Shown: one piece after another, positions 1 through 52,523 of the stretch
Position numbering within the stretch: position 1 is the first letter of the stretch
Layout of the letters: every line of letters starts with the position of its first letter
Source: a virus
Lineage: Duplodnaviria; Heunggongvirae; Uroviricota; Caudoviricetes
Direction: 5' to 3' (one strand)
Virus record (IMG/VR): IMGVR_UViG_2537561965_000009
Length of the DNA: 52,523 bases
Translations under genes and position numbers: made by a program
The notes under the pieces: generated by a model
The model's input: the letters and a program-made list of their open reading frames with translations, nothing else
The model's database searches: none
What the model was told of the DNA's origin: nothing

Positions 1-1131
1 TCAAATGACCAGTTTTTTCCATTCCTTACCGCGTGCGTCGTTGTAAATATCGGTCATTTTTTGATTCGAATGGCCTAGCAAAATTTTGGTATCAACCCCC
101 TGCTCTCTGAACAATCGCTCTGATAAAGATCTCTGCTCATGGAAAGAGGGTGGGGTGCCATTAGCACGCCAGTTGTAATCCACAGAATCCCGGGCTTTTT
201 TAAATGCAACGGTTAATGTTGCTGGCTTAACCATCCCGCCGCGCTTAGCTGTCCCTTTCGCGTGATGGTGGTGCAATAGCCACGGACTAAGAACGCAATC
301 GCGGCAGGATGACACTACATCATCCAGGGTGAGATTTAATTTATCGCAACGCAGAGCCAGAGGGATGGCAATCCGGGTTCCTGTTTTTTGCTGTTCGACA
401 TGAAGATAACCATCCCGGATATCCGAAAATTGCATTTTGCAAATATCTGAAAGGCGCTGGCCTGTCATCAGTGCCAGCAGCATACCGCGCTGTAAAAAGT
501 AACCATCCTTTTCCGCTGCGTTATAAATCATCATCCACTCATCAAAAGTCAGTCGCTGTCTTGATATCCGCACCTGCGGTTTTTTTGCCGATTCTGCAGG
601 GTTAAAGCCTGGCGGGACATCGCCCGTTTGCTGAGCTTCCCGGAAAACATCGATCAGTACTTTCCTGAAAATTTGTCCCATTCTGTTATGTCCTCTGGCC
701 TTGTACTCTTCCAGTACTGATACCACATCTTTTACGGTTATGGCATCTAACGGTCTGGTGCCAAAACGTTCATCAAATACCCTGAGAGGGGCCGCTTTCT
801 GTTTCAGCGTGTTGAGTTTGATCTCGCCGTTTTCATATCTTTCCTGTTGAATTTTTCTGTAATTATTCAGAAAAATGGTAACGGTTGATGAACCGCCGGT
901 ATCACTAATAATTTTCTCCTGCAGACTGAGCATTTGTTCCATTTGCTGCCGGGCAAGACGGCTGTTCGCTTCTGCTGCAATAGTTTCTGCCAGTTTCTGG
1001 TCAATACTGCCGAGACCGTGATTTTTGCCTGTTATGGGATGCCTGTAACGCCAGTAAACTTTGTTATTTCTTTTGTCAAAATACGGAGATAATCCCGGAA
1101 CATCGGTTTTATATTTTCGCGGGCGCGCCAT
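1..1131 (-). CDS. int: phage integrase (tyrosine recombinase)
   Basis: 376-aa ORF with ATG at 1131 and stop at 1-3; leftmost prophage gene; its 5' end is overlapped by a small excisionase-like ORF. Confidence 0.85.
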   Translation of the reverse strand: MARPRKYKTDVPGLSPYFDKRNNKVYWRYRHPITGKNHGLGSIDQKLAETIAAEANSRLARQQMEQMLSLQEKIISDTGGSSTVTIFLNNYRKIQQERYENGEIKLNTLKQKAAPLRVFDERFGTRPLDAITVKDVVSVLEEYKARGHNRMGQIFRKVLIDVFREAQQTGDVPPGFNPAESAKKPQVRISRQRLTFDEWMMIYNAAEKDGYFLQRGMLLALMTGQRLSDICKMQFSDIRDGYLHVEQQKTGTRIAIPLALRCDKLNLTLDDVVSSCRDCVLSPWLLHHHHAKGTAKRGGMVKPATLTVAFKKARDSVDYNWRANGTPPSFHEQRSLSERLFREQGVDTKILLGHSNQKMTDIYNDARGKEWKKLVI

Positions 1132-1357
1132 CTTCCAGTATCCTCTTCAAAGCAGGGTGATCTGTGGCGATCACCTCCGGCTTGTTTACCATTCCGACAA
1201 AGCGAGCTTGCGGATCCACTCGCCAGCGTCTCCCAACTTTTTTGGGGAGAGGAAATATCATTCCGGCTTTAGCGTATTTACTTAACGTACTCGGAGTAGG
1301 GACCGGTTCACTGAATTCCTCTTTTGCCCACTCAGTGAGCAGAATAAGTCTTGCCAT
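1109..1357 (-). CDS. xis: excisionase-like DNA-binding protein
   Basis: 82-aa basic ORF directly upstream of and overlapping int (ATG at 1357); contains a KKVGRRWRV-type motif typical of small Xis/AlpA-like proteins. Confidence 0.7.
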   Translation of the reverse strand: MARLILLTEWAKEEFSEPVPTPSTLSKYAKAGMIFPLPKKVGRRWRVDPQARFVGMVNKPEVIATDHPALKRILEDGAPAKI

Positions 1358-1421
1358 GAGCGTCGTTCGCTAATCATGGTCGCCGCCACTATAGCTGGTG
1401 GGCAACGACCGGGGTTGAACA

Positions 1422-3893
1422 TTAAAAATCAGCCTGATTCGGGATCAGTTTTTGCCAGATAACTGAAACGTATTTTGCCTGGTAACGGGCGTCATCAAGT
1501 GCATTATGGCGCTCACCTTCGAATGGAATAGCCGTTCTGGCATCGAAGTCTATGGCTTTCCCCAGCTCAACGATTGTGCGTACATCGCGATCGTTGTAGT
1601 AACGCCATGGGCAGGGGATCCCCTGCCGTTCGTATGAACGGCGCAAAATCGTGTTGTCGAAGTTGGCTCCATTTCCCCAGACCTGAACAAAAAATTCGCC
1701 GGAGTTTTCGTCGATAAATTCCCGCAATTGCAGCAGTGCATCATCTAACGGGATTTCATCGGTCAGAATGGCAGATTGCGCCTCCCGTGATTGCTTAAGC
1801 CACCATTTAATGGTGCCACGATCAATGACTCCGCCAGCAGTATCCATATCGATGGTCTTACTAAATTCCGGCCCCATATCTCCGGTTTGCGGATCGAAAA
1901 ATATTGCACCTATTGAGATAAGCGGGGCATCGGGATTTTTTCCCATGGTTTCAAGGTTGATCATCATGTGGTGCCACATTCTGCTGGTGGATGTGATAAC
2001 GTGATGACCGTTCATCGCAATTAAGGGATCTGCCGTCTCGCCAGTTTCACTATCGCTGGCGTGATCCTGAGCGCTACCAGCATTCTCCTTGTGTGGATGT
2101 TCAGCGCCTTCCATTTCCTTCGGATCATTTTCCTGAACTTCAACCTGATTCTCTTCATCGAATGTTTCCTGGTATGTTGCGTCGCCCATTACCGCGCCAC
2201 AATCAGGGCAGTTGCCACCACCGCTTTGACCGCAGGCGGTGCAGACTTTTTCCGGTTCCTGTTGCGCTACTGGCTCAGGTTGTTTCGTTTCTGGCTCGTT
2301 TTGTAACGCATTTGGGCTGTTTTGTTCCGCTTTCTGGCCGTTCTGTTCCGTTTCTTGTTGGTTCTGATTCACTGAATCGCGGGTTTCAATCCCCTTCACC
2401 CATTTCGGATCATTCGGGTCGCTAATCCCTGCAACAAATTCACCACGTGATACAGCAAGCAACTTATTGGCGTCAGGCTGGCTGATATTGGCTGCCTGCA
2501 TAATTTTGTTTACTTCGTCAGCGGTAACTTTTACCGGCTCTGGTTGTGCGATCGTGTCAGATGCACCAGTATTTTGTTGTGAACCTGAGTATGTACTGTT
2601 TTTGCGGGCGAAATATTCTTCTTTCGTGATTTCAGTAGCCCCGGCAGCCAGCGCCTTATCCAGACCAGAAAGTTTGTTTGCGCGACCGTATTTTTCGCCA
2701 TCCTTGTCGGTGAAGAGGAAGTAGAACGGCCCTTCACGCTCTACAGATGGTTCGACTTCCACTTTGCATTCGGTTTTTTCGTTGTCCGGAATTGCCGTTT
2801 CCACTGCATCAGTTTCTGGTACTGGCGACGAGAGAGTATCAGTTGCGCTCTGATTTCTTCCTTCATCTTCAAACACGCCCTTTGTAGTCAGGTATTCAGT
2901 AATGTATTTGTTCAGTGCCACAGGGTCTTTGTGAATGTCGATCGGACGTTCACGGACAAGGCCAAAAATAGTCTGGCGGTCGTAGCGAAGGGCATCAGGC
3001 TGTTTGCGCATTGATGCCGAGATACGCTTCCAGTCTTCGCGGTCGTTGTCGATAACTTCATTTTTTGCCCAGCGATGGATGCTGCCGTCAATGTTTCCGG
3101 CATCCACATCACCAGGCCAGAGAGCGTAGGCCAGTTCGTCATCCAGTGTTTTCCATGTCTGCTTGTATTCGCGATGAATGGCAGCAATGACCGGGCTGAT
3201 TTTTCCTGTTGAATTTTCACTGTGCTGTTGATTGGTTCTGGCGCGGGCGAGATCAACAACAGACGTGTATTTTCCGGTTTCCTTGCGTTCACCTTCGCGA
3301 CGTTTTTTCCAGATGCGCATCTCTGCCTGAATTTCGGGCCATTTGGCACCAGGCTTACATTTATGCTTAACCCACCCGATGGCATGCAGCTTAAGCTCCG
3401 GATACATGGCGTTAACTTCTGGCATTTTCATCAACGCTTCAACGATATGTCCGTCGAATGTTGCCATGTCTTCCTGCAACAATTCCTGTGCGCTAATAAC
3501 CATATCAACGGTGATGTTTTCACATGTGTCGAACTTAACCATGACAGCGTTCTGTACTTCAGGGGACAGCTTGTCAAAATTGACGTTCATCGGATCGGAT
3601 TCTGGTTCGACCGGAATAAAGGAAGCGGATTCCTCATCCCAGCGGTTTTCCTGCATATATTCAGCATCCCAGGAATCGAGGGCAGGGCGGGGTATACCGG
3701 GTTTATCCTCGCAGACAAGAAATTTATAAGCGCAGTCCTGAGCAGCCGGATAATGTTCCAGGAATTGCCAGTGAAATTTTGCGCGGGCGCGACGTTCATC
3801 ACCGGCTTCAATGGCAGTGGCTACAGCGACGGCACCTTCTTCCTTTATTGCCTGTTCGTCCGGAATGGCGGCGCAAATAAAGACTTTACTCAT
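1422..3893 (-). CDS. large prophage exonuclease (often annotated exodeoxyribonuclease VIII-like); C-terminal DnaQ-like 3'-5' exonuclease motifs
   Basis: 823-aa ORF, GAGG Shine-Dalgarno before ATG 3893; C-terminal domain has Exo II-like GNGANFDNTIL and Exo III-like HNALDDARYQA motifs; central Cys4 cluster CTACGQSGGGNCPDCG; acidic linker. Confidence 0.6.
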   Translation of the reverse strand: MSKVFICAAIPDEQAIKEEGAVAVATAIEAGDERRARAKFHWQFLEHYPAAQDCAYKFLVCEDKPGIPRPALDSWDAEYMQENRWDEESASFIPVEPESDPMNVNFDKLSPEVQNAVMVKFDTCENITVDMVISAQELLQEDMATFDGHIVEALMKMPEVNAMYPELKLHAIGWVKHKCKPGAKWPEIQAEMRIWKKRREGERKETGKYTSVVDLARARTNQQHSENSTGKISPVIAAIHREYKQTWKTLDDELAYALWPGDVDAGNIDGSIHRWAKNEVIDNDREDWKRISASMRKQPDALRYDRQTIFGLVRERPIDIHKDPVALNKYITEYLTTKGVFEDEGRNQSATDTLSSPVPETDAVETAIPDNEKTECKVEVEPSVEREGPFYFLFTDKDGEKYGRANKLSGLDKALAAGATEITKEEYFARKNSTYSGSQQNTGASDTIAQPEPVKVTADEVNKIMQAANISQPDANKLLAVSRGEFVAGISDPNDPKWVKGIETRDSVNQNQQETEQNGQKAEQNSPNALQNEPETKQPEPVAQQEPEKVCTACGQSGGGNCPDCGAVMGDATYQETFDEENQVEVQENDPKEMEGAEHPHKENAGSAQDHASDSETGETADPLIAMNGHHVITSTSRMWHHMMINLETMGKNPDAPLISIGAIFFDPQTGDMGPEFSKTIDMDTAGGVIDRGTIKWWLKQSREAQSAILTDEIPLDDALLQLREFIDENSGEFFVQVWGNGANFDNTILRRSYERQGIPCPWRYYNDRDVRTIVELGKAIDFDARTAIPFEGERHNALDDARYQAKYVSVIWQKLIPNQADF

Positions 3894-3988
3894 TTTGTTT
3901 TAACCTCATTACAGATTTCAGGGTGAACGAATCCCTGCCATTGCTGGCATTTTTAATCCGTTGGTATGGCGTTAATATGGCTGGCGGG

Positions 3989-4177
3989 TTATCCAGCCGG
4001 TATTTCGTTATTCAGGTTCAGCGATACTTTTTTTAACGGGAGGCATTCACCGGGGATTTTTTGTTCGTCCCTTACCTGAATGCAGGATGACTTACTGTCA
4101 TAAATTCCGGTAATCACATTTTGTGGCTCACCCGTTATAAGAAAAACGGTCATCACCAGTGCAAATGCTGAAGTCAC
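3989..4177 (-). CDS. ydfD: small YdfD-like prophage protein
   Basis: 62-aa ORF (GTG start overlapping dicB stop as GTGA); hydrophobic N-terminus; same position and size as ydfD downstream of dicB in Qin-type prophages. Confidence 0.5.
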   Translation of the reverse strand: MTSAFALVMTVFLITGEPQNVITGIYDSKSSCIQVRDEQKIPGECLPLKKVSLNLNNEIPAG

Positions 4178-4362
4178 TGCTGTTCTCCGATAATACCAAG
4201 TTCAAGAAGGGCAATTCTGGAAAGTATGGAATTATCATTGAGAAGATAAGGTTCATATTTTCTCATCTTAATGGCATCTTCCGTAAACTCCCGGTTACTG
4301 AGCAGAACACCAATATCAAAACAACCTTCAGACGTATTAACGTTTGGTAATAACGTTTCCAT
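4174..4362 (-). CDS. dicB: cell-division inhibitor DicB-like protein
   Basis: 62-aa product METLLPNVNTSEGCFDIGV... recognised as DicB-like from memory; GAGG SD before ATG 4362; lies downstream of the DicF sRNA sequence. Confidence 0.65.
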   Translation of the reverse strand: METLLPNVNTSEGCFDIGVLLSNREFTEDAIKMRKYEPYLLNDNSILSRIALLELGIIGEQQ

Positions 4363-4521
4363 TATCGCGTCCTCAACAATGAATTTTGTGATGCGGTGCC
4401 TGGTGCCTCCAGGTGACGTTAACCAGTTAACAATTAACGCCGGATACAGAGAATCCACCCATAACACTGTTTTTGGTTTTAACTGTTCCGCGTGCGCTCA
4501 GCCGCATTCACCACATCACAA

Positions 4522-4579
4522 AATTCACTTTAAAAAGGGCGGCAGAGCAGTCACGGAGTAAAACTGATACCGCCAAACG
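4522..4579 (-). ncRNA. dicF: DicF small regulatory RNA
   Basis: Minus-strand sequence UUUCUGGUGACGUUUGGCGGUAUCAGUUUUACUCCGUGACUGCUCUGCCGCCC followed by a U-run matches the DicF sRNA as I recall it; located between ydfC-like and dicB-like genes as in Qin. Confidence 0.6.
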
Positions 4580-4927
4580 TCACCAGAAAATTGATAACAG
4601 AGGGCGTTGCAGCGGAGTTGTCACTTAAGCGTATGGTCAACCTGACAACCCGGTGTCCTCAACGGAGGAAGGAATAACCCCGCCATACTTACCGCCGCGC
4701 CATTTCGCGGAGTGCCACAACCGGAAGCGCACGGTCGAACTAAATTTAACGACACCGTACAGAGAGACCAATTTCGCCGTGCGCTTTCGCTTTATGCCCT
4801 GACTTTTCAGGGACATATCCTTTCAGTAAACTGTCAGTGCCGGATGTTCACCCGTGTCCGGCGCACGCACTCCACCTGACCCGTGGAGAACTCCTTAATT
4901 ACCAACCTTAGCTTCGTTGGTTAGCTA

Positions 4928-5146
4928 TTAACGCGGGTATGTAACCATTCTGGCAATGCTTAATGCCGCTGCTTTTTCCAGCCTGGTGATATCCTGCTCC
5001 AGAGCGGACAGATTTTCAGCCTGCTTAGTCCTGGCTTCATTGGCCCATTTCAGATCCTGCGCTGCATTAATTTTCTGGCGCATCCACTCATAAAGTTCAT
5101 CATCGGTATAGTCTGGCGCGATGATGACGGGTTCTCGTTTCTGCAT
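4928..5146 (-). CDS. ydfC: YdfC-like small prophage protein
   Basis: 72-aa ORF, same size and operon position as ydfC in the Qin dicB operon. Confidence 0.5.
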   Translation of the reverse strand: MQKREPVIIAPDYTDDELYEWMRQKINAAQDLKWANEARTKQAENLSALEQDITRLEKAAALSIARMVTYPR

Positions 5147-5175
5147 ACTGATTCCTCGCGGTGCTGCTTCGCTTA

Positions 5176-5304
5176 TCAGCCGTTAGATTTTGCCGAGCTG
5201 GAAAGCGCCTGTTTAAACTCACTGAAGCTGAGAGCTTCTTCGCCTTCGGCAAGGCCTTCGAAGTATTCTTCGTAAGCCTTTTCCATGATTGTGTCGAAAT
5301 CCAT
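5176..5304 (-). CDS. ydfB: YdfB-like small acidic protein
   Basis: 42-aa ORF MDFDTIMEKAYEEYFEGLAEGEEALSFSEFKQALSSSAKSNG found by manual translation (below the 60-aa cutoff of the ORF track); size and position match ydfB. Confidence 0.45.
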   Translation of the reverse strand: MDFDTIMEKAYEEYFEGLAEGEEALSFSEFKQALSSSAKSNG

Positions 5305-5305
5305 A

Positions 5306-5461
5306 TCACTCACCTGAGTTTCTTTCCAGCCAGCGACGGGCACCATTTTCGGTTTTAAACGTTTTGCTTTTGGTATACGTCATTGCGGTGAACGTGCCGT
5401 CCTGGTTGGGGAACACGCCACATACCAGAGATTCGCTGTTGCCAAGATCGATAGTATCCAT
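5306..5461 (-). CDS. ydfA: YdfA-like (DUF1391-type) small protein
   Basis: 51-aa ORF MDTIDLGNSESLVCGVFPNQDGTFTAMTYTKSKTF... with GAGG SD; first gene of the leftward early operon. Confidence 0.5.
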   Translation of the reverse strand: MDTIDLGNSESLVCGVFPNQDGTFTAMTYTKSKTFKTENGARRWLERNSGE

Positions 5462-5627
5462 GCTGACCTCATTTCCCCTTAACGCCGGGGGAGCGGAACA
5501 AAAACCTGCTGCATAGTTATTAAAGTTGAACCCTGCCGTCATGTTCTTACGCCTCGGGCTGGCTACTTAACCCCTGACCACTGCCTGGTAACTCGAGGTA
5601 TTGCCCTGTATTGTGTGGGACGGGATG

Positions 5628-5635
5628 GGTTGGTA
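5628..5635. repeat. target-site duplication GGTTGGTA (left copy)
   Basis: 8-bp direct repeat identical to 8335-8342, immediately flanking the IS66-family element. Confidence 0.8.
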
Positions 5636-5688
5636 GTAACCGGCTCATTTAAACCGTCTGGTCTGTTTCCTCCGGCTCTACAAAAATA

Positions 5689-6366
5689 ATGTCCATCATT
5701 TTTAATGGACACTATCGTATGAAACACCGGACCTGGATCACTGAAGCTTTACGTCTTCACTTTGAAGAACATTTACCCCGGGTTGTGGCCGGGCGTCGCC
5801 TGGGTGTACCAAAATCAACAGTTTGTAGTATGTTCGTGCGCTTTCGGAGAGCTGGCCTTTCGTGGCCTTTGCCCGCAGGCATGTCGGAGCAGGAACTTGA
5901 TGCCTGCCTTTACGGACAATTTTCCACGGTACCAGTCGTACGTCCTGAAAGCACCGTTATATCCGAAGCCCCCGTGGTAAAAAAACGTCCCCGGCGGCCC
6001 AACTTCCCTTATGAGTTTAAAATCGCCTTAGTGGAGCAGTCACTGCAGCCCGGAGCCTGTGTGGCGCAGATCGCCCGGGAAAACGGAATCAACGATAACC
6101 TGCTCTTCAACTGGCGCCATCAATACCGGAAAGGTGGCCTGCTGCCTTCCGGAAAAAATATGCCGGCACTGCTTCCCGTGACGTTAACGCCGGAGCCGGA
6201 TAATAAAATCCCGGCCCCCGCACAGGAACCAGAGCAGATAAATACACCGTCCGACAGTCTGTGTTGTGAGCTGGTTCTGCCGGCCGGAACTCTCAGGCTT
6301 AAAGGTAAACTGACGCCGGCGTTATTACAGACACTTATCCGCGAAATAAAAGGGAGCAGCCACTGA
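5689..6366 (+). CDS. IS66-family accessory protein TnpA (HTH)
   Basis: 225-aa ORF with IS3/IS66 orfA-like HTH segment FKIALVEQSLQPGACVAQIARENGINDNLLFNWRHQYRKGG; stop overlaps start of tnpB. Confidence 0.7.
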   Translation: MSIIFNGHYRMKHRTWITEALRLHFEEHLPRVVAGRRLGVPKSTVCSMFVRFRRAGLSWPLPAGMSEQELDACLYGQFSTVPVVRPESTVISEAPVVKKRPRRPNFPYEFKIALVEQSLQPGACVAQIARENGINDNLLFNWRHQYRKGGLLPSGKNMPALLPVTLTPEPDNKIPAPAQEPEQINTPSDSLCCELVLPAGTLRLKGKLTPALLQTLIREIKGSSH

Positions 6367-6713
6367 TGATATCTCTCCCTGCAGGTTCGCGTATCTGGCT
6401 GGTTGCAGGTATCACCGATATGCGAAATGGCTTTAACGGCCTGGCATCAAAAGTTCAGAACGTCCTGAAGGATGACCCGTTCTCCGGACACCTGTTCATC
6501 TTCCGCGGACGCCGGGGTGACCAGATAAAAGTGTTGTGGGCTGACAGTGACGGACTGTGCCTCTTCACCAAACGCCTGGAGCGGGGCCGCTTCGTCTGGC
6601 CAGTCACCCGTGACGGCAAGGTGCACCTTACTCCGGCTCAGTTATCCATGCTTCTTGAAGGTATCAACTGGAAGCACCCGAAACGAACGGAACGCGCTGG
6701 AATCCGCATATAA
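6366..6713 (+). CDS. IS66-family TnpB
   Basis: 115-aa ORF MISLPAGSRIWLVAGITDMRNGFNGL... characteristic of IS66 orfB. Confidence 0.8.
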   Translation: MISLPAGSRIWLVAGITDMRNGFNGLASKVQNVLKDDPFSGHLFIFRGRRGDQIKVLWADSDGLCLFTKRLERGRFVWPVTRDGKVHLTPAQLSMLLEGINWKHPKRTERAGIRI

Positions 6714-6732
6714 CCCGTTGTAAAGTGAGGAT

Positions 6733-8304
6733 ATGGACACCTCACTTGCTCATGAGAACGCCCGCCTGCGGGCACTGTTGCAGACGCAACAGGACACCAT
6801 CCGCCAGATGGCCGAATATAACCGCCTGCTCTCACTGCGGGTGGCGGCTTATGCTTCCGAAATCAACCGGCTGAAGGCGCTGGTTGCGAAACTGCAACGT
6901 ATGCAGTTCGGTAAAAGCTCAGAAAAACTTCGTGCAAAAACCGAACGGCAGATACAGGAAGCACAGGAGCGAATCAGCGCACTTCAGGAAGAAATGGCGG
7001 AAACGCTGGGTGAGCAATATGACCCGGTACTGCCATCCGCCCTGCGCCAGTCTTCAGCCCGTAAACCGTTACCGGCCTCACTTCCCCGTGAAACCCGGGT
7101 TATCCGGCCGGAAGAGGAATGCTGTCCTGCCTGTGGTGGTGAACTCAGTTCTCTGGGATGTGATGTGTCAGAGCAACTGGAGCTTATCAGCAGCGCCTTT
7201 AAGGTTATCGAAACACAACGTCCGAAACAGGCCTGTTGCCGGTGCGACCATATCGTGCAGGCACCAGTACCTTCAAAACCCATTGCACGCAGTTATGCCG
7301 GAGCGGGGCTTCTGGCCCATGTTGTCACCGGGAAATATGCAGACCATCTGCCGTTATACCGCCAGTCAGAAATATACCGTCGTCAGGGAGTGGAGCTGAG
7401 CCGTGCCACACTGGGGCGCTGGACAGGTGCTGTTGCTGAACTGCTGGAGCCGCTGTATGACGTCCTGCGCCAGTATGTGCTGATGCCCGGTAAAGTCCAT
7501 GCTGATGATATCCCCGTCCCGGTCCAGGAGCCGGGCAGCGGTAAAACCCGGACAGCCCGGCTGTGGGTCTACGTCCGTGATGACCGTAACGCCGGTTCAC
7601 AGATGCCCCCGGCGGTCTGGTTCGCGTACAGTCCGGACCGGAAAGGTATCCATCCACAAAATCACCTGGCCGGTTACAGCGGTGTGCTTCAGGCCGATGC
7701 TTACGGTGGTTACCGGGCGTTATACGAATCCGGCAGAATAACGGAAGCCGCGTGTATGGCTCATGCCCGGAGAAAAATCCACGATGTGCATGCAAGAGCG
7801 CCCACCTACATCACCACGGAAGCCCTGCAGCGTATCGGTGAACTGTATGCCATCGAGGCAGAGGTCCGGGGCTGTTCAGCAGAACAGCGTCTGGCGGCAA
7901 GAAAAGCCAGAGCCGCGCCACTGATGCAGTCACTGTATGACTGGATACAGCAACAGATGAAAACACTGTCGCGTCACTCAGATACGGCAAAAGCGTTCGC
8001 ATACCTGCTGAAACAGTGGGATGCACTGAACGTGTACTGCAGTAATGGCTGGGTGGAAATCGACAACAACATCGCAGAGAACGCCTTACGGGGAGTGGCC
8101 GTAGGCCGGAAAAACTGGATGTTCGCGGGTTCCGACAGCGGTGGTGAACATGCGGCGGTGTTGTACTCGCTGATCGGCACATGCCGTCTGAACAATGTGG
8201 AGCCAGAAAAGTGGCTGCGTTACGTCATTGAACATATCCAGGACTGGCCGGCAAACCGGGTACGCGATCTGTTGCCCTGGAAAGTTGATCTGAGCTCTCA
8301 GTAA
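6733..8304 (+). CDS. IS66-family transposase TnpC
   Basis: 523-aa ORF with N-terminal coiled-coil and Cys-rich CPACG...CCRC region typical of IS66 transposases. Confidence 0.85.
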
Positions 8305-8334
8305 ATATCAATACGGTTCTGACGAGTCGCTTAC

Positions 8335-8342
8335 GGTTGGTA
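8335..8342. repeat. target-site duplication GGTTGGTA (right copy)
   Basis: Identical to 5628-5635. Confidence 0.8.
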
Positions 8343-8349
8343 TGGGAAA

Positions 8350-8378
8350 ACTATAGGAAATGCCTAATTACTTGTCAA
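8350..8378 (-). promoter_or_regulatory. candidate leftward early promoter (PL-like)
   Basis: On the minus strand TTGACA (8378-8373), 17-bp spacer, TATAGT (8355-8350); overlaps operator-like palindromes; predicted start about 8343, right at the IS66 insertion point. Confidence 0.5.
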
Positions 8379-8395
8379 TAGGCTATGCCTAATAA
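8358..8395. promoter_or_regulatory. operator-like palindromes (OL-like)
   Basis: ATAGGCTATGCCTAAT and TGCCTAAT half-sites; the 22-bp TTGTCAATAGGCTATGCCTAAT is the exact reverse complement of 9016-9037 on the other side of the repressor gene. Confidence 0.55.
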
Positions 8396-8486
8396 TTTGG
8401 GCGCGACCTAATAGGTGATGGTTTGTGGGAGAGGTAGTAGGAGTTAACTAACGGGAACTAGGAATTTCCCGTCGGACCATATAAGT

Positions 8487-8963
8487 TTAAGTTCCTGTCT
8501 TGGTGATGTTCTGGCTTTTCCGTTTTGATTCTTGATTTTTCAGATAGTTAGCTACCTTCATTTCCATTGCGGCAATGTAGGCGCGAACGTCATGATCAAC
8601 CCAACTAGGCTCCGTAGCATTTCCAGATAAGAGGAAAGCCACAATTGCTCTTTTTTCATCAGAGGCGGCTTGATAAAGGCTGTTTATGTCTAAAAGTTCA
8701 CTTTTTGTATCTGAAGTGGATGGGGTTGGTATGGGGTATTCGTTAAGCCCCCAATGCTCTGGACCAACCACATCAGAAAAGAAACGCCATAGTTCTGGAA
8801 GTTTGTCTTTACTTATCGAACCTTTCTTAATCCAGTCATGGATTGATGGTGGTTGGACTTTGAAATGACGTGCGATTTCCGCCTTTGATTTGACGGCTCC
8901 TGATGCAATTTTTTTGTTAATGGCCTGCTCAATCGCTCGGCCTAAGTCTTTACCACTAAGCAT
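8487..8963 (-). CDS. prophage repressor, short HTH protein without LexA-like peptidase domain (RacR-like)
   Basis: 158-aa ORF with N-terminal HTH-like segment (AEIARHFKVQPPSIHDWIKKG); AGGAG SD; divergent from a cro-like gene and flanked by two operator sets. Confidence 0.65.
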   Translation of the reverse strand: MLSGKDLGRAIEQAINKKIASGAVKSKAEIARHFKVQPPSIHDWIKKGSISKDKLPELWRFFSDVVGPEHWGLNEYPIPTPSTSDTKSELLDINSLYQAASDEKRAIVAFLLSGNATEPSWVDHDVRAYIAAMEMKVANYLKNQESKRKSQNITKTGT

Positions 8964-9015
8964 TGCTTAATAGTCTCCTATGCGCATCGCGTTAGGCAAT
9001 CCCTACTCTCGATGT

Positions 9016-9060
9016 ATTAGGCATAGCCTATTGACAATTGCATTAGGCTAAGCCTAATAT
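9016..9060 (+). promoter_or_regulatory. OR-like operators with rightward promoter (PR-like)
   Basis: Palindromes ATTAGGCATAGCCTAT and the perfect 17-bp ATTAGGCTAAGCCTAAT; TTGACA at 9031-9036 and TAATAT at 9055-9060 (18-bp spacer) upstream of the cro-like gene. Confidence 0.55.
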
Positions 9061-9087
9061 TGTTGCGTGTTTTTTGGAGTTCATTCG

Positions 9088-9411
9088 ATGAAAAAAGATA
9101 ACTATTCATTCAAACGAGCTTGTGCTGTTGTCGGTGGGCAATCAGCAATGGCTAGGCTTTTAGGTGTATCTCCTCCAAGCGTAAATCAATGGATCAAAGG
9201 TGTACGTCAGTTGCCTGCTGAGAGATGTCCTGCGATTGAACGAGCAACAAAAGGTGGTGTCCTGTGTGAAGAACTTCGTCCTGATGTTGATTGGACATAC
9301 TTACGACGCTCGTCATGTTATTCGCAGAATATGTCGATGAAGCAACCAAATGACGAAAACGATCATACCCGAAGCATCAAGAGGCAAATGATTCATGAAA
9401 ATCAAACATGA
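9088..9411 (+). CDS. ydaS: Cro-like HTH regulator (YdaS-like)
   Basis: 107 aa from ATG 9088 with GGAG SD; MKKDNYSFKRACAVVGGQSAMARLLGVSPPSVNQWIKGVRQLPAERCPAIE recognised as YdaS-like. Confidence 0.65.
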   Translation: MKKDNYSFKRACAVVGGQSAMARLLGVSPPSVNQWIKGVRQLPAERCPAIERATKGGVLCEELRPDVDWTYLRRSSCYSQNMSMKQPNDENDHTRSIKRQMIHENQT

Positions 9412-9820
9412 GCACATCCGCATGGCGATGAATGCTTGGGCATACCCTGATGGTGAGAAAGTTCCTGCAGCTGAAATAGCCCGGACTTATTTCGAACTGG
9501 GGATGACGTTCCCTGAACTGTACGACGACAGCCATCCGGAAGCCCTGGCCCGTAATACACAGAAAATTTTCCGTTGGCTGGATAAAGACACCCCTGATGC
9601 TGTTGAAAAAATTCAGGCTCTGTTACCGGCGATCGAAAAGGCAATGCCGCCTCTGCTGGTGGCCCGTATGCGCAGTCACAGCTCTGAGTATTACCGGGAG
9701 ATTGTCGAACGGCGGGATCGGCTGGTGAAGGATGTCGACGATTTTGTTGCGTCAGCGGTTGTTTTGTATGACCAGATGAATCGCGGCGGCCCGGCAGGGA
9801 ATGCTGTGGTGATGCACTAA
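9395..9820 (+). CDS. ydaT: YdaT-like protein
   Basis: 141-aa ORF overlapping the end of the ydaS-like gene; size and position match ydaT of Rac-type immunity regions. Confidence 0.5.
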   Translation: MKIKHEHIRMAMNAWAYPDGEKVPAAEIARTYFELGMTFPELYDDSHPEALARNTQKIFRWLDKDTPDAVEKIQALLPAIEKAMPPLLVARMRSHSSEYYREIVERRDRLVKDVDDFVASAVVLYDQMNRGGPAGNAVVMH

Positions 9821-9842
9821 AAGCACGGTGTTCGGGGGTTTT

Positions 9843-10805
9843 ATGAGCAGCAAGCTTCATGGTCTTGTCTGGGAAGGGTGCGCCTTCACCGGCATGATCT
9901 TATCCAGGGTGGCGGTTATGGCCCGTCTTGCAGACTACAGCAATGACGAGGGCGTGTCATGGCCTGCCATTGAAACTATCCGGCGTCAGATCGGTGCAAG
10001 AAGTGAATCCACAGTGAAATCGGCTATTGCAGAACTGGCGAAAGAGGGCTGGCTGACGAAGGAAGAGCGTAAGGTCGGTGGGCGTAATGTAAGCAATATC
10101 TATCGACTTAATGTGGAAAAACTCGAAGCAGCTGCGGCGGCGGCGCGTGAGTCATATAAACCGAAAAGAAAAATTAGCCCGGCAAAAAATGACCCGTTAA
10201 CAGTTGACCCGTCAAATATTGACCCCTCAACGGTTGACCCGTCAAATTTTGATGGATCAACTGTTGATAAAAAACTGCCGATTAGGGGGGCGATGATTGA
10301 CCCCGATCCGTCAGTATTAAAACCTGATCCGTCAGATAAAAGATCTTCTTGTCCGGACGCTTCGCAACCGGACCCGCAGACGGCTGAACAGGATTTTTTA
10401 ACCCGACACCCTGACGCGGTTGTGTTCAGTGCGAAAAAACGCCAGTGGGGAAGTCAGGAAGATTTGGTGTGCGCACAGTGGATCTGGGGACGAATCGTGA
10501 GTCTTTACGAGCAGGCGGCCAGCTATGATGGCGAGATCACTAGACCGAAAGAACCCAACTGGACAGCATGGGCCAATGACGTTCGCACAATGCGGATGCT
10601 GGATGGCAGAACTCACAGACAAATTTGTGAAATGTTTGGGCGTCTCCAGCGGGATTCGTTCTGGGTAAAAAACATCATGAGTCCGGCAAAACTCCGGGAA
10701 AAATGGGATGAACTGGTTATCCGCCTGGGGCGTTCGCCTGCGCAGCGTTGCGTGAATCACATTTCTGAACCGGACACTGAAATTCCGCCGGGCTTCAGGG
10801 GGTAA
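9843..10805 (+). CDS. replication initiation protein (O-like; gene contains the iterons)
   Basis: 320 aa from ATG 9843 (GGGGG SD); N-terminal winged-helix-like region; central repetitive DP(S/L)TVD peptide encoded by the iteron array; downstream of the immunity region as expected for replication genes. Confidence 0.55.
   Translation: MSSKLHGLVWEGCAFTGMILSRVAVMARLADYSNDEGVSWPAIETIRRQIGARSESTVKSAIAELAKEGWLTKEERKVGGRNVSNIYRLNVEKLEAAAAAARESYKPKRKISPAKNDPLTVDPSNIDPSTVDPSNFDGSTVDKKLPIRGAMIDPDPSVLKPDPSDKRSSCPDASQPDPQTAEQDFLTRHPDAVVFSAKKRQWGSQEDLVCAQWIWGRIVSLYEQAASYDGEITRPKEPNWTAWANDVRTMRMLDGRTHRQICEMFGRLQRDSFWVKNIMSPAKLREKWDELVIRLGRSPAQRCVNHISEPDTEIPPGFRG
10189..10330. repeat. iteron array, candidate origin of replication inside the replication gene
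   Basis: About six copies of a roughly 15-bp unit with core TGACCCGTCAA (for example TTGACCCGTCAAATAT, TTGACCCCTCAACGG, TTGACCCGTCAAATTT) followed by A-rich sequence; analogous to ori-lambda inside gene O. Confidence 0.5.
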
Positions 10806-10845
10806 GTGTTAATTTCTGGTCATGAGGTAATTTTCAGGAGGGCTT

Positions 10846-11268
10846 GTGGCAAAAGTTTTTACACAAGAAGAGCGGGAAAAAATTAAAGGGCAGGTTGTTG
10901 AACTCGTACGCCAGAGTGGGCGCGAGACGTTACGACAACTGGAAACTAAAACTGGGGCAACAAGATATCTGATGAGCGTTCTGGCCAGAGAGCTGGTTGC
11001 CAGCGGCGATGTATACAACTCCGGCTACGGGTTATTCCCCTCTGAACAGGCGCGTAAGGACTGGCAAAACGCCCGCAAAAAACTCTCGAGGGCAAAGGTG
11101 AAGAAACCTGCTGTGGTTGATCCGGACCTTATCTGGTCATCACCTGACGGAGAAATACGTCGCTACGACAGTCGCCTAAACATAATCTGTCGCGAGTGCC
11201 GGAAGAGTGAAGCTATGCAGCGTGTACTGGCTTTCTATCAGGGTAATTTTCAGGAGGCGGTACTGTGA
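10846..11268 (+). CDS. hypothetical phage protein
   Basis: 140-aa ORF, GTG start with AGGAGGG SD; no family recognised. Confidence 0.45.
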   Translation: MAKVFTQEEREKIKGQVVELVRQSGRETLRQLETKTGATRYLMSVLARELVASGDVYNSGYGLFPSEQARKDWQNARKKLSRAKVKKPAVVDPDLIWSSPDGEIRRYDSRLNIICRECRKSEAMQRVLAFYQGNFQEAVL

Positions 11269-11325
11269 GTGAAATTAGCTATCAGGCTTCAATTACCGCT
11301 GGCATTCGCATCAAAGGAGAGGAGC

Positions 11326-11682
11326 ATGGAAATAAAACCAGAGGATGAGTTAAGCAATATCGTTTTATTTCCGGTAAAAGAGGATGACCCTCGTAATCAG
11401 GTTAATTTTCTTTATGAGCCATCGGAAAGACCATATTGTCATCACGCCTCTGTCCGGGTTGACGAAAAAGAGCGTCAGGTCCGCTGTAAAATCTGCGGTG
11501 CAGTTGTGGAGCCATTTGACTGGATGCTCTCTGTGGCGAAAAGAGAAACCAGACTGGCAGATGATGTAAGGCTCTTGCGTCAAGAGGAGCGGGAAAGGCG
11601 AAAAAATATAGAAAAGCTAATTCAGATTGAGCGTAACGCGAAAGCGCGGATACGCAGGGCGACAAAATCCAGAACTGAATAA
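11326..11682 (+). CDS. hypothetical protein with CxHH...CKIC metal-binding-like motif
   Basis: 118 aa from ATG 11326 preceded by AAGGAGAGGAG; the ORF-track N-terminal extension is an alternative-start artefact. Confidence 0.5.
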   Translation: MEIKPEDELSNIVLFPVKEDDPRNQVNFLYEPSERPYCHHASVRVDEKERQVRCKICGAVVEPFDWMLSVAKRETRLADDVRLLRQEERERRKNIEKLIQIERNAKARIRRATKSRTE

Positions 11683-11775
11683 TTAAATTTAGCTCTGTTA
11701 AAAATTTAATCCTTAACCGGAGGGATTTCTGCACCCTCAGAACATCAGGAGGCCGCCCGAAAGGGCGGTAGTTAA

Positions 11776-11958
11776 ATGCGAAAGTTTAAAATAATTATTG
11801 AAACGGGAATAGCCGGTGGAGATTTCGAGGATGAATTCGAAGTGGATGATGATGCGACGCCTGATGAAATACATGACGAAGCAAAAGATATTTTCTTTAA
11901 CTACTGCAATTACTCATATCACGAAATAAAAGACGAAGAGGAAGAACAAAATGGCTGA
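11776..11958 (+). CDS. small acidic hypothetical protein
   Basis: 60-aa ORF with ATG start. Confidence 0.4.
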   Translation: MRKFKIIIETGIAGGDFEDEFEVDDDATPDEIHDEAKDIFFNYCNYSYHEIKDEEEEQNG

Positions 11959-12127
11959 TTTTGGTTCAACTAAATACAACGTCAGTTTTGAAGAATGGCA
12001 TGAACTGTTAATGGACTATGCAGAGTTACGTGGTGGCAGTGCTGCTGATGCTGAAGCATGGCGTGATGATTATGAAGCAGGAAAAACTCCGGTCGAAGCA
12101 TATTGTGATGAGTGGGGCGATGAATGA
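11951..12127 (+). CDS. small hypothetical protein
   Basis: 58-aa ORF MADFGSTKYNVSFEEWHELLMDYAELRGG... found manually; overlaps neighbours by a few nucleotides. Confidence 0.4.
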   Translation: MADFGSTKYNVSFEEWHELLMDYAELRGGSAADAEAWRDDYEAGKTPVEAYCDEWGDE

Positions 12128-12440
12128 GCGAGGTTAATTATCAGGAAGGGCATGAAACGGCGGGGCAAGCAAAAACAGTGGCATGGCGATATCGCTACGT
12201 GAAAAAAAAGGCGTTACGGACTTTCAGGGGAAGTAGTGGTCTGGTGACTGGAAATATGTACCGAAAAAAGAGGATTGTAACGACAGGCCGAACTATGAAA
12301 TTCAGGCCTTATTCACTGCCCCGCCAGTCCCGGTTACATCAGAAGAACTGGTTAAAGCTGTGCACTTTTATGAACAACTAAAACGCGAAAATCCACCAGC
12401 ATCCGGAAACCTGATTACAGATTCCCAGATAAGGCAATGA
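12124..12440 (+). pseudogene. probable disrupted gene (frame change at an A8 tract plus in-frame amber codon)
   Basis: ATG 12124 opens a protein-like N-terminus up to the A8 run at 12202-12209; the protein-like C-terminal segment WSGDWKYVPKKEDCNDRPNYEIQALFTAPPVPVTSEELVKAVHFYEQLKRENPPASGNLITDSQIRQ lies in another frame, has no start codon and follows a TAG at 12234-12236. Confidence 0.35.
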
Positions 12441-12610
12441 GCTACCTGGCGCAGAACGGGCTGATAAGTATGGGGAATGTTTTACGATGAATATTTAGAC
12501 TAAAGAGTTTGTAACGCTATGTAAGTGATTTTTTCTGGTTTAGATATTTATATATCCGGCCAAATTGAGGTGTGTTTAAATGTAATTGCACATTGATTGT
12601 AGGAGGAATA

Positions 12611-12790
12611 ATGAAAAACGCATTGCAGTTTTTGTTTGTTGCGTTCTGGTTGTTCGTATCATGTATGCCCATCATCTTCACAGCAAGGTATATGGAAAAA
12701 GTTGATGTTTTGATATTAATATTTGGATATATAAATGCCCTTTTTTTAGGGGTGTTCATGGCGGTCATGTGCATTGAATACTGGCGGTAA
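12611..12790 (+). CDS. small two-helix membrane protein (moron candidate)
   Basis: 59-aa hydrophobic product MKNALQFLFVAFWLFVSCMPIIF... with strong AGGAGG SD at ideal spacing; lies in an AT-rich islet. Confidence 0.45.
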   Translation: MKNALQFLFVAFWLFVSCMPIIFTARYMEKVDVLILIFGYINALFLGVFMAVMCIEYWR

Positions 12791-12935
12791 ATACAGCGAA
12801 CGCCATTGGTTTAGTTGGATATTTACTGTGCCGGACAAAAACGGTTTGCGGGGAAATCTTAGTTAAGTAGAATGACTGCGGGTGCTTGAGGCTATCTGTC
12901 TCAGGCATGAACACCAAAAGGCAGATAGAGAAAAG

Positions 12936-13000
12936 CCCCAGTTAACATTACGCGTCCTGCAAGACGCTTAACATTAATCTGAGGCCATATCTATGCTCTA
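12936..13000 (-). ncRNA. sok: candidate Sok antisense RNA
   Basis: Minus-strand promoter-like TTGCCT (rc of 13031-13036) and TAACCT (rc of 13007-13012) with 17-bp spacer, positioned like the sok promoter of hok/sok loci; extent is an estimate. Confidence 0.35.
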
Positions 13001-13205
13001 CACACGTAGGTTAGCCTCTTACGTGCCGAAAGGCAAGGAGAAGCAGGCTATGAAGCAGCAAAAGGCGATGCTAATCGCCCTGATCGTCATCTGTTTAACC
13101 GTCATAGTGACGGCACTGGTAACGAGGAAAGACCTCTGCGAGGTACGAATCCGAACCGGCCAGACGGAGGTCGCTGTCTTCACAGCTTACGAACCTGAGG
13201 AGTAA
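12993..13205 (+). CDS. mok: mok-like leader reading frame of the hok locus
   Basis: ORF starting upstream of hok and running to the same stop (here in frame with hok); the 5' leader matches the conserved hok mRNA pattern GCTTGAGGC...AGCCTCTTAC...AAGGAGAAG. Confidence 0.4.
   Translation: MLYTRRLASYVPKGKEKQAMKQQKAMLIALIVICLTVIVTALVTRKDLCEVRIRTGQTEVAVFTAYEPEE
13050..13205 (+). CDS. hok: Hok/Gef-family type I toxin
   Basis: 51-aa product MKQQKAMLIALIVICLTVIVTALVTRKDLCEVRIRTGQTEVAVFTAYEPEE has the Hok signature; AGGAG SD at 13036-13040. Confidence 0.85.
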   Translation: MKQQKAMLIALIVICLTVIVTALVTRKDLCEVRIRTGQTEVAVFTAYEPEE

Positions 13206-13273
13206 GAGACCAGGCGGGGGAGAATCCCTCGCCACCTCTGATGTGTCAGGCATCCTCAACGCACCCGCACTTA

Positions 13274-13299
13274 ACCCGCTTCGGCGGGTTTTGTTTTTT
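13274..13299 (+). terminator. rho-independent terminator of the hok transcript
   Basis: ACCCGC-TTCG-GCGGGT hairpin followed by a T-rich run; an upstream 3' element CCTCAACGCACCC is complementary to the 5' GGGTGCTTGAGG (fold-back pairing). Confidence 0.6.
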
Positions 13300-13371
13300 C
13301 CTGGCATTCTGGTTTACAATTCGCACGTCAGCCTGAACACCTGACACCTGCTGCGCCAGCAGAGAAAACAG

Positions 13372-13644
13372 ATGGCGCACAAAACCAAATTTCACAATTC
13401 TGATACCGACCTTGCCATCCGGCATGAGCGGCGTTCACACGCATTTAAAACCGACTGGTACCAACACCCACCATGTACTGAAGAACAGGCCGAATGGCTG
13501 ATTCATAACTACCGCAGACGTGGATATGAGTTTAGGAAAGCCCTCACCCTCGATTATCGTCACTGGATAATCTACGTCAGACTCCCTTATTCCGAACGCC
13601 CACCGCGTCCGTCCCGCACATTCCAGCAACGGATCTGGAGGTAA
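13372..13644 (+). CDS. hypothetical phage protein
   Basis: 90-aa ORF with ATG start. Confidence 0.4.
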   Translation: MAHKTKFHNSDTDLAIRHERRSHAFKTDWYQHPPCTEEQAEWLIHNYRRRGYEFRKALTLDYRHWIIYVRLPYSERPPRPSRTFQQRIWR

Positions 13645-13645
13645 C

Positions 13646-14704
13646 GTGCGGGTATTACTTCGATCTGTTCCGGTACCGGAACTTGGGCTGGTGGTCCTTA
13701 AGCCTGGTCGTGAATCCATGCAGGTATTCCGCAGCGGTCGTGTACTGGTGGAGCCGGAACCGAAAAGCATGCGCGGTCTGCCGTCCGGAGTCGTTCCTGC
13801 CGTTCGCCAGCCATTGGCGGAGGATAAATCACTACTGCCATTTTTCAGCGATGAGCGGGTGATTCGTGCTGCTGGCGGTGCTGGTGCGCTGTCTGACTGG
13901 CTGTTACGCCACGTTAAATCCTGCCAGTGGCCTCATGGTGACTATCATCACAGTGAAATCGTCATACATCGTTACGGTACCGGCGCGATGGTGTTGTGCT
14001 GGCACTGCGACAACCAGCTGCGTGACCAGACCTCCGAATCACTCGGGCAACTTGCTCATCAAAACCTGTCAGCATGGATGATTGACGTCATACGCCATGC
14101 AGTGAATGGCACGCAGGAGCGGGAATTATCGCTGGCTGAATTGTGCTGCTGGGCTTCTGTAAATGATGTAGTGGATGCCATGACCGAAAATATGGCGCGT
14201 CGAATCCTGAAGCTTCCGGGTGAAAAAATCCGCTCAGTATACCGCGAGAGCGACATCGTACCGGGAGAGCAGACCGCCATCAGCATACTGAAGCAGCGCA
14301 CAAAAAATATTGCGCCGTTGCCTCACGCCCACCAGCAACAGAATCCACCACAGGAAAAGACGGTGGTCAGCATTGCCGTTGATCCGGAGTCACCGGCTCA
14401 GTATCTCCAGCGCCAGAAACCACAACGGGAAGAGATGCCTGTATACACGCGCTGGGTAAAAACGCAGAAATGCATGACGTGTGGCAATCAGGCAGATGAT
14501 CCGCATCACATCATTGGTCATGGACTGGGAGGGATGGGAACAAAGGCTGATGATTTGTTTGTTATTCCGCTGTGCCGTAAATGCCATAGCGAACTACACG
14601 CCGGGGTAAAAGATTTTGAAGAAAAACACGGCAGCCAGCTGTTGTTGCTGATTCGTTTTTTAATGCACGCGAGAAATTCGGGTGTCCTGAAGTGGAAAGC
14701 ATGA
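13646..14704 (+). CDS. DUF968-like (YdfU-type) phage protein with C-terminal HNH-like Cys/His motif
   Basis: 352-aa ORF; C-terminal CMTCGNQADDPHHIIGHGLGG...CRKCHSELH resembles an HNH/zinc-finger nuclease motif; directly upstream of rusA. Confidence 0.5.
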   Translation: MRVLLRSVPVPELGLVVLKPGRESMQVFRSGRVLVEPEPKSMRGLPSGVVPAVRQPLAEDKSLLPFFSDERVIRAAGGAGALSDWLLRHVKSCQWPHGDYHHSEIVIHRYGTGAMVLCWHCDNQLRDQTSESLGQLAHQNLSAWMIDVIRHAVNGTQERELSLAELCCWASVNDVVDAMTENMARRILKLPGEKIRSVYRESDIVPGEQTAISILKQRTKNIAPLPHAHQQQNPPQEKTVVSIAVDPESPAQYLQRQKPQREEMPVYTRWVKTQKCMTCGNQADDPHHIIGHGLGGMGTKADDLFVIPLCRKCHSELHAGVKDFEEKHGSQLLLLIRFLMHARNSGVLKWKA

Positions 14705-15070
14705 ATGACTGAACGCATAGAATTTGTTTTGCCTTACCCGCCAACGGTGAACACTTACTGGCGACGTCGTGGCAGCACATATTTTGTATCAAAAGCCGGT
14801 GAGCGTTATCGCCGTGATGTGGCGCTTATTGTTCGCCAGCAGCGGCTGAAATTAAACCTGTCCGGAAGGCTGGCGATAAAGATTATTGCAGAGCCACCGG
14901 ATAAACGTCGTCGTGACCTGGACAATATCCTGAAAGCACCACTGGATGCGCTGACGCATGCCGGACTTCTCATAGACGACGAGCAGTTTGATGAAATCAA
15001 TATTGTGCGCGGTCAGCGCGTTCCTGGGGGGCGGCTGGGCGTGAAGATTTACAAAATTGAGAGTGAGTGA
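14705..15070 (+). CDS. rusA: Holliday junction resolvase RusA
   Basis: 121-aa ORF MTERIEFVLPYPPTVNTYWRRRG... with the RusA signature; overlaps the upstream stop. Confidence 0.85.
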   Translation: MTERIEFVLPYPPTVNTYWRRRGSTYFVSKAGERYRRDVALIVRQQRLKLNLSGRLAIKIIAEPPDKRRRDLDNILKAPLDALTHAGLLIDDEQFDEINIVRGQRVPGGRLGVKIYKIESE

Positions 15071-15624
15071 TCGTAAATATGATATATCCGGAAATTACAG
15101 GCAAAAGCGGCGAGCATTTACGTCTAAAAACGCTGGAAGCCGTCTGGATCCAGGGGAAATTACGGATGTGGGGGCGTTGGTCGTACATAGGTGGTGGCAA
15201 ACCAGGAAATATGTTCAATCAGTTGCTGGCATCCAAAACACTTACAAAAACTGCGATCAATGAAGCTCTGCGCAGAATAAAAAAATCAGGGATTGATAAA
15301 ACTGAGCTGGAAGCGTTTTTGCGTGAGATGATCAACAGCAAGCAAAAGAGCGGGCTGGCTTATTGTACTGATGCCGAGGCGTTATGTATCGATCGGGTAA
15401 TTAGTAAAGTGTTGGCAGAGCATCCGGGATTGATTTGTATCCTCCGACAAAGATATGAAGGGCTGGGAATGAGCAAGCTGAAAATGGCAGAACAGTTAAA
15501 AAAGAATCACCCTGACTGGAGCCTGAAAACTTGTAGAAATCGCATTGATGTTTGGTTGGCGATGGCTGAAACCATGCTTTTCCTTCCAATGTGCGTGGCA
15601 CTTCGGTGCTTTTCTGATAACTGA
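15067..15624 (+). CDS. late-gene antiterminator Q-like protein
   Basis: 185-aa ORF (GTG 15067 or ATG 15079) directly after rusA and before the late/lysis region; contains an RMWGRWS motif reminiscent of Q-type antiterminators; the call is mainly positional. Confidence 0.5.
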   Translation: MIVNMIYPEITGKSGEHLRLKTLEAVWIQGKLRMWGRWSYIGGGKPGNMFNQLLASKTLTKTAINEALRRIKKSGIDKTELEAFLREMINSKQKSGLAYCTDAEALCIDRVISKVLAEHPGLICILRQRYEGLGMSKLKMAEQLKKNHPDWSLKTCRNRIDVWLAMAETMLFLPMCVALRCFSDN

Positions 15625-15713
15625 TGATAGAAGTGCATCAGCTATCAATCTTGTTGACGTTCATCAAGGTCTGGACAATACTTACGTTAAGTTCCAACAT
15701 ATGGAAGATAAGA

Positions 15714-16904
15714 ATGATATTTACACGATTGAGATTTATCAATTTGTACGCTTTTGAGGATGCAGAGCTTAACCTGTCCTATCCAAGGAAACCTGTAAAC
15801 ATGCCTCTTGATGGGGAGTTTTTGGCTGGACGGCCTAAATTTTACTATAAAAAAGTCTGTATCATAACGGGGGGAAATGCTTCAGGCAAGACGTCACTAG
15901 GGCGAATTCTTTGTGGAATTCAGGTGTTTCTAAGAACCAAAGAGTTGCGGAGTAATCTGCGAGTGAATAATAAAAATAATGATGCTTCGTTTGAAGTAGA
16001 CTTTGCTACGGAGGAACATTTTCATCATCGTTTGTATGTACGCTTTGCTACCAGTGAAGGCGGAGCGCACATAATCAAAGAAATTAAATATGGTTTTGTT
16101 CAAATAGCATTAAATGATTCTTGCTATAAAACCACAGAAAAACTGAATCAACTCTTTTCTGGAAGGGCCCCAGGAGATACAGAATATTTTTTTCAGGAAC
16201 TAGCTACTGATAGCGAACCAGTTGTATTGGAGTTTTTCAAGCAACTTAAGTTTTTTGGTGGATGGTACTATTTGTTGTCTGAAACTAAAGAAAGTACCAC
16301 TGCAATTTCAGGAATGAATAAAAATATTCTTGAAAGGATAATTCGCACTTTCGATTCAAGTATTATAGGAGTTACCGAGATGCTGGAGTCTGAAAGTGAC
16401 GGGGATGAAAATAAATCATCTGCGGTTTATCTGATTAAATTTAAAAACTCTGATTCTCTTGTCGTTACCAGTAAAGGTGAAATAATTAACTCAGACCGTC
16501 TTTCTCGAGGAACATACGAGGCAGTGACGGTAGCGCATTTTATAAGCGCTATTATCTCTGATTGTGAAAGACTAGGTAAGCAATCTCTAATACCATCAAT
16601 GACTTATTTTCTTGACGAGAAATTGGCTTATACACATTCAGAGTTAGAGCGTATGATTGTGGCGCTGATTATATCTAATTTGAAAGAAAATACTCAGTTT
16701 TTCTATACAACGCATAACATGGATATTTTTGAGTTGGATCTGCCTGTTCACTCGTTCATTTTTATTAAAAAAACGAAAGACTATTCGGAGTTTGTTGAAG
16801 CAAATTCAGTTGTTAAAAAAAATGACCGTAGCATGCGAAACGCTGTTGAGAGAGATGTCTTTGGTGTCTTACCTGACACATCATTAGTATCGGAGCTACT
16901 CTGA
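15714..16904 (+). CDS. ABC-type (AAA_21/SMC-like) ATPase, first gene of a candidate two-gene defence module
   Basis: 396 aa from ATG 15714; N-terminus MIFTRLRFINLYAFEDAELNL; Walker A ITGGNASGKTS; signature-like LSRGTYEAV; Walker B YFLDE; H-loop-like TTHN; strongly AT-rich codon usage unlike flanking phage genes; stop overlaps next start (TGATG). Confidence 0.7.
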   Translation: MIFTRLRFINLYAFEDAELNLSYPRKPVNMPLDGEFLAGRPKFYYKKVCIITGGNASGKTSLGRILCGIQVFLRTKELRSNLRVNNKNNDASFEVDFATEEHFHHRLYVRFATSEGGAHIIKEIKYGFVQIALNDSCYKTTEKLNQLFSGRAPGDTEYFFQELATDSEPVVLEFFKQLKFFGGWYYLLSETKESTTAISGMNKNILERIIRTFDSSIIGVTEMLESESDGDENKSSAVYLIKFKNSDSLVVTSKGEIINSDRLSRGTYEAVTVAHFISAIISDCERLGKQSLIPSMTYFLDEKLAYTHSELERMIVALIISNLKENTQFFYTTHNMDIFELDLPVHSFIFIKKTKDYSEFVEANSVVKKNDRSMRNAVERDVFGVLPDTSLVSELL

Positions 16905-17437
16905 TGGCGGGGTTGTCTAAAATAAGAATAATTTTTGTCGAAGGTGAAACAGAAAACTCTCTTTTTCAGAAGATGAAACAACAGAGAGTTATTGATGCCA
17001 AATCAATTGTAAAAAGAAACTTTTGGCAAGAGAGCATAAGAAATTATGCGATTACTATTCCGAAGGGAAGTGATATACTAATTGTCTTTGATAGTGATGA
17101 AGTGGAGCAATCTGCAAGATTCATTGAAAATGTAAAGTTCCTTAAAAACAGAGGGCATAAAGTTTATCTTTTGCAGCAGAAAAGAAATTTTGAGGAGGAG
17201 TTGGCCTGGTGTTGCGGAATTCCTGTAAAAAAACTAATTGCTGGGTTCTGTGCAAAAAAAACATCGGGTATAAATGATTTCAAGAGAGATTTTATTGCTT
17301 GTAACAATCAACTTTCAAAGTTACTGAAAATGGGCATGCAGGAAACTAAGTGGTTTACAAGAGATTTACATACTGTATTGGAGCCTGTTGCAAGTTTTAA
17401 GTCATCTTTTTCTAAACATTTCAGGTTAACAAGATGA
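16904..17437 (+). CDS. small TOPRIM-like protein (RloB/OLD/DUF4435-like), second gene of the candidate module
   Basis: 177-aa ORF; N-terminal IRIIFVEGETE and downstream ILIVFDSDEV give the Glu ... DxD arrangement of TOPRIM-type nuclease domains; translationally coupled to the ATPase gene. Confidence 0.6.
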   Translation: MAGLSKIRIIFVEGETENSLFQKMKQQRVIDAKSIVKRNFWQESIRNYAITIPKGSDILIVFDSDEVEQSARFIENVKFLKNRGHKVYLLQQKRNFEEELAWCCGIPVKKLIAGFCAKKTSGINDFKRDFIACNNQLSKLLKMGMQETKWFTRDLHTVLEPVASFKSSFSKHFRLTR

Positions 17438-17572
17438 TTTATTTTCTTTTTTGTTCAGTTGATTGTTTTTGTTTGTAAAATGTCTTGATTTTTTGCCAAT
17501 AAACTGTTTCAATCCAGCTACGCTTCGCAAAGCTATACCGCGAGGCGAATAGCAGACATGGACACCTGAAAG

Positions 17573-17597
17573 AACCCGCTTTATGCGGGTTTTTTTA
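17573..17597 (+). terminator. rho-independent terminator after the ATPase/TOPRIM operon
   Basis: AACCCGC-TTTAT-GCGGGTT hairpin followed by TTTTTT. Confidence 0.7.
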
Positions 17598-17719
17598 TGC
17601 CTGAAAAACGGCACAGAACATTAAACGCGCTGGTAGTTGTGAATACTGGTCTTTCAGCTTGCTGGCTTTTTCGACAAGAGGTATTGGTATGTCACGTTAA
17701 CCGGAAAAGGGAAAAAGGC

Positions 17720-17917
17720 ATGCTAAAACAGCAGGATATGACCGAAACCGCCAGAGTGGTGTTTAATGAATTAAGCGTCACCGAACCGGCGACCGTCGGG
17801 GAAATTGCGCAGAATACTTACCTTTCACGCGAACGCTGCCAGTTAATACTGACTCAGCTTGTTATGGCGGGTCTGGCAGATTATCAGTTCGGTTGTTACA
17901 GACGCCTTCCGCAGTGA
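17720..17917 (+). CDS. small hypothetical protein (possible HTH)
   Basis: 65-aa ORF MLKQQDMTETARVVFNELSVTEPATVGEIAQNTYLSRERCQLILTQLVMAGLADY... upstream of the methyltransferase. Confidence 0.4.
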   Translation: MLKQQDMTETARVVFNELSVTEPATVGEIAQNTYLSRERCQLILTQLVMAGLADYQFGCYRRLPQ

Positions 17918-18067
17918 AGGCTTTTTAATTTGTGGTAATGGGCGGCTGGTGGGTGTTAGCGGCACCTGCCAGCCATCTGCTCATGCGTTGGGGTCACAAG
18001 CAAACCTCAGGCCCATCTGCTTTGCGCAAAAGCGGTATGAGCCTATCAGAGAAGTGCTTATTGATCT

Positions 18068-19117
18068 ATGGCTAATACTGTAAAAATATCCAGTTGTGAG
18101 TTAATCAACGCTGATTGCCTGGAATTTATCCAGACCTTACCGGAAAACTCTGTCGATCTTATAGTCACAGACCCGCCATACTTTAAAGTGAAACCCGAGG
18201 GCTGGGATAACCAGTGGAAGGGCGACGATGATTACCTGAAGTGGCTGGACCAGTGTCTGGCGCAGTTCTGGCGGGTGCTGAAACCTGTCGGAAGTCTTTA
18301 CCTGTTCTGTGGTCATCGCCTGGCATCTGATATCGAAATCATGATGCGTGAACGCTTCAGTGTGCTGAACCATATTATCTGGGCGAAGCCGTCCGGACGC
18401 TGGAACGGATGCAACAAGGAAAGCCTGCGGGCGTATTTCCCCGCCACAGAGCGCATTCTGTTCGCGGAACATTATCAGGGGCCGTATCGTCCGAAAGATG
18501 CCGGGTATGCGGCGAAGGGCAGTGCACTGAAACAGCATGTGATGGCCCCGCTGATTTCTTACTTTCGTGATGCGCGCGCGGCCCTGGGGATAACGGCAAA
18601 ACAGATTGCAGATGCCACAGGAAAGAAAAACATGGTGTCGCACTGGTTCAGTGCCAGTCAGTGGCAGCTACCGAACGAAAGCGATTATCTGAAATTACAG
18701 TCGCTGTTTGCCCGGGTGGCAGAAGAGAAACATCAGCGCGGTGAACTGGAAAAGCCCCACCACCAGCTGGTGGATACGTATACGTCACTGAACCGGCAGT
18801 ATGTGGAGCTGCAGAGTGAATATAAGCATCTGCGGCGGTATTTTGGTGTGACGGCGCAGGTGCCGTACACGGATGTGTGGACACATAAACCGGTGCAGTT
18901 CTATCCCGGGAAACATCCGTGCGAAAAACCGGCAGAAATGCTGCAGCAGATAATCAGCGCAAGCAGTCGTCCGGGAGACCTGGTTGCAGATTTTTTTATG
19001 GGCTCAGGTTCAACGGTAAAAGCTGCACTGGCGCTCGGGCGTCGTGCGATTGGCGTTGAACTGGAGACCGGACGTTTTGAGCAGACAGTCAGGGAAGTTC
19101 AGGATTTAATCGTTTGA
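18068..19117 (+). CDS. DNA methyltransferase (N6-adenine/N4-cytosine, beta class), apparently orphan
   Basis: 349-aa ORF with motif IV DPPY near the N-terminus and motif I FFMGSGST near the C-terminus; no adjacent restriction endonuclease gene seen. Confidence 0.8.
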   Translation: MANTVKISSCELINADCLEFIQTLPENSVDLIVTDPPYFKVKPEGWDNQWKGDDDYLKWLDQCLAQFWRVLKPVGSLYLFCGHRLASDIEIMMRERFSVLNHIIWAKPSGRWNGCNKESLRAYFPATERILFAEHYQGPYRPKDAGYAAKGSALKQHVMAPLISYFRDARAALGITAKQIADATGKKNMVSHWFSASQWQLPNESDYLKLQSLFARVAEEKHQRGELEKPHHQLVDTYTSLNRQYVELQSEYKHLRRYFGVTAQVPYTDVWTHKPVQFYPGKHPCEKPAEMLQQIISASSRPGDLVADFFMGSGSTVKAALALGRRAIGVELETGRFEQTVREVQDLIV

Positions 19118-19166
19118 AACGGATGAGATTGCAGAATTAATTACGCACCATTATTATTCTGCTCCC

Positions 19167-19242
19167 GGCCCTTTAGCTCAGTGGTGAGAGCGAGCGACTC
19201 ATAATCGCCAGGTCGCTGGTTCAAATCCAGCAAGGGCCACCA
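19167..19242 (+). tRNA. ileZ: tRNA with CAU anticodon, ileX-like (tRNA-Ile2)
   Basis: 76-nt cloverleaf GGCCCTT...AAGGGCCACCA with anticodon loop CUCAUAA; closely resembles E. coli ileX as recalled; same position as ileZ in Stx-type phages. Confidence 0.8.
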
Positions 19243-19249
19243 TCACATA

Positions 19250-19326
19250 CCGCCATTAGCTCATCAGGAAAGAGCGCCAGCCTTCGAAGCTGGTTGCGCG
19301 GGGTTCAAGTCCCCGATGGCGGTCCA
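19250..19326 (+). tRNA. argN: tRNA-Arg (anticodon UCG)
   Basis: 77-nt cloverleaf with acceptor CCGCCAT/ATGGCGG, anticodon loop CUUCGAA, T-arm CGGGGTTCAAGTCCCCG and encoded CCA. Confidence 0.75.
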
Positions 19327-19339
19327 TTATCTGCATCAT

Positions 19340-19416
19340 GCGTTGTTAGCTCAGCCGGACAGAGCAATTGCCTTCTAAGCAATCGGTCACTGGTTCGAAT
19401 CCAGTACAACGCGCCA
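19340..19416 (+). tRNA. argO: tRNA-Arg (anticodon UCU)
   Basis: 77-nt cloverleaf GCGTTGT...ACAACGCGCCA with anticodon loop CUUCUAA. Confidence 0.8.
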
Positions 19417-19707
19417 CACTTATTTTCCCTGGCTCGCTTTTGTGGGCCTTTTTTTTAAATGTCTCACAATTTAGGCGGTTGACTGTTGTCTGGTTTGCGG
19501 GGAGTTTGTTAAAAGAAACTGGCATGGTGAATCCCCCTGTGCGGAGGGGCAATCAGCGAGTAGGTATATGGGATAATCGCGGATTCAGGTGCTGGTACTG
19601 AATTCACCGGGAGGCACCCGGCACCATGCAATGGCACATAGCGCCACTCTCCAGCCCCTCTCCGGAGGGGCTGTTTATATTGATTTTGTCAGATGTGAGT
19701 AAACTGC

Positions 19708-20043
19708 TTATGGACTTTGTTGTTTTAGCCCATAAGGACATATTTGCAGAGTGCAACGGTTATTAAAGCATTCATTCAATACGTTATCTGTATTTGTAGG
19801 GCATTCCTGGCTGTTTTTGATTAAATTCCAGAATGTTTTATTGAATGGTACTACGTTGTAAATGGTTACAGGTAGCACTTTGTTATTGAGCATGATGCCT
19901 GTGTGAGTCAGTGTAAATATACTTTCAGGAGGTAAGAAAGCATCCGATTGATACCAGATTATTAATTTTATTTTACTCCATATGACTGAAAAAGATATTC
20001 CGCATGATGGCTGGATAACTGTATCAATCACAATCCACTTCAT
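19708..20043 (-). CDS. orphan hypothetical protein at the stx-equivalent position
   Basis: 111-aa ORF in a very AT-rich segment between the tRNA genes and the esterase gene, opposite in orientation to the late operon; AAGGA-like SD; no family recognised. Confidence 0.35.
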
Positions 20044-20303
20044 TTAGTTTCCTTGTTTATGCCTTGCTGGTGATGTTCTGAAAAGTATAAATGATATTTT
20101 TGATTGTAAACCATAGAGCAGAATTATTTTTCTGATGTTGTTTATTGTTTATTTAAATGCAGGGTGGTTTATATCTCGTCTTGTAGTTTATCCATGCATA
20201 TCTGCTTGATGATGAGGTTTTTATTTAAGGTATGGTTTTGTGTTTTTTCTGTATTACATGTCAGGTATTTTAAAGAATCATTTTTCAGATGGTGGAAAGA
20301 ACC

Positions 20304-22157
20304 ATGGCATTTAAACACTATGATGTTGTCAGGGCGGCGTCGCCGTCAGATCTTGCGGAAAAGCTGACACATAAACTGAAAGAGGGCTGGCAGCCGTTTG
20401 GTAGTCCGGTGGCCATAACCCCTTATACCCTGATGCAGGCGATTGCAGCAGAAGGTGATGTGGTCGTCAGTGGTGCAACTGAGCCGGAGTGGTACTACGT
20501 CATCGTACTGGCCGGGCAATCCAATGCCATGGCTTACGGTGAAGGGCTTCCGCTTCCGGATTCTTACGATGCGCCCCACCCACGCATTAAGCAACTGGCC
20601 CGTCGCAACACAGTGACTCCCGGTGGTAAAGCATGCGCATTTAACGACATCATTCCGGCAGACCACTGCCTGCATGATGTTCAGGATATGAGCGCACTGA
20701 ATCATCCGAAGGCAGACCTGAGCAAAGGGCAGTACGGCTGTGTCGGCCAGGGCTTACATATTGCCAAAAAACTGCTTCCGTATATCCCGAATAACGCGGG
20801 GATCCTGCTGGTACCATGCTGTCGTGGTGGTTCGGCATTCACCCAGGGCGCGGAGGGGACATTCAGTGCGGACACGGGGGCCAGCCAGGATTCGGCACGC
20901 TGGGGTGTGGGTAAACCGTTATATCAGGACCTGATCGCACGCACCAAAGCGGCATTACAGAAGAACCCGAAAAATGTGTTGCTGGCGGTGTGCTGGATGC
21001 AGGGCGAATTTGACATGAGCGCTGCCACCTACGCACAGCAACCGGACCTGTTCACGGCCATGCTGAAGCAGTTCCGTACTGACCTTTCCGGATTTAACGC
21101 GCAGTGCCATGGCGGCAGTGCTGCAGTTGTACCGTGGATTTGTGGCGACACGACGTATTACTGGAAAAACACATACGGCACACAGTATGACTCCGTCTAC
21201 GGCGCATACAAAAACAGGGAGAGCGACAACGTTTTCTTTGTGCCGTTCATGACCGACGGTAACGGCAACAACACGCCCACCAACTTACCGGCAGAAGACC
21301 CGGATATTGCTGATGCAGGTTATTACGGCGCGCAATCCCGTAGTAATGGTAATTGGGTATCGTCAAACCGCCCGACACATTTCAGTTCATGGGCGCGCAG
21401 GAGCATTATTCCGGATCGTATGGCAACCGCTATTCTGAACGCAGCCGGGCGCACCTCAGCCTTCATCAGTGGTAAGGCACCGGAAATCAAACCCTCGCCC
21501 GGCGTCGACACGCCATCGGGGCCGTCTGAAGATGCATCCGTACGCACAATCTCCCTGTTGCCGACAGCCGGAGAGGCTGCTGCGCAGGGCTGGACCATTA
21601 AGGACGGCGGAATTCAGTTGTCGGGTGGTGTATTTAAGATCACCAAGCAGAGCAATAAAACTTGGTCCCTGATGCATCCGGTGGATGACGCAGTCTCCCT
21701 GCTGACACGGGGTGGCAGACTGAGCTGTAAGTTTCGACTGTCAGGCGCACTGACCAACAACCAGTTCGGTCTGGGAATTTATCTGTATACCGATGTAGCG
21801 TTACCTGACGTCGTGGCGATGACCGGGACTGGTAACCCGTTCCTGATGTCGTTCTTCACCCAGACCACAGACGGCAAACTGAATCTGATGCATCACAGGA
21901 AAGCAGGAAACACAAAGTTGGGCGAGTTCGGGAATTACAGTAACGACTGGCAGACGCTGGAGCTGGTGTTCACCGCCGGCAGTGCCACGGTTACTCCGAA
22001 ACTGAATGGAGTGGCTGGCCCGGCATTCCAGGTCATAAAAGACAGTCTGACACTGGGGCTGAATGCGCTGACGCTGACGGATATTACCAAAAATGCAGCG
22101 TATGGCGTTGAGATAGAAAGTCTGGTGCTGGAGATAAATGCACCAGCATCATCATAA
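20304..22157 (+). CDS. prophage sialate O-acetylesterase (NanS-p-like; DUF1737 N-terminus plus SGNH/SASA esterase domain)
   Basis: 617 aa from ATG 20304 (alternative ATG 20289); N-terminal MAFKHYDVVRAASPSDLAEKL...; esterase motif VLAGQSNAMAYGEG; C-terminal beta-rich probable carbohydrate-binding region; same position as nanS-p downstream of stx in Stx phages. Confidence 0.75.
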   Translation: MAFKHYDVVRAASPSDLAEKLTHKLKEGWQPFGSPVAITPYTLMQAIAAEGDVVVSGATEPEWYYVIVLAGQSNAMAYGEGLPLPDSYDAPHPRIKQLARRNTVTPGGKACAFNDIIPADHCLHDVQDMSALNHPKADLSKGQYGCVGQGLHIAKKLLPYIPNNAGILLVPCCRGGSAFTQGAEGTFSADTGASQDSARWGVGKPLYQDLIARTKAALQKNPKNVLLAVCWMQGEFDMSAATYAQQPDLFTAMLKQFRTDLSGFNAQCHGGSAAVVPWICGDTTYYWKNTYGTQYDSVYGAYKNRESDNVFFVPFMTDGNGNNTPTNLPAEDPDIADAGYYGAQSRSNGNWVSSNRPTHFSSWARRSIIPDRMATAILNAAGRTSAFISGKAPEIKPSPGVDTPSGPSEDASVRTISLLPTAGEAAAQGWTIKDGGIQLSGGVFKITKQSNKTWSLMHPVDDAVSLLTRGGRLSCKFRLSGALTNNQFGLGIYLYTDVALPDVVAMTGTGNPFLMSFFTQTTDGKLNLMHHRKAGNTKLGEFGNYSNDWQTLELVFTAGSATVTPKLNGVAGPAFQVIKDSLTLGLNALTLTDITKNAAYGVEIESLVLEINAPASS

Positions 22158-22307
22158 AAAGTGAGCCAGTCAAATGGAAGGTATCGTTAAACTCACCGGT
22201 AGTGTCAGTGGGTCGTCTGAGATGCCTGCATGAGTTATCAGAGCCATCAGTACTTAACTGGTGGCTTTTTTTATTGTTGTCAGCTTCCGGATAACGGGAG
22301 ACGGGGT

Positions 22308-22523
22308 ATGTACCAGATGGAAAAAATCACAACAGGTGTGTCATACACCACGTCAGCGGTGGGAACGGGCTACTGGTTCCTGCAGTTGCTGGACAGGGTT
22401 TCCCCGTCTCAGTGGGCGGCAATAGGCGTGCTGGGGAGTCTGCTGTTTGGGCTGCTGACATATCTGACTAACCTGTATTTCAAAATCAGAGAGGACCGTC
22501 GTAAGGCTGCACGGGGAGAGTAA
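22308..22523 (+). CDS. S: class II holin (phage 21 S-type pinholin) with dual-start motif
   Basis: 71-aa product [28 protein letters not shown]...[15 protein letters not shown] closely resembles the S21 pinholin as recalled; two in-frame starts at 22308 and 22317. Confidence 0.8.
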
Positions 22524-22527
22524 TTCA

Positions 22528-22872
22528 ATGACTCAAAACTATGAACTGATTGTGAAAGGGATCCGCAATTTTGAGAATAAAGTTACGGTAACTTTAGCGT
22601 TACGGGACAAAAAACGCTTTGACGGTGAAATTTTTGACCTGGACATCTCGCTGGACCGTGTTGAAGGTGCCGCGCTGGAGTTTTATGAGGCAGCAGCCAG
22701 AAGGAGCATCAGACAGGTCTTCCTGGATGTTGCTGCCGGGTTATGTGAAGGGGATGAGCTGTCGCCGGAAAAGCGCCCCATAATTTTAGAGGCGCAGAAT
22801 GTGTGGATAACCTACAAAGGAAAGCTACCGGGAAGAATTACTGGTTCTCTGAAGACTCCGCCGAAATGGTAA
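22528..22872 (+). CDS. hypothetical protein inserted between holin and endolysin
   Basis: 114-aa ORF with ATG start and GGAGAG SD; its 3' end overlaps a convergent ORF. Confidence 0.45.
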   Translation: MTQNYELIVKGIRNFENKVTVTLALRDKKRFDGEIFDLDISLDRVEGAALEFYEAAARRSIRQVFLDVAAGLCEGDELSPEKRPIILEAQNVWITYKGKLPGRITGSLKTPPKW

Positions 22873-23110
22873 TTTCACCAGCATATTTTTCTTCCAGTAA
22901 TACCGCCAGCCACTTGAAAGAATTTTGTTGTTGCTGGGACCATTTGGGGTTGAGTGATTCAAGCTGGAGCGATGCCAGTGTTGGTTGCATTTGTTCCTTG
23001 GGAATTGAGAATGCCAGATATGAAAATGCGACAGTAAGGGCATTTACATCATCCCGAAGCCTGGAAATGCAGTCGAGCAACTCCTGTAGAGAAATGGTGC
23101 TATTGTCCAT
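22838..23110 (-). CDS. hypothetical protein, convergent and overlapping with 22528-22872
   Basis: 90 aa from ATG 23110 with GAGAGG SD; protein-like composition (MDNSTISLQELLDCISRLRDDVNALTVAF...). Confidence 0.4.
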   Translation of the reverse strand: MDNSTISLQELLDCISRLRDDVNALTVAFSYLAFSIPKEQMQPTLASLQLESLNPKWSQQQQNSFKWLAVLLEEKYAGEITISAESSENQ

Positions 23111-23215
23111 AAACAATCCTCTCTATTGTATTTAACTATTCCTTGCCTGATTCAACAGGCCGGGACAGATAAACATATCCAGGGTTCAGAAACCGATAAA
23201 TCCTGATAAATATCC

Positions 23216-23749
23216 ATGAACGCAAAAATCAGATACGGCCTGTCGGCTGCCGTTCTGGCACTGATTGCCGTCGGTGCGCCTGCGCCTGATATTCTCGACC
23301 AGTTTCTGGATGAAAAAGAAGGTAACCACACAACGGCATACCGCGATGGTTCCGGCATCTGGACCATCTGTCGGGGTGCCACGGTGGTGGATGGAAAACC
23401 CGTTTTTCCCGGTATGAAACTGTCGAAGGAAAAATGCGACCAGGTTAACGCCATTGAACGGGATAAGGCGCTGGCATGGGTGGAGCGCAATATTAAAGTG
23501 CCACTGACCGAACCACAGAAAGCGGGTATCGCGTCATTTTGTCCCTATAACATTGGCCCCGGTAAGTGTTTCCCGTCGACGTTTTATAAGCGGCTGAATG
23601 CCGGTGATCGTAAAGGTGCATGCGAGGCGATTCGCTGGTGGATAAAAGATGGTGGGCGCGATTGCCGCATACGTTCAAATAACTGCTATGGACAGGTTAT
23701 TCGTCGTGACCAGGAAAGCGCATTAGCCTGTTGGGGGATAGATCAGTGA
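23216..23749 (+). CDS. R: SAR endolysin (lysozyme, phage 21 R-type)
   Basis: 177-aa ORF; N-terminal signal-anchor-release segment [17 protein letters not shown]; catalytic E-x8-D-x5-T pattern [16 protein letters not shown]; C-terminal region resembles R21. Confidence 0.8.
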
Positions 23750-24204
23750 GCAGAGTCGCCGCGATTATTTATGCTCTGGTTATCTGCATCATCGTCTGCC
23801 TGTCATGGGCTGTTAATCATTACCGTGATAACGCAATCGCCTACAAAGAGCAGCGCGATAACAAGGCCAGTGAACTGGAGAAGGCGAACGCCACCATCGC
23901 TGACATGCGGAAGCGTCAACGTGATGTAGCAGAACTCGACGCAAGATACACAAAGGAGCTTGCTGATGCTAACGCGACTATCGAAAGTCTCCGTGTTGAT
24001 GTTTCTGCTGGGCGTAAGCGCCTGCAAGTCGCCGCCACCTGTGCAAAGTCAACGACCGGAGCCAGCGGCATGGGCGATGGAGAAAGCCCAAGACTTACAG
24101 CAGATGCTGAACTCAATTATTACCGTCTCCGAAGTGGAATCGACAAGATAACCGCGCAGGTTAACTACCTGCAGGAATACATCAGGACGCAATGCCTGAA
24201 ATAA
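23746..24204 (+). CDS. Rz: i-spanin Rz
   Basis: GTG start overlapping the R stop; product [38 protein letters not shown]... is close to lambda Rz. Confidence 0.85.
23966..24151 (+). CDS. Rz1: o-spanin Rz1 (lipoprotein) embedded in the +1 frame of Rz
   Basis: 61-aa ORF with AAAGGAG SD; lipobox LLGVSAC and proline-rich mature part. Confidence 0.75.
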
Positions 24205-24236
24205 TTTTTTTGCAAATCACAAAGTCCATTTAATGA

Positions 24237-24259
24237 GCCTCGCGATGCGGGGCTTTTTT
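24237..24259 (+). terminator. rho-independent terminator after the lysis cassette
   Basis: GCCTCGC-GAT-GCGGGGC hairpin followed by TTTTTT. Confidence 0.6.
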
Positions 24260-24408
24260 GCAATAAATGCGTACCGCAACGCATGTTTTTTTTACACCGA
24301 ACCTGCCCCTTTGGAATGGGCCTTTGAGGATACCAGTTAGTGCTGGCGAGCCTCGGTGGGCTGGTTTCCTGTGCGGCAAAGGTTCATTTCAAATGGTAGG
24401 TAAACGTT

Positions 24409-24930
24409 ATGAATATCGTGCCACTTAATTACAAAGGTGAAATTGTCAGTTTCAACACTGATGGTTGGATCAACGTCACAGGTGTTGCTGAGAGATTTGG
24501 GAAACGCATTGATAACTGGATGCGTTTGGCAGAAACGCTTGAATACGTTCGTGCTTTAGACGAAGCGTTGACCGGGAAAGAATCTCAAATTTTACATCCC
24601 TCACAATCGAGGTATGTAAAAACCAGCAAGGCACGAAAGGACAGGGGTGGTGGTACGTGGCTACATCCAAAACTTTCAGTTGCATTTGCCCGTTGGTGTG
24701 ATGCTCGTTTTGCTGTGTGGTGCGACCTGCACATTGATAGTCTGCTTCGCGGTGAACTGACTGAGCAGCAGAAATATGAGCAAGCATGTCGCATTCGCGA
24801 TGACCGGAAATCAAAAGCCAGCAATGGGGCAAGAGAGATGGCTCGCTGGCGATGGGATAAGCCGGTTATTGAAGCAAATGTTGAGTACTGGCGCGAGCAA
24901 CTGCAGTTGACTCTCGATATCGCGTGCTGA
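24409..24930 (+). CDS. KilA-N domain protein
   Basis: 173-aa ORF; N-terminal region ...GWINVTGVAERFGKRIDNWMRL...GGGTWLHPKLSVAFARWCDARFAVW matches the KilA-N DNA-binding domain pattern. Confidence 0.7.
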   Translation: MNIVPLNYKGEIVSFNTDGWINVTGVAERFGKRIDNWMRLAETLEYVRALDEALTGKESQILHPSQSRYVKTSKARKDRGGGTWLHPKLSVAFARWCDARFAVWCDLHIDSLLRGELTEQQKYEQACRIRDDRKSKASNGAREMARWRWDKPVIEANVEYWREQLQLTLDIAC

Positions 24931-25639
24931 TGGCAAACGCAAAACTGCGTTATCGAAAAAATCAAAGCATTACTAGAACTGAGCAACGGCTATCCATTAC
25001 AAAGCCCATCTACGGGTGGGCTTGATAATGAAACCGTGATTTACATCCCCACAATCCGGGTATGTAAAAGATAGTTCAGGCGAGAACGGATTTAACTAAA
25101 TCTGTGCGCCACCAGTTAACGGCAGTACCACGAAACAACCCAAGCCAGTAAGTGGGGAAATAACACCGGCAGCCACTGAAAGATGAACCTCCTGCCTTAT
25201 GGCAAAAAGGATTCTTTGTGGTGGCGGACTGATGGAAAGACATCCTAATTTCAGCCAAACATTGAAGGAGTTGTTATGTCAGCAGAAGGTTTCAATAACC
25301 CATCAAAATTCCGGGATGAGTGGGATAGCAGCGTAAAGAGTAAGTGATGCCATCACAAAAGCCATTCCCTACAGAGTGGCTTTGATAATGGCTTATACCC
25401 TACACGGGATAACTTAACTGATATCCCTTTTAAAGGATAAAGGTATTCAAGCCTGACACATCATGCGCTGTATCGTCGCCGTATTCCCGTATTAACAGAG
25501 ACCGTAGCCCGACGGGGAACTCCTTCTGCGCGAGTGTGCGGGAATAATCAAAAACGATGCACACCGGGGTTACCGGGTACACATATTTCATCATGCCAGC
25601 GAGTCCGGTTCTGGCACGGAAGAAACCGGACGTTATGAT

Positions 25640-26050
25640 TTAGTGCGGAAATATTTGTGTAGTGTTCTGAATGTTCTCAGTAAAGAGTAATGAATTATCA
25701 AAGGTATAGTAATACCTTTTGTTTTCGTGGATATTTGTAATCCATCTGAAAACCCCTGCTGTAGCAAGATTTTTCCTGTATTCGTAAAATGATAACTCTC
25801 CTGATTTGAATCCTTTTAATGTGGCTTCTATAAGGCATTTATTTTTTGAAAATCTTACATTTACAACCTTACCCTGTCCTTTTATTAAAACCGTATTATC
25901 GTTTTCAAGAACAAGATGAATATTCTCTGTGGCTAAATAGTAAATGTAATGTGAGACATTGTGACGTTTTAGTTCAGAATAAAACCAGTGATAGTTTAAA
26001 TTATTTCGCACTTTATCGAATATTTGTTTAAAAATGGCAACCTGAGCCAT
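25640..26050 (-). CDS. AT-rich hypothetical protein (moron candidate)
   Basis: 136 aa from ATG 26050 with GGAAGG SD; low-GC gene unlike its neighbours; no family recognised. Confidence 0.45.
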
Positions 26051-26107
26051 TGTAGTACCTTCCATGTGATATGAAGGTACCTAGTCTGCACGATTATCTA
26101 AATTGCT

Positions 26108-26341
26108 TCAATCTGGTCTGACCTGCTTTCTGAGCAATTCAGTAATGTCACTCTTTTCTTTGTTTGCTTCAGGCGAAACTCTTTTTTCTGAGCACAGTCT
26201 TCGGCGGCAGGCTTCAATGACCCAGGCTGAGAAATTCCCAGACCCTTTTTGATCAAGAGCGATGTTAATTTGTTCAATCATTTGGTTAGGAAAGCGGATG
26301 TTGCGGGTTGTTGTTCTGCGGGTTCTGTTCTTCGTTGACAT
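26108..26341 (-). CDS. small ribbon-helix-helix-like DNA-binding protein
   Basis: 77-aa ORF; segment RFPNQMIEQINIALDQKGSGNFSAWVIEACRRRL resembles RHH (Arc/CopG-like) folds; sits just left of cos. Confidence 0.5.
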   Translation of the reverse strand: MSTKNRTRRTTTRNIRFPNQMIEQINIALDQKGSGNFSAWVIEACRRRLCSEKRVSPEANKEKSDITELLRKQVRPD

Positions 26342-26540
26342 GAGGTTGCCCTGTATTCAGTGTCGCTGATTTGTATTGTCTGAAGTTGTTTTTACGTTAA
26401 GTTGATGCAGATCAATTAATATGATACCTGCGTCATAATTGATTATTTGACGTGGTTTGATGGCGTAGATGCACGTTGTGACATGCAGATGATAATTATT
26501 ATCATTTTGCGGGTCATTTCCGGCGATCCGACAGGTTACG

Positions 26541-26552
26541 GGGCGGCGACCT
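26541..26552 (+). other. cosN, the 12-nt cohesive-end site (lambda type)
   Basis: Exact GGGCGGCGACCT followed by the lambda-like cosB region up to the Nu1 start at 26730. Confidence 0.85.
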
Positions 26553-26729
26553 CGCGGGTTTTCGCTATTTATGAAAATTTTCCGGTTTAAGGCGTTTCCG
26601 TTCTTCTTCGTCATAACTTAATGTTTTTATTTAAAATACCCTCTGAAAAGAAAGGAAGCGACAGGTGCTGAAAGCGAGCTTTTTGGCCTCTGTCGTTTCC
26701 TTTCTCTGTTTTTGTCCGTGGAATGAACA

Positions 26730-27249
26730 ATGGAAGTCAACAAAAAGCAGCTGGCTGACATTTTCGGTGCGAGTATCCGTACCATTCAGAACTGGCAGGA
26801 ACAGGGAATGCCCGTTCTGCGAGGCGGTGGCAAGGGTAATGAGGTGCTTTATGACTCTGCCGCCGTCATAAAATGGTATGCCGAAAGGGATGCTGAAATT
26901 GAGAACGAAAAGCTGCGCCGGGAGGTTGAAGAACTGCGGCAGGCCAGCGAGGCAGATCTCCAGCCAGGGACTATTGAGTACGAACGCCATCGACTTACGC
27001 GTGCGCAGGCCGACGCACAGGAACTGAAGAATGCCAGAGACTCCGCTGAAGTGGTGGAAACCGCATTCTGTACTTTCGTGTTGTCGCGGATCGCAGGTGA
27101 AATTGCCAGTATTCTCGACGGGCTCCCCCTGTCGGTGCAGCGGCGTTTTCCGGAACTGGAAAACCGACATGTTGATTTCCTGAAACGGGATATTATCAAA
27201 GCCATGAACAAAGCAGCCGCGCTGGATGAACTGATACCGGGGTTGCTGA

Positions 27250-27275
<26 letters not shown>
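26730..27275 (+). CDS. Nu1: terminase small subunit Nu1
   Basis: 181-aa product MEVNKKQLADIFGASIRTIQNWQEQGMPVLRGGGKGNEVLYD... matches lambda Nu1 as recalled. Confidence 0.95.
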
Positions 27276-30956
<3,681 letters not shown>

Positions 30957-30976
<20 letters not shown>

Positions 30977-32276
30977 TCTCCCGCATATTGCCAGCATGGC
31001 TTTTAATGAGCCGCTGATGCTTGAACCCGCCTATGCGCGGGTTTTCTTTTGTGCGCTTGCAGGCCAGCTTGGGATCAGTCGCCTGACGGATGCAGTATCC
31101 GGCGACAGCCTGACTGCCGGAGAGGCACCCGCGGCGCTGGCGTTATCCGGTGATGATGACGGACCACGACAGGCCCGCAGTTATCAGGTCATGAACGGCA
31201 TCGCCGTGCTGCCGGTGTCCGGTACGCTGGTCAGCCGGACGCGGGCGCTGCAGCCGTATTCGGGAATGACCGGTTACAACGGCATTATCGCTCGTCTGCA
31301 ACAGGCTGCCAGCGATCCGATGGTGGACGGCATTCTGCTCGATATGGACACACCGGGCGGGATGGTGGCGGGAGCATTTGACTGTGCTGACATCATCGCC
31401 CGTGTGCGTGACATAAAGCCGGTATGGGCGCTGGCCAACGACATGAACTGCAGTGCAGGTCAGCTGCTTGCCAGCGCCGCCTCCCGGCGTCTGGTCACGC
31501 AGACCGCCCGGACAGGCTCCATCGGCGTCATGATGGCTCACAGTAATTACGGCGCTGCGCTGGAGAAACAGGGCGTGGAAATCACGCTGATTTACAGCGG
31601 CAGCCATAAGGTGGATGGCAACCCCTACAGCCATCTACCGGGTGATGTCCGGGAGACACTGCAGTCCCGGATGGATGCAACCCGCCGGATGTTTGCGCAG
31701 AAGGTGTCGGCATATACCGGCCTGTCCGTGCAGGCTGTGCTGGATACCGAGGCTGCAGTGTACAGCGGTCAGGAGGCCATTGATGCCGGACTGGCTGATG
31801 AACTTGTCAACAGCACCGATGCGATCACCGTTATGCGTGATGCACTGGATGCACGTAAATCCCGTCTCTCAGGAGGGCGAATGACCAAAGAGACTCAATC
31901 AACAACTGTTTCAGCCACTGCTTCGCAGGCTGACGTTACTGACGTGGTGCAAGCGACGGAGGGCGAAAACGCCAGCGCGGCGCAGCCGGACGTGAACGCG
32001 CAGATCACCGCTGCGGTTGCGGCAGAAAACAGCCGCATTATGGGGATCCTCAACTGTGAGGAAGCTCACGGACGCGAAGAACAGGCCCGCGTGCTGGCAG
32101 AAACCCCCGGTATGACCGTGGAAACGGCCCGCCGCATTCTGGCAGCTGCACCACAGAGTGCACAGGCGCGCAGTGACACTGCGCTGGATCGTCTGATGCA
32201 GGGGGCACCGGCACCACTGGCTGCAGGTAACCCGGCATCTGATGCCGTTAACGATTTGCTGAACACACCAGTGTAA
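30957..32276 (+). CDS. C: head maturation protease C
   Basis: 439 aa from GTG 30957 with AGGAGGAG SD; the ORF-track extension to 30822 is an alternative-start artefact. Confidence 0.9.
31671..32276 (+). CDS. Nu3: scaffolding protein Nu3 (internal in-frame start within C)
   Basis: In-frame ATG at 31671 (MDATRRMFAQKVSAY...) sharing the C stop, as in lambda. Confidence 0.7.
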   Translation: MDATRRMFAQKVSAYTGLSVQAVLDTEAAVYSGQEAIDAGLADELVNSTDAITVMRDALDARKSRLSGGRMTKETQSTTVSATASQADVTDVVQATEGENASAAQPDVNAQITAAVAAENSRIMGILNCEEAHGREEQARVLAETPGMTVETARRILAAAPQSAQARSDTALDRLMQGAPAPLAAGNPASDAVNDLLNTPV

Positions 32277-32285
32277 GGGATGTTT

Positions 32286-32618
32286 ATGACGAGCAAAGAA
32301 ACCTTTACCCATTACCAGCCGCTGGGCAACAGTGACCCGGCACATACGGCAACCGCGCCCGGCGGATTGAGTGCGAAAGCGCCTGCAATGACCCCGCTGA
32401 TGCTGGACACCTCCACCCGTAAGCTGGTTGCGTGGGATGGCACCACCGACGGTACTGCCGTTGGCATTCTGGCGGTTGATGCTGACCAGACCAGCACCAC
32501 GCTGACGTTCTACAAGTCCGGCACGTTCCGTTATGAGGATGTGCTCTGGCCGGAGGCTGCCAGCGACGAGACGAAAAAACGGACCGCGTTTGCCGGAACG
32601 GCAATCAGCATCGTTTAA
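32286..32618 (+). CDS. D: head decoration protein D
   Basis: 110 aa from ATG 32286 ([20 protein letters not shown]...). Confidence 0.9.
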
Positions 32619-32639
32619 CCTTACCCTTCATCACTAAAG

Positions 32640-32660
32640 GCCGCCTGTGCGGCTTTTTTT
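32640..32660 (+). terminator. hairpin plus T-run between D and E
   Basis: GCCGC-CTGT-GCGGC followed by TTTTTTT. Confidence 0.5.
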
Positions 32661-32673
32661 ACGGGATTTTTTT

Positions 32674-33699
32674 ATGTCGATGTACACAACCGCCCAGCTG
32701 CTGGCGGCAAATGAGCAGAAATTTAAGTTTGATCCGCTGTTTCTGCGTCTCTTTTTCCGTGAGAGCTATCCCTTCACCACGGAGAAAGTCTATCTCTCAC
32801 AAATTCCGGGACTGGTAAACATGGCGCTGTACGTTTCGCCGATTGTTTCCGGTGAGGTTATCCGTTCCCGTGGCGGCTCCACCTCTGAATTTACGCCGGG
32901 ATATGTCAAACCCAAGCATGAGGTGAATCCGCAGATGACCCTGCGTCGCCTGCCGGATGAAGATCCGCAGAATCTGGCGGACCCGGCTTACCGCCGCCGT
33001 CGCATCATCATGCAGAACATGCGAGACGAAGAGCTGGCCATTGCTCAGGTCGAAGAGATGCAGGCAGTTTCTGCTGTGCTTAAGGGCAAATACACCATGA
33101 CCGGTGAAGCCTTCGATCCGGTTGAGGTGGATATGGGCCGCAGTGCGGCGAACAACATCACACAGTCCGGTGGTACGGAGTGGAGCAAGCGTGACAAGTC
33201 CACGTATGACCCGACCGACGATATCGAAGCCTATGCGCTGAACGCCAGCGGCGTGGTGAATATCATCGTGTTTGATCCGAAAGGCTGGGCGCTGTTCCGT
33301 TCCTTCAAAGCCGTCAGGGAGAAGCTGGATACCCGTCGCGGCTCTCATTCCGAACTGGAGACAGCGGTAAAAGACCTGGGCAAAGCGGTGTCTTATAAGG
33401 GAATGTATGGCGATGTGGCCATCGTCGTGTATTCCGGACAGTACGTGGAAAACGGCGTCAAAAAGAACTTCCTGCCGGACAACACGATGGTGCTGGGTAA
33501 CACTCATGCACGCGGTCTGCGCACCTATGGCTGTATTCAGGATGCGGATGCATTGAGTGAGGGTATTAATGCGTCTCCCCGTTATCCGAAAAACTGGAAG
33601 ACATCCGGCGATCCGGCGCGAGAGTTCACCATGATTCAGTCAGCACCGCTGATGCTGCTGGCTGATCCTGATGAGTTCGTGTCCGTTCAACTGGCGTAA
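32674..33699 (+). CDS. E: major capsid protein E
   Basis: 341 aa from ATG 32674 (MSMYTTAQLLAANEQKFKF...). Confidence 0.95.
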   Translation: MSMYTTAQLLAANEQKFKFDPLFLRLFFRESYPFTTEKVYLSQIPGLVNMALYVSPIVSGEVIRSRGGSTSEFTPGYVKPKHEVNPQMTLRRLPDEDPQNLADPAYRRRRIIMQNMRDEELAIAQVEEMQAVSAVLKGKYTMTGEAFDPVEVDMGRSAANNITQSGGTEWSKRDKSTYDPTDDIEAYALNASGVVNIIVFDPKGWALFRSFKAVREKLDTRRGSHSELETAVKDLGKAVSYKGMYGDVAIVVYSGQYVENGVKKNFLPDNTMVLGNTHARGLRTYGCIQDADALSEGINASPRYPKNWKTSGDPAREFTMIQSAPLMLLADPDEFVSVQLA

Positions 33700-33740
33700 T
33701 CATGGCCCTTCGGGGCCATTTTCTCTCTGTGGAGGAGTCC

Positions 33741-34136
33741 ATGACGAAAGATGAACTGATTGCCCGTCTCCGTTCGCTGGGTGAGCAACTGAACCGTGAT
33801 GTCAGCCTGACGGGGACGAAAGAAGAACTGGCGCTCCGTGTGGCAGAGCTGGAAGAGGAGCTTGATGACACGGATGACGCAGCCGGTCAGGACACGTCTG
33901 TCAGCCCGGAAAATGTGCTGACCGTGCATGAAAATGAGGTTGTATCAGCGCAGCCGGATACCGTGACTGATACGGCTGATCTGGTCACGGTTGTGGCACT
34001 GGTGACGCTGCATACTGATGCACTTCACGCCACGCGGGATGAGGCTGTGGCATTTGTGCTGCCGGGAACGGCGTTTCGTGTCTCTGCCGGTGTGGCAGCT
34101 GAAATGACAGAGCGCGGCCTGGCCAGAATGCAATAA
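33741..34136 (+). CDS. FI: DNA packaging protein FI
   Basis: 131 aa from ATG 33741 (MTKDELIARLRSLGEQLNRD...). Confidence 0.85.
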   Translation: MTKDELIARLRSLGEQLNRDVSLTGTKEELALRVAELEEELDDTDDAAGQDTSVSPENVLTVHENEVVSAQPDTVTDTADLVTVVALVTLHTDALHATRDEAVAFVLPGTAFRVSAGVAAEMTERGLARMQ

Positions 34137-34147
34137 CGGGAGGCGCT

Positions 34148-34501
34148 GTGGCTGATTTCGATAACCTGTTCGATGCTGCCATTGCCTGCGCCGATGAAAC
34201 GATACGCGGGTACATGGGAACGTCAGCCACCATGACATCCGGTGAGCAGTCCGGTGCTGTGATACGTGGTGTTTTTGATGACCCTGAAAATATCAGCTAT
34301 GCCGGACAGGGCGTGCGCGTTGAAGGCTCCAGCCCGTCCCTGTTTGTCCGGACTGATGATGTGCGGCAGCTGCGGCGCGGCGACACGCTGACCATCGGTG
34401 AGGAAAACTTCTGGATAGACCGGATTTCGCCGGATGATGGCGGAAGCTGTCATCTCTGGCTTGGGCGTGGCGTGCCGCCTGCCGTTAACCGTCGCCGCTG
34501 A
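34148..34501 (+). CDS. FII: head-tail connector FII
   Basis: 117-aa ORF, GTG start with GGGAGG SD. Confidence 0.9.
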   Translation: MADFDNLFDAAIACADETIRGYMGTSATMTSGEQSGAVIRGVFDDPENISYAGQGVRVEGSSPSLFVRTDDVRQLRRGDTLTIGEENFWIDRISPDDGGSCHLWLGRGVPPAVNRRR

Positions 34502-34512
34502 AAGGGGGATGT

Positions 34513-35091
34513 ATGGCCATAAAAGGTCTTGAGCAGGCCGTTGAAAACCTCAGCCGTATCAGCAGAACGGCGGTGCCTGGTGCCGCCGCAATGGCCATTA
34601 ACCGCGTTGCGTCATCCGCGATATCGCAGTCGGTGGCACAGGTTGCCCGTGAGACAAAGGTACGCCGGAAACTGGTAAAGGAAAGGGCCAGGCTGAAAAG
34701 GGCCACGGTCAAAAATCCGCAGGCCAGAATCAGGGTTAACCGGGGGGATTTGCCCGTAATCAAGCTGGGTAACGCGCGGGTTGTCCTTTCCCGCCGCAGA
34801 CGTCGTAAAAAGGGGCAGCGTTCATCCCTGAAAGGTGGCGGCAGCGTGCTTGTGGTGGGAAACCGTCGTATTCCCGGCGCGTTTATTCAGCAACTGAAAA
34901 ATGGCCGGTGGCATGTCATGCAGCGTGTGGCCGGGAAAAACCGTTACCCCATTGATGTGGTGAAAATCCCGATGGCGGTGCCGCTTACCACGGCGTTTAA
35001 ACAGAATATTGAACGGATACGGCGTGAACGTCTTCCGAAAGAGCTGGGCTATGCGCTGCAGCATCAACTGAGAATGGTAATAAAGCGATGA
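34513..35091 (+). CDS. Z: tail completion protein Z
   Basis: 192-aa ORF; lambda Z-like. Confidence 0.9.
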   Translation: MAIKGLEQAVENLSRISRTAVPGAAAMAINRVASSAISQSVAQVARETKVRRKLVKERARLKRATVKNPQARIRVNRGDLPVIKLGNARVVLSRRRRRKKGQRSSLKGGGSVLVVGNRRIPGAFIQQLKNGRWHVMQRVAGKNRYPIDVVKIPMAVPLTTAFKQNIERIRRERLPKELGYALQHQLRMVIKR

Positions 35092-35483
35092 AACATACTG
35101 AACTCCGTGCAGCCGTACTGGATGCACTGGAGAAGCATGACACCGGGGCGACGCTTTTTGATGGTCGCCCCGCTGTTTTTGATGAGGCGGATTTTCCGGC
35201 AGTTGCCGTTTATCTCACCGGCGCTGAATACACGGGCGAAGAGCTGGACAGCGATACCTGGCAGGCGGAGCTGCATATCGAAGTTTTCCTGCCTGCTCAG
35301 GTGCCGGATTCAGAGCTGGATGCGTGGATGGAGTCCCGGATTTATCCGGTGATGAGCGATATCCCGGCACTGTCAGATTTGATCACCAGTATGGTGGCCA
35401 GCGGCTATGACTACCGGCGCGACGATGATGCGGGCCTGTGGAGTTCAGCCGATCTGACTTATGTCATTACCTATGAAATGTGA
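35088..35483 (+). CDS. U: tail terminator protein U
   Basis: 131-aa ORF; lambda U-like. Confidence 0.9.
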
Positions 35484-35490
35484 GGACGAT

Positions 35491-36231
35491 ATGCCAACAC
35501 CAAATCCTCTGGCACCGGTGAAAGGGGCCGGGACCACCCTGTGGGTTTATAACGGGAGCGGCGACCCTTATGCAAACCCGCTTTCAGACAATGACTGGTC
35601 GCGTCTGGCAAAGGTTAAAGACCTGACGCCCGGCGAACTGACCGCTGAGTCCTATGACGACAGTTATCTCGATGATGAAGATGCAGACTGGACCGCGACC
35701 GGACAGGGGCAGAAATCCGCCGGAGATACCAGCTTCACGCTGGCGTGGATGCCCGGAGAGCAGGGGCAGCAGGCGCTGCTGGCGTGGTTTAATGAAGGTG
35801 ATACCCGTGCCTATAAAATCCGCTTCCCGAACGGCACGGTCGATGTGTTCCGCGGCTGGGTCAGCAGTATCGGTAAGGCGGTGACGGCGAAGGAAGTGAT
35901 CACCCGCACGGTGAAAGTCACCAATGTGGGACGTCCGTCGATGGCAGAAGATCGCAGCACGGTAACAGCGGTAACCGGTATGACCGTGACGCCAGCCAGC
36001 GCTTCCGTAGTGAAAGGGAAGAGCACCACGCTGACCGTGGCATTCCAGCCGGAAGGCGCAACCGACAAGAGCTTCCGTGCGGTGTCAGCGGATAAAACAA
36101 AAGCCACCGTGTCGGTCAGTGGTATGACCATCACCGTGAATGGCGTTGCTGCAGGCAAGGTCAACATTCCGATTGTATCCGGTAATGGTGAGTTTGCTGC
36201 GGTTGCAGAAATCACCGTCACCGCCAGTTAA
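35491..36231 (+). CDS. V: major tail protein V (with C-terminal Ig-like domain)
   Basis: 246 aa from ATG 35491 ([20 protein letters not shown]...). Confidence 0.9.
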
Positions 36232-36246
36232 TCCGGAGAGTCAGAG

Positions 36247-36669
36247 ATGTTCCTGAAAACCGAATCATTTGAACATAACGGTGTGACCGTCACGCTTTCT
36301 GAACTGTCAGCCCTGCAGCGTATTGAGCATCTCGCCCTGATGAAACGGCAGGCAGAACAGGCGGAGTCAGACAGCAACCGGAAGTTTACTGTGGAAGACG
36401 CCATCAGAACCGGCGCGTTTCTGGTGGCGATGTCCCTGTGGCATAACCATCCGCAGAAGACAAAGCAGCCTTCCATGAATGAAGCCGTTAAACAGATTGA
36501 GCAGGAAGTGCTTACCACCTGGCCCACAGAGGCAATTTCTCATGCTGAAAACGTGGTGTACCGGCTGTCTGGTATGTATGAGTTTGTGGTGAATAATGCC
36601 CCTGAACAGGCAGAGGACGCCGGGCCCGCAGAGCCTGTTTCTGCGGGAAAGTGTTCGACGGTGAGCTGA
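36247..36669 (+). CDS. G: tail assembly chaperone G
   Basis: 140-aa ORF; lambda G-like. Confidence 0.9.
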   Translation: MFLKTESFEHNGVTVTLSELSALQRIEHLALMKRQAEQAESDSNRKFTVEDAIRTGAFLVAMSLWHNHPQKTKQPSMNEAVKQIEQEVLTTWPTEAISHAENVVYRLSGMYEFVVNNAPEQAEDAGPAEPVSAGKCSTVS

Positions 36670-37085
36670 GTTTTGCCCTGAAACTGGCGCGTGAGATGGG
36701 GCGACCCGACTGGCGTGCCATGCTTGCCGGGATGTCATCCACGGAGTATGCCGACTGGCACCGCTTTTACAGTACCCATTATTTTCATGATGTTCTGCTG
36801 GATATGCACTTTTCCGGGCTGACGTACACCGTGCTCAGCCTGTTTTTCAGCGATCCGGATATGCATCCGCTGGATTTCAGTCTGCTGAACCGGCGCGAGG
36901 CTGACGAAGAGCCTGAAGATGATGTGCTGATGCAGAAAGCGGCAGGGCTTGCCGGAGGTGTCCGCTTTGGCCCGGACGGGAATGAAGTTATCCCCGCTTC
37001 CCCGGATGTGGCGGACATGACGGAGGATGACGTAATGCTGATGACAGTATCAGAAGGGATCGCAGGAGGAGTCCGGTATGGCTGA
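36247..37085 (+). CDS. T: tail assembly chaperone G-T fusion via programmed -1 ribosomal frameshift
   Basis: Slippery heptamer G GGA AAG at 36645-36651 near the end of G; the -1 frame continues as VFDGELSFALKLAREMGRPDW... (lambda T) to the stop at 37085. Confidence 0.8.
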
Positions 37086-39639
37086 ACCGGTAGGCGATCT
37101 GGTCGTTGATTTGAGTCTGGATGCGGCCAGATTTGACGAGCAGATGGCCAGAGTCAGGCGTCATTTTTCCGGTACGGAAAGTGATGCGAAAAGAACAGCG
37201 GCAGTCGTTGAACAGTCGCTGAGCCGACAGGCGCTGGCTGCACAGAAAGCGGGGATTTCCGTCGGGCAGTATAAAGCCGCCATGCGTATGCTGCCTGCAC
37301 AGTTCACCGACGTGGCCACGCAGCTTGCAGGCGGGCAAAGTCCGTGGCTGATCCTGCTGCAACAGGGGGGGCAGGTGAAGGACTCCTTCGGCGGGATGAT
37401 CCCCATGTTCAGGGGGCTTGCCGGTGCGATCACCCTGCCGATGGTGGGGGCCACCTCGCTGGCGGTGGCGACCGGTGCGCTGGCGTATGCCTGGTATCAG
37501 GGCAACTCAACCCTGTCCGATTTCAACAAAACGCTGGTCCTTTCCGGCAATCAGGCCGGGCTGACGGCAGATCGTATGCTGGTCCTGTCCAGAGCCGGGC
37601 AGGCGGCAGGGCTGACGTTTAACCAGACCAGCGAGTCACTCAGCGCACTGGTTAAGGCGGGGGTAAGCGGTGAGGCTCAGATTGCGTCCATCAGCCAGAG
37701 TGTGGCGCGTTTCTCCTCTGCATCCGGCGTGGAGGTGGACAAGGTCGCTGAAGCCTTCGGGAAGCTGACCACTGACCCGACGTCGGGGCTGACGGCGATG
37801 GCACGCCAGTTCCATAACGTGACGGCGGAGCAGATTGCGTATGTTGCTCAGTTGCAGCGTTCCGGCGATGAAGCCGGGGCATTGCAGGCGGCGAACGAGG
37901 CCGCAACGAAAGGGTTTGATGACCAGACCCGCCGCCTGAAAGAGAACATGGGCACGCTGGAGACCTGGGCAGACAGGACTGCGCGGGCATTCAAATCCAT
38001 GTGGGATGCGGTGCTGGATATTGATCGTCCTGATACCGCGCAGGAGATGCTGATTAAGGCAGAGGCTGCGTTTAAGAAAGCAGACGACATCTGGAATCTG
38101 CGCAAGGATGATTATTTTGTTAACGATGAAGCGCGGGCGCGTTACTGGGATGATCGTGAAAAGGCCCGTCTTGCGCTTGAAGCCGCCCGAAAGAAGGCTG
38201 AGCAGCAGACTCAACAGGACAAAAATGCGCAGCAGCAGAGCGATACCGAAGCGTCACGGCTGAAATATACCGAAGAGGCGCAGAAGGTTTACGAACGGCT
38301 GCAGACACCGCTGGAGAAATATACCGCCCGTCAGGAAGAACTGAACAAGGCACTGAAAGACGGGAAAATCCTGCAGGCAGATTACAACACGCTGATGGCG
38401 GCGGCGAAAAAGGATTATGAAGCGACGCTGAAAAAGCCGAAACAGTCCGGCGTGAAGGTGTCTGCGGGCGATCGTCAGGAAGACAGTGCTCATGCTGCCC
38501 TGCTGACGCTTCAGGCTGAACTCCGGACGCTGGAGAAGCATGCCGGAGCAAATGAGAAAATCAGCCAGCAGCGCCGGGATTTGTGGAAGGCGGAGAGTCA
38601 GTTCGCGGTACTGGAGGAGGCGGCGCAACGTCGCCAGCTGTCTGCACAGGAGAAATCCCTGCTGGCGCATAAAGATGAGACGCTGGAGTACAAACGCCAG
38701 CTGGCTGCACTTGGCGACAAGGTTACGTATCAGGAGCGCCTGAACGCGCTGGCGCAGCAGGCGGATAAATTCGCACAGCAGCAACGGGCAAAACGGGCCG
38801 CCATTGATGCGAAAAGCCGGGGGCTGACTGACCGGCAGGCAGAACGGGAAGCCACGGAACAGCGCCTGAAGGAACAGTATGGCGATAATCCGCTGGCGCT
38901 GAATAACGTCATGTCAGAGCAGAAAAAGACCTGGGCGGCTGAAGACCAGCTTCGCGGGAGCTGGATGGCAGGCCTGAAGTCCGGCTGGAGTGAGTGGGAA
39001 GAGAGCGCCACGGACAGTATGTCGCAGGTTAAAAGTGCAGCCACGCAGACCTTTGATGGTATTGCACAGAATATGGCGGCGATGCTGACCGGCAGTGAGC
39101 AGAACTGGCGCAGCTTTACCCGTTCCGTGCTGTCCATGATGACAGAAATTCTGCTTAAGCAGGCAATGGTGGGGATTGTCGGGAGTATCGGCAGCGCCAT
39201 TGGCGGGGCTGTTGGTGGCGGCGCATCCGCGTCAGGCGGTACAGCCATTCAGGCAGCTGCGGCGAAATTCCATTTTGCGACCGGGGGATTTACGGGAACC
39301 GGCGGCAAATATGAGCCAGCGGGGATTGTTCACCGTGGTGAATTTGTCTTCACGAAGGAGGCAACCAGCCGGATTGGCGTGGGGAATCTCTACCGGCTGA
39401 TGCGCGGCTATGCCACCGGTGGTTATGTCGGTGGCACCGGAAGTCCGGCGCAAATGCGGCGTTCAGAGGGTATCAGGTTTGAGCAGAACAACAACATGGT
39501 GATTCAGAACGACGGTACGAATGGTCTGCCAGGTCCACAGATGATGAAAGCAGTGTATGACATGGCCCGCAAGGGTGCCCGTGATGAAATTCAGACACAG
39601 ATGCGTGATGGTGGCCTGTTCTCCGGAGGTGGACGATGA
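37078..39639 (+). CDS. H: tape measure protein H
   Basis: 853-aa ORF; lambda H-like. Confidence 0.95.
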   Translation: MAEPVGDLVVDLSLDAARFDEQMARVRRHFSGTESDAKRTAAVVEQSLSRQALAAQKAGISVGQYKAAMRMLPAQFTDVATQLAGGQSPWLILLQQGGQVKDSFGGMIPMFRGLAGAITLPMVGATSLAVATGALAYAWYQGNSTLSDFNKTLVLSGNQAGLTADRMLVLSRAGQAAGLTFNQTSESLSALVKAGVSGEAQIASISQSVARFSSASGVEVDKVAEAFGKLTTDPTSGLTAMARQFHNVTAEQIAYVAQLQRSGDEAGALQAANEAATKGFDDQTRRLKENMGTLETWADRTARAFKSMWDAVLDIDRPDTAQEMLIKAEAAFKKADDIWNLRKDDYFVNDEARARYWDDREKARLALEAARKKAEQQTQQDKNAQQQSDTEASRLKYTEEAQKVYERLQTPLEKYTARQEELNKALKDGKILQADYNTLMAAAKKDYEATLKKPKQSGVKVSAGDRQEDSAHAALLTLQAELRTLEKHAGANEKISQQRRDLWKAESQFAVLEEAAQRRQLSAQEKSLLAHKDETLEYKRQLAALGDKVTYQERLNALAQQADKFAQQQRAKRAAIDAKSRGLTDRQAEREATEQRLKEQYGDNPLALNNVMSEQKKTWAAEDQLRGSWMAGLKSGWSEWEESATDSMSQVKSAATQTFDGIAQNMAAMLTGSEQNWRSFTRSVLSMMTEILLKQAMVGIVGSIGSAIGGAVGGGASASGGTAIQAAAAKFHFATGGFTGTGGKYEPAGIVHRGEFVFTKEATSRIGVGNLYRLMRGYATGGYVGGTGSPAQMRRSEGIRFEQNNNMVIQNDGTNGLPGPQMMKAVYDMARKGARDEIQTQMRDGGLFSGGGR

Positions 39640-39965
39640 AAACCTTCCGCTGGAAAGTGAAACCCGGTATGGATGTGGCTTCGGCCCCTTCTGTAAGAAA
39701 GGTGCGCTTTGGTGATGGCTATTCCCAGCGAGCGCCTGCCGGGCTGAATGCCAACCTGAAAACGTACAGCGTGACGCTTTCTGTCCCCCGTGAGGAGGCC
39801 ACGGTACTGGAGTCGTTTCTGGAAGAGCACGGGGGCTGGAAATCCTTTCTGTGGACGCCGCCTTATGAGTGGCGGCAGATAAAGGTGACCTGCGCAAAAT
39901 GGTCGTCGCGGGTCAGTATGCTGCGTGTTGAGTTCAGCGCAGAGTTTGAACAGGTGGTGAACTGA
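39636..39965 (+). CDS. M: tail tip protein M
   Basis: 109-aa ORF; lambda M-like. Confidence 0.9.
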   Translation: MKTFRWKVKPGMDVASAPSVRKVRFGDGYSQRAPAGLNANLKTYSVTLSVPREEATVLESFLEEHGGWKSFLWTPPYEWRQIKVTCAKWSSRVSMLRVEFSAEFEQVVN

Positions 39966-40663
39966 TGCAGGATATCCGGCAGGAAACACTGAATGAATGC
40001 ACCCGTGCGGAGCAGTCGGCCAGCGTGGTGCTATGGGAAATCGACCTGACAGAGGTCGGTGGAGAACGTTATTTTTTCTGTAATGAGCAGAACGAAAAAG
40101 GTGAGCCGGTCACCTGGCAGGGGCGACAGTATCAGGCGTATCCCATTCAGGGGAGTGGTTTCGAACTGAATGGCAAAGGCACCAGTACGCGCCCCACGCT
40201 GACGGTTTCTAACCTGTACGGTATGGTCACCGGGATGGCGGAAGATATGCAGAGTCTGGTCGGCGGAACGGTGGTCCGGCGTAAGGTTTACGCCCGTTTT
40301 CTGGATGCGGTGAACTTCGTCAACGGAAACAGTTACGCCGATCCGGAGCAGGAGGTGATCAGCCGCTGGCGCATTGAGCAGTGCAGCGAACTGAGCGCGG
40401 TGAGTGCCTCCTTTGTACTGTCCACGCCGACGGAAACGGATGGCGCTGTTTTTCCGGGACGTATCATGCTGGCCAACACCTGCACCTGGACCTATCGCGG
40501 TGACGAGTGCGGTTATAGCGGTCCGGCTGTCGCGGATGAATATGACCAGCCAACGTCCGATATCACGAAGGATAAATGCAGCAAATGCCTGAGCGGTTGT
40601 AAGTTCCGCAATAACGTCGGCAACTTTGGCGGCTTCCTTTCCATTAACAAACTTTCGCAGTAA
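39965..40663 (+). CDS. L: tail tip protein L
   Basis: 232-aa ORF; lambda L-like. Confidence 0.9.
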   Translation: MQDIRQETLNECTRAEQSASVVLWEIDLTEVGGERYFFCNEQNEKGEPVTWQGRQYQAYPIQGSGFELNGKGTSTRPTLTVSNLYGMVTGMAEDMQSLVGGTVVRRKVYARFLDAVNFVNGNSYADPEQEVISRWRIEQCSELSAVSASFVLSTPTETDGAVFPGRIMLANTCTWTYRGDECGYSGPAVADEYDQPTSDITKDKCSKCLSGCKFRNNVGNFGGFLSINKLSQ

Positions 40664-40668
40664 ATCCC

Positions 40669-41412
40669 ATGACACAGACAGAATCAGCGATTCTGGCGCA
40701 CGCCCGGCGATGTGCGCCAGCGGAGTCGTGCGGCTTCGTGGTAAGCACGCCGGAGGGGGAAAGATATTTTCCCTGCGTGAATATCTCCGGTGAGCCGGAG
40801 GCGTATTTCCGTATGTCGCCGGAAGACTGGCTGCAGGCAGAAATGCAGGGTGAGATTGTGGCGCTGGTCCACAGCCACCCCGGTGGTCTGCCCTGGCTGA
40901 GTGAGGCCGACCGGCGGCTGCAGGTGCAGAGTGATTTGCCGTGGTGGCTGGTCTGCCGGGGGACGATTCATAAGTTCCGCTGTGTGCCGCATCTCACCGG
41001 GCGGCGCTTTGAGCACGGTGTGACGGACTGTTACACACTGTTCCGGGATGCTTATCATCTGGCGGGGATTGAGATGCCGGACTTTTATCGTGAGGATGAC
41101 TGGTGGCGTAACGGCCAGAATCTCTATCTGGATAATCTGGAGGCGACGGGGCTGTATCAGGTGCCGTTGTCAGCGGCACAGCCGGGCGATGTGCTGCTGT
41201 GCTGTTTTGGTTCATCAGTGCCGAATCACGCCGCAATTTACTGCGGCGACGGCGAGCTGCTGCACCATATTCCTGAACAACTGAGCAAACGAGAGAGGTA
41301 CACCGACAAATGGCAGCGACGCACACACTCCCTCTGGCGTCACCGGGCATGGCGCGCATCTGCCTTTACGGGGATTTACAACGATTTGGTCGCCGCATCG
41401 ACCTTCGTGTGA
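40669..41412 (+). CDS. K: tail tip assembly protein K (JAMM/MPN plus NlpC/P60-like domains)
   Basis: 247-aa ORF; JAMM motif EIVALVHSHPGGLPWLSEAD; C-terminal Cys/His peptidase-like region. Confidence 0.85.
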   Translation: MTQTESAILAHARRCAPAESCGFVVSTPEGERYFPCVNISGEPEAYFRMSPEDWLQAEMQGEIVALVHSHPGGLPWLSEADRRLQVQSDLPWWLVCRGTIHKFRCVPHLTGRRFEHGVTDCYTLFRDAYHLAGIEMPDFYREDDWWRNGQNLYLDNLEATGLYQVPLSAAQPGDVLLCCFGSSVPNHAAIYCGDGELLHHIPEQLSKRERYTDKWQRRTHSLWRHRAWRASAFTGIYNDLVAASTFV

Positions 41413-41981
41413 AAACGGGGGCTGAAGCCATCCGGGCACTGGCCACACAGCTCCCGGCGTTTCGTCAGAAACTGAGCGACGGCTGGTATCAGGTACGGAT
41501 TGCCGGGCGGGACGTCAGCACGTCCGGGTTAACGGCGCAGTTACATGAGACTCTGCCTGATGGCGCTGTGATTCATATTGTTCCCAGAGTCGCCGGGGCC
41601 AAGTCAGGTGGCGTATTCCAGATTGTCCTGGGGGCTGCCGCCATTGCCGGATCATTCTTTACCGCCGGAGCCACCCTTGCAGCATGGGGGGCAGCCATTG
41701 GGACCGGTGGTATGACCGGCATCCTGTTTTCTCTCGGTGCCAGTATGGTGCTCGGTGGTGTGGCGCAGATGCTGGCACCGAAAGCCAGAACTCCCCGTAC
41801 ACAGACAACGGATAACGGTAAGCAGAACACCTATTTCTCCTCACTGGATAACATGGTTGCCCAGGGCAATGTTCTGCCTGTTCTGTACGGGGAAATGCGC
41901 GTGGGGTCTCGCGTGGTTTCTCAGGAGATCAGCACGGCAGACGAAGGGGACGGTGGTCAGGTTGTGGTGATTGGTCGCTGA
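41310..41981 (+). CDS. I: tail tip assembly protein I
   Basis: 223-aa ORF overlapping the end of K. Confidence 0.9.
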   Translation: MAATHTLPLASPGMARICLYGDLQRFGRRIDLRVKTGAEAIRALATQLPAFRQKLSDGWYQVRIAGRDVSTSGLTAQLHETLPDGAVIHIVPRVAGAKSGGVFQIVLGAAAIAGSFFTAGATLAAWGAAIGTGGMTGILFSLGASMVLGGVAQMLAPKARTPRTQTTDNGKQNTYFSSLDNMVAQGNVLPVLYGEMRVGSRVVSQEISTADEGDGGQVVVIGR

Positions 41982-42041
41982 TGCAAAATGTTTTATGTGA
42001 AACCGCCTGCGGGCGGTTTTGTCATTTATGGAGCGTGAGGA

Positions 42042-45000
42042 ATGGGTAAAGGCAGCAGTAAGGGGCATACCCCGCGCGAAGCGAAGGACAACCTGAAGTC
42101 CACGCAGCTGCTGAGTGTGATCGATGCCATCAGCGAAGGGCCGGTTGAAGGTCCGGTGGATGGATTAAAAAGCGTGCTGCTGAACAGTACGCCAGTGCTG
42201 GACACTGAGGGGAATACCAACATCTCCGGTGTCACGGTGGTGTTCCGTGCCGGTGAGCAGGAGCAGACACCGCCGGAGGGGTTTGAATCCTCCGGCTCCG
42301 AGACGGTGCTGGGTACGGAAGTGAAATATGACACGCCGATCACCCGCACCATTACGTCTGCAAACATCGACCGACTGCGCTTTACCTTCGGTGTGCAGGC
42401 ACTGGTGGAAACCACCTCAAAGGGGGACCGGAATCCGTCGGAAGTTCGCCTGCTGGTTCAGATACAGCGTAATGGTGGCTGGGTGACGGAAAAAGACATC
42501 ACCATTAAGGGCAAAACCACCTCGCAGTATCTGGCCTCGGTGGTGGTGGATAATCTGCCGCCGCGCCCGTTCAACATCCGGATGCGCAGGATGACGCCGG
42601 ACAGCACCACAGACCAGCTGCAGAACAAAACGCTCTGGTCGTCATACACCGAAATCATCGATGTGAAACAGTGCTACCCGAACACGGCACTGGTCGGCGT
42701 ACAGGTGGATTCGGAGCAGTTCGGCAGCCAGCAGGTGAGCCGTAATTATCATCTTCGCGGGCGTATTCTGCAGGTGCCGTCGAACTATAACCCGCAGACG
42801 CGGCAATACAGCGGTATCTGGGACGGAACGTTTAAGCCAGCATACAGCAACAACATGGCCTGGTGTCTGTGGGATATGCTGACCCACCCGCGCTACGGCA
42901 TGGGTAAACGTCTTGGTGCGGCAGATGTGGATAAATGGGCGCTGTATGTCATCGGCCAGTGTTGCGACCAGTCGGTGCCGGACGGTTTTGGCGGCACGGA
43001 GCCGCGCATCACCTGTAATGCGTACCTGACCACACAGCGTAAGGCGTGGGATGTTCTCAGTGATTTCTGCTCGGCGATGCGCTGTATGCCGGTATGGAAC
43101 GGGCAGACGCTGACGTTCGTGCAGGACCGACCATCAGATAAGGTGTGGACCTATAACCGCAGTAATGTGGTGATGCCGGATGATGGCGCGCCGTTCCGCT
43201 ACAGCTTCAGCGCCCTGAAGGACCGCCATAATGCCGTTGAGGTGAGCTGGATTGACCCGAACAACGGCTGGGAGACGGCGACAGAGCTTGTTGAAGATAC
43301 GCAGGCCATTGCCCGTTACGGTCGTAATGTCACGAAGATGGATGCCTTTGGCTGTACCAGCCGGGGGCAGGCACACCGCGCCGGGCTGTGGCTGATTAAA
43401 ACGGAACTGCTGGAGACGCAGACCGTGGATTTCAGCGTGGGTGCTGAAGGGCTTCGCCATGTACCGGGCGATGTCATTGAAATCTGCGATGATGACTATG
43501 CCGGTATCAGCACCGGTGGTCGCGTGCTGGCGGTAAACAGCCAGACCCGGACGTTGACGCTCGACCGTGAAATCACGCTGCCATCCTCCGGTACCACGCT
43601 GATAAGCCTGGTTGACGGAAGTGGTAATCCGGTCAGCGTGGAGGTTCAGTCCGTCACCGACGGCGTGAAGGTGAAAGTGAACCGGGTTCCTGACGGCGTT
43701 GCAGAATACAGCGTGTGGGGGCTGAAGTTGCCGACGTTGCGTCAGCGCCTGTTCCGCTGTGTGAGTATCCGTGAGAACGATGACGGCACGTATGCCATCA
43801 CTGCCGTGCAGCATGTACCGGAAAAAGAAGCCATCGTGGATAACGGGGCGCACTTTGACGGCGACCAGAGCGGCACGGTGAATGGTGTCACGCCGCCAGC
43901 GGTGCAGCACCTGACCGCCGAAGTCACCGCAGACAGTGGGGAATATCAGGTGCTGGCCCGCTGGGACACGCCGAAGGTGGTGAAGGGCGTGAGCTTCCTG
44001 CTTCGCCTGACCGTGGCAGCGGATGACGGCAGTGAGCGGCTGGTCAGCACGGCCCGGACGACGGAAACCACATACCGCTTCACGCAACTGGCGCTGGGGC
44101 GTTACATGCTGACGGTCCGGGCGGTAAATGCGTGGGAGCTGCAGGGCGATCCGGCATCGGTATCGTTCCGGATTGCCGCACCGGCAGCGCCGTCTCGGAT
44201 TGAGCTGACACCGGGCTATTTTCAGATAACCGCCACGCCACATCTTGCGGTTTATGACCCGACGGTACAGTTTGAGTTCTGGTTCTCGGAAAAACGGATT
44301 GCGGATATCAGGCAGGTTGAAACCACAGCCCGCTATCTTGGTACGGCGCTGTACTGGATAGCCGCCAGTATCAATATCAAACCGGGCCATGATTATTACT
44401 TTTATATCCGCAGTGTGAACACCGTTGGCAAATCGGCATTCGTGGAGGCCGTCGGTCGGGCGAGCGATGATGCGGAAGGTTACCTGGATTTTTTCAAAGG
44501 CAAGATAACCGAATCCCATCTTGGTAAAGAGCTGCTGGAAAAAGTCGACCTGACGGAGGATAACGCCAGCAAACTGGAGCAGTTTTCGAAAGAGTGGAAG
44601 GATGCTAACGATAAGTGGAATGCCATGTGGGGCGTCAAAATTGAGCAGACCAAAGACGGTAAACATTATGTCGCGGGTATTGGCCTCAGCATGGAGGACA
44701 CGGAGGAAGGCAAACTGAGCCAGTTTCTGGTTGCCGCCAATCGTATCGCGTTTATTGACCCGGCAAACGGGAATGAAACGCCGATGTTTGTGGCGCAGGG
44801 CAACCAGATATTCATGAACGACGTGTTCCTGAAGCGCCTGACGGCCCCCACCATTACCAGCGGTGGAAATCCACCGGCATTTTCCCTGACACCGGACGGA
44901 AAGCTGACCGCTAAAAATGCGGATATCAGTGGCAGTGTGAATGCGAACGCCGGGACGCTCAACAATGTCACGGTAAATGAAAACTGTACGATTAAGGGCA

Positions 45001-45455
45001 TGCTGGAGGCGACTCAGGTCAGAGGTGACTTCGTTAAAGCTGTATCCAAATCATTCCCGAAACAGGCTGGTACGTGGGGTAATACGGAAACACCAAACGG
45101 GACGGTTACAGTCACCATCAGCGATGATCATAACTTTGACCGTCAAATCATTATTCCGCCCATTATCTTTAACGGAATAGCGTATAGCGATCCGGGAAGT
45201 GGTAATAACCCGGGAGGTACAAGATACACGGGTTATGGTTTTGAAGTTCGCAAAAACGGTGTATTAATCGCATCCAGAGAAACTAAAGGGGCCATTCCCG
45301 GTAGCTACAGTGCGGTTATTGATATGCCGAGTGGCAGGGGAAGCGTCACTCTGGAGTTTAAGGTTTTCCATAAAGGCAATCAGCGGGCAGGTAATATCAC
45401 CGACTGTACGGTGATTGTGACCAAAAAAGCGGCTTCAGGCATCAGTATTCGTTGA
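42042..45455 (+). CDS. J: central tail fibre / host specificity protein J
   Basis: 1137-aa ORF; lambda J-like over most of its length, with the last roughly 150 residues divergent from lambda J as I recall it. Confidence 0.9.
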
Positions 45456-45477
45456 AATATTTATAACCCCAATAAAT

Positions 45478-45501
45478 GGCGTCAGGAATGACGCCTTTTT
45501 T
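45478..45501 (+). terminator. rho-independent terminator after J
   Basis: GGCGTCA-GGAA-TGACGCC hairpin followed by TTTTTT. Confidence 0.65.
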
Positions 45502-45525
45502 ATTGCAGAAAAGCGAGAGGTAATT

Positions 45526-46125
45526 ATGCGTAAAGTTTGTGCAGCCATTTTGTCCGCAGCCATTTGTCTGGCCGTATCCGGTGCGCCTGCATGGGCGTCT
45601 GAACATCAGTCCACGCTGAGCGCGGGGTATCTTCATGCCCGGACCAACGTTCCCGGCAGTGATGATCTGAACGGGATTAACGTGAAATACCGTTATGAGT
45701 TTACGGATACGCTGGGGCTGGTGACGTCATTCAGCTATGCAGGAGACAAGAATCGCCAGCTGACCCATTACAGCGATACCCGCTGGCATGAAGATTCCGT
45801 TCGTAACCGCTGGTTCAGCGTAATGGCGGGGCCGTCTGTGCGCGTGAATGAATGGTTCAGCGCGTATGCGATGGCGGGTGTGGCTTACAGCCGTGTGTCG
45901 ACTTTCTCCGGGGATTATCTCCGCGTAACTGACAACAAGGGGAAAACGCACGACGTGCTGACCGGAAGTGATGACGGTCGCCACAGCAACACGTCTCTGG
46001 CGTGGGGAGCTGGCGTGCAGTTTAACCCGACCGAATCCGTGGCCATTGATATTGCTTATGAAGGCTCCGGCAGTGGCGACTGGCGCACTGACGGTTTCAT
46101 CGTGGGTGTCGGTTATAAGTTCTGA
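45526..46125 (+). CDS. lom: Lom-family outer-membrane beta-barrel protein (Ail/Lom/PagC-like)
   Basis: 199-aa ORF with signal peptide and a C-terminal ...DIAYEGSGSGDWRTDGFIVGVGYKF beta-barrel ending in Phe; GAGAGG SD. Confidence 0.85.
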   Translation: MRKVCAAILSAAICLAVSGAPAWASEHQSTLSAGYLHARTNVPGSDDLNGINVKYRYEFTDTLGLVTSFSYAGDKNRQLTHYSDTRWHEDSVRNRWFSVMAGPSVRVNEWFSAYAMAGVAYSRVSTFSGDYLRVTDNKGKTHDVLTGSDDGRHSNTSLAWGAGVQFNPTESVAIDIAYEGSGSGDWRTDGFIVGVGYKF

Positions 46126-46153
46126 TTAGCCAGGTAACACAGTGTTATGACAG

Positions 46154-46178
46154 CCCGCCGGTTCAGGCGGGCTTTTTT
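46154..46178 (+). terminator. rho-independent terminator after lom
   Basis: GCCCGCC-GTTCA-GGCGGGC hairpin followed by TTTTTT. Confidence 0.7.
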
Positions 46179-46189
46179 GTGGGGTGAAT

Positions 46190-49100
46190 ATGGCAGTAAA
46201 GATTTCAGGTGTACTGAAAGACGGCACAGGAAAACCGGTACAGAACTGCACAATCCAGCTGAAAGCAAAACGTAACAGCACCACGGTGGTGGTGAACACG
46301 CTGGCCTCAGAAAATCCGGATGAAGCCGGGCGTTACAGCATGGACGTTGAGTACGGTCAGTACAGCGTTATTCTGTTGGTGGAAGGATTCCCGCCGTCAC
46401 ATGCCGGGACCATCACCGTGTATGAAGATTCCCGACCCGGTACGCTGAATGATTTTCTCGGTGCCATGACGGAGGATGATGCCCGTCCTGAGGCACTGCG
46501 CCGTTTTGAACTGATGGTGGAAGAGGTGGCGCGTAACGCGTCCGCGGTGGCACAGAACACGGCAGCCGCGAAGAAGTCAGCCAGCGATGCCGGCACATCA
46601 GCCCGTGAGGCGGCAACCCATGCGACTGATGCTGCAGGCTCAGCACGCGCAGCCAGCACGTCAGCCGGACAGGCTGCTTCGTCGGCTCAGTCAGCGTCTT
46701 CCAGCGCAGGAACGGCATCAACAAAGGCCACTGAAGCATTAAAAAGTGCTGCCGCTGCAGAGTCCTCAAAAAGCGCGGCGGCTACCAGTGCCGGTGCGGC
46801 GAAAACGTCAGAAACGAATGCGGCAGCGTCACAACAATCAGCAGCCACTTCTGCATCCACCGCGACTACGAAAGCGTCAGAAGCAGCCACTTCAGCACGG
46901 GATGCGTCGGCTTCAAAAGAGGCGGCAAAATCATCAGAAACGAACGCAGCCTCGAGCGCCAGCAGCGCAGCTTCCTCGGCAACGGCGGCAGCAAATTCTG
47001 CGAAGGCGGCAAAAACGTCTGAGACAAACGCCAGGTCTTCTGAAACGGCAGCGGAACAGAGTGCCTCAGCTGCGGCAGGCTCAAAAACAGCGGCTGCGTC
47101 GTCTGCCAGTGCAGCGTCAACAAGTGCCGGGCAGGCCTCAGCCAGTGCCACCGCCGCCGGAAAATCGGCAGAAAGCGCCGCATCGTCTGCTTCAACAGCC
47201 ACAACGAAGGCTGGCGAAGCCACTGAACAGGCCAGCGCAGCAGCGAGGTCTGCTTCCGCAGCGAAGACATCCGAAACGAACGCGAAAGCGTCGGAAACCA
47301 GCGCAGAATCCTCAAAAACGGCTGCCGCATCGTCCGCCAGTTCGGCGGCGTCATCGGCATCATCTGCGTCTGCTTCAAAAGATGAGGCGACCAGACAAGC
47401 GTCAGCAGCGAAGAGCAGCGCCACGACGGCATCCACGAAGGCAACAGAGGCGGCAGGCAGTGCGACGGCAGCATCTCAGAGCAAAACTACTGCTGAATCC
47501 GCTGCGACCCGTGCGGAAGCTGCTGCTGATCGTGCTGAAGAGATTGCCGGTGCAGTTGCGATGGAAGACGCAAGCCTTACAACTAAAGGTGTTGTGAAAC
47601 TTAGCAGTGCTGTTGATAGCACCAGTGAATCGCTGGCCGCAACGCCAAAAGCAGTTAAAGCAGCCAATGACAATGCGAATAGCAGGGTGCCATCTAACCG
47701 AAAAGTTAACGGAAAAGCACTGACTGCGGATATAACATTAACGCCGAAAGATATTGGTACTTTAAATTCAGTAACGATGTCTTTCTCTGGCGGGGCTGGG
47801 TGGTTCAAACTGGCTACGGTTACCATGCCACAAGCGAGTTCCATCGTTTACATCGCATTGATTGGTGGCGCTGGTTACAACGTCGGTTCCCCACATCAGG
47901 CAGGCATTTCAGAACTGGTTCTACGAGCAGGCAATGGAAACCCCAAAGGAATTACCGGGGCTTTGTGGAAGCGTACAGCCGTCGGATTAACGAATTTCGC
48001 CTGGATCAACACATCCGGCGATACATATGATATTTACGTTGAGATTGGCAATTATGCGACGAGTGTAAATATCCATTGGGATTGTACTGCAAATGCGTCA
48101 GTTTCTGTTTATACCTCGCCAACATATTCAGCGAGTAAGCCTTCCAGCGTTACCTATGGTGTTGTTTATACGATGTATAGCTCACATCAGAAACCTACAC
48201 CATCAGATATTGGAGCACTGCCAACAACCGGAGGAACAGTTTCAGGTCCGTTGTCTGTTACAGGTGGATTAACTGGTTCATTGAATGGTAATGCAAGTAC
48301 AGCCACGAAATTGCAGACGGCAAGATCTATCGGTGGAGTTGTTTTCGACGGTTCTGCAAATATTAACCTTCCAGGTGTAAACACTACGGGTAATCAGAAC
48401 ACCACTGGTAATGCTGCAACTGCTACAAAACTTCAGACTGCAAGAAAAATATCCGGTGTTCCATTTGATGGTTCTACTGATATCACTTTAACCGCCGCGC
48501 ATGTGGCTGCTTTTGCCAGAAGGGCAACGGATACATATGCCGATGCGGATGGTGGCGTTCCCTGGAATGCCGAATCAGGCGCTTACAATGTCACCCGCTC
48601 TGGCTACACCTATATTCTGGTTAACTTCTATACCGGAGTCGGAAGTTGCCGGACCCTGCAGATGAAGGCGCATTACAGAAATGGAGGTCTGTTCTACCGT
48701 TCCTCAAGAGATGGCTATGGTTTTGAGGAAGGCTGGGCAGAAGTTTATACCTCGAAAAATCTTCCACCAGAAAGCTACCCAGTTGGCGCACCAATCCCGT
48801 GGCCATCAGATACCGTTCCGTCTGGTTATGCCCTGATGCAGGGGCAGACTTTTGACAAATCTGCTTACCCGAAACTTGCAGCGGCTTATCCGTCAGGCGT
48901 GATCCCTGATATGCGTGGCTGGACGATTAAGGGCAAGCCCGCCAGTGGTCGTGCCGTATTGTCTCAGGAACAGGATGGCATTAAATCGCATACCCACAGC
49001 GCCAGCGCATCCAGTACGGATTTGGGGACGAAAACCACATCGTCGTTTGATTACGGCACTAAATCCACGAATAACACCGGGGCGCATACCCATAGTATTA

Positions 49101-49468
49101 GCGGGACCGCAAATAGTGCCGGTGCGCACCAACACAAGAGTTCCGGTGCATTTGGTGGCACGAACACGAGCATTTTCCCTAATGGTTATACCGCGATTTC
49201 AAATCCAAGCGCGGGGATTATGAGCACAACAAGCGGTAGTGGCCAGACTCGTAATGCAGGGAAGACATCATCAGATGGTGCTCATACCCACTCGCTGTCC
49301 GGCACAGCAGCATCTGCAGGTGCACATGCACATACTGTCGGTATTGGTGCGCATACGCACTCGGTTGCGATTGGTTCACATGGACACACCATCACCGTTA
49401 ACGCTGCTGGTAACGCGGAAAACACCGTCAAAAACATCGCATTTAACTATATTGTGAGGCTTGCATAA
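46190..49468 (+). CDS. stf: side tail fibre protein Stf (long form with Ala/Ser-rich repeat array and His-rich distal tip)
   Basis: About 1092 aa from ATG 46190; N-terminus [26 protein letters not shown] (lambda Stf-like); long A/S/T-rich repeats containing KTSETNA units; C-terminal HxH-rich segment [20 protein letters not shown]...[18 protein letters not shown] typical of fibre tips. Confidence 0.85.
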
Positions 49469-50049
49469 TGGCATTCAGAATGAGTGAACAACCACGGACC
49501 ATAAAAATTTATAATCTGCTGTCCGGAACTAATGAATTTATTGGTGAAGGTGATGCATATATTCCGCCTCATACAGGTCTGCCAGCAAACAGTACCGACA
49601 TTGCACCGCCAGATATTCCAGCTGGCTTCGTGGCTGTTTTCAACAGTGATGAGTCATCGTGGCATCTCGTTGAAGATCATCGGGGTAAAACGGTTTATGA
49701 CGTGGCTTCCGGCGACGCGTTATTTATTTCTGAACTCGGCTCATTACCGGAAAATGTCACCTGGTTATCCCCGGAAGGGGAGTTTCAGAAGTGGAACGGC
49801 ACAGCCTGGGTGAAAGATGCAGAAGCAGAAAAACTATTCCGGATCCGGGAGGCGGAAGAAACAAAAAACAGCCTGATGCAGGCAGCGAATGAGCATATTG
49901 CGCCACTTCAGGATGCTGTAGATCTGGAGATCGCAACGGAGGAAGAAACTTCGTTGCTGGAAGTCTGGAAAAAGTATCGGGTGTTGCTGAACCGTGTTAA
50001 TACAACAACTGCTCCGGATATTGAATGGCCAGTAGCACCTATAGGGTAA
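49468..50049 (+). CDS. tfa: tail fibre assembly protein Tfa
   Basis: 193-aa ORF, ATG overlapping the stf stop. Confidence 0.85.
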
Positions 50050-50908
50050 ATTCGTAATGATTACCTAAATACGTTATTCTTTTGTTCAAAAAGTGATTTT
50101 GCTATAGGTAGGGAGTATGTTCTTGGATTAAGAATAAAAAATCGCCATGAAAGAGCTTCATGGCGAGTACATAAACGTACAAAATGTGATGAAAGTAGAG
50201 TGGCGTAAGCCACTATATTAAGATGTGACAATAGCGAACAAAAGTAAATAATATTTTATGGACGTTTAATTGTTAATTATAAAAACTAGAGTGCCCGATA
50301 TTGTTTATCTTGCTTTAAAATAATGTACTCAAACCAAATTTTTGAGCTAAAAGCTCAAATAATATAAATGCAATGATAATGTTTAATAAGACAATTAGCT
50401 TGCTTTGTATTTTCATTTCGGAATACTGTTAAGTAACTTTGATGACCCTAACAATAGATCGGAATTTTCTTAGAGTCAATGGTCACTGTTTTTGTTTGCA
50501 AAGCAAATGTTTTGGTGGTTATAAGTTGTCTTAATATAGTCACGCATGCAACTTGCTCCATGCGGAGATTAAAGATTGGAATATAACGCGAAGATGGAAT
50601 TAAATTACATTTGCAATAATCAATTTATTATTACTCAATAATTACCGATATTATTATTGTAAATTAATCATTAGAGTGCAAAAAGAAATGTAACGGCAAA
50701 ATAAGAGGACGATAGCTGAGAAAAAAGCGTGCTTTCCCAATCTGGGGCAAATCACGTCTGAATGACACCTGAAAACAGGTAGTAGCCTCAAGAAGGCTTG
50801 GAATATTCTTCTTTAATGTTATGTAATTCATTGATTTTTCGTGTACGATTTTAAGACATTTATTCCAAGAAAAATTTTTAACTCTTTGATTTTTCGACTC
50901 TGTATCAT

Positions 50909-50970
50909 CGGTCTCGAAAACCGGAGTAGGGGCAACTCTACCGGGGGTTCAAATCCCCCTCTCTCCGCCA
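50909..50970 (+). other. 3' fragment of a tRNA-Ser gene (serU-like), putative attR core of the prophage
   Basis: CGGTCTCGAAAACCGGAGTAGGGGCAACTCTACCGGGGGTTCAAATCCCCCTCTCTCCGCCA matches the anticodon arm through 3' CCA end of a seryl tRNA with a long variable arm as recalled; the 5' half is absent. Confidence 0.65.
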
Positions 50971-51552
50971 CTTTATCAATGACTTATCTCCCGACTTCCC
51001 GCCTTGCTTTTCCTAAACAGAACAATCGTAGAATATTCTTGAAGGGTTAGATCGTCACTGTTTTCTGTTCGATACTGTGACATTCAGCACTTGATTCGCT
51101 ATGGATCTGACAGGAAGGTTTTGAGCGAAAATTTGCAGTTATTCAGTCGTTTTCTTATCGGTCACCATTATTCTTTTAGACATTGATCCTACAAAGCTGC
51201 CGCAAAGTTGGTGGTAGGAACTGAAGTTGCGTAGAGAAGGGGTCAATACCCGGAGGCAAACATGGGCTGGCAAAAGTGTAGCGGTATTAGGCGCAGCTAT
51301 TTAGCCTAGTTATGTTTTATGAAAACTTGATATCATATAAGTGTCTTACTTATTGGCTGTAAATAAGTTTTTCCTAAGGAATTGTTTCTTGAGTATCATT
51401 TGTAACTGTAACGGAATTTATAATCCTTTGCTTTATTGTTACGGTATTTTTTATCACACCCTATTTTTAGTGGTTTTTTATACTGAAGTTTGGCAAAGTG
51501 AACTTTATATACATATACTTCATCCTGGTTTCAGTTAAATTGGGTGGATGAT

Positions 51553-52296
51553 ATGGCAACTACATGTTCAGTTATATTGATTTTGGAGTCCTTTGATGTT
51601 TATTTCGGAAAAGAGAGTGTGTTTCTGGAGAGAGGTTCATCTGTACTTGTCGACTCTAGCTCTAGAGATTTTTTCCTGACATATCCTGAAAGAGTGATAG
51701 TGGCGGATTTTGGCGCTGAGTTTATTAGTCGCTATTTGAAAGCTAATAACTTAAGGGATATTTCTGATTGTAGGGAATATCCATCTTATTTAAAAATAAA
51801 CTTTGCTGACTTCAGTTTAATTAAAGGATTAATTAGTTGGGCTAATCACTGTGCTGAATACATAGAAATTTTTGATGAGTCTATTGCTTTTACATGTCTC
51901 TCTGCATTTTCTTCTGAAAAACAATTTGGAGTATTTCTGTTTGAATGTTTGAAAAGCACAGGGGCTAAAGTTAAAACGATTATTCATACGGATTTATCTG
52001 CACCATGGCGTCTTAAGGATATATCATCAAGATTATATCTCAGCGAAAGTTTACTAAAGAGGAAATTGAAAGAAGAGGGGGTATCATTCAGTAAGATCAT
52101 ACTTGATGAGAGGATGCAAATGGCTGAATATTTACTCTGCACTCGTTGTTATCCTATTAGTAAAGTAGCTAAGGTCTGTGGTTATGCCAGTGTCTCATAC
52201 TTTACTTATGTATTTAGACGTTATTTTGGTGTTTCTCCAAGTCAATACTCTCAGAGGAGTTCAGAAAGTAAAATTCTTACTCACCAGGGAATCTGA
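51553..52296 (+). CDS. AraC-family transcriptional regulator (AT-rich, outside the prophage)
   Basis: 247 aa from ATG 51553; C-terminal double-HTH region ...ISKVAKVCGYASVSYFTYVFRRYFGVSPSQY typical of AraC/XylS proteins; low-GC codon usage. Confidence 0.7.
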   Translation: MATTCSVILILESFDVYFGKESVFLERGSSVLVDSSSRDFFLTYPERVIVADFGAEFISRYLKANNLRDISDCREYPSYLKINFADFSLIKGLISWANHCAEYIEIFDESIAFTCLSAFSSEKQFGVFLFECLKSTGAKVKTIIHTDLSAPWRLKDISSRLYLSESLLKRKLKEEGVSFSKIILDERMQMAEYLLCTRCYPISKVAKVCGYASVSYFTYVFRRYFGVSPSQYSQRSSESKILTHQGI

Positions 52297-52337
52297 TCAT
52301 TGTTCTTGCCCCCTTATTTCCAGACAGGGGGTGTATC

Positions 52338-52523
52338 TTAAGTTAACGTTACCCGCTGACGTCGATATTCTCGCGGAGAGCGATAACCCAACGCACTGTG
52401 CGGATGGTTTTCATTGTAATGTTCGATCGCCACTGCAAGATTATGCAATGCCGTTCTTACATTCGGTTTCGGCATGAACGCGATGTAGTCTTCCTTCATC
52501 GTTTTCACGAACCTTTCTGCCAT
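52338..52523 (-). CDS. IS3-family (IS2-like) transposase, C-terminal end, truncated by the window edge
   Basis: Product ...[52 protein letters not shown] resembles the C-terminus of IS2/IS3-type transposases; the element continues beyond position 52523. Confidence 0.6.

Follow-up and report, generated by a model that had tools for sequence, protein, structure and literature searches.

The hok/mok/sok locus (parB) of plasmid R1 is plasmid-borne, has a role in post-segregational killing and carries mok in a different reading frame from hok. Its mRNA folds back through pairing between the 5' tac and the 3' fbi element, a ucb element covers the mok Shine-Dalgarno (SD) sequence, and the antisense RNA Sok acts at the mok start (PMC9841398). 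[quoted passage not shown] Among prophages, the hokW-mokW-sokW locus of 933W and Sp5 (VT2-Sakai) encodes a toxin, HokW, that is ~44% identical to R1 Hok (PMC8621323). Takada et al. [quoted passage not shown] Upon mitomycin C treatment sokW disappeared and HokW was produced in a RecA-dependent way, and deletion of the hokW-sokW locus halved phage release (PMC8621323). In E. coli K-12, mokC of the hokC(gef)-mokC-sokC locus is in frame with hokC and ends at a common stop codon (69 and 50 aa), with sokC overlapping the first 9 nt of mokC, and a further copy, hokD (relF), lies in the Qin cryptic prophage.

Here we analysed a 52,523-nt stretch of viral DNA (IMGVR_UViG_2537561965_000009; hereafter the window), in which positions 12880-13300 (+) very probably constitute an intact hokD-type hok/mok/sok type I toxin-antitoxin locus, flanked by the replication genes on one side and the DUF968-RusA-Q genes on the other in a Rac/Qin-like lambdoid E. 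coli prophage. The original prediction, made from the DNA alone, had claimed a complete hok/mok/sok locus in a nin-like region and had proposed Rfam models as a check. All the elements that it listed were found at or near the predicted positions, and nin-like is a fair term for a locus in the replication-to-Q region of a lambdoid prophage. The Rfam search was positive as well: RF01794 (sok/CssrC), which in spite of its name represents the sense-strand hok leader, matched positions 12880-13055 over the whole model (1-157) with 117.1 bits (gathering score 59; E 4.5e-26). This match indicates that the conserved hok mRNA leader is present upstream of hok, and it is to the same Rfam family as R1. 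The locus is preceded by a YdaT-family gene, an HTH replication-type gene, DUF977 and small phage ORFs, and followed by a PHROG-1212 ORF, a DUF968 protein, RusA and a Q-like antiterminator; strain ST648 is annotated with the same gene order around the locus. Close identity over the leader, the ORF and the 3' UTR, together with the lambdoid flanks, places the locus in the hokD/hokW prophage subgroup. Inspection of the sequence and the ORF list revealed no IS element or deletion touching the locus in the window. Two minus-strand ORFs (13019-13183 and 13095-13307) correspond to hok and its 3' UTR read as reverse complement and were treated as spurious.

Over positions 12840-13276, the window is 92.5% identical at the nucleotide level to the 933W/Sp5 locus, and 933W shares tac, ucb, the mok SD and ATG (in frame, 70 aa), the sok -35 and -10 hexamers, the hok SD and fbi. 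The homologous stretch of 933W is annotated with mokW, hokW and the SokW antisense RNA (GenBank AF125520), mokW and hokW ending at a common stop codon. The two loci differ in four residues at the Hok C-terminus (TAYEPEE in the window versus VDYESEK in 933W), in the sequence after fbi, where 933W diverges and is devoid of the terminator hairpin of the window, and in position, the 933W locus lying near the right genome end among hypothetical genes rather than between replication genes and Q. The DNA of the K-12 hokD locus is ~99% identical to the window over a stretch that starts at the hok SD and includes fbi and the terminator, and its downstream neighbourhood is of the same kind, with a small ORF, a DUF968 protein (YdfU) and Q. 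In contrast, ahead of the hok SD the K-12 locus has an unrelated sequence, which follows relBE, and the promoter, tac, ucb, the mok start and sok are missing. Since K-12 hokD becomes similar no earlier than the hok SD, it is a remnant, albeit with fbi retained, of the complete regulatory unit carried by the window. K-12 hokC has the leader architecture of the window, and HokC is ~82% identical to the window Hok. However, the hokC leader is 20 nt shorter because an extension of the ucb/Sok hairpin is missing, and there is no recognizable fbi in hokC, where IS186 adjoins.

The module is already known and very common. Megablast matches were obtained in 102 phage records, including 933W and VT2-Sakai (Sp5), with identities of 92.5-97%. 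A match was also present in 4956 of 5426 complete E. coli genomes, at 1-10 copies per genome (median 2); 59 records were at least 99% identical. The best E. coli matches, RefSeq hokD loci with 99.8% identity, are annotated as 'type I toxin-antitoxin system toxin HokD', and near-identical copies are annotated in thousands of genomes. Since hok/sok is a textbook type I system, the subgroup is annotated in 933W (AF125520) and a close relative was characterized in 2021, the locus carries little weight as a discovery, and the enrichment of hok in prophages is likewise already known. Its value lies in annotation: for loci of this kind the hokD CDS is the sole feature marked in RefSeq, and the window shows the complete unit that the K-12 remnant has lost.

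The hok toxin gene at 13050-13205 (+) encodes a product of 51 aa (MKQQKAMLIALIVICLTVIVTALVTRKDLCEVRIRTGQTEVAVFTAYEPEE) and is preceded by an SD sequence, GGAG, at 13037-13040 (+). The product matched the Pfam family HOK_GEF over profile positions 1-42 of 42 with 82.9 bits (cut-off 22; E 1.2e-23) and PHROG 251 'MokW-like host killing' with an E value of 2.8e-33. It is identical to K-12 HokD/RelF, and 47 of its 51 residues are identical in HokW. HokD is reported to be toxic in a preprint (10.1101/2025.08.07.668861), and by analogy the window Hok, the same protein, is probably toxic too. A small hairpin at 13183-13197 (+) presents CUUACGAAC, a candidate TadA-type A-to-I editing motif, in which the Tyr47 codon UAC (13188-13190) and the G of GAA together form UACG (13188-13191). 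Editing at this site would recode Tyr47 to Cys. In an alignment of 37 homologous loci, TTACGAA is invariant and lies in the loop of a 3-bp helix, two pairs of which covary (CG/UA 22:14 and GC/AU 22:13). The same preprint (10.1101/2025.08.07.668861) reports TadA editing of the UACG motif for hokB, and conservation of the motif, with the same Y-E codon pattern, in hokC/D/E.

The full-length hok (mok-hok) mRNA is predicted to extend for ~420 nt, from the tac element to the T-run of the terminator (12880-13300, +). The tac element GGGTGCTTGAGG (12880-12891, +) would form the 5' end of the mRNA, and the fbi element CCTCAACGCACCC lies at 13254-13266 (+). The reverse complement of fbi is GGGTGCGTTGAGG, which gives a tac/fbi pairing of 12 bp with one bulged base. 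In the minimum free energy (MFE) structure of RNA 12880-13297 (418 nt; -169.6 kcal/mol, z -6.46), whose stability was reached by 0 of 100 shuffles, tac is paired with 13254-13266. The proposal that a 5' element is complementary to a 3' element for fold-back inhibition was borne out both by this pairing and by compensatory changes across homologues. Within the leader, a hairpin at 12935-12985 (+) sequesters the mok SD, GAGG (12981-12984), against the ucb box GCCCC (12935-12939), and the reverse complement of this ucb/SD inverted repeat is the Sok terminator stem. The hairpin holds an extension of ~18-20 nt, GCGTCCTGCAAGACGC, which is present in the window, hokD/hokW and Kluyvera loci but missing in the hokC-type and Photorhabdus loci, and which is an insertion relative to the Rfam model. 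Downstream of the toxin gene, a 3' UTR stem-loop (GGCGGGGGAG...CCCTCGCC; 13213-13233, +) corresponds to helix 12 of the family consensus, with 97% of cells paired and 2 compensatory pairs; by analogy with R1 (PMC9841398), its role would be to shield the processed, translatable mRNA at the 3' end. A terminator scan placed the intrinsic terminator of the hok mRNA at 13273-13300 (+), with the stem AACCCGCTTCGGCGGGTT at 13273-13290 followed by the T-run TTGTTTTTTC. This terminator is common to the Rac-type phage and K-12 hokD.

To examine the fold across the family, 53 loci were taken from one-genome-per-species contigs, and 37 distinct full mRNAs from Escherichia, Shigella, Kluyvera, Pseudocitrobacter, Citrobacter, Pantoea and Photorhabdus were aligned. 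The RNAalifold consensus comprised 65 pairs. Standard pairs were formed in 98.2% of the consensus cells, compared with 37-46% in slid controls, in which partners were shifted by 1-3 columns, and 16 pairs showed compensatory changes, compared with 2-8 in these controls. None of 500 shuffles reached the observed percentage of paired cells, the pairs and cells with compensatory changes or the covariation score, while the count of further pair types was not above that of the shuffles (278/500). In helix 1 (tac/fbi), a compensatory change from U-A to C-G was present in 11 sequences and was seen in Photorhabdus/Pantoea, and direct inspection of Kluyvera showed that GAGG/CCTC had changed to GAGA/TCTC. 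In helix 3, formed by the ucb and mok SD segments (12935-12943 with 12977-12985), compensatory changes occurred in 3 of 7 pairs. The elements of the locus are present, intact, conserved and supported by covariation, and the Rfam and Pfam matches and the stability of the folds go well beyond what is expected by chance.

These data bear on the alternative that the locus is a relic, intact in structure but silent in function, in which Hok is never released naturally and the module has no prophage role. The K-12 copies are indeed disrupted, the hokD leader being replaced by relBE and IS186 adjoining hokC, ST648 has an IS3 element just upstream of the same locus, and studies cited in the preprint (10.1101/2025.08.07.668861) reported the chromosomal hokA, hokB and hokC to be without post-segregational killing or a rifampicin response. 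Moreover, the MFE structure of a 3'-truncated mRNA (12880-13240) does not contain the activating rearrangement expected from R1: the ucb/SD hairpin is kept, tac lies in a local hairpin and no tac/ucb stem is formed, but an energy minimum alone is not decisive. A silent relic nevertheless appears unlikely to us, since the regulatory elements are all intact and the compensatory changes across genera argue for continued selection, since the locus in the window is free of IS elements and deletions, and since hokW-sokW, with 92.5% identity, is active and has a measurable phenotype on induction (PMC8621323). The role that is most likely by analogy is toxin release after prophage induction, leading to faster lysis and phage release, as measured for hokW-sokW.

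On the minus strand, a Sok antisense RNA of ~71 nt is predicted at 12931-13001 (-), its coordinates being transferred from the annotated sokW of 933W. It is predicted to begin with an unpaired 5' tail, which is complementary to the SD and the start codon of mok, and to continue into a long hairpin followed by UUUU; a 74-nt minus-strand RNA (13001->12928) folds with -29.8 kcal/mol (z -5.08). It overlaps the first 9 nt of mok in the same geometry as K-12 sokC/mokC. The sok promoter is assigned to 13008-13036 (-), with the -35 hexamer TTGCCT (13036->13031), a 17-nt spacer and the -10 hexamer TAACCT (13013->13008). This TTGCCT/TAACCT pair, which had been predicted to drive a Sok-like RNA, was found where expected, and the putative antisense unit is placed as in sokW and sokC; both hexamers are identical in the window and 933W. 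The 'pro-less' mutant of hokW-sokW constructed by Takada et al. 2021 carries its change in TAGGTTA on the + strand, that is, in the TAACCT -10 (primers YO-421/422; PMC8621323), and mutating that -10 abolished sokW expression (PMC8621323). The putative hok promoter at 12846-12873 (+) combines a weak -35, either TTGCGG (12846-12851) or TTTGCG (12845-12850), with the -10 TAGAAT (12868-12873), the position of which suggests a transcript start at ~12880. This -10 precedes the start of the Rfam match by 6-7 nt and is kept in 933W and the Rac-type phage. Both the hok mRNA and Sok are probably transcribed. A generic sigma-70 scan of the region called neither the hok nor the sok promoter, because both are under its consensus threshold. 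Its sole call, a + strand site TTAACA-18-TATGCT (12968-12997), was at chance level (1 found, 1.0 expected) and was disregarded.

The segment 12984-13010, which comprises the mok start and the Sok 5' tail, is among the most variable parts of close relatives (loci L001-L051), with a mean column identity of 0.81-0.87 compared with 0.93-1.0 in most other bins. Comparable variability (0.81-0.85) is found in the loop of the 5' hairpin (12910-12924) and in the 3'-hairpin region (13217-13240). Copies inside one genome differ in the mok-start/Sok-tail segment, which may be a specificity determinant that limits cross-talk between them. The window itself differs from sokW at 6 of 21 positions in this segment, so that the results obtained with hokW-sokW transfer to the window by analogy only.

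The mok-like ORF of the window (12993-13205, +; 70 codons) is in frame with hok and shares its stop codon, and its start region is the target of the predicted Sok. Its ATG at 12993 is preceded at a distance of 8 nt by the SD sequence GAGG (12981-12984), and the ORF is homologous to the annotated mokW of 933W and arranged like mokC of K-12. The original prediction was right that mok is present in frame with hok, but its view of this as a variant arrangement did not hold, because mokC/hokC and mokW/hokW are arranged in the same way and the in-frame allele is the commonest in phages. In a survey of 80 IMG/VR phage loci that encode the identical Hok, an SD-preceded mok ATG at -57, giving an in-frame ORF of 70 aa, was found in 66. 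A further 11 loci (including L060 and L136) have the ATG at -56, so that a 19-codon upstream ORF is formed that stops at a UGA overlapping with the hok AUG (AUGA), and the leader is missing in the remaining 3/80. We therefore dismissed the idea that the in-frame mok is a frameshift artefact or a novelty specific to this locus. An ATG at -58, which opens a 68-codon out-of-frame ORF, was found both among the loci of the species set and in a phage record of the Rac type; across loci (L002, L008, L013, L014, L026, L028, L031, L032 and L034) the long out-of-frame ORF has 55-69 codons, with 68 in the closest relatives. The extra base of the Rac-type -58 alleles is a T inside the sok -35 (TTGCCT vs TTGACC); hokC-type loci also carry this T but have lost another base, which restores -57.

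The toxin is thus the same, or nearly so, in loci with any of the three mok phases, which indicates that the Mok peptide is probably not constrained. This natural variation fits the published view of R1, in which it is the act of translating mok that counts rather than the peptide (PMC9841398), and argues against a conserved function of the 70-aa protein. Correspondingly, we regarded a protein-level function for the Mok extension as unlikely, given that loci with the -56 and -58 alleles encode an identical or near-identical Hok. One such function would make the in-frame mok a dual start, whose 70-aa Mok-Hok isoform modulates the 51-aa toxin as the lambda S107/S105 antiholin/holin pair does. 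The -57 ATG with GAGG is the commonest allele and is found repeatedly, in Escherichia, Pseudocitrobacter, Citrobacter, Pantoea and Photorhabdus; HokW acts in lysis timing (PMC8621323), and the additional 19 residues (MLYTRRLASYVPKGKEKQA) are basic. However, the occurrence of mok in all three frames (-57, -56 and -58) with the same or near-same Hok speaks against a dual start, as does the R1 precedent (PMC9841398). The conservation seen in part of the extension is accounted for by the nucleic acid, because this part overlaps both the sok promoter and the hok SD. A functional dual start is accordingly very improbable. We would give just as little credence to the combined idea that a 70-aa isoform tunes the timing of the toxin after induction while the hypervariable Sok-tail segment serves as a specificity code against cross-regulation.

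How the elements would work together can be modelled on R1 hok/sok (PMC9841398) and hokW-sokW. A weak promoter would give rise to a stable mRNA of ~420 nt, in which the 5' tac is paired with the 3' fbi and the mok SD is locked against the upstream box. We propose that, owing to the tac/fbi closure and the locked mok SD, this full-length RNA is neither translated nor bound by Sok. Slow trimming from the 3' end, a step carried over by analogy, would remove fbi, allow the leader to refold and expose the mok start. As long as Sok is supplied, this short-lived RNA of ~71 nt from the TTGCCT/TAACCT promoter would pair with the mok start region and block translation, and the Sok/mRNA duplex would be cleaved, by RNase III in the R1 model. 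Once the supply of Sok stops, ribosomes that initiate at mok would pass through the hok start region, giving the 51-aa membrane toxin, the dependence of hok translation on mok translation being assumed to be the same as in R1; here the ribosomes that start at mok would also make the 70-aa extended form.

The biological role of such a release is suggested by analogy. The original prediction had named prophage maintenance or phage exclusion, and the annotation of 933W indeed proposes prophage maintenance, while R1 hok/sok stabilizes plasmids and reduces the plating of T4 (discussed in PMC8621323). In the preprint (10.1101/2025.08.07.668861), hok genes are reported to be ~4x enriched in prophages, and in the window a candidate defence gene encoding an AbiLi-like ATPase lies 2.4 kb downstream of the locus. 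Against this, the same preprint reports that hok is not enriched near defence systems (10.1101/2025.08.07.668861), and for hokW-sokW, the one close prophage homologue that has been tested directly, the effect on phage release was positive and no effect on maintenance or exclusion was reported (PMC8621323). We therefore regard maintenance or exclusion as possible but somewhat doubtful, and toxin release that promotes lysis and phage release as the best reading; the roles are not mutually exclusive.

Several further features of the window were observed. The candidate defence gene (15624-17437, +) directly follows the Q-like antiterminator (15067-15624) and encodes a 426-aa AAA_15 ATPase that matched PADLOC AbiLi with an E value of 9.6e-26, with weak matches also to AriA and mads_3. 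An overlapping ORF of 177 aa follows it and had no Pfam or PADLOC match; the two may together make up a defence moron of two genes resembling AbiL. A small, very hydrophobic ORF (12612-12790, +; MKNALQFLFVAFWLFVSCMPIIF...) lies in the AT-rich stretch that immediately precedes the hok promoter; no match to it was found in Pfam, PHROG or PADLOC, and its position is occupied by the IS3 element in ST648. Other Rfam matches above the gathering score were to the DicF sRNA, three tRNAs, the STnc100 sRNA and IS009, at 4537-4588 (-), 19167-19413 (+), 19493-19682 (+) and 49811-50009 (+), the three tRNAs lying downstream of a DNA methyltransferase-sized ORF. Matches to DicF, tRNAs, STnc100 and IS009 are typical of Qin/Rac-like and Stx-like lambdoid prophages.

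Follow-up and report, generated by a model that had tools for sequence, protein, structure and literature searches.

A two-gene cassette placed just after the Q gene of a lambda-like prophage of E. coli is probably a horizontally acquired, prophage-borne abortive-infection module of the AbiL/RloA-RloB kind, a “split OLD”. The cassette lies in a 52,523-nt stretch of Caudoviricetes DNA (IMG/VR record IMGVR_UViG_2537561965_000009; hereafter “the window”) and encodes, on the plus strand, an AbiLi-like ABC ATPase (gene 1; 15714-16904; 396 aa) followed by a small RloB/AbiLii-like TOPRIM protein (gene 2; 16904-17437; 177 aa). An initial annotation of the window had proposed a candidate defence operon at this position. 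A coupled, horizontally acquired pair of ATPase and TOPRIM-like genes in a cargo slot is indeed present, and we infer that its function is defence. The cassette is read as belonging to the AbiL neighbourhood, which the initial annotation had named among other systems, because the best PADLOC match is AbiLi for 61 of 61 ATPase relatives (best 6e-32), and 68 of 141 gene 2 relatives match AbiLii (best 5.9e-7).

The stop codon of gene 1 and the start codon of gene 2 share one base (TGATG), as expected from the earlier description of the two genes as translationally coupled, and RefSeq makes the identical two gene calls in strain JNE21-009, where they are labelled as a 396-aa “ATPase AAA” and a 177-aa hypothetical protein. 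An in-frame ATG at 15624, overlapping the Q stop codon, gives rise to a 426-aa form of gene 1 in some databases; in homologues, the start corresponds to 15714 and not to 15624. The cassette has a GC content of 0.361, compared with 0.51 for the whole window, which agrees with the reported AT-richness relative to the flanking genes. On one side lies the Q-like late antiterminator gene (15067-15624, plus strand), which matches Pfam DUF1133 (2e-98) and Phage_antitermQ (1e-7), both above cut-off; on the other side lies a 65-aa open reading frame and then a methyltransferase gene. An Rfam scan of 15.4-17.8 kb returned no RNA family, and hence no retron non-coding RNA or ToxI-like RNA. A promoter scan found a candidate promoter for the cassette itself (TTGACG-17-AATACT, 15654-15682, plus strand), 32 nt upstream of gene 1 and matching the consensus at 9 of 12 positions, a class of site that is no commoner in this region than in shuffled sequence.

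Evidence that the cassette was acquired as a unit of foreign DNA came from comparison with related prophages. The foreign mosaic segment spans 15493-17476 (plus strand; 1,984 bp) and stands in for 117 bp of cassette-free relatives. Homology to L002, as detected by blastn, is limited to 14001-15492 and 17477-19200, and backbone homology to strain 97-3250 ends at 15492, such that the last ~130 nt of the Q-like gene, from 15493, belong to the mosaic segment as a variant 3′ end. In L002, the backbone leader begins 11 nt before the Q stop codon, and in cassette-free prophages the leader directly follows Q. The full cassette is found in 7 of 5426 complete E. coli genomes, with carriers that include enterotoxigenic (ETEC) strain B7A and an O166:H15 isolate. 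The 3′ backbone piece (17477-17599) is found in 631 complete genomes, 7 with the cassette and 624 without. The cassette and its B7A allele differ by four synonymous and five non-synonymous changes, too few for inference, and a near-identity DNA search of GenBank phage records returned no match. Together with the base composition, these data support the cassette being a horizontally acquired mosaic insert in a prophage cargo slot. Related prophages carry either a Ser/Thr kinase gene paired with a PP2C gene or a different AT-rich gene at this site, which suggests that lambdoid prophages have a variable cargo slot immediately after Q.

The segment is followed by a backbone leader (17477-17572, plus strand; 98% identity over 244 bp to L002) and a hairpin (17573-17597, plus strand) that had been described as the operon's own strong intrinsic terminator. 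The hairpin is real (−20.6 kcal/mol by RNA folding, z = −6.0 versus shuffled sequences), but since it is present in 624 genomes that lack the cassette, it is not a feature of the operon. It belongs to the phage backbone, where it is probably tR′-like, and cassette transcripts may also stop there. Where the Q allele differs, prophages carry another hairpin at this position. By analogy with the Q-PR′-tR′ layout of lambdoid phages, the late promoter/qut region would lie in the leader; the scan for promoters identified no site there. A late-operon moron like stx was considered and rejected, as the cassette is upstream and not downstream of the backbone leader and terminator. Since the cassette lies between Q and these elements, it is probably not expressed from the late promoter. 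In the lysogen, expression would more probably start at the weak candidate promoter of the cassette itself; after induction, it would come from early-operon read-through.

Outside this prophage, the two genes stay paired in different phyla and in numerous phages. The partner sits beside the ATPase gene in 60 of 78 bacterial loci as an intact gene and in a further 6 as a fragment, and the pair is kept in 35 of 38 viral contigs, with the genes overlapping or separated by gaps of a few bases. The gene 2 family comprises 626 clusters (50% identity, E ≤ 0.001) spread over Proteobacteria, Firmicutes, Fusobacteria, spirochaetes and many phages. The pair occupies the P2 old/tin hotspot, between portal and gpA; lies beside prophage integrases in other loci; and is found between portal and terminase in a gut phage. 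In an Oligella island, the pair is accompanied by two more ATPase genes of the AAA_15 family (one is a 190-aa fragment), and a small unannotated open reading frame follows each of the two. Roughly a third of 17 sampled loci are flanked by type III restriction-modification, Gabija or DRT-like genes; at over half of the chromosomal loci sampled, the adjacent genes are ordinary housekeeping ones. A tblastn search of 72,556 plasmids with the ATPase found a single Acinetobacter plasmid and no lactococcal plasmid.

Repeated siting in phage defence hotspots and beside restriction-modification, Gabija and DRT genes fits defence better than it fits a toxin-antitoxin addiction module, in which a TOPRIM toxin and its ATPase antitoxin would stabilize the prophage or the cargo segment with no defence against other phages. 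This alternative is unlikely but has some points in its favour. NetFlax pairs, which combine AAA-ATPase antitoxins with TOPRIM_OLD toxins, have been validated in toxicity-neutralization assays (PMC10440598), and HEC-01, a related ATPase and TOPRIM candidate built in the same way, did not protect E. coli when assayed. Tight translational coupling of the two genes is also consistent with an addiction module, as is the presence of hok/sok on the same prophage. Against this, the putative antitoxin gene is the upstream one and its product is far larger than a classical antitoxin. Moreover, toxin-antitoxin function and abortive infection are not exclusive; PARIS has been described both ways (PMC13064643).

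In the abortive-infection reading, gene 2 is the predicted effector. Gene 2 encodes a ~175-aa protein with a Glu/DxD/acidic cluster/Lys pattern in TOPRIM strand order. The motifs quoted earlier for both proteins are all present and fall on invariant family columns. In gene 2 these are IRIIFVEGETE and, downstream, ILIVFDSDEV, and the conserved residues follow the series ExxxE, DxD, NxExE, K (E13, G14 and E17; D63 and D65; N95, E97 and E99; K127). E13, with E17, follows a strand at residues 8-12 (β1), and D63-x-D65 lies at the end of a strand at residues 57-63 (β3); the E and DxD motifs are at least 90% conserved among 141 relatives. The initial annotation considered this protein unusually short for its presumed class. 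That view does not hold, as nearly all of the best 150 family members are 160-190 aa long, and the PADLOC AbiLii and Pfam RloB profiles have 170 and 195 positions, respectively.

Profile comparisons with gene 2 itself do not reach curated thresholds: OLD-like_TOPRIM scores 14.6 bits versus a required 23.2, and Pfam RloB scores 16.2 versus 31.5 (E = 0.012). The match to PADLOC AbiLii is weak and covers a short stretch (1.7e-3). Among the 141 relatives, sub-threshold matches were to OLD-like_TOPRIM (10), OLD-like_TOPRIM_1 (4), RloB (4), DUF3226 (3), Toprim (2) and Toprim_2 (2), with further matches to HEC-01B, GajA, Old and ATPase-Toprim_I-B, and to mad4 in a single relative. The weak matches of the family are thus almost confined to TOPRIM-clan models. 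An hhalign comparison of the family with the TOPRIM region of P2 Old gave an E-value of 0.0019 at a probability of 14%, with both motifs in register. A local hhalign comparison with a makeshift alignment of Old, GajA, P0352 and one OLD-like neighbour covered 15 columns at EGxxE and was uninformative, and a homologue search with the P2 Old TOPRIM region returned five fragments, too few for a reference profile. Taken together, the evidence for a TOPRIM identity is weak but concordant, and from its sequence gene 2 is predicted to be a metal-dependent nuclease effector.

A different possibility is that gene 2 is a non-catalytic Rossmann-like adaptor or regulator, with the ATPase or an unlinked host factor as the effector, or that the pair targets plasmids or other mobile DNA. 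With gene 2 as the query, fold searches mainly retrieved Rossmann-like proteins of a generic kind (for example, CheY-like receivers and SIS domains), a result that is compatible with TOPRIM but goes no further; a Foldseek search of the PDB with the gene 2 model found nothing at E ≤ 0.001, and a search of PDB chains with two gene 2 family profiles gave chance-level matches only. A non-nuclease role would also accommodate the sub-threshold scores of gene 2 in every TOPRIM profile comparison, and the existence of about six distant ATPase relatives that have no partner altogether. Nevertheless, the residues that hardly vary, which lie after β1 and β3, coincide exactly with the acidic metal-binding positions of TOPRIM domains. 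Given also the clustering of family matches on TOPRIM-clan models and the in-register alignment with P2 Old, we regard this possibility as improbable.

The product of gene 1 is an ABC ATPase head of the Rad50/SMC type, in which a β-rich insert takes the place of a coiled coil. The motifs GGNASGKTS (Walker A), LSRGTY (signature), YFLDE (Walker B) and TTHN (H-loop) occur in this order, and columns invariant across 61 relatives include N55, G58, K59 and T60; R262, S264 and G266; D301 and E302; and H334. The predicted structure has the ABC head fold, with Rad50/SMC heads as the best structural matches. Profile searches gave mixed results. Gene 1 matches PADLOC AbiLi (PDLC02335) at 4.3e-25 and 86 bits but, like the RloB and OLD-TOPRIM comparisons for gene 2, falls below the Pfam gathering scores for AAA_15 (28.8 bits versus 32.1) and AAA_21 (19.2 versus 27), families for which many close relatives carry precomputed matches (PF13175/PF13304). 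Weaker matches were to mad3 (2.2e-11) and AriA (about 1e-7), and a few ATPase relatives match HEC-01A; a sequence search of PDB chains with the ATPase gave chance-level matches only. Although the resemblance to Rad50/SMC heads, the adjacent RusA and DUF968/HNH-like recombination genes and the position of the cassette in the delayed-early operon, in the orientation of that operon, would suit an SbcC/Rad50-like ATPase and nuclease that serve prophage replication, recombination or packaging, such a housekeeping role is very unlikely, because the cassette is present in only 7 of the 631 backbone-bearing genomes and is therefore dispensable, its composition is foreign, the same pair occurs in unrelated phage types and at non-phage chromosomal sites, there is neither a coiled coil nor an Mre11/SbcD-type partner, and the defence family AbiLi is the top-scoring match for every relative.

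Analogy with characterized systems suggests how an abortive-infection module of this kind could work. In the lysogen, an oligomer of the ATPase would keep the small nuclease inactive, by analogy with PARIS (AriA/AriB), P2 Old and NetFlax pairs. Upon infection by another phage, sensing by the ATPase of either a phage product or some aberrant nucleic-acid structure would depend on ATP binding or hydrolysis, and the nuclease would then be released or activated to cut an essential nucleic acid. The most likely target would be host tRNA, with DNA as an alternative; AriB and P2 Old are both tRNases, with Old acting as an abortive tRNase (AriB: PMC11464382). Translation or replication would thereby halt before the invader finishes its cycle.

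It is possible, though we hold this only tentatively, that the clade is a functionally distinct “minimal split-OLD” system rather than another AbiL, with its own trigger and target. A ~175-aa TOPRIM effector, lacking the large helical/dimerization regions of OLD and AriB, would then be restrained by a coiled-coil-free ATPase. Superinfecting lambdoid or P2-like phages could supply the triggering product, the nuclease could act on a specific set of tRNAs that phage-borne tRNAs bypass, and the system would be mobilized among unrelated phages via cargo slots. Under the same proposal, the post-Q slot upstream of the late-promoter leader would be a site not previously described as a defence hotspot.

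The cassette, if active, would give the AbiL-type systems of an ATPase with a small TOPRIM partner their first genetically tractable representative from enterobacteria. It would test whether nuclease sequestration by an ATPase, and the tRNA target known from PARIS and P2 Old, extend to the smallest TOPRIM effectors. Because the small-partner family is large and widely spread, with its 626 clusters, one worked example would annotate many genes that are now “hypothetical”. The post-Q slot would also be a useful place to look for prophage defence genes in pathogenic E. coli.

Several known systems pair an ABC ATPase with a TOPRIM protein, and AbiL has been grouped with PARIS and MADS3-4 on this basis (PMC11464382; PMC13064643). 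The initial annotation also named PARIS-like systems among those with this architecture. PARIS was rejected, as neither gene 2 nor any of its 141 relatives matches DUF4435/AriB; in addition, AriB is a 35-kDa protein, about twice the size of gene 2, and the cassette ATPase is closer to AbiLi than to AriA. P2 Old, class 1 OLD proteins and GajA likewise combine an ABC ATPase with a TOPRIM domain carrying Glu and DxD, and the cassette family shares the P2 hotspot with old. However, their two domains are fused in one polypeptide, and the similarity is visible at profile or fold level only. A fused OLD was rejected, as the cassette has ATPase and TOPRIM in two genes; Gabija was rejected, as no UvrD-like GajB helicase adjoins the cassette; and Septu/retron-Septu was rejected, as there is no HNH nuclease PtuB partner. 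RloA/RloB of Campylobacter type I restriction-modification loci, HEC-01 and MADS mad3/mad4 are two-gene pairs of an ATPase with an RloB/TOPRIM-like protein, but where the cassette matches these systems, the score either misses the curated threshold or is far lower than for AbiLi. The cassette has no type I restriction-modification genes nearby, and MADS was rejected, as no other MADS components lie beside it.

The pair is less novel than first suggested. UniRef labels the gene 2 family “RloB domain-containing protein”, and Rousset et al. 2022 (supplementary file 6, entry 90) list the pair as “AAA_15/AAA_21/SMC_N | RloB”, with 37 occurrences, as a catalogue entry only, without test or note. No publication on these proteins turned up in a literature search by accession and PHROG number. 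Both proteins of the Rousset set align end to end with those of the cassette (40% identity, 5e-103, and 38% identity, 3e-38). Both pairs are E. coli prophage cargo, but the Rousset pair is in the P2 old/tin hotspot near cos rather than in the post-Q slot of a lambdoid prophage. In published accounts of AbiL, a Lactococcus system described in 1999, AbiLi is a Rad50-like ABC ATPase and AbiLii resembles OLD/TOPRIM proteins (PMC13064643, PMC11464382). AbiL is encoded on a lactococcal plasmid whereas the cassette resides in a Gram-negative lambdoid prophage, and the cassette ATPase has 396 aa compared with about 453 aa in a published superposition (PMC13064643). With the comparison made to the PADLOC profiles AbiLi and AbiLii rather than to the founding L. 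lactis proteins, the cassette resembles AbiL in being a two-gene operon with the ATPase gene first and a small nuclease-like partner second, a partner whose AbiLii profile is the size of the gene 2 family.

The window represents a complete lambdoid prophage, inserted beside ompW, with a Rac-type immunity region (racR, ydaT) and lambda-like head and tail genes. The cassette occupies one interval in the order DUF968, RusA, Q-like gene, cassette, small ORF, DNA methyltransferase, three tRNAs, IraM and lysis genes, and profile searches identify the gene directly before it as a Q-type antiterminator (DUF1133, 2e-98; Phage_antitermQ, 1e-7). It consists of two ORFs on the plus strand, gene 1 (15714-16904) and gene 2 (16904-17437), whose stop and start codons overlap by one base in a TGATG junction. 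Both ORFs, called at these positions in the initial annotation, have the same coordinates in the RefSeq annotation of E. coli O166:H15 JNE21-009, where the prophage is collinear with the window, and all of the motifs then quoted are found in the two protein sequences. The AT-richness noted at that stage was also confirmed: GC content is 0.33-0.41 over the cassette versus ~0.46-0.57 on both flanks, and 0.361 for the coding part versus 0.51 for the entire window. The cassette is real and well delimited. The reading frame of gene 1 extends upstream to an ATG at 15624 (extension 15624-15713), which forms another TGATG overlap with the Q stop codon, and many database entries accordingly give a 426-aa protein. 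This form is probably an over-extension, an annotation artefact, because gene 1 homologues found elsewhere begin at the position matching 15714; alternatively, gene 1 may be translationally coupled to Q via the 15624 ATG.

Homology to the cassette-free strain 97-3250 ends at 15492 and restarts at 17477, so the foreign segment, as delimited by this comparison, is 15493-17476, and carries a variant Q-gene 3' end along with it. The full cassette is present in 7 of 5426 complete E. coli genomes, versus 631 that match the ~120 bases on its 3' side, terminator included; in 97-3250, this 3'-side stretch starts 11 nt before the Q stop. On these grounds, the terminator is a phage backbone feature with the cassette upstream of it, and the same is very probably true of the late promoter/qut leader, the promoter being assigned by analogy with the standard lambdoid Q-PR'-tR' layout. 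The initial annotation had the operon ending in a strong intrinsic terminator at 17573-17597. The hairpin is well supported by RNA folding (-20.6 kcal/mol, z = -6.0 versus shuffles), but it is borrowed from the backbone rather than owned by the operon. A consensus terminator scan gave no call at this hairpin; possible extension of the stem into the T-run is the probable reason.

The slot after Q is variable, being empty or filled with other cargo in related prophages. The equivalent of window ~15625-17590 holds a Ser/Thr kinase and PP2C phosphatase pair in E. coli 503440 (locus L016, 2199-3703) and a 237-aa hypothetical gene in E. coli 2013C-4282 (locus L017, 2282-2995). At 0.39-0.40 GC both cargoes are AT-rich, and after each comes a hairpin of its own at the point where window homology restarts. 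Such cargo suggests a hotspot directly after Q, upstream of the late leader. Morons of the stx type lie downstream of the late leader, whereas the cassette lies upstream of it. Another moron within the late leader is the AT-rich (about 0.31-0.38 GC) IraM anti-adaptor gene (19708-20043, minus strand), at the stx site of Shiga-toxin phages. The stretch from the terminator to the tRNAs contains an N6/N4 DNA methyltransferase gene (18068-19117) with no restriction partner nearby; this gene belongs to the backbone and is conserved in many lambdoid prophages. Elsewhere, the prophage encodes a DicF antisense RNA upstream of dicB (4537-4588, minus strand) and a hok/sok type I toxin-antitoxin locus (12880-13204; sok RNA 12880-13055, with hokD adjoining). 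Past the tail-fibre gene, 47785-50009 contains a MerR-family regulator, an HTH gene, a transposase-domain gene and an IS009 RNA match, and is probably right-end prophage cargo or an adjacent element.

The profile nearest to gene 1 is AbiLi (PADLOC PDLC02335, 4.3e-25), followed by mad3 (2e-11) and then the candidate family PDC-M12A and AriA (1e-7); gene 1 falls below the gathering score for Pfam AAA_15, SMC_N and AAA_21. AbiLi is also matched by 61 of 61 aligned ATPase relatives (best 6e-32), mad3 by 55 and AriA by 27. Invariant residues in this alignment are N55, G58, K59 and T60 of Walker A, R262, S264 and G266 of the signature, D301 and E302 of Walker B, and H334 of the H-loop. In PHROGs, gene 1 matches phrog_5836, a profile of 1071 positions of which the 396-aa ATPase covers only 4-410; this family may include much longer or fused members.

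A word-indexed search retrieved only 25 relatives of gene 2; an exhaustive profile search gave 626 clusters (50% identity) at E<=0.001, falling to 388 at 1e-10. Within the best 150 of the 626 clusters, nearly every member is 160-190 aa long, so the 177-aa product, at first considered unusually short, is of normal size for its family. Thirteen positions are at least 90% conserved over 141 representatives (E13, G14, E17, N39, D63, D65, N76, Q92, N95, E97, E99, F126, K127). In the predicted model (pLDDT 89.8), E13 follows strand 1, D63-x-D65 ends strand 3 and an NxExE cluster follows strand 4, which is the TOPRIM arrangement. Gene 2 itself has weak matches to AbiLii (1.7e-3), RloB (0.012) and OLD-like_TOPRIM (0.048). 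Across the 141 members the matches are nevertheless concordant: 68 match AbiLii (a 170-position profile), and the only Pfam families with more than one matching member are OLD-like_TOPRIM (10), OLD-like_TOPRIM_1 (4), RloB (4), DUF3226 (3), Toprim (2) and Toprim_2 (2). Alignment to P2 Old with hhalign covers the TOPRIM region (residues 394-548) with VEGxTE and DxD in register, at a low probability (14%, E 0.0019). These data make the TOPRIM assignment of gene 2 quite likely.

The small gene comes immediately after the ATPase gene in five other settings: in the old/tin hotspot of Klebsiella P2-like prophages (portal gene on one side, gpA on the other), beside a Rac-like integrase in E. coli, on an Oligella island, beside the integrase of an Acinetobacter prophage, and between portal and terminase in a gut Heliusvirales phage; all five partners match the gene 2 profile (8e-26 to 7e-47). 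The Oligella urethralis island (L006, 1-6706) carries two further AAA_15-family ATPase genes, each with a small ORF after it, both sets upstream of the query pair and separated by an IS transposase: 427 aa (truncated where the locus ends) with 145 aa, and a 190-aa fragment with 166 aa. The unannotated 145-aa and 166-aa ORFs do not match the small-TOPRIM profile; only the query pair's partner does.

With one genome per species, 78 ATPase loci span Gamma- and Betaproteobacteria, Lachnospiraceae and other Firmicutes, Fusobacteria, Treponema and Campylobacterota. The partner is intact in 60, of which 59 have a spacing of -13 to +44 nt and one a spacing of +144 nt. Six loci carry the partner in pieces, about six run into a contig edge, and about six, mostly Succinivibrionaceae, lack the partner. 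Fragments of 66-74 aa at three gut Firmicutes loci (L067, L069, L080; Lachnospiraceae/Roseburia) reflect a frameshift or assembly error. No recognisable partner was found downstream of the ATPase at five distant loci (L083, L086, L089, L093, L094; Succinivibrionaceae, Aeromonadales, Bacillota), where the ATPases may be orphans or paired with a different effector. The pair is present at 35 of 38 IMG/VR loci. Among 17 sampled chromosomal loci, type III R-M genes flank 3-4, Gabija genes flank 2 and a DRT-like gene flanks 2; the other flanking genes are housekeeping.

The initial annotation proposed a candidate defence system. This reading is reasonable and fairly probable, but the cassette is of a known kind, an AbiL/RloAB-like split OLD. 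Under the most likely model, the ATPase would control release of a TOPRIM nuclease, leading to abortive infection; tRNA is the first candidate target of the predicted nuclease, although this specific target is much less probable than the defence reading. About 2 kb downstream of the cassette, the prophage encodes three tRNAs (Ile, Arg, Arg) and an STnc100 sRNA (19167-19413 and 19493-19682); they are backbone, also present in cassette-free relatives. A link to the cassette is conceivable, since phage-encoded tRNAs can counteract TOPRIM systems that cut tRNA.

AbiL was reported from Lactococcus by Deng et al. 1999, as cited in PMC11464382 and PMC13064643. It is now classed with PARIS and MADS3-4 as an ABC ATPase and TOPRIM system of unknown mechanism (PMC11464382, PMC13064643). 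In PARIS, AriB is held by an AriA hexamer until a phage trigger, and released AriB cuts tRNA-Lys (PMC11464382, PMC13064643); taken strictly, the term PARIS-like does not fit the cassette. P2 Old has been reported as an abortive tRNase (bioRxiv 10.64898/2026.07.10.737580), AAA and TOPRIM_OLD pairs act as antitoxin and toxin (PMC10440598), and HEC-01, another ATPase and TOPRIM pair, did not protect E. coli. A literature search on the window's protein accessions returned no paper. In the literature, the closest match comes from the P2-hotspot catalogue published by Rousset et al. 2022, as entry 90 ("AAA_15/AAA_21/SMC_N | RloB"; listed with 37 occurrences, untested and with no note), with which the cassette proteins align end to end at 40% and 38% identity, and which belongs to the same family.

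Follow-up and report, generated by a model that had tools for sequence, protein, structure and literature searches.

The window analysed here, the whole stretch of 52,523 nucleotides, is a lambdoid prophage of the phiP27/Stx-phage kind in which a Q-like antiterminator gene is followed, across a short gap, by the gene for an ATPase. The first intergenic DNA after Q is the usual place of the late promoter PR' in lambdoid phages, and the preliminary description read the gap in that way, as the site of PR' and of the Q-utilisation site (qut). The question that the locus raises is whether the gap is part of the late switch of the prophage or belongs to the genes that follow it.

Gene order around the gap

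The genes that frame the gap and situate it within the prophage are given below by position in the window.

13646-14704, DUF968 gene
14705-15070, RusA gene
15079..15624, plus strand, Q-like antiterminator gene encoding 181 aa (Pfam DUF1133 at 1.9e-98, with a weak match at 8.5e-8 to PF06530, the Q21/933W family)
15597..15610, plus strand, hairpin GGCAC-UUCG-GUGCU followed by UUUCUGAU, within the last Q codons, found by the terminator scan
15714..16904, plus strand, gene for an ABC/AAA_15-type ATPase of 396 aa, AbiLi-like (PADLOC, Pfam, Walker A)
16904..17437, plus strand, gene for a small partner protein of 177 aa, probably TOPRIM-like (AbiLii/RloB-like)
17720..19416, plus strand, start of the late region, common to phiP27-like and Stx phages
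17720-17917, plus strand, small winged-helix ORF within that region
18068-19117, plus strand, DNA methylase gene
19167-19416, plus strand, three tRNA genes
20289-22157, nanS-p-like esterase gene

A gap at 15625-15713 separates the stop codon of Q (15622-15624) from the ATG of the ATPase gene (15714), so that the gap reported in the preliminary description does exist, although it measures 89 bp and not 90. The same gene ends are annotated by RefSeq in an identical prophage. E. coli B7A, EC24 and CB209 are examples of lysogens of this prophage. A longer ATPase ORF of 426 aa, which starts at the in-frame ATG 15624 and would close the gap, was rejected, as the homologues have 394-400 aa and the RefSeq start is 15714. 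This upstream ATG overlaps the Q stop codon (TGATG) and is the start used by some gene callers (P0001, 69 member sequences).

Proteins of the DUF1133 family have been named Q antiterminators in 13 Stx phages on the basis of HHpred (PMC8136144). A sequence search of the window Q protein against the PDB returned no match. Near the C-terminus of the protein, the R of a P-M-R motif, kept in all compared relatives, is replaced by C, and because of this replacement the window allele is treated here as only a putative antiterminator. To our knowledge, no Q protein of the DUF1133 family, nor the qut site on which it would act, has been characterised experimentally.

The hairpin in the last Q codons has a predicted folding energy of -6.1 kcal/mol (z = -1.1), and 30 of 200 shuffled sequences fold equally well. 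It is probably a weak, non-functional terminator-like site.

Further features were recorded elsewhere in the prophage. An IS66-family element occupies 5689-8304 in the early-left region; its 523-aa transposase is confirmed by Pfam, and the two ORFs upstream of the transposase gene are assumed to be accessory genes. The type I toxin gene hokD lies at 12993-13205, about 2 kb upstream of Q (RefSeq annotation of the identical prophage), and Rfam matches to the sok antitoxin RNA were obtained in three of the related loci searched. A strong match to the STnc100 (PasD-like) sRNA, at 132 bits, and an ORF annotated by RefSeq in the identical prophage as the anti-adapter IraM were recorded at 19493-19682 and 19708-20043 (minus strand). 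Together, the sRNA match and the ORF take the place that stx has in Stx phages, downstream of the three tRNA genes.

Promoter-like hexamers and leader of the ATPase gene

Within the gap, the following elements precede the ATPase gene, which together with its partner gene is referred to below as the cassette.

15654..15659, plus strand, -35 hexamer TTGACG of the candidate cassette promoter
15677..15682, plus strand, -10 hexamer AATACT of the same candidate promoter, after a 17-nt spacer
15692..15706, plus strand, inverted repeat TTCCAA-N4-TGGAA, ending 7 nt before the ATPase ATG

Both hexamers singled out in the preliminary description are thus present with a 17-nt spacer, TTGACG being at 15654-15659 and not at 15652-15657 as given there. 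The alternative -10 that it offered, GACAAT (15674-15679), does not stand, since the spacer would be only 14 nt long and unusable. From TTGACG/AATACT, transcription of the cassette would be expected to start near 15689-15690.

The site at 15654 scores 9/12 against the consensus. Sites of this score number 10 in 7 kb, compared with 10.1 expected from shuffled sequences, and roughly 0.04-0.06 such matches are expected in the gap on one strand. As a simple consensus scan finds such sites at chance frequency, the match at 15654 is not beyond chance on the window alone. With a position-weight score built from textbook hexamer frequencies, the same promoter is among the nine best sites on both strands of the whole 52.5-kb window. 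The chance frequency in the consensus scan, together with the lack of a strong terminator in the interval from Q to the ATPase gene, would suit a reading in which the hexamers are a fortuitous match and the pair depends entirely on read-through from the early operon after induction, remaining silent in lysogens. Close relatives of the ATPase (58-89% identity) provide, with the window, eight contexts, the seven others being as follows.

L088, adjoining what remains of a DUF1133 Q gene, within a chromosomal island
L093, 3' of another DUF1133 Q gene
L089/L090 and L095/L096, 3' of unrelated PF03589 Q genes (Citrobacter koseri, metagenomic phage)
L094, adjoining a prophage integrase gene in E. coli, the integrase gene being on the opposite strand
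L091, adjoining the gene for a 2788-aa polyvalent protein
L177, in the Erwinia chromosome, standing alone with a dehydrogenase gene and a chemoreceptor gene as its neighbours, each on the opposite strand

In all eight contexts, TTGAC[GC]-17 nt-[AG]ATA[CA]T is found at a constant distance from the ATG. The two hexamers have mean pairwise identities of 0.96 (-35) and 0.89 (-10), whereas the spacer reaches 0.43 and the 20 nt upstream 0.31, and the homology shared across contexts extends from the -35 hexamer to the stop codon of the partner gene. The hexamers and their 17-nt spacing are thus kept while the spacer and the upstream DNA diverge, and at the Erwinia and integrase sites the flanking genes on the opposite strand leave no upstream operon that could act as driver. 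Promoter-like hexamers are also seen by inspection at the equivalent place in distant ATPase homologues; a scan of genome contigs, which yielded 14 loci, supplied distant leaders and no further Q contexts. We therefore consider it unlikely that the hexamers are fortuitous and the pair silent in lysogens. The footprint in the eight contexts argues for TTGACG/AATACT being a genuine sigma-70-type promoter that belongs to the cassette, in agreement with the promoter-like character attributed to these hexamers from the start.

The best consensus match of the region (10/12) is on the minus strand, where TTGATA-17-TATCAT at 15742-15714 sits in the first ATPase codons, oriented back over the cassette promoter. 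This match may have arisen merely as a consequence of the protein-coding sequence.

The inverted repeat in the leader overlaps the likely ribosome-binding site of the ATPase gene. With at most one mismatch, TTCCAA-N4-TGGAA recurs in 17 of the 20 distinct homologue loci, including some with protein identity as low as ~30-40%, with a chance occurrence in 0.9% of random 45-mers; the loci range from Enterobacteriaceae to Neisseriaceae-like bacteria and marine Gammaproteobacteria. As an RNA hairpin the element is weak (-3.6 kcal/mol, z = -0.6), and no covariation was found across the homologue loci. It is possibly an operator or a sequence-specific translational element. No leader of this type is reported for AbiL or PARIS in the accessible part of PMC13064643. 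In locus L004, an IS1 element with InsA domains recognised by Pfam extends from position 3122 onward, which corresponds to 15699/15700 of the window and falls within the TTCCA/TGGAA element. The IS1 separates the cassette promoter from the ATPase start, and its insertion may inactivate the cassette.

The Q-linked block downstream of the ATPase pair

Downstream of the partner gene, the window contains the end of the inserted segment and a compact block that precedes the late region.

17438..17476, plus strand, AT-rich tail of the inserted segment, without terminator, the right junction being 17476/17477
17477..17488, plus strand, AAAATGTCTTGA, a 12-nt 3' remnant (K-M-S-stop) of another Q allele
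17485..17513, plus strand, candidate PR', with -35 TTGATT (17485-17490) and a 17-nt spacer containing ATAAACTG, conserved in relatives
17505-17513, plus strand, candidate extended -10 of PR', TG-T-TTCAAT, with a putative hexamer assignment
17519..17548, plus strand, conserved start of the predicted short transcript, with the -10-like TACGCT (17519-17524)
17573..17597, plus strand, strong intrinsic terminator tR', AACCCGC-TTTAT-GCGGGTT followed by T7, from its fold energy

Relatives of Q were compared in 80 viral contigs and several phage records, which gave 82 usable loci. Their block consists of TTGnnn, 17 nt, TGnTTCAAT, TA[CAT]GCT, GCTTCGCAAAGCT..CGCGAGGCGAA and a strong terminator. TTGnnn, at a fixed distance of 17 nt from TTCAAT, either overlaps the Q stop codon or comes immediately after it, and the combination TTGnnn-17-TGnTTCAAT with TA[CAT]GCT is kept across Q sub-families. 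The sequence AAACTGYTTCAAT lies 6-101 nt 3' of the Q stop in 75 of the 82 DUF1133-Q loci; a distance of +1884 is confined to the five loci that are identical to the window. In E. coli O157:H7 the block begins 6 nt after the DUF1133 gene, and diverged Klebsiella phages display an identical block architecture. Stx2_EH1910, which has a different Q type (quuQ), is unrelated to the window until the 3' half of the terminator, at 17585, from where the two are nearly identical. This pattern suggests that the block at 17485-17597 is specific to the type of Q, as would be expected of a Q-specific cis-acting qut unit.

The terminator that closes the block folds at -18.2 kcal/mol (z = -7.3), and its strength bears out the preliminary description, in which it was supposed to be the first strong terminator. 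The RNA of ~75-81 nt predicted for the block folds at -30.9 kcal/mol (z = -5.5). In characterised phages, PR' is constitutive and in lysogens its transcription terminates at tR', giving a short RNA such as lambda 6S, StxS or IsrK (PMC7547250, PMC4825925). Phage 21 has its Q-binding element inside the promoter itself, and a -10-like pause element among the first bases to be transcribed (PMC6606751, 10.1101/651190). Like the 6S, StxS and IsrK units, the block combines a candidate promoter, a -10-like sequence near +1, a short leader and a strong terminator, in a sequence unrelated to that of StxS. It also resembles lambdoid PR'-qut-tR' units in being Q-type-specific and, in the relatives, directly 3' of Q; unlike them, the block of the window is 1.9 kb away from Q.

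The short PR' transcript would have its +1 near 17520. TACGCT (17519-17524) may serve as a sigma-dependent pause element; within 17519-17548, GCTTCGCAAAGCT..CGCGAGGCGAA is a candidate for qut or for a 5' hairpin. The exact assignment of promoter, pause and Q-binding element (QBE) inside the block is tentative. The proposed PR' -10, TTCAAT, is without the usual A at -11, depends on the extended TG and ranks only ~128th in the window by position weight. Two other hexamers, TAAACT (17500-17505) and TACGCT itself, were rejected as the PR' -10, as neither has a usable -35 or a TG at the right distance, and TACGCT is therefore kept as a candidate pause element.

The anatomy of the block, with its 5' hairpin and terminator, is also that of an sRNA. 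Its non-canonical -10 hexamer and its sub-threshold Rfam matches to several sRNA families, including isrK, would likewise fit a reading in which 17485-17597 is an independent sRNA gene or a mere terminator and the actual late promoter is to be sought elsewhere, for instance closer to the lysis genes. The isrK match reaches 21.6 bits for a cutoff of 50 and is one among many such matches, which lie far below the gathering scores and are apparently driven by the terminator; the isrK match was rejected as evidence on these grounds, being also absent in a 50-kb search of relatives. Moreover, lambda 6S, StxS and IsrK are themselves products of an antitermination-controlled late promoter (PMC7547250, PMC4825925), so that an sRNA and a PR' are not exclusive readings of the block. 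An independent gene would also leave unaccounted for a block that is Q-type-specific, ends exactly at the terminator and abuts or overlaps the Q stop codon in most relatives, and we find it quite unlikely that the late promoter lies elsewhere.

A connection of the PR' transcript with PasA or PasC was also rejected. The PasA sRNA of EPEC runs antisense to the genes on either side of it, and the block does not contain the PasA probe sequence, the sequence comparison covering the PasA probe and no PasC sequence. PasD/STnc100 corresponds to 19493-19682 of the window and not to the block.

The position and Q specificity of the block bear directly on the proposal that the gap itself holds PR' and qut. 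According to this proposal, TTGACG/AATACT is PR', and the ATPase pair lies inside a short constitutive transcript that runs to 17573-17597. The hexamers do lie in the first intergenic DNA after Q and are a good sigma-70 match, and no strong terminator is found ahead of 17573. However, the sequence is absent 3' of Q in 75 of the 82 relatives and accompanies the cassette instead, non-phage sites included, whereas the block that is Q-adjacent in relatives and Q-type-specific is intact at 17485-17597. The same promoter also follows PF03589 Q genes, and since these are unrelated to the DUF1133 Q, the two could not share a Q-binding element. In addition, TACGTT, which follows the -10 in the window, shows no conservation in the other contexts, so that the site is without a conserved -10-like pause element, and the first strong terminator is ~1.9 kb away. 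A PR' at 15654 is therefore very improbable.

With the late block downstream of the pair and the promoter travelling with the cassette, the pair falls between Q and PR', outside the short PR' transcript to which it had been assigned. The analogy drawn there with Stx phages is imprecise as well: stx lies downstream of tR' and needs antitermination by Q (PMC7547250), in contrast to the cassette, which is upstream of PR'.

The cassette as cargo of the prophage

The ATPase matches AbiLi in PADLOC at 4.3e-25 and AriA more weakly, at 1e-7, while its Pfam matches to AAA_15 and SMC_N fall below the curated cutoffs. Its Walker A stretch (G53, N55-T60) is invariant, and a protein search returned 212 homologues. 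The ATG of the partner gene overlaps the ATPase stop codon. The partner protein carries E-G and DxD motifs and has weak matches to AbiLii, RloB and OLD-TOPRIM; none of the profile matches of this 177-aa protein is significant, and a fold search returned only generic alpha/beta folds, among which TOPRIM was not singled out. From its motifs, a TOPRIM-like nuclease is plausible. AbiL, PARIS and RloAB form a class of systems that combine an ABC ATPase with a TOPRIM/OLD nuclease, as described in PMC13064643. Like these systems, the cassette consists of two overlapping genes, with an ATPase that matches AbiLi and a partner with E-G and DxD; unlike them, it has a partner of only 177 aa without a significant profile match. 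From these resemblances we infer an AbiL-like anti-phage unit made of an ABC ATPase and a small partner.

Comparison with cassette-less loci delimits the inserted segment. The 12-nt remnant AAAATGTCTTGA is identical to the end of Q in loci of the L035/L042 type and marks the right-hand recombination joint of the cassette. From this joint, window positions 17477-17875 are 98.5% identical to the cassette-less relative L042. On the left side, DNA homology to L042 stops inside Q, near 15570, and the last ~50 nt of the window Q gene align as an allele other than that of the cassette-less relatives. Inspection shows homology between this tail (PMCVALRCFSDN) and the Q remnant that adjoins the cassette in the chromosomal island of L088. 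The GC content of the cassette is 0.32-0.39, compared with 0.47-0.55 for the flanks. Of 5426 complete E. coli genomes, seven have the cassette, always at the Q-PR' junction, and 631 have the PR' block.

The same placement is observed with a second Q family. In PF03589-Q phages, a promoter, TTGACTTTGCATAAAA(C/T)TGTCCTGTATGCT, and a terminator are found 41-44 nt after Q in 69 of the 70 loci with a locatable Q stop. In the cassette-bearing L089, the TTGACTTTGCATAAAA promoter lies 1842 nt after Q; in L095 it is likewise downstream of the cassette, and in L093 inspection reveals a PR'-like TTGCAA-17-TTTAAT 3' of the cassette. Judged by these displaced promoters, phages with Q genes of two unrelated families have the cassette after Q and ahead of the late promoter. 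The sequence TTGACTTTGCATAAAA(C/T)TGTCCTGTATGCT, found at L089 4734, at L095 4749 and in L097-L176, is a candidate for the PR' of PF03589 (lambda-type) Q phages.

Morons of lambdoid prophages are autonomous cargo transcription units, exemplified by bor, lom and the toxin genes located between Q and the lysis genes. The cassette resembles them in being polymorphic for presence and absence, in its atypical GC content, in its putative sigma-70 promoter and in what would be a cargo useful to the lysogen; unlike them, it has no terminator of its own. On the plus strand, the terminator scan detected no terminator-like site between 15611 and 17572, a negative result to be read with care, as the scan also missed the strong terminator at 17573-17597, we think by over-extending the stem into the T tract. 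In the window, L089 and L095, where the cassette is Q-linked and the downstream phage DNA is kept, the next terminator after the cassette is tR'. The cassette is apparently a moron that has its own promoter and borrows tR' (17573-17597) as its terminator.

Taken together, the comparisons make it likely in our judgement that 15625-15713 is the private sigma-70 promoter and leader of an acquired AbiL-like cassette, and that the PR'/qut/tR' unit of the prophage is 17485-17597. A horizontally acquired, low-GC cassette of two genes would have settled between Q and the late-control unit. Its promoter, TTGACG-17 nt-AATACT, would initiate transcription near 15689 and produce a leader of ~25 nt that includes TTCCAA-N4-TGGAA. 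In the lysogen, the ATPase pair would be transcribed from this promoter, independently of Q; upon induction, it would probably also be read through from the early operon encoding Q, since only the weak hairpin at 15597-15610 intervenes. As the cassette is without a terminator of its own, the transcripts of the pair would stop at tR'. In lysogens, the PR' in 17485-17597 would produce a transcript of ~75 nt, and this unit would be the site of Q action. Expression of the pair in uninduced lysogens, in transcripts ending at 17573-17597, is most likely on this basis.

A more speculative proposal, which we regard as rather doubtful, is that the Q-PR' junction is a selected docking site for the cassette and that TTCCAA-N4-TGGAA is an autoregulatory operator or translational switch common to the ATPase family. 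If the junction were such a docking site, tR' would insulate the lysis genes from constitutive transcription of the cassette, and at induction the defence genes would gain additional expression from transcripts running on from the Q operon.

Although no new kind of system is described here, the preferred assignment, with a cassette promoter in the gap and the late switch PR'/qut/tR' at 17485-17597, would correct the transcription map of the prophage. The ATPase pair would be independent cargo, probably expressed in lysogens and outside the Q-controlled late transcript. The analysis also provides a defined candidate promoter for an uncharacterised AbiL-like defence pair. The repeated placement of the cassette between Q and PR' bears on whether Q needs to be encoded beside its site of action, and the family-wide 15-bp leader element may control potentially toxic genes.

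Follow-up and report, generated by a model that had tools for sequence, protein, structure and literature searches.

The interval 17598-22157 of the window (the whole stretch of viral DNA that was analysed, 52,523 nucleotides, IMG/VR record IMGVR_UViG_2537561965_000009) carries a small ORF, a methylase gene, three tRNA genes, a small RNA gene of the STnc100 family, the anti-adaptor gene iraL on the minus strand and a predicted sialate O-acetylesterase gene. Together with their flanks, these features are:

15067-15624: Q-family gene (DUF1133/Phage_antitermQ; Pfam)
17567-17597, plus strand: tR'-like intrinsic terminator (hairpin GAAAGAACCCGC-UUUAU-GCGGGUUUUUUU, -18.2 kcal/mol)
17720-17917, plus strand: small hypothetical ORF with a weak TrmB-like HTH (RefSeq: 65 aa; if begun at the ATG at 17597: 106 aa)
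18068-19117, plus strand: orphan phage methylase of the N6/N4 DNA methyltransferase type (Pfam N6_N4_Mtase, 2.7e-44; PADLOC MTase_II, 4.3e-166)
19167-19242, plus strand: tRNA with CAU anticodon, tRNA-Ile2 type (ARAGORN; Rfam tRNA, 72.5 bits)
19250-19326, plus strand: tRNA-Arg (UCG) (ARAGORN; Rfam)
19340-19416, plus strand: tRNA-Arg (UCU) (ARAGORN; Rfam)
19431-19456, plus strand: intrinsic terminator at the end of the tRNA cluster (7-bp stem, hairpin 19431-19448, and T8)
19457-19460, no strand: empty stx2AB insertion point (blastn break points against Stx2a phage L004)
19493-19682, plus strand: STnc100-family prophage sRNA gene, 50% GC (Rfam RF02076)
19708-20043, minus strand: iraL, coding for a 111-aa IraM-family anti-adaptor of RssB (100% identical to CFT073 IraL, WP_000871291.1)
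20044-20110, minus strand: iraL 5' UTR and promoter (TSS 20076; -10 TATACT at 20084-20089; -35 TTTACA at 20105-20110)
20289-22157, plus strand: predicted NanS-p-type sialate O-acetylesterase, 622 aa (Pfam DUF1737, SASA and DUF6645; RefSeq start 20304)
22230 or 22308 to 22523, plus strand: class II (P21 S-type) holin at the start of the lysis cassette (Pfam Phage_holin_2_1, PF04971, 2.3e-32; RefSeq)

The whole locus is made up of known parts, descriptions being already available for iraL and the mechanism of its product as well as for the tRNAs, sRNA, esterase and holin; the gene set, iraL included, is present in the RefSeq annotation. In the RefSeq genome that is 100% identical over 14800-20400, the part corresponding to the window's first 50 kb is free of annotated toxin genes.

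At the left edge, homology to Stx2a-phage late regions begins at 17585. The tR'-like terminator adjoins this edge of the interval and is kept in E2348/69; an isrK-like Rfam match at 17522-17595 is weak and sub-threshold. Although the original prediction had placed Q at the head of the gene order, the Q-family gene lies neither inside the interval nor adjacent to it but 2 kb upstream, with a 1.9-kb inserted cassette between Q and the late region. The small ORF (17597-17917) is not Q; it codes for a TrmB-like hypothetical protein whose match to Pfam TrmB (E=0.0075) is under the cutoff. In Stx2a phages, the same small ORF comes after Q.

The methylase and the three tRNAs, all on the plus strand (19167-19416), are found where they had been predicted. 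The methylase gene shows ~93% nucleotide identity with the "DNA methylase" of Stx2a phages, the CAU tRNA is named tRNA-Ile by RefSeq in matching loci, and the terminator of the tRNA cluster is kept in Stx2a phages, directly before the region upstream of stx2A. The predicted NanS-p-like esterase and S21-type holin can likewise be recognized, the former by its three Pfam domains and its homology to Stx-phage genes (88-90% nucleotide identity with yjhS/nanS-p of Stx1a and Stx2 phages), the latter by its match to the P21 holin family, pinholin behavior being putative. With DUF1737 at the N-terminus, SASA, and DUF6645 at the C-terminus, the predicted esterase is of the NanS-p type as this is defined. 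Further downstream, a lysozyme (23216-23749) has a hydrophobic N-terminus which, as the sequence reads, is compatible with a SAR endolysin.

The segment 19420-20300 had been described as extremely AT-rich over 870 bp. This holds for 19691-20288 only (32.8% GC, the mean of the window being 51%), whereas 19420-19690 has 50.6% GC and is not empty spacer, as it contains the intrinsic terminator and the conserved STnc100 gene, which had been missed. The RF02076 match is full-length (model positions 1-206; 132.4 bits vs. a gathering score of 47, E=1e-29) and the gene ends in a terminator at 19652-19673 (hairpin, -20.3 kcal/mol). STnc100 is a prophage-encoded, Hfq-associated sRNA for which a position 75 nt downstream of stx2B has been reported from Stx2 phages (PMC12370729; bioRxiv 10.64898/2026.05.13.724894); its start here maps ~75 nt past stx2B in L004, i.e., to the same position, the difference being that no stx lies upstream in the window. 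The EHEC prophage anti-sRNAs AsxR and AgvB, both represented in Rfam, were considered as the sRNA next to the slot and rejected, neither being matched at E≤1.

The 111-aa ORF on the minus strand is located as predicted, at 19708-20043. It had been regarded as an orphan of unknown family, and indeed no Pfam or PADLOC match can be found for it; however, a homology search places it in the IraM family, with 162 bits against a cutoff of 121 for the NCBIfam model PRK09919 (NF007393, "anti-adapter protein IraM") over residues 1-110 of 111, and the protein is identical to the characterized IraL of CFT073 (c1429; Hryckowian et al., 2014, PMC4045071). The flanking DNA is 98% identical (98.2% over 19452-20523, which comprises STnc100, iraL and its promoter) and the coding region differs by a single nucleotide, at 19729, so that the published criterion for iraL, at least 95% identity over the whole coding region (PMC4045071), places the gene within it. 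Of 5426 complete E. coli genomes, 1432 contain at least 80% of 19690-20300; identity is ≥95% in nearly all of them, and these matches are annotated as anti-adapter protein IraM. K-12 IraM (YcgW; PDB 8TWD, PMC10844676) belongs to the same family and is 62% identical to IraL over 107 aa without gaps, IraL having a 4-aa C-terminal extension; the 8TWD structure entry is matched at E=9e-32. IraM contacts RssB through 14 residues (clusters I-III of 8TWD, as listed in PMC10844676), of which 10 are identical in IraL, the others being T13S, L75I, I64V, and H63N. Since the two proteins reportedly differ in how they bind RssB (PMC4045071), the argument from a conserved interface is only partial.

In CFT073, IraL was shown to bind RssB and to lengthen the half-life of RpoS by two-hybrid, pull-down, and half-life assays, stabilizing RpoS in log phase (PMC4045071), and iraL mRNA was detected by RNA-seq (PMC12890032). 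Without the gene, the RpoS half-life in CFT073 drops from about 5 min to about 2.5 min. As against what would have refuted the original prediction, the ORF is conserved and, in CFT073, transcribed (PMC4045071, PMC12890032), and the locus aligns to Stx-phage late regions. The mRNA start determined by 5'-RACE (PMC4045071) matches 31 of 32 nucleotides at 20045-20076 on the minus strand, which sets the 5' end 33 nt upstream of the ATG. The -10 and -35 hexamers, assigned by reading the sequence from this published start, are identical to those of CFT073; a simple promoter scan did not detect the iraL promoter because the spacer is 15 nt long. Three SNPs distinguish the region from CFT073, at 20104 (next to the -35), 20077 (position -1), and 20046 (3 nt before the ATG), and E2348/69 has all three. 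Given the match to the CFT073 data, iraL is predicted to have its own promoter, from which a transcript would be made in the lysogen. The promoter of K-12 iraM was considered as a shared promoter and rejected, since the nucleotide match does not extend beyond the coding region and the sequences upstream of it are, by eye, unlike. According to published work, IraM is induced by Mg2+ starvation and its gene is reportedly under PhoP control, while IraL acts in log phase. A TGTTTA-N5-TATTTA motif seen by eye near 20147-20163, in a segment of 29% GC, is given no weight.

Considering these features together, it is very probable, the two readings being judged jointly, that 17598-22157 is where the late operon, with the layout of Stx phages, begins in a stx-negative lambdoid prophage that lies at ompW and appears complete, and that iraL is a moron, a gene of lysogenic conversion that has a sigma-70 promoter of its own. 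By binding the adaptor RssB, IraL would block the delivery of RpoS to ClpXP in the lysogen, and RpoS would rise in exponential growth. On induction, RNA polymerase modified by Q and coming from near 17500 would pass tR' and the terminators of the tRNA cluster and of STnc100, cross iraL in antisense, and continue into the esterase and lysis genes, so that iraL may be expressed in the lysogen specifically and suppressed during lytic growth.

It could be argued that iraL is a silent passenger here and has no effect on RpoS, either through silencing of the H-NS type, in keeping with the strong AT-richness of the segment (29-33% GC), or through the three SNPs in its promoter and UTR, as JJ1886 has promoter-variant iraL copies whose activity is not established (PMC4045071). 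However, the coding sequence and both hexamers are intact, the same promoter allele is carried by E2348/69, and the gene is kept at ≥95% identity in ~1400 genomes, which makes such silence improbable. An even smaller probability is given to the view that the minus-strand unit is mainly a regulatory RNA, the iraL transcript acting antisense to STnc100 or to the late transcript and damping leaky read-through into the lysis genes. The two genes are indeed convergent and only 25 nt apart, and their shared hairpin has no U tract on the minus strand, so that the iraL transcript would enter the STnc100 gene; yet protein function was demonstrated directly for the identical protein (PMC4045071), and the IraM-family ORF is kept as a protein across three clades (59-70% identity), with the interface residues retained.

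The region 17585-19457, as well as the esterase and holin, align to Stx2a- and Stx1a-phage late regions at ~89-94% identity, the collinearity with Stx1a phages covering the esterase and holin. The order small ORF, methylase, tRNA-Ile2/Arg/Arg, esterase, P21-type holin is common to Stx phages. Of what defines an Stx-converting phage, the late-region order is present while stxA and stxB are absent, which bears out the predicted toxin-negative relative of Stx phages. By blastn, window position 19457 corresponds to L004 position 3361, ~50 bp before stx2A, and 19460 to 4694, ~42 bp after stx2B; stx2AB in Stx2a phages is therefore a ~1.33 kb insertion exactly between these two positions, at which the alignment leaves no sequence for stxA or stxB in the window. 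In CFT073 and E2348/69, an unrelated insert (642 and ~545 bp, respectively) with a DUF3927 ORF is found at 19428/19452, and in CFT073 it fills the stx slot. The CFT073 prophage resembles the present one in that iraL likewise lies in a lambdoid late region downstream of tRNA-Ile/Arg/Arg. It differs in its site (potB instead of ompW), in an IS200 that replaces the methylase region, and in an esterase truncated to a DUF1737 fragment, whereas methylase and esterase are intact here.

Judged from sequence, the toxin slot (19457/19460) is separate from the iraL slot (between STnc100 and the esterase), the two being neighboring cargo sites. Stx2c phages (2851, 1717) and some Stx2a phages (Stx2_EH2246, WGPS types) present tRNA-Ile/Arg/Arg, the STnc100 region, an IraM-family gene on the minus strand, NanS-p and holin as here, and Stx2_EH2246 also shares the upstream methylase. 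These phages differ from the window in their Q genes, in having stx2AB between the tRNA terminator and STnc100, and in their IraM-family protein, which, with 107 aa (e.g., WP_001303568.1) and 70% identity to IraL, is of another clade. In Stx2c and several Stx2a phages, the second slot is thus filled by an IraM-family gene while stx2AB is found in the same phage; this co-occurrence, in the same order, indicates independent neighboring cargo modules. The original prediction, in which the 111-aa gene replaces stxAB at the toxin's own site, agrees with the position of both between the tRNAs and the esterase at coarse resolution, but its strict form is already refuted and the remainder is most improbable, since the stx2AB break points lie upstream of STnc100, iraL begins 250 bp further right, Stx2 phages account for 41 of the 46 phage records in which an IraM-family gene occurs, and in the inspected Stx2a and Stx2c loci this gene is found after stx2B and before the esterase. 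The main use of the present analysis is this correction, i.e., that a toxin slot and an anti-adaptor slot are to be told apart, with the STnc100 gene between them. The slots can be filled independently: both empty or otherwise filled, iraL only, stx only, or stx with an IraM-like gene.

A literature search for a connection of iraM or iraL with Stx phages or with the late regions of prophages returned nothing specific, and neither a link to a lysogeny-specific moron nor one between the 107-aa clade and RpoS levels in STEC was found in the searchable literature. It is conceivable, if on balance doubtful, that the following hold jointly: IraM-family genes would be a recurrent moron, always antisense between STnc100 and nanS-p; RpoS stabilization would be lysogeny-specific and switched off by Q-dependent late transcription; and the 107-aa clade, which travels with stx2 in Stx2c and some Stx2a phages (236 of 5426 genomes), would be a further functional anti-adaptor. 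If so, this clade could explain high log-phase RpoS in STEC without iraL. For the RpoS and STEC fields, a modest lead may be found here, namely that Stx2c-type phages would transfer, together with the toxin, an unstudied candidate stabilizer of RpoS.

The window covers a lambdoid prophage adjoining ompW, with an integrase gene at 2709-3839 and tail-fibre genes extending to about 49.8 kb. Of 5426 complete E. coli genomes, only 7 contain at least 80% of its segment 14800-20400; four match this segment at 100%, and the window coordinates agree with the RefSeq annotation of one of the four. The methylase, tRNAs, 111-aa ORF, esterase and holin (a domain match of the P21 type) listed in the original prediction are all present in the interval 17598-22157. 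From the Q gene to the esterase, the following features can be distinguished:

15067-15624, Q-family late antiterminator gene (DUF1133/Phage_antitermQ)
15624/15714-16904, AbiLi-like AAA ATPase (PADLOC AbiLi, 9.6e-26)
16904-17437, 177-aa partner protein (weak AbiLii match, 1.7e-3)
17567-17597, tR'-like terminator
from 17597, small TrmB-like hypothetical protein, also found after Q in Stx2a phages
18068-19117, N6/N4 DNA methyltransferase
19167-19416, + strand, three tRNAs with anticodons CAU, UCG and UCU, the first being tRNA-Ile in RefSeq
19431-19448 plus T8, intrinsic terminator ending the tRNA cluster
19493-19682, STnc100 prophage sRNA gene with its own terminator (full-length family match, 132 bits vs gathering score 47)
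19708-20043, - strand, 111-aa ORF
20289-22157, esterase of 622 aa, DUF1737-SASA-DUF6645

The 111-aa ORF had been taken for an orphan, a claim that does not hold. While a Pfam search gives no match, the protein scores 162 bits against the NCBIfam IraM model (PRK09919; cutoff 121), is 62% identical to K-12 IraM without gaps, matches the crystallised IraM fragment (PDB 8TWD), and is 100% identical to the "anti-adapter protein IraM" (WP_000871291.1) of the CFT073 potB prophage. IraL was described in CFT073 as a paralogue sharing 58.9% identity with IraM, and its mRNA start was determined by 5'-RACE as ACATCACCAGCAAGGCATAAACAAGGAAACCA (PMC4045071). This sequence is found once in the window (31/32, 20045-20076, - strand), immediately 5' of the ORF's ATG, and the TTTACA and TATACT hexamers 5' of the start site are the same as in CFT073, to which 19452-20523 is 98.2% identical without gaps. 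Given the protein identity, the start match and the unchanged promoter hexamers, the gene is iraL. The 611-bp iraL segment can be found at at least 80% coverage in 1432 of the 5426 genomes, where it invariably carries the annotation anti-adapter protein IraM.

Nor is 19420-20300 uniformly AT-rich, as had been described: 19420-19690 has 50.6% GC, and only 19691-20288 is low (32.8%). The GC-normal portion harbors the tRNA terminator and the overlooked STnc100 gene, which in Stx2 phage begins about 75 nt past stx2B, in agreement with its published position (PMC12370729). The partial "hypothetical protein" pseudogene called by RefSeq at 19512-19637 (- strand), inside STnc100, is probably an annotation artefact of this structured RNA region.

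Regarding the toxin slot, positions were set by blastn break points against Stx2a phages, CFT073 and E2348/69. The Stx2a phages (LC567837, LC567818) are collinear over 17585-19457, to about 50 bp before stx2A, and resume at 19460, about 42 bp past stx2B; judging from these break points, stx2AB is cleanly inserted, as a segment of about 1.33 kb, directly past the tRNA terminator. In CFT073 and E2348/69 the breaks fall at 19428 and 19452, around inserts of 642 bp (L007, the CFT073 potB prophage, 22568-23209) and about 545 bp (within L010, E2348/69, 4346-4972), each with a DUF3927 ORF. The site just 3' of the third tRNA (19428-19452) is a cargo hot spot, holding stx2AB in Stx2 phages, a DUF3927 mini-ORF insert in CFT073 and E2348/69, and nothing in the window. 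The ORF was therefore misplaced in the toxin slot: the stx2AB point (19457/19460) is vacant, and iraL is located beyond STnc100, before the esterase. In Stx2_EH2246 and an O157:H7 Stx2c prophage, stx2AB coexists with an IraM-family gene in the same arrangement. The toxin and anti-adaptor slots are thus two adjacent, independently filled cargo sites. In PPyecE_EH1910, the methylase-to-esterase gap instead holds genes for a "plasmid stabilization protein", a transcriptional regulator and a TerB-like protein. By tblastn, 41 of 46 phage records with any IraM-family gene are Stx2c, Stx2a or Stx2 phages.

The IraM family includes a third clade, with a protein of 107 aa that shares 70% identity with IraL and 65% with IraM; it is encoded at 4950-5273 of the LC567837 locus and 5003-5326 of an O157:H7 locus (Z1815). 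In Stx2c phages (2851, 1717) and several Stx2a phages its gene lies between stx2B and nanS-p; it occurs in 236 of the 5426 genomes, many being O157:H7 or STEC strains. STEC strains with high log-phase RpoS have been reported without iraL, in a survey scoring only iraL or iraM matches, all at least 95% identical (PMC4045071); with about 75% nucleotide identity to iraL, the third clade would have gone unscored. No paper connecting iraM with stx2c was found in the literature search. The DUF1398 gene ycgX sits after iraM in K-12 (icd-iraM-ycgX-bluR), and the CFT073 prophage has ydfO, of the same family, a few kb past iraL, which suggests that the K-12 iraM locus derives by decay from a lambdoid late region.

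Since each component of the interval has been described and annotated, the finding is already explained. The searchable literature holds no statement placing iraL in a lambdoid late region beside the stx site and no mention of the Stx2c-phage IraM-like gene; these are modest contextual additions, not a novel system type.

IraL binds RssB and extends the half-life of RpoS about twofold in log phase; from the -10/-35 sequence, sigma-70 dependence was proposed for its promoter (PMC4045071). Its mRNA is detected by RNA-seq in CFT073, increasing upon shift to 37 °C (PMC12890032), and IraL levels are increased in a fur mutant (PMC7157518). Among the RssB-contacting residues of IraM (crystal structure, PMC10844676), 10 of 14 are identical in IraL, the others being T13S, L75I, I64V and H63N. 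With gene and mapped promoter intact in the window, IraL would inhibit RssB and stabilise RpoS, effects demonstrated in other work for a protein of identical sequence. iraL converges with STnc100 and runs antisense to the late operon. Upon induction, Q-modified polymerase would pass tR', the tRNA terminator and the STnc100 terminator, then traverse iraL antisense toward nanS-p and the lysis genes; because of this read-through, IraL production would be lysogen-specific. The STnc100 hairpin has no U tract behind it when read on the minus strand, so the iraL transcript may run on, in antisense, into STnc100.

Q had been placed beside the interval and in fact lies upstream of it, the gap comprising a 1.9-kb AT-rich cassette (15570-17483, 36% GC) and then the tR'-like terminator. 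A strong hairpin within 17522-17597 (-18.2 kcal/mol), flanked by an A-tract and, on the opposite side, a U-tract, directly precedes the late-region ORFs and is kept in E2348/69. It resembles a tR' ending the short leader RNA made from the late promoter; Rfam gives only a sub-threshold isrK-like match (21.6 bits vs 50). The cassette consists of the two Abi-like genes, between the DUF1133-type Q and this terminator at the late-region start. E2348/69 has 128 bp in its place; the cassette alters the 3' end of Q, shares start/stop overlaps with adjacent genes, and is a candidate abortive-infection/defence moron.

Follow-up and report, generated by a model that had tools for sequence, protein, structure and literature searches.

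An M.EcoGII-type methylase of an E. coli lambdoid prophage, predicted to be a late gene, is preceded by a conserved leader RNA with two folds supported by covariation

M.EcoGII is a common tool enzyme, used in chromatin footprinting, MadID and RNA methylation. Together with M.EcoGI it comes from E. coli O104:H4 C227-11; both are non-specific beta-class N6-adenine methyltransferases (Murray et al. 2018, PMC5778455), and 16 of their 349 positions differ. M.EcoGII methylates adenine in any context, modifying up to 99% of dA, and DNA methylated in this way blocks multiple restriction enzymes; in the lysogen both enzymes are silent, and their constitutive expression is deleterious (PMC5778455). Phages carry other orphan adenine methylases, including the Dam enzymes of T4, P1 and 933W and the promiscuous alpha-class enzymes of the Hia5 type (cited in PMC5778455). 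The methylase described here resembles these in being phage-borne, in having no nuclease and in its presumed anti-restriction role; however, they are GATC-specific or alpha-class, whereas it is beta-class and, by orthology, would be context-free.

Three further kinds of system bear on this locus. In the leaders of lambda cIII, hok and the MS2 maturation gene, two exclusive mRNA folds decide whether the start codon can be reached, which keeps a dose-sensitive or toxic product in check; those of hok and MS2 are kinetic translational traps. C proteins, which time nuclease expression through C-boxes, are dimers of the Xre helix-turn-helix type. Finally, Salmonella Gifsy-1 produces from its IsrK-orf45-anrP locus a read-through mRNA whose translation is blocked by alternative structures that hide a ribosome-binding site, and the short terminated IsrK RNA activates this message by shifting it between two structures (PMC4825925).

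The window analysed here, a stretch of 52,523 nucleotides, is an E. coli lambdoid prophage with 100% identity to E. coli O166:H15 JNE21-009. Reading along the plus strand, on which all the features given below lie, the order is: the Q gene, an AbiL-like gene pair, the putative late promoter pR', a short RNA with the terminator tR', a 65-aa ORF, a weak hairpin terminator, a structured leader of 135 nt, the methylase, the tRNA genes ileZ, argN and argO, and then an esterase and the lysis genes. The methylase module is thus adjoined upstream by an AbiLi/AbiLii-like pair and downstream by three tRNAs, with lysis and terminase genes further downstream. The tRNA genes (19167..19416; ileZ, with a CAT anticodon, argN and argO), called by ARAGORN and Rfam, close the conserved module, and in Stx2 phages the same trio comes after the methylase and shortly before stx.

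The methylase gene (18068..19117) encodes an M.EcoGII-type beta-class N6-adenine methyltransferase of 349 aa, assigned from Pfam, motifs and alignment with M.EcoGII (PMC5778455, PMC11551740). Its match to Pfam PF01555 (N6_N4_Mtase) scores 152.2 bits (cut-off 26.7, E=2.7e-44) and spans positions 1-219 of the 221 in the profile. In the translation DPPY (residues 35-38; nt 18170-18181) precedes FMGSG (residues 310-314; nt 18995-19009), which is the beta-class motif order, with a predicted target-recognition domain at about 18545-18778, and the closest solved structures are those of the beta-class MTases RsrI, CcrM, MboIIA and DpnA. No restriction endonuclease gene was found among the neighbours, namely the AbiLi/AbiLii-like pair, the winged-helix ORF and the tRNAs. 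With this profile match, DPPY followed by FxGxG and no nuclease gene next door, the orphan beta-class methyltransferase reported by the first-pass annotation is confirmed.

Aligned with M.EcoGII (sequence from PMC11551740, Supplementary Table S1), the protein is identical at 327 of 350 positions, a value uncertain by about 1% given that the reference is a machine-read PDF table with visible reading errors (NHHIW, RRRA, TKVPQ); about five of the differences look like machine-reading artefacts, which leads to roughly 331/349 and to an overall identity of about 93-95%. The two enzymes are equal in length (349 aa), have the same motif order and share a predicted four-helix target-recognition domain, with three differences within its residues 160-237. 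Both are located in lambdoid prophages, at the same prophage position, and neither has a partner nuclease. They differ at some 18 residues, as far as M.EcoGI is from M.EcoGII, and the activity of the window allele is a prediction. The methylase region also shows 93% nucleotide identity to phage 1720a-02, named in the M.EcoGII literature as the carrier of a very similar enzyme. By sequence comparison, then, the methylase is an M.EcoGII orthologue and not a new enzyme, and because of the identity of about 94% we infer that it lacks sequence specificity, methylating adenine in any context.

This changes what can be asked of the enzyme. A modified motif had been expected from it, to be sought by comparing the methylomes of the lysogen and a cured strain, but the enzyme to which it is orthologous has no recognition sequence. 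Since M.EcoGI and M.EcoGII are not expressed in lysogens (PMC5778455), the comparison is expected to show nothing, and the lysogen methylome should not be counted on to reveal a motif; the outcome would probably be a false negative even with a fully functional enzyme. The suggestion that the methylase protects phage DNA from restriction, in turn, agrees with the function already proposed for the M.EcoGII enzyme family (PMC5778455).

The position of the gene points to late expression. A Q-type late antiterminator is encoded at 15067..15624 (Pfam DUF1133, 2e-98, plus Phage_antitermQ; phrog_753, 'anti-termination protein Q-like', 9e-75). A putative pR' (17485..17513) was placed by position and homology, its hexamers being read from the sequence: TTGATT (17485-17490), a 17-nt spacer and TTCAAT (17508-17513), the latter a weak -10 hexamer. 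Transcription would start near 17520 and give a short pR'-proximal RNA of about 77 nt (17520..17597), predicted from folding and position, that ends at the intrinsic terminator tR', a stem-loop plus U-run (17567-17597) recognised by folding and homology. Short RNA and tR' fold with -30.9 kcal/mol (z = -5.5), and a GC hairpin with a T-run occupies the tR' position in all related loci, although the sequence differs. A scan for consensus promoters and terminators reported neither the pR' candidate nor tR', both of which are placed by homology and folding. The terminator scan did find a second, terminator-like hairpin, GCCTTC-CGCAGT-GAAGGC plus T-run (17904..17931), which overlaps the stop codon of the small ORF; it is weak (-9 kcal/mol), and related loci carry a hairpin of different sequence there. 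Upstream of the small ORF, 19 loci of several genera also share a conserved block, cTTGCTG-N17-TATTGG-TATGTCAC (17656..17695); compared with a sigma-70 promoter, with a LexA box and with an RNA hairpin (fold z = -0.39), it fitted none of them.

The first-pass annotation had assigned the methylase to the same cargo block as the adjacent candidate defence operon, and here comparison with other phages leads elsewhere. In seven phage loci with the same Q family and no AbiL insertion, the pR' sequence comes directly after the Q stop codon; in phages of this Q type without AbiL-like genes, Q is joined directly to a homologue of window positions 17477-17725. The AbiL-like pair was therefore inserted between Q and pR', and the methylase module forms part of the conserved late operon rather than of a shared defence cargo. 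In Stx2 phages the small ORF, the methylase and the tRNAs lie between Q and stx, despite three unrelated Q genes and variable cargo. Read from this gene order, the methylase is the second gene of a Q-dependent late operon, situated after the putative pR' and tR'.

The first gene of this operon (17720..17917) encodes a 65-aa winged helix-turn-helix protein (phrog_331, WP_000917767.1), characterised by AlphaFold2, Foldseek, dN/dS and synteny. An AAGG Shine-Dalgarno lies 5 nt upstream of its start, and the ORF is under purifying selection (median dN/dS 0.135 in 82 comparisons). The AlphaFold2 model (pLDDT 92.7) is a winged helix-turn-helix of topology H1-b-H2-H3-b-b, for which DSSP gives H9-16, a bridge at 24-25, H26-33, H37-49, E53-56 and E59-62; this fits the H1-S1-H2-H3-S2-wing-S3 topology of a MarR/TrmB-like wHTH domain. 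The best Foldseek matches of the model are DNA-binding wHTH domains of the MarR/IclR type (TM 0.77-0.80, none at E<=0.001), the Pfam TrmB match reaches 18 bits (E=0.0026), under the 25.6 cut-off, and there is no Pfam match to HTH_3 or Xre. A homologue lies 92-200 nt upstream of the methylase in 65 of 80 species-level loci, and in a second locus set the ORF is syntenic in 110 of 112; the remaining 15 of the 80 (~19%) have the methylase and the leader without it. The helix-turn-helix ORF that had been only suspected upstream of the methylase is hence real, as judged by selection and model, and genetically linked to it in those 65 loci.

Between this gene and the methylase lies a conserved structured leader RNA of 135 nt (17934..18067), defined by covariance model, covariation and folding. 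It is conserved more than either flanking gene: its median nucleotide identity to the window is 0.79, against 0.70 for the small ORF, 0.72 for the methylase and 0.46 for the third codon positions of the methylase. The covariance model has a single match in the window (17925-18073, 144.7 bits) and exactly one per locus across 942 kb. A search of viral contigs for the leader pattern returned 120 loci. In 117 of them the methylase start lies 62-63 nt beyond the pattern; of the rest, two are cut off at a contig end and one has an internal deletion. One-nucleotide indels distinguish the leaders of different loci and therefore exclude coding. Loci that lack the small ORF keep the palindrome and the whole leader unchanged. 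The Xenorhabdus and Photorhabdus relatives of the methylase, by contrast, have no leader, only a P2-like hairpin with marginal covariance-model scores, so the leader is not essential to the methylase family. With permissive filters, no Rfam family matched the leader at E<=1 in 17600-19160. In the papers searched on the Stx-phage pR' region, StxS and the Pas sRNAs, no mention was found of the methylase, of the small ORF or of the leader, and in the published work on M.EcoGII (PMC5778455) neither the promoter context nor the leader nor the winged-helix gene upstream is described. We also considered, and rejected, a conserved uORF within the leader, a coupling device like orf45 of Gifsy-1. In the window it is 45 codons long, counted from the ATG, and ends in a TAA that overlaps the start codon of the methylase; most genera have a version of 7 codons, Providencia one of 18 and the other E. 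coli type one of 33. With a length that varies in this way and with frame-shifting indels, it is not a conserved feature.

Covariation supports two mutually exclusive folds of the leader. Fold A consists of the helices P1 (17939-17943/18011-18015), P2 (17944-17955/17963-17974), P3 (17976-17984/17996-18004) and P4 (18017-18023/18029-18035); fold B, which is also the minimum-free-energy fold, consists of B0 (17938-17943/17979-17984), B1 (18009-18012/18041-18044), B2 (17998-18002/18055-18059) and B3 (17992-17996/18062-18066). Pairing reaches 85% in fold A (slid controls 26-46%) and 95% in fold B (slid controls 22-40%). Both sides of the pair change in 13 pairs of fold A, where shuffles give 5.7+-1.2 (0/500), and in 5 pairs of fold B, where they give 2.1+-0.9 (2/500); in both cases the shuffles retain the phylogenetic relatedness of the sequences. 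One alignment column (A1 column 87) covaries with each of two partners, CG/AU/UA/UG being seen with that of fold A and GC/AU/GU with that of fold B, and the G-U pairs of the leader arise only when the sense strand is read. P1 is nearly invariant, with a compensatory change in one sequence only, so that support for fold A comes mainly from P2 and P3; in the E. coli-type leader of the window, P3 forms 6 of its 9 pairs. A third helix near the methylase start (ATCAG/CTGAT) was discarded, variation there breaking the pairing rather than compensating.

Fold B is the more stable of the two in 77 of 95 distinct leaders, by a median of 6.1 kcal/mol (-63.1 versus -50.6 kcal/mol in the window), and it pairs the region at the methylase start, which has no Shine-Dalgarno. 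When these 95 leaders are folded at full length, the B helices appear in the minimum-energy structure of 67-77 of them and P1 or P3 in that of 12, whereas with the 5' domain folded alone P1 forms in 69. The leader is, apparently, a conserved two-state RNA undescribed so far.

Putting these lines together, we consider it probable that the methylase is an M.EcoGII orthologue, expressed as a Q-dependent late gene, gated by its leader and serving against restriction. In the lysogen, transcripts from pR' would end at tR', and a message that reads through would adopt the most stable form, fold B, in which GGUCA/UGAUC and AAGCA/UGCUU pair immediately 5' of the Shine-Dalgarno-less AUG; through this pairing, we propose, the toxic methylase stays off. 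Upon induction, Q-modified polymerase would pass both terminators, and the 5' part of the leader would fold first, as the three-way junction of fold A (P1-P2-P3, plus P4). This would leave the start region open, and ribosomes could load on nascent transcripts before relaxation to fold B; alternatively, some factor may hold fold A. The methylase would then modify the adenines of replicating phage DNA, in any context, before packaging, and the phages so produced would withstand m6A-sensitive Type I, II and III restriction when they enter their next host. Thermodynamics is what suggests both the order of the folds, A and then B, and their effect on translation. For the leader taken by itself we lean somewhat towards an undescribed bistable cis-regulatory RNA dedicated to M.EcoGII-family methylases, which would gate translation, restricting synthesis of the toxic enzyme to a brief period on nascent late transcripts antiterminated by Q, or to another signal.

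Control of the methylase by its upstream neighbour has to be weighed against this account, since the first-pass annotation had seen in the 65-aa protein a possible controller-like regulator. The small ORF is tightly linked to and co-oriented with the methylase, its product is of a DNA-binding-type fold, and the spacer contains a near-palindrome, GCTTTGCGCAAAAGC (GCTTTAGCGCTAAAGC in relatives), that could be an operator; a small protein of this type, encoded upstream of a modification gene, recalls C.PvuII and C.AhdI. Those proteins, however, have the Xre fold and come with a nuclease, whereas the window protein is a winged helix with no nuclease gene and is dispensable in ~19% of loci, in which the palindrome and the entire leader are kept unchanged. 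In the region upstream of the small ORF no repeated operator of the C-box kind was found, the 17656-17695 block not being a C-box-like tandem palindrome. Two terminators separate pR' from the methylase, which is itself about 94% identical to an enzyme that has no sequence specificity and is silent in lysogens. The controller role is thus not upheld, and a sequence-specific methylase, active in the lysogen under C-like control and leaving a new methylated motif, appears very improbable to us. The 65-aa protein is better seen, we infer, as a frequent but dispensable accessory of the methylase module; if we had to guess its role, it would be that of a DNA-binding factor of the late operon rather than of a C-type controller. 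The same neighbour could also favour a reading in which the spacer is conserved as DNA, as a promoter/operator or a protein-binding site, and the RNA helices are by-products of palindromic sites: in many loci P4 reads as a perfect DNA palindrome, compensatory-looking changes are seen in palindromes too, and a DNA-binding-type protein is encoded next door. Against this, several positions have G-U or U-G as their commonest state or as a frequent one, and such pairs are tolerated only in sense-strand RNA; the helices have long asymmetric loops and are nested as a three-way junction; there is a strand that covaries with each of its two alternative partners; one helix ends 2 nt before the AUG; and the leader sequences are alike with or without the winged-helix gene. 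The consensus scan, which also failed to report pR', found no promoter-like site in the spacer. Conservation at the DNA level is, in our judgement, rather improbable, and we retain the reading of the spacer as an RNA leader.

Even as an RNA, the leader might not be a purely kinetic or thermodynamic brake but a switch that responds to a ligand or a factor, either as a riboswitch or through an RNA or protein that acts on it in trans, for example the short pR' RNA in the manner of IsrK. The less stable fold A would need stabilising, its three-way junction has many invariant unpaired bases, and in Gifsy-1 it is the IsrK RNA that shifts the read-through mRNA between alternative structures and so turns on its translation. 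Yet the invariance is explicable by the need of each strand for two partners, no Rfam riboswitch matches the leader, and the short pR' RNAs vary with Q type while the leader stays the same; a responsive switch is accordingly given a small chance. An 8-nt complementarity between the short pR' RNA and P4, seen by eye, was dismissed because the short RNAs differ among Q types and the leader does not. The enzyme, too, could have another main role: host takeover or killing through global adenine methylation of DNA and RNA, a mark for replication or packaging like that of P1 Dam, or the exclusion of competing phages. M.EcoGII also methylates ssDNA, DNA:RNA hybrids and RNA, its expression harms the cell, and the methylase would be co-expressed with lysis and virion genes, when host survival is irrelevant; nevertheless, protection from restriction is the sole functional suggestion published, and methylated DNA resists many restriction enzymes in vitro. 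We regard a different main role as unlikely. Such roles are compatible with the leader-gated, anti-restriction account we prefer, and do not exclude it.

The proposed arrangement has partial parallels in the systems set out above. The short RNA of the window is a positional analogue of StxS, IsrK and lambda 6S RNA; like IsrK (PMC4825925) and StxS (PMC7547250), it is predicted to start at a Q-controlled late promoter and to end at tR'. In sequence, however, its match to isrK (17522-17595) is weak and below threshold (21.6 bits, E=0.08). In contrast to Gifsy-1, the bistable element is a separate leader 340 nt further downstream, and it precedes a methyltransferase, whereas the target in Gifsy-1 is an anti-repressor. 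With the leaders of lambda cIII, hok and MS2 it would share mutually exclusive folds governing a start codon, but the sequences are unrelated, and the leader of the window is a three-way junction plus a long-range anti-start helix.

While the enzyme itself, being of the M.EcoGII type, is already known, the leader is apparently new. Its location in the late operon and a leader that hides the start offer a testable account of how a phage may safely carry a toxic methylase. If this account is true, the leader explains the silence of M.EcoGI and M.EcoGII in lysogens and the difficulty of cloning them, and position and leader together suggest practical routes to controlled expression of M.EcoGII-type enzymes. 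In Stx2 phages the module is part of the stx transcript, lying after pR' and ahead of the toxin genes, and the leader and the terminators are therefore in the 5' region of many stx2 mRNAs.

The 349-aa protein encoded by 18068-19117 (+) is an orphan beta-class DNA methyltransferase, just as the first-pass annotation had proposed: it matches Pfam N6_N4_Mtase with 152 bits (cut-off 26.7), carries DPPY (residues 35-38) ahead of FMGSG (310-314), the motif order of the beta class, has beta-class enzymes as its closest solved structures, and is flanked by no adjacent nuclease gene. The locus failed the tests for membership both of a Type II R-M system and of a C-protein-controlled unit. The finding is real but ordinary: judged by its sequence, the enzyme is an orthologue of M.EcoGII and a new allele of a characterised family. 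It is identical to M.EcoGII (text from Supplementary Table S1, PMC11551740) at 327 of 350 aligned positions, about five of the mismatches being evident machine-reading errors in the printed sequence; since M.EcoGI and M.EcoGII themselves differ at 16 of 349 positions (PMC5778455), the allele lies inside the family spread. M.EcoGII (GenBank EGT69837.1; 349 aa) is a prophage enzyme of E. coli O104:H4 C227-11 that methylates adenines whatever the surrounding sequence, reaching up to 99% of dA, and also accepts ssDNA, hybrids and RNA; DNA modified by it resists many restriction enzymes. Its gene is silent in the lysogen, and constitutive expression damages cells (PMC5778455). The window allele would be expected to share this non-specificity. 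The window is an E. coli lambdoid prophage; its stretch 17597-19117 is found with 100% identity in four RefSeq chromosomes (e.g., E. coli O166:H15 JNE21-009) and at ≥80% coverage in 1,903 of 5,426 complete E. coli genomes. The enzyme belongs to a 90%-identity protein cluster of 5,932 members, and phage 1720a-02, named in the published M.EcoGII work as carrying a very similar enzyme, shows 93% nucleotide identity to the region.

What makes this methylase moderately interesting is the regulatory anatomy of the M.EcoGII-type module, which appears to be previously undescribed: (i) a late-operon position behind two terminators, (ii) a linked winged-helix gene and (iii) a two-state leader, supported by covariation, over the start codon. 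Through it, the question of how phages live with a context-free adenine methylase can be approached directly by experiment.

The position emerges from comparison with other phages. In Stx2 phages, among them Stx2a_WGPS2, phiP27 and 1720a-02, a block formed by the small upstream ORF (17720-17917, + in the window), the methylase and tRNA(CAT)-tRNA-Arg-tRNA-Arg lies directly upstream of stx2AB. The Q genes in the three compared phages are of three different kinds, and what separates Q from the small ORF varies as well: WGPS2 has two reverse-strand genes there, phiP27 has a GIY-YIG gene, and the window has an AbiL-like operon (15714-17437, +) encoding a 396-aa ATPase and a 177-aa protein (PADLOC AbiLi, 4.3e-25; AbiLii or AriA weak); this slot between Q and the late promoter thus behaves as a cargo hotspot. 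Homology to the Stx phages begins at about 17585, just past a strong hairpin and U-run at 17567-17597 (-30.9 kcal/mol for an 81-nt RNA, z = -5.5). The Q of the window (15067-15624, +) belongs to the DUF1133 family, phrog_753, and in the retrieved loci that have a Q of this family and lack the AbiL-like genes, the homologue of window 17477-17725 follows within 30-110 nt of the Q stop and includes TTGATT-17-TTCAAT (17485-17513) and a conserved initial transcribed region. As read from these sequences, this is the classical arrangement of Q, late promoter (pR'), short RNA and terminator (tR') that also yields StxS in Stx phages (PMC7547250) and IsrK in Gifsy-1 (PMC4825925). We therefore conclude that the AbiL-like pair is an insertion between Q and its promoter, and that the late operon would open with the small ORF and the methylase, so that the methylase, contrary to what had been suggested, does not share a cargo block with the defence operon. 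Another hairpin resembling a terminator, weaker than the first, lies across the small ORF's stop codon. The late operon would be transcribed from pR' in a Q-dependent manner, and this position would explain why M.EcoGI and M.EcoGII were reported to be silent in lysogens. With a motif-less enzyme whose gene is off in lysogens, the lysogen methylome comparison put forward in the first-pass annotation would fail, and finding no new motif would wrongly refute a functional gene.

The short pR'-tR' RNA (17520-17597, +; ~77 nt) folds strongly and gives a weak, below-threshold Rfam isrK match at 17522-17595; it is a candidate small RNA of the StxS/IsrK type that the lysogen would make constitutively. 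At about +15 to +20 it contains TATACC, which resembles a -10 element and may act in sigma-dependent pausing. Downstream of tR' and ahead of the small ORF, the block cTTGCTG-N17-TATTGG-TATGTCAC (17656-17695, +) is conserved across genera; compared with a sigma-70 promoter, a LexA box and a stable hairpin, it matches none of them.

The small ORF encodes 65 aa (hypothetical protein WP_000917767.1 in PGAP) and is a real gene, as judged by a median dN/dS of 0.135 against the window copy. Its family is narrow (61 representative clusters in 1.84 billion proteins; phrog_331, of undescribed function), and of 80 species-level genome loci across Enterobacterales, 65 have a homologue, down to 37% identity, at 92-200 nt before the methylase. 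A homologue is likewise present in 110 of the 112 viral contigs found via the leader. The AlphaFold2 model is a confident winged helix-turn-helix (pLDDT 92.7); its Foldseek neighbours are generic winged helices (MarR/OhrR, IclR domains and N-terminal domains of small-molecule O-methyltransferases; TM 0.77-0.80), with no match at E≤0.001. The earlier suspicion of an HTH protein is thus borne out, whereas its controller-like role is not: the fold is a winged helix, not that of an Xre-type C protein, there is no nuclease to time, and in 15 of the 80 loci unrelated ORFs take its place with methylase and leader unchanged. It is therefore a frequent accessory rather than an obligatory controller.

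The best-conserved part of the module, in an alignment across many genera, is the non-coding spacer before the methylase (17934-18067, +), with a median nucleotide identity to the window of 0.79, against 0.70 for the small ORF, 0.72 for the methylase and 0.46 for methylase third codon positions. One-nucleotide indels exclude a conserved reading frame. A 45-codon upstream ORF does run through the leader (17941-18075, +), its TAA overlapping the methylase start (AUGGCUAA), and resembles orf45 of Gifsy-1; its length is variable, other types of leader having 7, 18 or 33 codons, and a conserved role in coupling is improbable. Rfam gave no match to the leader. A covariance model of 97 distinct sequences matches the window once (17925-18073, 144.7 bits), and over 942 kb it hits each locus exactly once. 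Searching viral contigs with the leader pattern only returned 120 loci, 117 of them with the methylase start 62-63 nt past the pattern; the other three comprise two contig-end truncations and one internal deletion. In an IMG/VR contig (L101:2133-2283) an internal deletion joins the leader straight to the methylase C-terminus (..PAEMLQQI..), so that the enzyme is inactivated and the leader kept. The leader is present in 56 records of sequenced phages, including phiP27, SfV, mEp460, cdtI and phiNP, and nearly all listed cases adjoin or overlap an annotated methylase. The element is absent from the methylase relatives in Xenorhabdus and Photorhabdus (L048-L082; 62-67% identity), which keep the small ORF; their short spacers hold no more than a P2-like hairpin and, after it, a U-rich tract. 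A normal GAGG Shine-Dalgarno is present in some, and the same gene may be controlled differently there.

Two folds of the leader are supported. Fold A consists of a three-way junction of P1 (17939-17943/18011-18015), P2 (17944-17955/17963-17974) and P3 (17976-17984/17996-18004), then P4 (18017-18023/18029-18035); 85% of its cells are paired (slid controls 26-46%) and 13 pairs changed on both sides (shuffles 5.7±1.2; 0/500). Fold B keeps P2 and P4 and adds B0 (17938-17943/17979-17984), B1 (18009-18012/18041-18044), B2 (17998-18002/18055-18059) and B3 (17992-17996/18062-18066), with 95% of cells paired (slid controls 22-40%) and 5 pairs changed on both sides (shuffles 2.1±0.9; 2/500). These counts come from a model-based alignment, with shuffle controls that ignore phylogeny; MAFFT alignments agree with them. 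P1 hardly varies, a compensatory change being seen once (L010), and in the E. coli-type leader that the window carries, P3 is weak, with 6 of 9 pairs. Because the folds use common strands, and column 18002 has two partners, 17978 in fold A (CG, AU, UA and UG seen) and 18055 in fold B (GC, AU and GU seen), they are mutually exclusive. G-U pairs, sensible only for sense-strand RNA, are frequent in the helices.

Fold B is the stabler in 77 of 95 distinct leaders, by a median of 6.1 kcal/mol (in the window, -63.1 versus -50.6 kcal/mol for fold A). Full-length minimum-energy folds contain the B helices in 67-77 of the 95 and P1 or P3 in 12; with the 5' domain alone, P1 forms in 69. B3 ends 2 nt before the methylase AUG, a start that lacks a Shine-Dalgarno. 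The most economical reading is a translational brake, in which the ground-state fold would hide the methylase start and a less stable, earlier-forming fold would expose it, the switch being either purely kinetic or aided by a ligand, protein or RNA. Bistable mRNA leaders are known from lambda cIII and hok, as well as from IsrK-orf45; the window leader would work like these and is unrelated to them in sequence. The literature searched does not mention it.

Downstream of the methylase, the prophage has the build of an Stx phage without stx. The ileZ-argN-argO trio begins at 19167, the place after which stx follows in Stx2 phages; its first tRNA (19167-19242) is Met (CAT) for ARAGORN and tRNA-Ile (ileZ) in RefSeq and Stx-phage records, which implies lysidine modification of the anticodon. 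Just beyond the trio lies a full-length STnc100 small RNA (19493-19682, +; RF02076, 132 bits, E=2.6e-30); in place of stx there is a reverse-strand IraM-like anti-adapter gene (19708-20043), and then a SASA-family (NanS-p-like) esterase gene (20289-22157).

Follow-up and report, generated by a model that had tools for sequence, protein, structure and literature searches.

The lysis cassette of a mosaic lambdoid Escherichia coli prophage carries, between its holin and lysozyme genes, a pair of convergent genes that overlap at their 3' ends: ydfR, which is read with the late operon, and a small antisense gene, here termed X. On balance, it is probable that the two form a single moron module made up of a partner and an antisense cargo, in which ydfR and X would be expressed alternately and X would serve as an antagonist or immunity-like factor. 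Both genes are already annotated and common. What is new is the reading of the two as a unit of a recurrent, uncharacterised class of modules, and that the leader of this class is conserved and structured and was found neither in Rfam nor in the literature searched. Approximately one in five sequenced E. coli carry X inside a prophage lysis cassette. Treating the pair as one module makes a testable system out of two 'hypothetical proteins'; if the reading is true, lambdoid phage biology would gain a regulated accessory module of a new kind.

The lysis cassette and its variable segment

The window, by which is meant the whole 52,523-nucleotide stretch of DNA that was analysed, holds the pair within the late operon. 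DicF, a hok/sok locus, three tRNAs, STnc100 and a SASA-type sialate esterase gene lie on the 5' side of the region, and the terminase and portal genes lie on the 3' side. Matches to PF04971, PF00959 and PF03245 are all present (Table 1), as is characteristic of a phage 21-type pinholin/SAR-endolysin cassette. The S21-type holin has the dual start Met1/Met4 (MYQM), and the protein at the equivalent position of a related locus (L001) is named 'class II holin family protein' in RefSeq. The N-terminus of the lysozyme is hydrophobic and rich in Ala and Gly, and is SAR-like as judged from sequence alone.

Table 1. Features of the lysis cassette and of the ydfR/X region (window coordinates)
Feature	Coordinates	Strand	Evidence or description
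S21-type class II holin (pinholin type), 71 aa	22308-22523	+	PF04971, 111 bits; phrog_9876/phrog_20 holin
ydfR, DUF1327 family, 114 aa	22528-22872	+	PF07041, 142.8 bits (cut-off 25)
Mirror ORF, 110 aa, shadow of X	22803-23135	+	Stops in L004, L005 and L007
ydfR/X overlap, 35 bp	22838-22872		X tail opposite the last 10 codons and stop of ydfR (TGSLKTPPKW, stop)
X, 90-aa acidic protein	22838-23110	-	No Pfam match; phrog_2411, E 1.7e-59
Presence/absence cassette with X, ~294 bp	22866-23159		Alignment with L002 (strain w264) and K-12 Qin
Putative X 5' leader	23111-23165	-	Hairpin GCCUG-UUGAAU-CAGGC 23160-23145; Shine-Dalgarno GAGG 23121-23118
Putative X promoter	23172-23200	-	-10 TATGTT 23177-23172; weak -35-like TTTATC 23200-23195; 17-bp spacer
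Lysozyme R (RrrQ-like), 177 aa	23216-23749	+	PF00959, 87 bits; phrog_7 endolysin; RefSeq 'lysozyme'
Rz i-spanin	23746-24204	+	PF03245, 137.9 bits
Rz1-like lipoprotein ORF embedded in Rz	23960-24151		Lipobox LLGVSAC
KilA-N gene	24409-24930	+	PF04383

A preliminary description of this DNA had proposed that two ORFs are inserted between S and R and hold them apart by roughly 700 bp. The distance is right, since the holin stop codon at 22523 and the lysozyme ATG at 23216 leave 692 bp between them, but the idea of an insertion applies only to the approximately 294 bp that include X. The order holin-ydfR-lysozyme is the normal layout in E. coli prophages, with 5123 of 5426 complete genomes matching the cassette region, and ydfR is the usual resident of this S21-holin cassette type, not an insertion. 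Indeed, the K-12 prophage Qin (essQ-ydfR-rrrQ-rzpQ) has the same cassette type as the window, its ydfR likewise flanked by the genes for an S21-type holin and the lysozyme. The K-12 YdfR N-terminal domain is homologous to that of the window protein; however, the K-12 gene encodes only 103 aa with an unrelated C-terminus, its stop codon overlaps the rrrQ start, and Qin contains neither X nor the antisense promoter region.

The segment that includes X is present or absent among close relatives, as expected of a moron, and relatives that are without it have about 20 bp in its place. In strain w264 the cassette is otherwise 97% identical to that of the window and the X segment is absent. The X cassette was found in 1221 of 5426 complete E. 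coli genomes, including the BL21-derived NiCo21(DE3), whose copy is 99.7% identical, and in three phage records, and the best 80 IMG/VR loci all have the same gene order. A scan of species-representative genomes found X in three further species only (Yersinia massiliensis, Escherichia ruysiae and Citrobacter meridianamericanus), and the X family itself is therefore narrow. Two diverged copies (58-60% identity) are intact outside this setting: one lies on an IncF plasmid between IS remnants (L004), and the other lies beside iha in a UPEC island (L005), where traces of ydfR and R persist and the YdfR tail is interrupted by a stop codon.

The ydfR gene runs from an ATG at 22528 to a TAA at 22870-22872. 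Its product belongs to the large DUF1327/YdfR family, with a PF07041 match that spans residues 1-112, and a 98% identical protein from a 97.8% identical locus is named 'YdfR family protein' in RefSeq (WP_000193293). The N-terminal domain, at about residues 4-73, has a beta-beta-beta-alpha arrangement, and the C-terminal tail ends KGKLPGRITGSLKTPPKW. AF2 pLDDT values for the window protein are 60-83 at residues 4-68 and below 50 at residues 69-114. The tail is the most conserved part of the protein within the window's YdfR subtype, and it differs from the C-terminus of K-12 YdfR, which is without the KITGSL..P motif. In a 2026 study, two-hybrid and pull-down assays showed K-12 YdfR binding to the N-terminal, catalytic half of RNase E; residues 1-72 were reported to be sufficient for this, and RNA to co-purify (PMC13232886). 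The module reading might connect with this reported RNase E binding. The same study was the only work that surfaced in a literature search on YdfR/DUF1327, the leader loop sequence and HK022 srb, and a comparison of YdfR with PDB sequences gave a chance match alone (E 6.7).

X as a protein-coding gene and its predicted expression

The two convergent ORFs and their 3' overlap had been placed correctly in the preliminary description, as had the good Shine-Dalgarno sequence of the minus-strand ORF, a GAGG 7 nt 5' of the ATG. The X frame runs from this ATG at 23110 to a TAA at 22840-22838; the program-made ORF list begins it at a TTG at 23116, which gives 92 aa. The match of X to phrog_2411 is full-length (profile positions 1-90 of 90), and the distant members P0067-P0077 match the same profile with E values of 1e-19 to 6e-9. 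RefSeq calls the X-type CDS of the 97.8% identical locus a 'hypothetical protein' (WP_000370546). Close relatives of X number about 64 in Escherichia and Shigella, homologues reach other genera at approximately 30% identity, and clustering of 1.8 billion proteins at 50% leaves about 20 representatives of the family.

Several features of the locus speak for a protein-coding gene. Both ydfR and X are conserved, each being intact in all 81 related viral loci analysed, so the lack of conservation that the preliminary description had named as counter-evidence does not apply. Pairwise dN/dS values for X are 0.17-0.34, with differences concentrated at third positions. Moreover, the frame stays open at 58-60% identity and also in decayed remnants, and its start codon and Shine-Dalgarno sequence are conserved. 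Judged by this pattern of conservation, X is a real gene.

The minus-strand ORF could in principle be a spurious shadow of coding or non-coding sequence on the plus strand, where the window has an open mirror frame whose dN/dS is as low as that of X. Equally low values are expected, however, because the two frames share third codon positions. The mirror frame is interrupted by stop codons in L004, L005 and L007, but no stop breaks the minus frame in any of the six loci compared or of the 81 viral loci; in addition, X has a confident helical model and homologues at about 30% identity in other genera. The mirror ORF was rejected as a gene on account of these stops, and the shadow reading of X, refuted by the same comparison, can be regarded as extremely improbable.

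The AlphaFold model of X is a three-helix bundle (helices 8-34, 38-52 and 59-76; pLDDT 83.6), followed at residues 81-90 by a predicted disordered tail that corresponds to the overlapped part of the gene and is the most variable part of X. The protein has no signal and no membrane segment. Foldseek comparison of the fold returned nothing usable (best E 3.8 against the PDB and 0.38 against BFVD), and no match was obtained to PDB sequences. NCBIfam has no family for YdfR or X, and PADLOC-DB 2.0 yielded no model for either at E up to 1. A type II toxin-antitoxin pair was also considered and rejected, the genes being convergent and no such match being present in Pfam, NCBIfam or PADLOC. For X, neither sequence nor structure searches gave a match to any characterised protein.

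A putative promoter for X is located a short distance 5' of the R start codon, in the orientation opposed to late transcription. Of 83 E. coli-type loci, 82 have the same -10 element, which stands where 74 canonical modules of the class described below (among the matches listed) have a TAnnnT box, 6 nt ahead of TCAGCC. A scan of the window with the sigma-70 consensus gave no strong promoter, the TATGTT site being below threshold. On the minus strand 3' of X, the one terminator-like site detected was a weak stem of 5 bp within the holin gene (22349-22335). The earlier suggestion that the minus-strand gene is a moron thus holds for the presence/absence cassette, the conserved -10 and the antisense orientation to the late genes, but not for the factor-independent terminator of its own that a moron would carry.

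These elements suggest how the module might work. Since ydfR is co-directional with S and R, it would, as the partner, be made from the Q-dependent late transcript. The cargo X would be a small cytoplasmic three-helix protein made from its own weak sigma-70 promoter while late transcription is off, that is, during lysogeny or early infection. Antiterminated late transcription would then silence X through promoter occlusion and antisense pairing, and partner and cargo would therefore be expressed in alternation. The most likely role of X would be that of an antagonist or immunity-like factor, directed either at the cognate YdfR-type tail or at the same target as that tail; a physical interaction between X and YdfR is something that we purely infer. 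The effect on lysis timing proposed in the preliminary description found no support.

The antisense RNA could instead be the effector. A lysogen transcript that extends into ydfR, and possibly into S, would pair with late mRNA, and would either damp leaky expression of the lysis genes or, like STnc6030 in BTP1, keep out related superinfecting phages. Late-region antisense loci of Salmonella prophages (BTP1 STnc6030 and ST64B STMMW_20121) are independently transcribed in lysogens, and the STnc6030 asRNA excludes superinfecting self phage (PMC7067206), so that late-region asRNA has a precedent in superinfection exclusion. Consistent with such a role, no terminator was detected after X, so transcription should run antisense into ydfR and S. 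However, STnc6030 is non-coding and contains no ORF of more than 60 aa, whereas X is protein-coding. The X ORF is under the purifying selection described above; where the flanks are unrelated and the protein is 58-60% identical, its frame remains open, and the start codon and Shine-Dalgarno sequence of X are maintained. An RNA-only role would not keep the frame, and we regard it as quite improbable; RNA and protein roles could coexist.

A small gene that lies beside the lysis genes, runs against late transcription and is expressed from the prophage is familiar from lambda bor/iss, and in L002 an iss gene lies antisense directly after Rz. Bor/Iss is, however, an outer-membrane lipoprotein with a signal peptide, encoded downstream of Rz, whereas X lies between ydfR and R, overlaps its neighbour and has no signal or membrane segment.

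The tail-to-tail overlap and the partner C-terminus

Across 35 unique related sequences the overlap encodes five variants of the X tail and two of the YdfR tail. The surroundings of more distant X homologues (28-47% identity) are diverse: X is found at the tail genes M and L in L011 and L105, adjoins the tail gene I in L099 (from Yersinia massiliensis) and L106, lies upstream of Nu1/terminase in L009 and of a different holin-endolysin-Rz set in L101 (from Citrobacter), and occupies two further, chromosomal sites in L008 and L015. In every prophage case X is antisense to the late genes, and a late-strand ORF meets its 3' end or overlaps it, by 7-47 bp where the frame is intact.

The neighbouring ORFs differ in bulk, but their C-termini share the motif of the window YdfR (G.L...KITGSL..P). 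Indeed, full-length BLASTP comparison of the small ORFs beside X with YdfR showed no similarity, the C-terminal motif alone being shared. Besides the window, seven loci have the motif next to X (L101, L099, L011, L009, L106, L105 and the E. coli variant L007). The window YdfR terminus given above can thus be set beside those of the partners in L101 (EGKIRNEKITGSLRVPMKL), L099 (GELYSEKITGSLFAPL...), L011 (KGNIFSDQIFGDLKKPPSY), L009 (GGQLRYKRLTGDILIPLES), L106 (GMVYIEKISGDLIKIPI) and L105 (EGKLILRDGSLVSF). In the Yersinia locus the X stop codon falls at the same point of the ITG codons as in the window. The codons of the motif vary, with Leu encoded by CTG, TTA, TTG or CTT and Gly by GGT, GGA or GGC; as the residues are conserved and the codons are not, selection acts on the peptide.

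The tail is not a feature of every convergent module of this kind: none of 80 unique cargos outside the X family has an ITGSL tail beside it, and the tail is therefore specific to X. The motif does occur without X in other YdfR forms. It is terminal in the 116-aa form, represented by strain w264 (L002), whose YdfR ends ...GSLKTPPESQP, and in the 176/183-aa forms it is followed by an in-frame coiled-coil segment.

That ydfR forms exist without X is one of the observations that would fit a different reading, in which X is a moron in its own right, serving in lysogenic conversion or phage exclusion and functionally unconnected with ydfR, and the overlap, lying in a dispensable tail of X, arises by accident from tight packing. 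X is also intact without a functional partner in L004, L005, L008 and L015, which argues that it needs no partner in cis, and the overlap falls in the predicted disordered and most variable residues of X. Against this, the partner motif is kept beside X in seven independent prophage contexts while its codons change synonymously, a sign that the neighbour is under selection at the protein level, and in the wider class of modules the cargo and the partner C-terminus vary together between conserved flanks. We consider a stand-alone X rather unlikely, and the pairing of X with ydfR in one module remains the preferred reading.

A class of leader-bearing antisense modules

Upstream of the distant X genes there is a strikingly conserved stretch, comprising a TAnnnT box, six bases, TCAGCC(C) and a hairpin of variable sequence, then a second hairpin with the invariant loop GAUGGCUGAUUA, and finally the Shine-Dalgarno sequence and start codon. 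The canonical leader was accordingly defined by TCAGCC, hairpin 1 and hairpin 2 with the loop GAUGGCUGAUUA, ending 16-26 nt before the start codon. A scan of IMG/VR with the pattern TCAGCC-N15-45-GGATGGCTGATTA found the leader in at least 120 viral contigs, and 108 modules were extracted from the matches listed. Among these matches, a cargo ORF begins 16-26 nt after the motif; the cargos comprise 74 distinct small proteins, which fall into 18 sequence clusters and almost all belong to PHROGs of unknown function, and one cluster is DUF1883. Again among the matches listed, 98 of the 108 modules run opposite to the ORFs of 200 aa or more that flank them, six have a neighbour on their own strand, and the slots occupied are M/L (at least 42), I/K (12), the lysis cassette (about 8) and Nu1 (1).

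The leader is supported as a structured RNA by comparison of 45 diverse examples. In these, 91.9% of cells are paired, compared with 28-50% in slid controls; compensatory changes affect six of the eight pairs of hairpin 1 and three of the six pairs of hairpin 2, and the observed covariation was reached by none of 500 shuffles. G-U pairs are frequent, and the structure is therefore on the cargo strand. A UCAGCC:GGCUGA pseudoknot is possible, with both of its arms being fixed by the search pattern. The promoter region is likewise conserved among the matches listed, with T-12 in 67, A-11 in 73 and T-7 in 67 of 74 modules, and is preceded by CCCTGGT. The leader is present in HK022, HK633, mEp213, mEp043, ES18 and SPN3UB in canonical form, and is unannotated in 222 E. 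coli genomes that hold it. Rfam gave nothing for it at E up to 1 in eight loci, an Rfam scan of the window at gathering thresholds gave unrelated families alone, and the loop sequence was absent from the literature searched.

A convergent ORF of at least 45 aa faces the cargo in 55 of the 74 modules (among the matches listed), mostly with an overlap of 4-54 nt, and 24 of these 55 partner ORFs begin in a MTLEQRVEALEK-like manner. Several partners have matches among PHROGs of unknown function. There may be spurious ORFs among the partners, and HK022 gp22 looks unconvincing as a protein; six partners, however, are bona fide YdfR/DUF1327 proteins (E 4e-33 to 2.5e-10 with the YdfR profile). In L132, the order is S21 holin, a 72-aa ydfR core, an antisense cargo with the canonical leader, and SAR lysozyme. 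Indeed, in Stx2 phage 86 (orf6), PhiR5_1 and L132 the slot between ydfR and R holds different antisense genes behind the same promoter and leader.

The window has the layout of this class, with a cargo that is antisense to the late genes and convergent with a late-strand partner, but X is not preceded by the canonical two-hairpin leader. Alignment with canonical leaders indicates a degenerate relative in which hairpin 2 is gone; what is kept is the conserved block around the R start, CCCTGGATATGTT with the -10 TATGTT, the TCTGTCCC start and hairpin 1 (23160-23145). The window leader folds at -14.7 kcal/mol (z -1.48), which is not significant alone. Covariance model R1 gave a best match in the window of E 1.9, located away from X, and no match in the E. 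coli-type X loci L001 and L007. By these alignments and scans, the window copy of X is classed as a leader-degenerate, or decayed, relative, having the layout of the class and lacking the leader that defines it. With the canonical leader absent, regulation of the window X may differ from that of the class.

More tentatively, and with some doubt, the pair could be a decayed member of an undescribed and widespread system of polymorphic convergent modules in enterobacterial lambdoid phages. In such a system a late partner with a variable C-terminus would face its cognate antisense cargo behind a conserved promoter and a structured, possibly pseudoknotted leader. A centre that varies while its flanks stay conserved suggests that cassettes are shuffled and that the function is one of an arms race, for instance kin exclusion, superinfection exclusion or immunity to an effector of the late phase; the leader would be a new regulatory RNA.

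The layout to which that of X belongs is annotated 'moron gene product' in HK022, where both gp22 and gp23 (gp23 being the 'srb protein') carry this label (NC_002166). Like X, srb is small, antisense to the late operon and convergent with a small late-strand ORF, in this case with an 81-bp 3' overlap. The HK022 pair is, however, inserted between the essential late tail genes I and J, whereas X lies in the lysis cassette, and srb has a canonical two-hairpin leader directly upstream, whereas the window X is without the full leader. No description of srb function was found in the literature searched. Srb-like cargos share a helix pattern with X, and an hhalign comparison of X with the Srb-like cargo cluster (probability 20.5%, E 0.0011, 58 columns) is no more than suggestive of homology.

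The conserved leader and the long YdfR forms

An RNA leader of about 80 nt, conserved and promoter-proximal, was found outside the window, in IMG/VR loci, in HK022 and in the comparison locus L011. The sequence TCAGCC comes first, followed by a covarying hairpin and then by a second hairpin with the invariant loop GAUGGCUGAUUA. Among the matches listed, the leader stands directly ahead of small antisense genes in the late regions of lambdoid phages, at least 74 of them distinct. It matched no Rfam family, and a literature search gave no match. A UCAGCC:GGCUGA pseudoknot is possible; the search pattern itself fixed both of its arms.

Some YdfR proteins run in frame past ...ITGSLKTPP into a coiled-coil segment (IEKLEGRVADLNKKL...), which resembles the N-terminus of the convergent late-strand partners of leader-preceded antisense genes (MTLEQRVEALEK). 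In these long forms a different antisense cargo gene comes next. Because a partner-like coiled coil and then a different cargo lie beyond ITGSLKTPP, the GSLKTPP junction looks, at the sequence level, like a recombination seam.

Diverged copies of X and its mirror frame

The 90-aa minus-strand gene X also persists, diverged and intact, in two decayed prophage remnants beside virulence genes (iha and an autotransporter). In both, the adjoining ydfR and lysozyme sequences are lost or broken, and the survival of X amid such neighbours suggests that the host exerts selection on it. The more distant homologue P0077 lies in a core-like chromosomal setting on the same strand as dinI, and phage genes were not found near it in that locus.

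An open frame opposite X in the window was rejected as a gene. It contains stops in three homologues, and its low dN/dS arises solely because its wobble positions are common to X, making it a textbook shadow ORF.

Features described in the text
Feature	Location	Strand	Remark
Long YdfR homologues P0101, P0086, P0163	proteins; also locus L108 588-1223		176-183 aa
Leader instances	L109-L228 (IMG/VR); HK022 NC_002166 13980-14069; L011 4925-5004		
Diverged X	L005 2446-2718		UPEC F11, adjoining iha
Diverged X	L004 2471-2740		IncF plasmid
P0077	L015 5001-5279		between dinI and bssS
Mirror frame	window 22803-23135	+	110 aa
DicF	window 4537-4588	-	Rfam
sok (hok/sok)	window 12880-13055	+	Rfam
Three tRNAs	window 19167-19413	+	Rfam
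STnc100	window 19493-19682	+	Rfam
nanS-p-like sialate O-acetylesterase	window 20289-22157	+	622 aa; DUF1737, SASA esterase, DUF6645
Hairpin, T-run	window 22240-22268	+	strong, 12 bp; ~40 nt upstream of holin start
Rz1-type ORF	window 23960-24151	+	out of frame within Rz (23746-24204)
KilA-N domain gene	window 24409-24930	+	directly 3' of spanins
IS009	window 49811-50009	+	Rfam

Surroundings of the lysis cassette

The hairpin before the holin gene is likely an intrinsic terminator, through which Q-modified late transcription has to read. Rz starts at a GTG (23746) that overlaps the lysozyme stop, and in the ORF embedded in it a lipobox (LLGVSAC) is combined with a proline-rich stretch, as is typical of an Rz1 o-spanin. 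The position after the spanins, occupied here by the KilA-N gene, holds trkG in Rac and antisense iss/bor in other relatives, and is thus another variable slot.

Immediately upstream of the cassette lies the nanS-p-like gene, in the same position as in Stx phages. The Rfam entries tabulated are the matches above gathering score in a scan of the window; they include three tRNAs followed by STnc100, an arrangement that Stx-like phages usually have downstream of Q.
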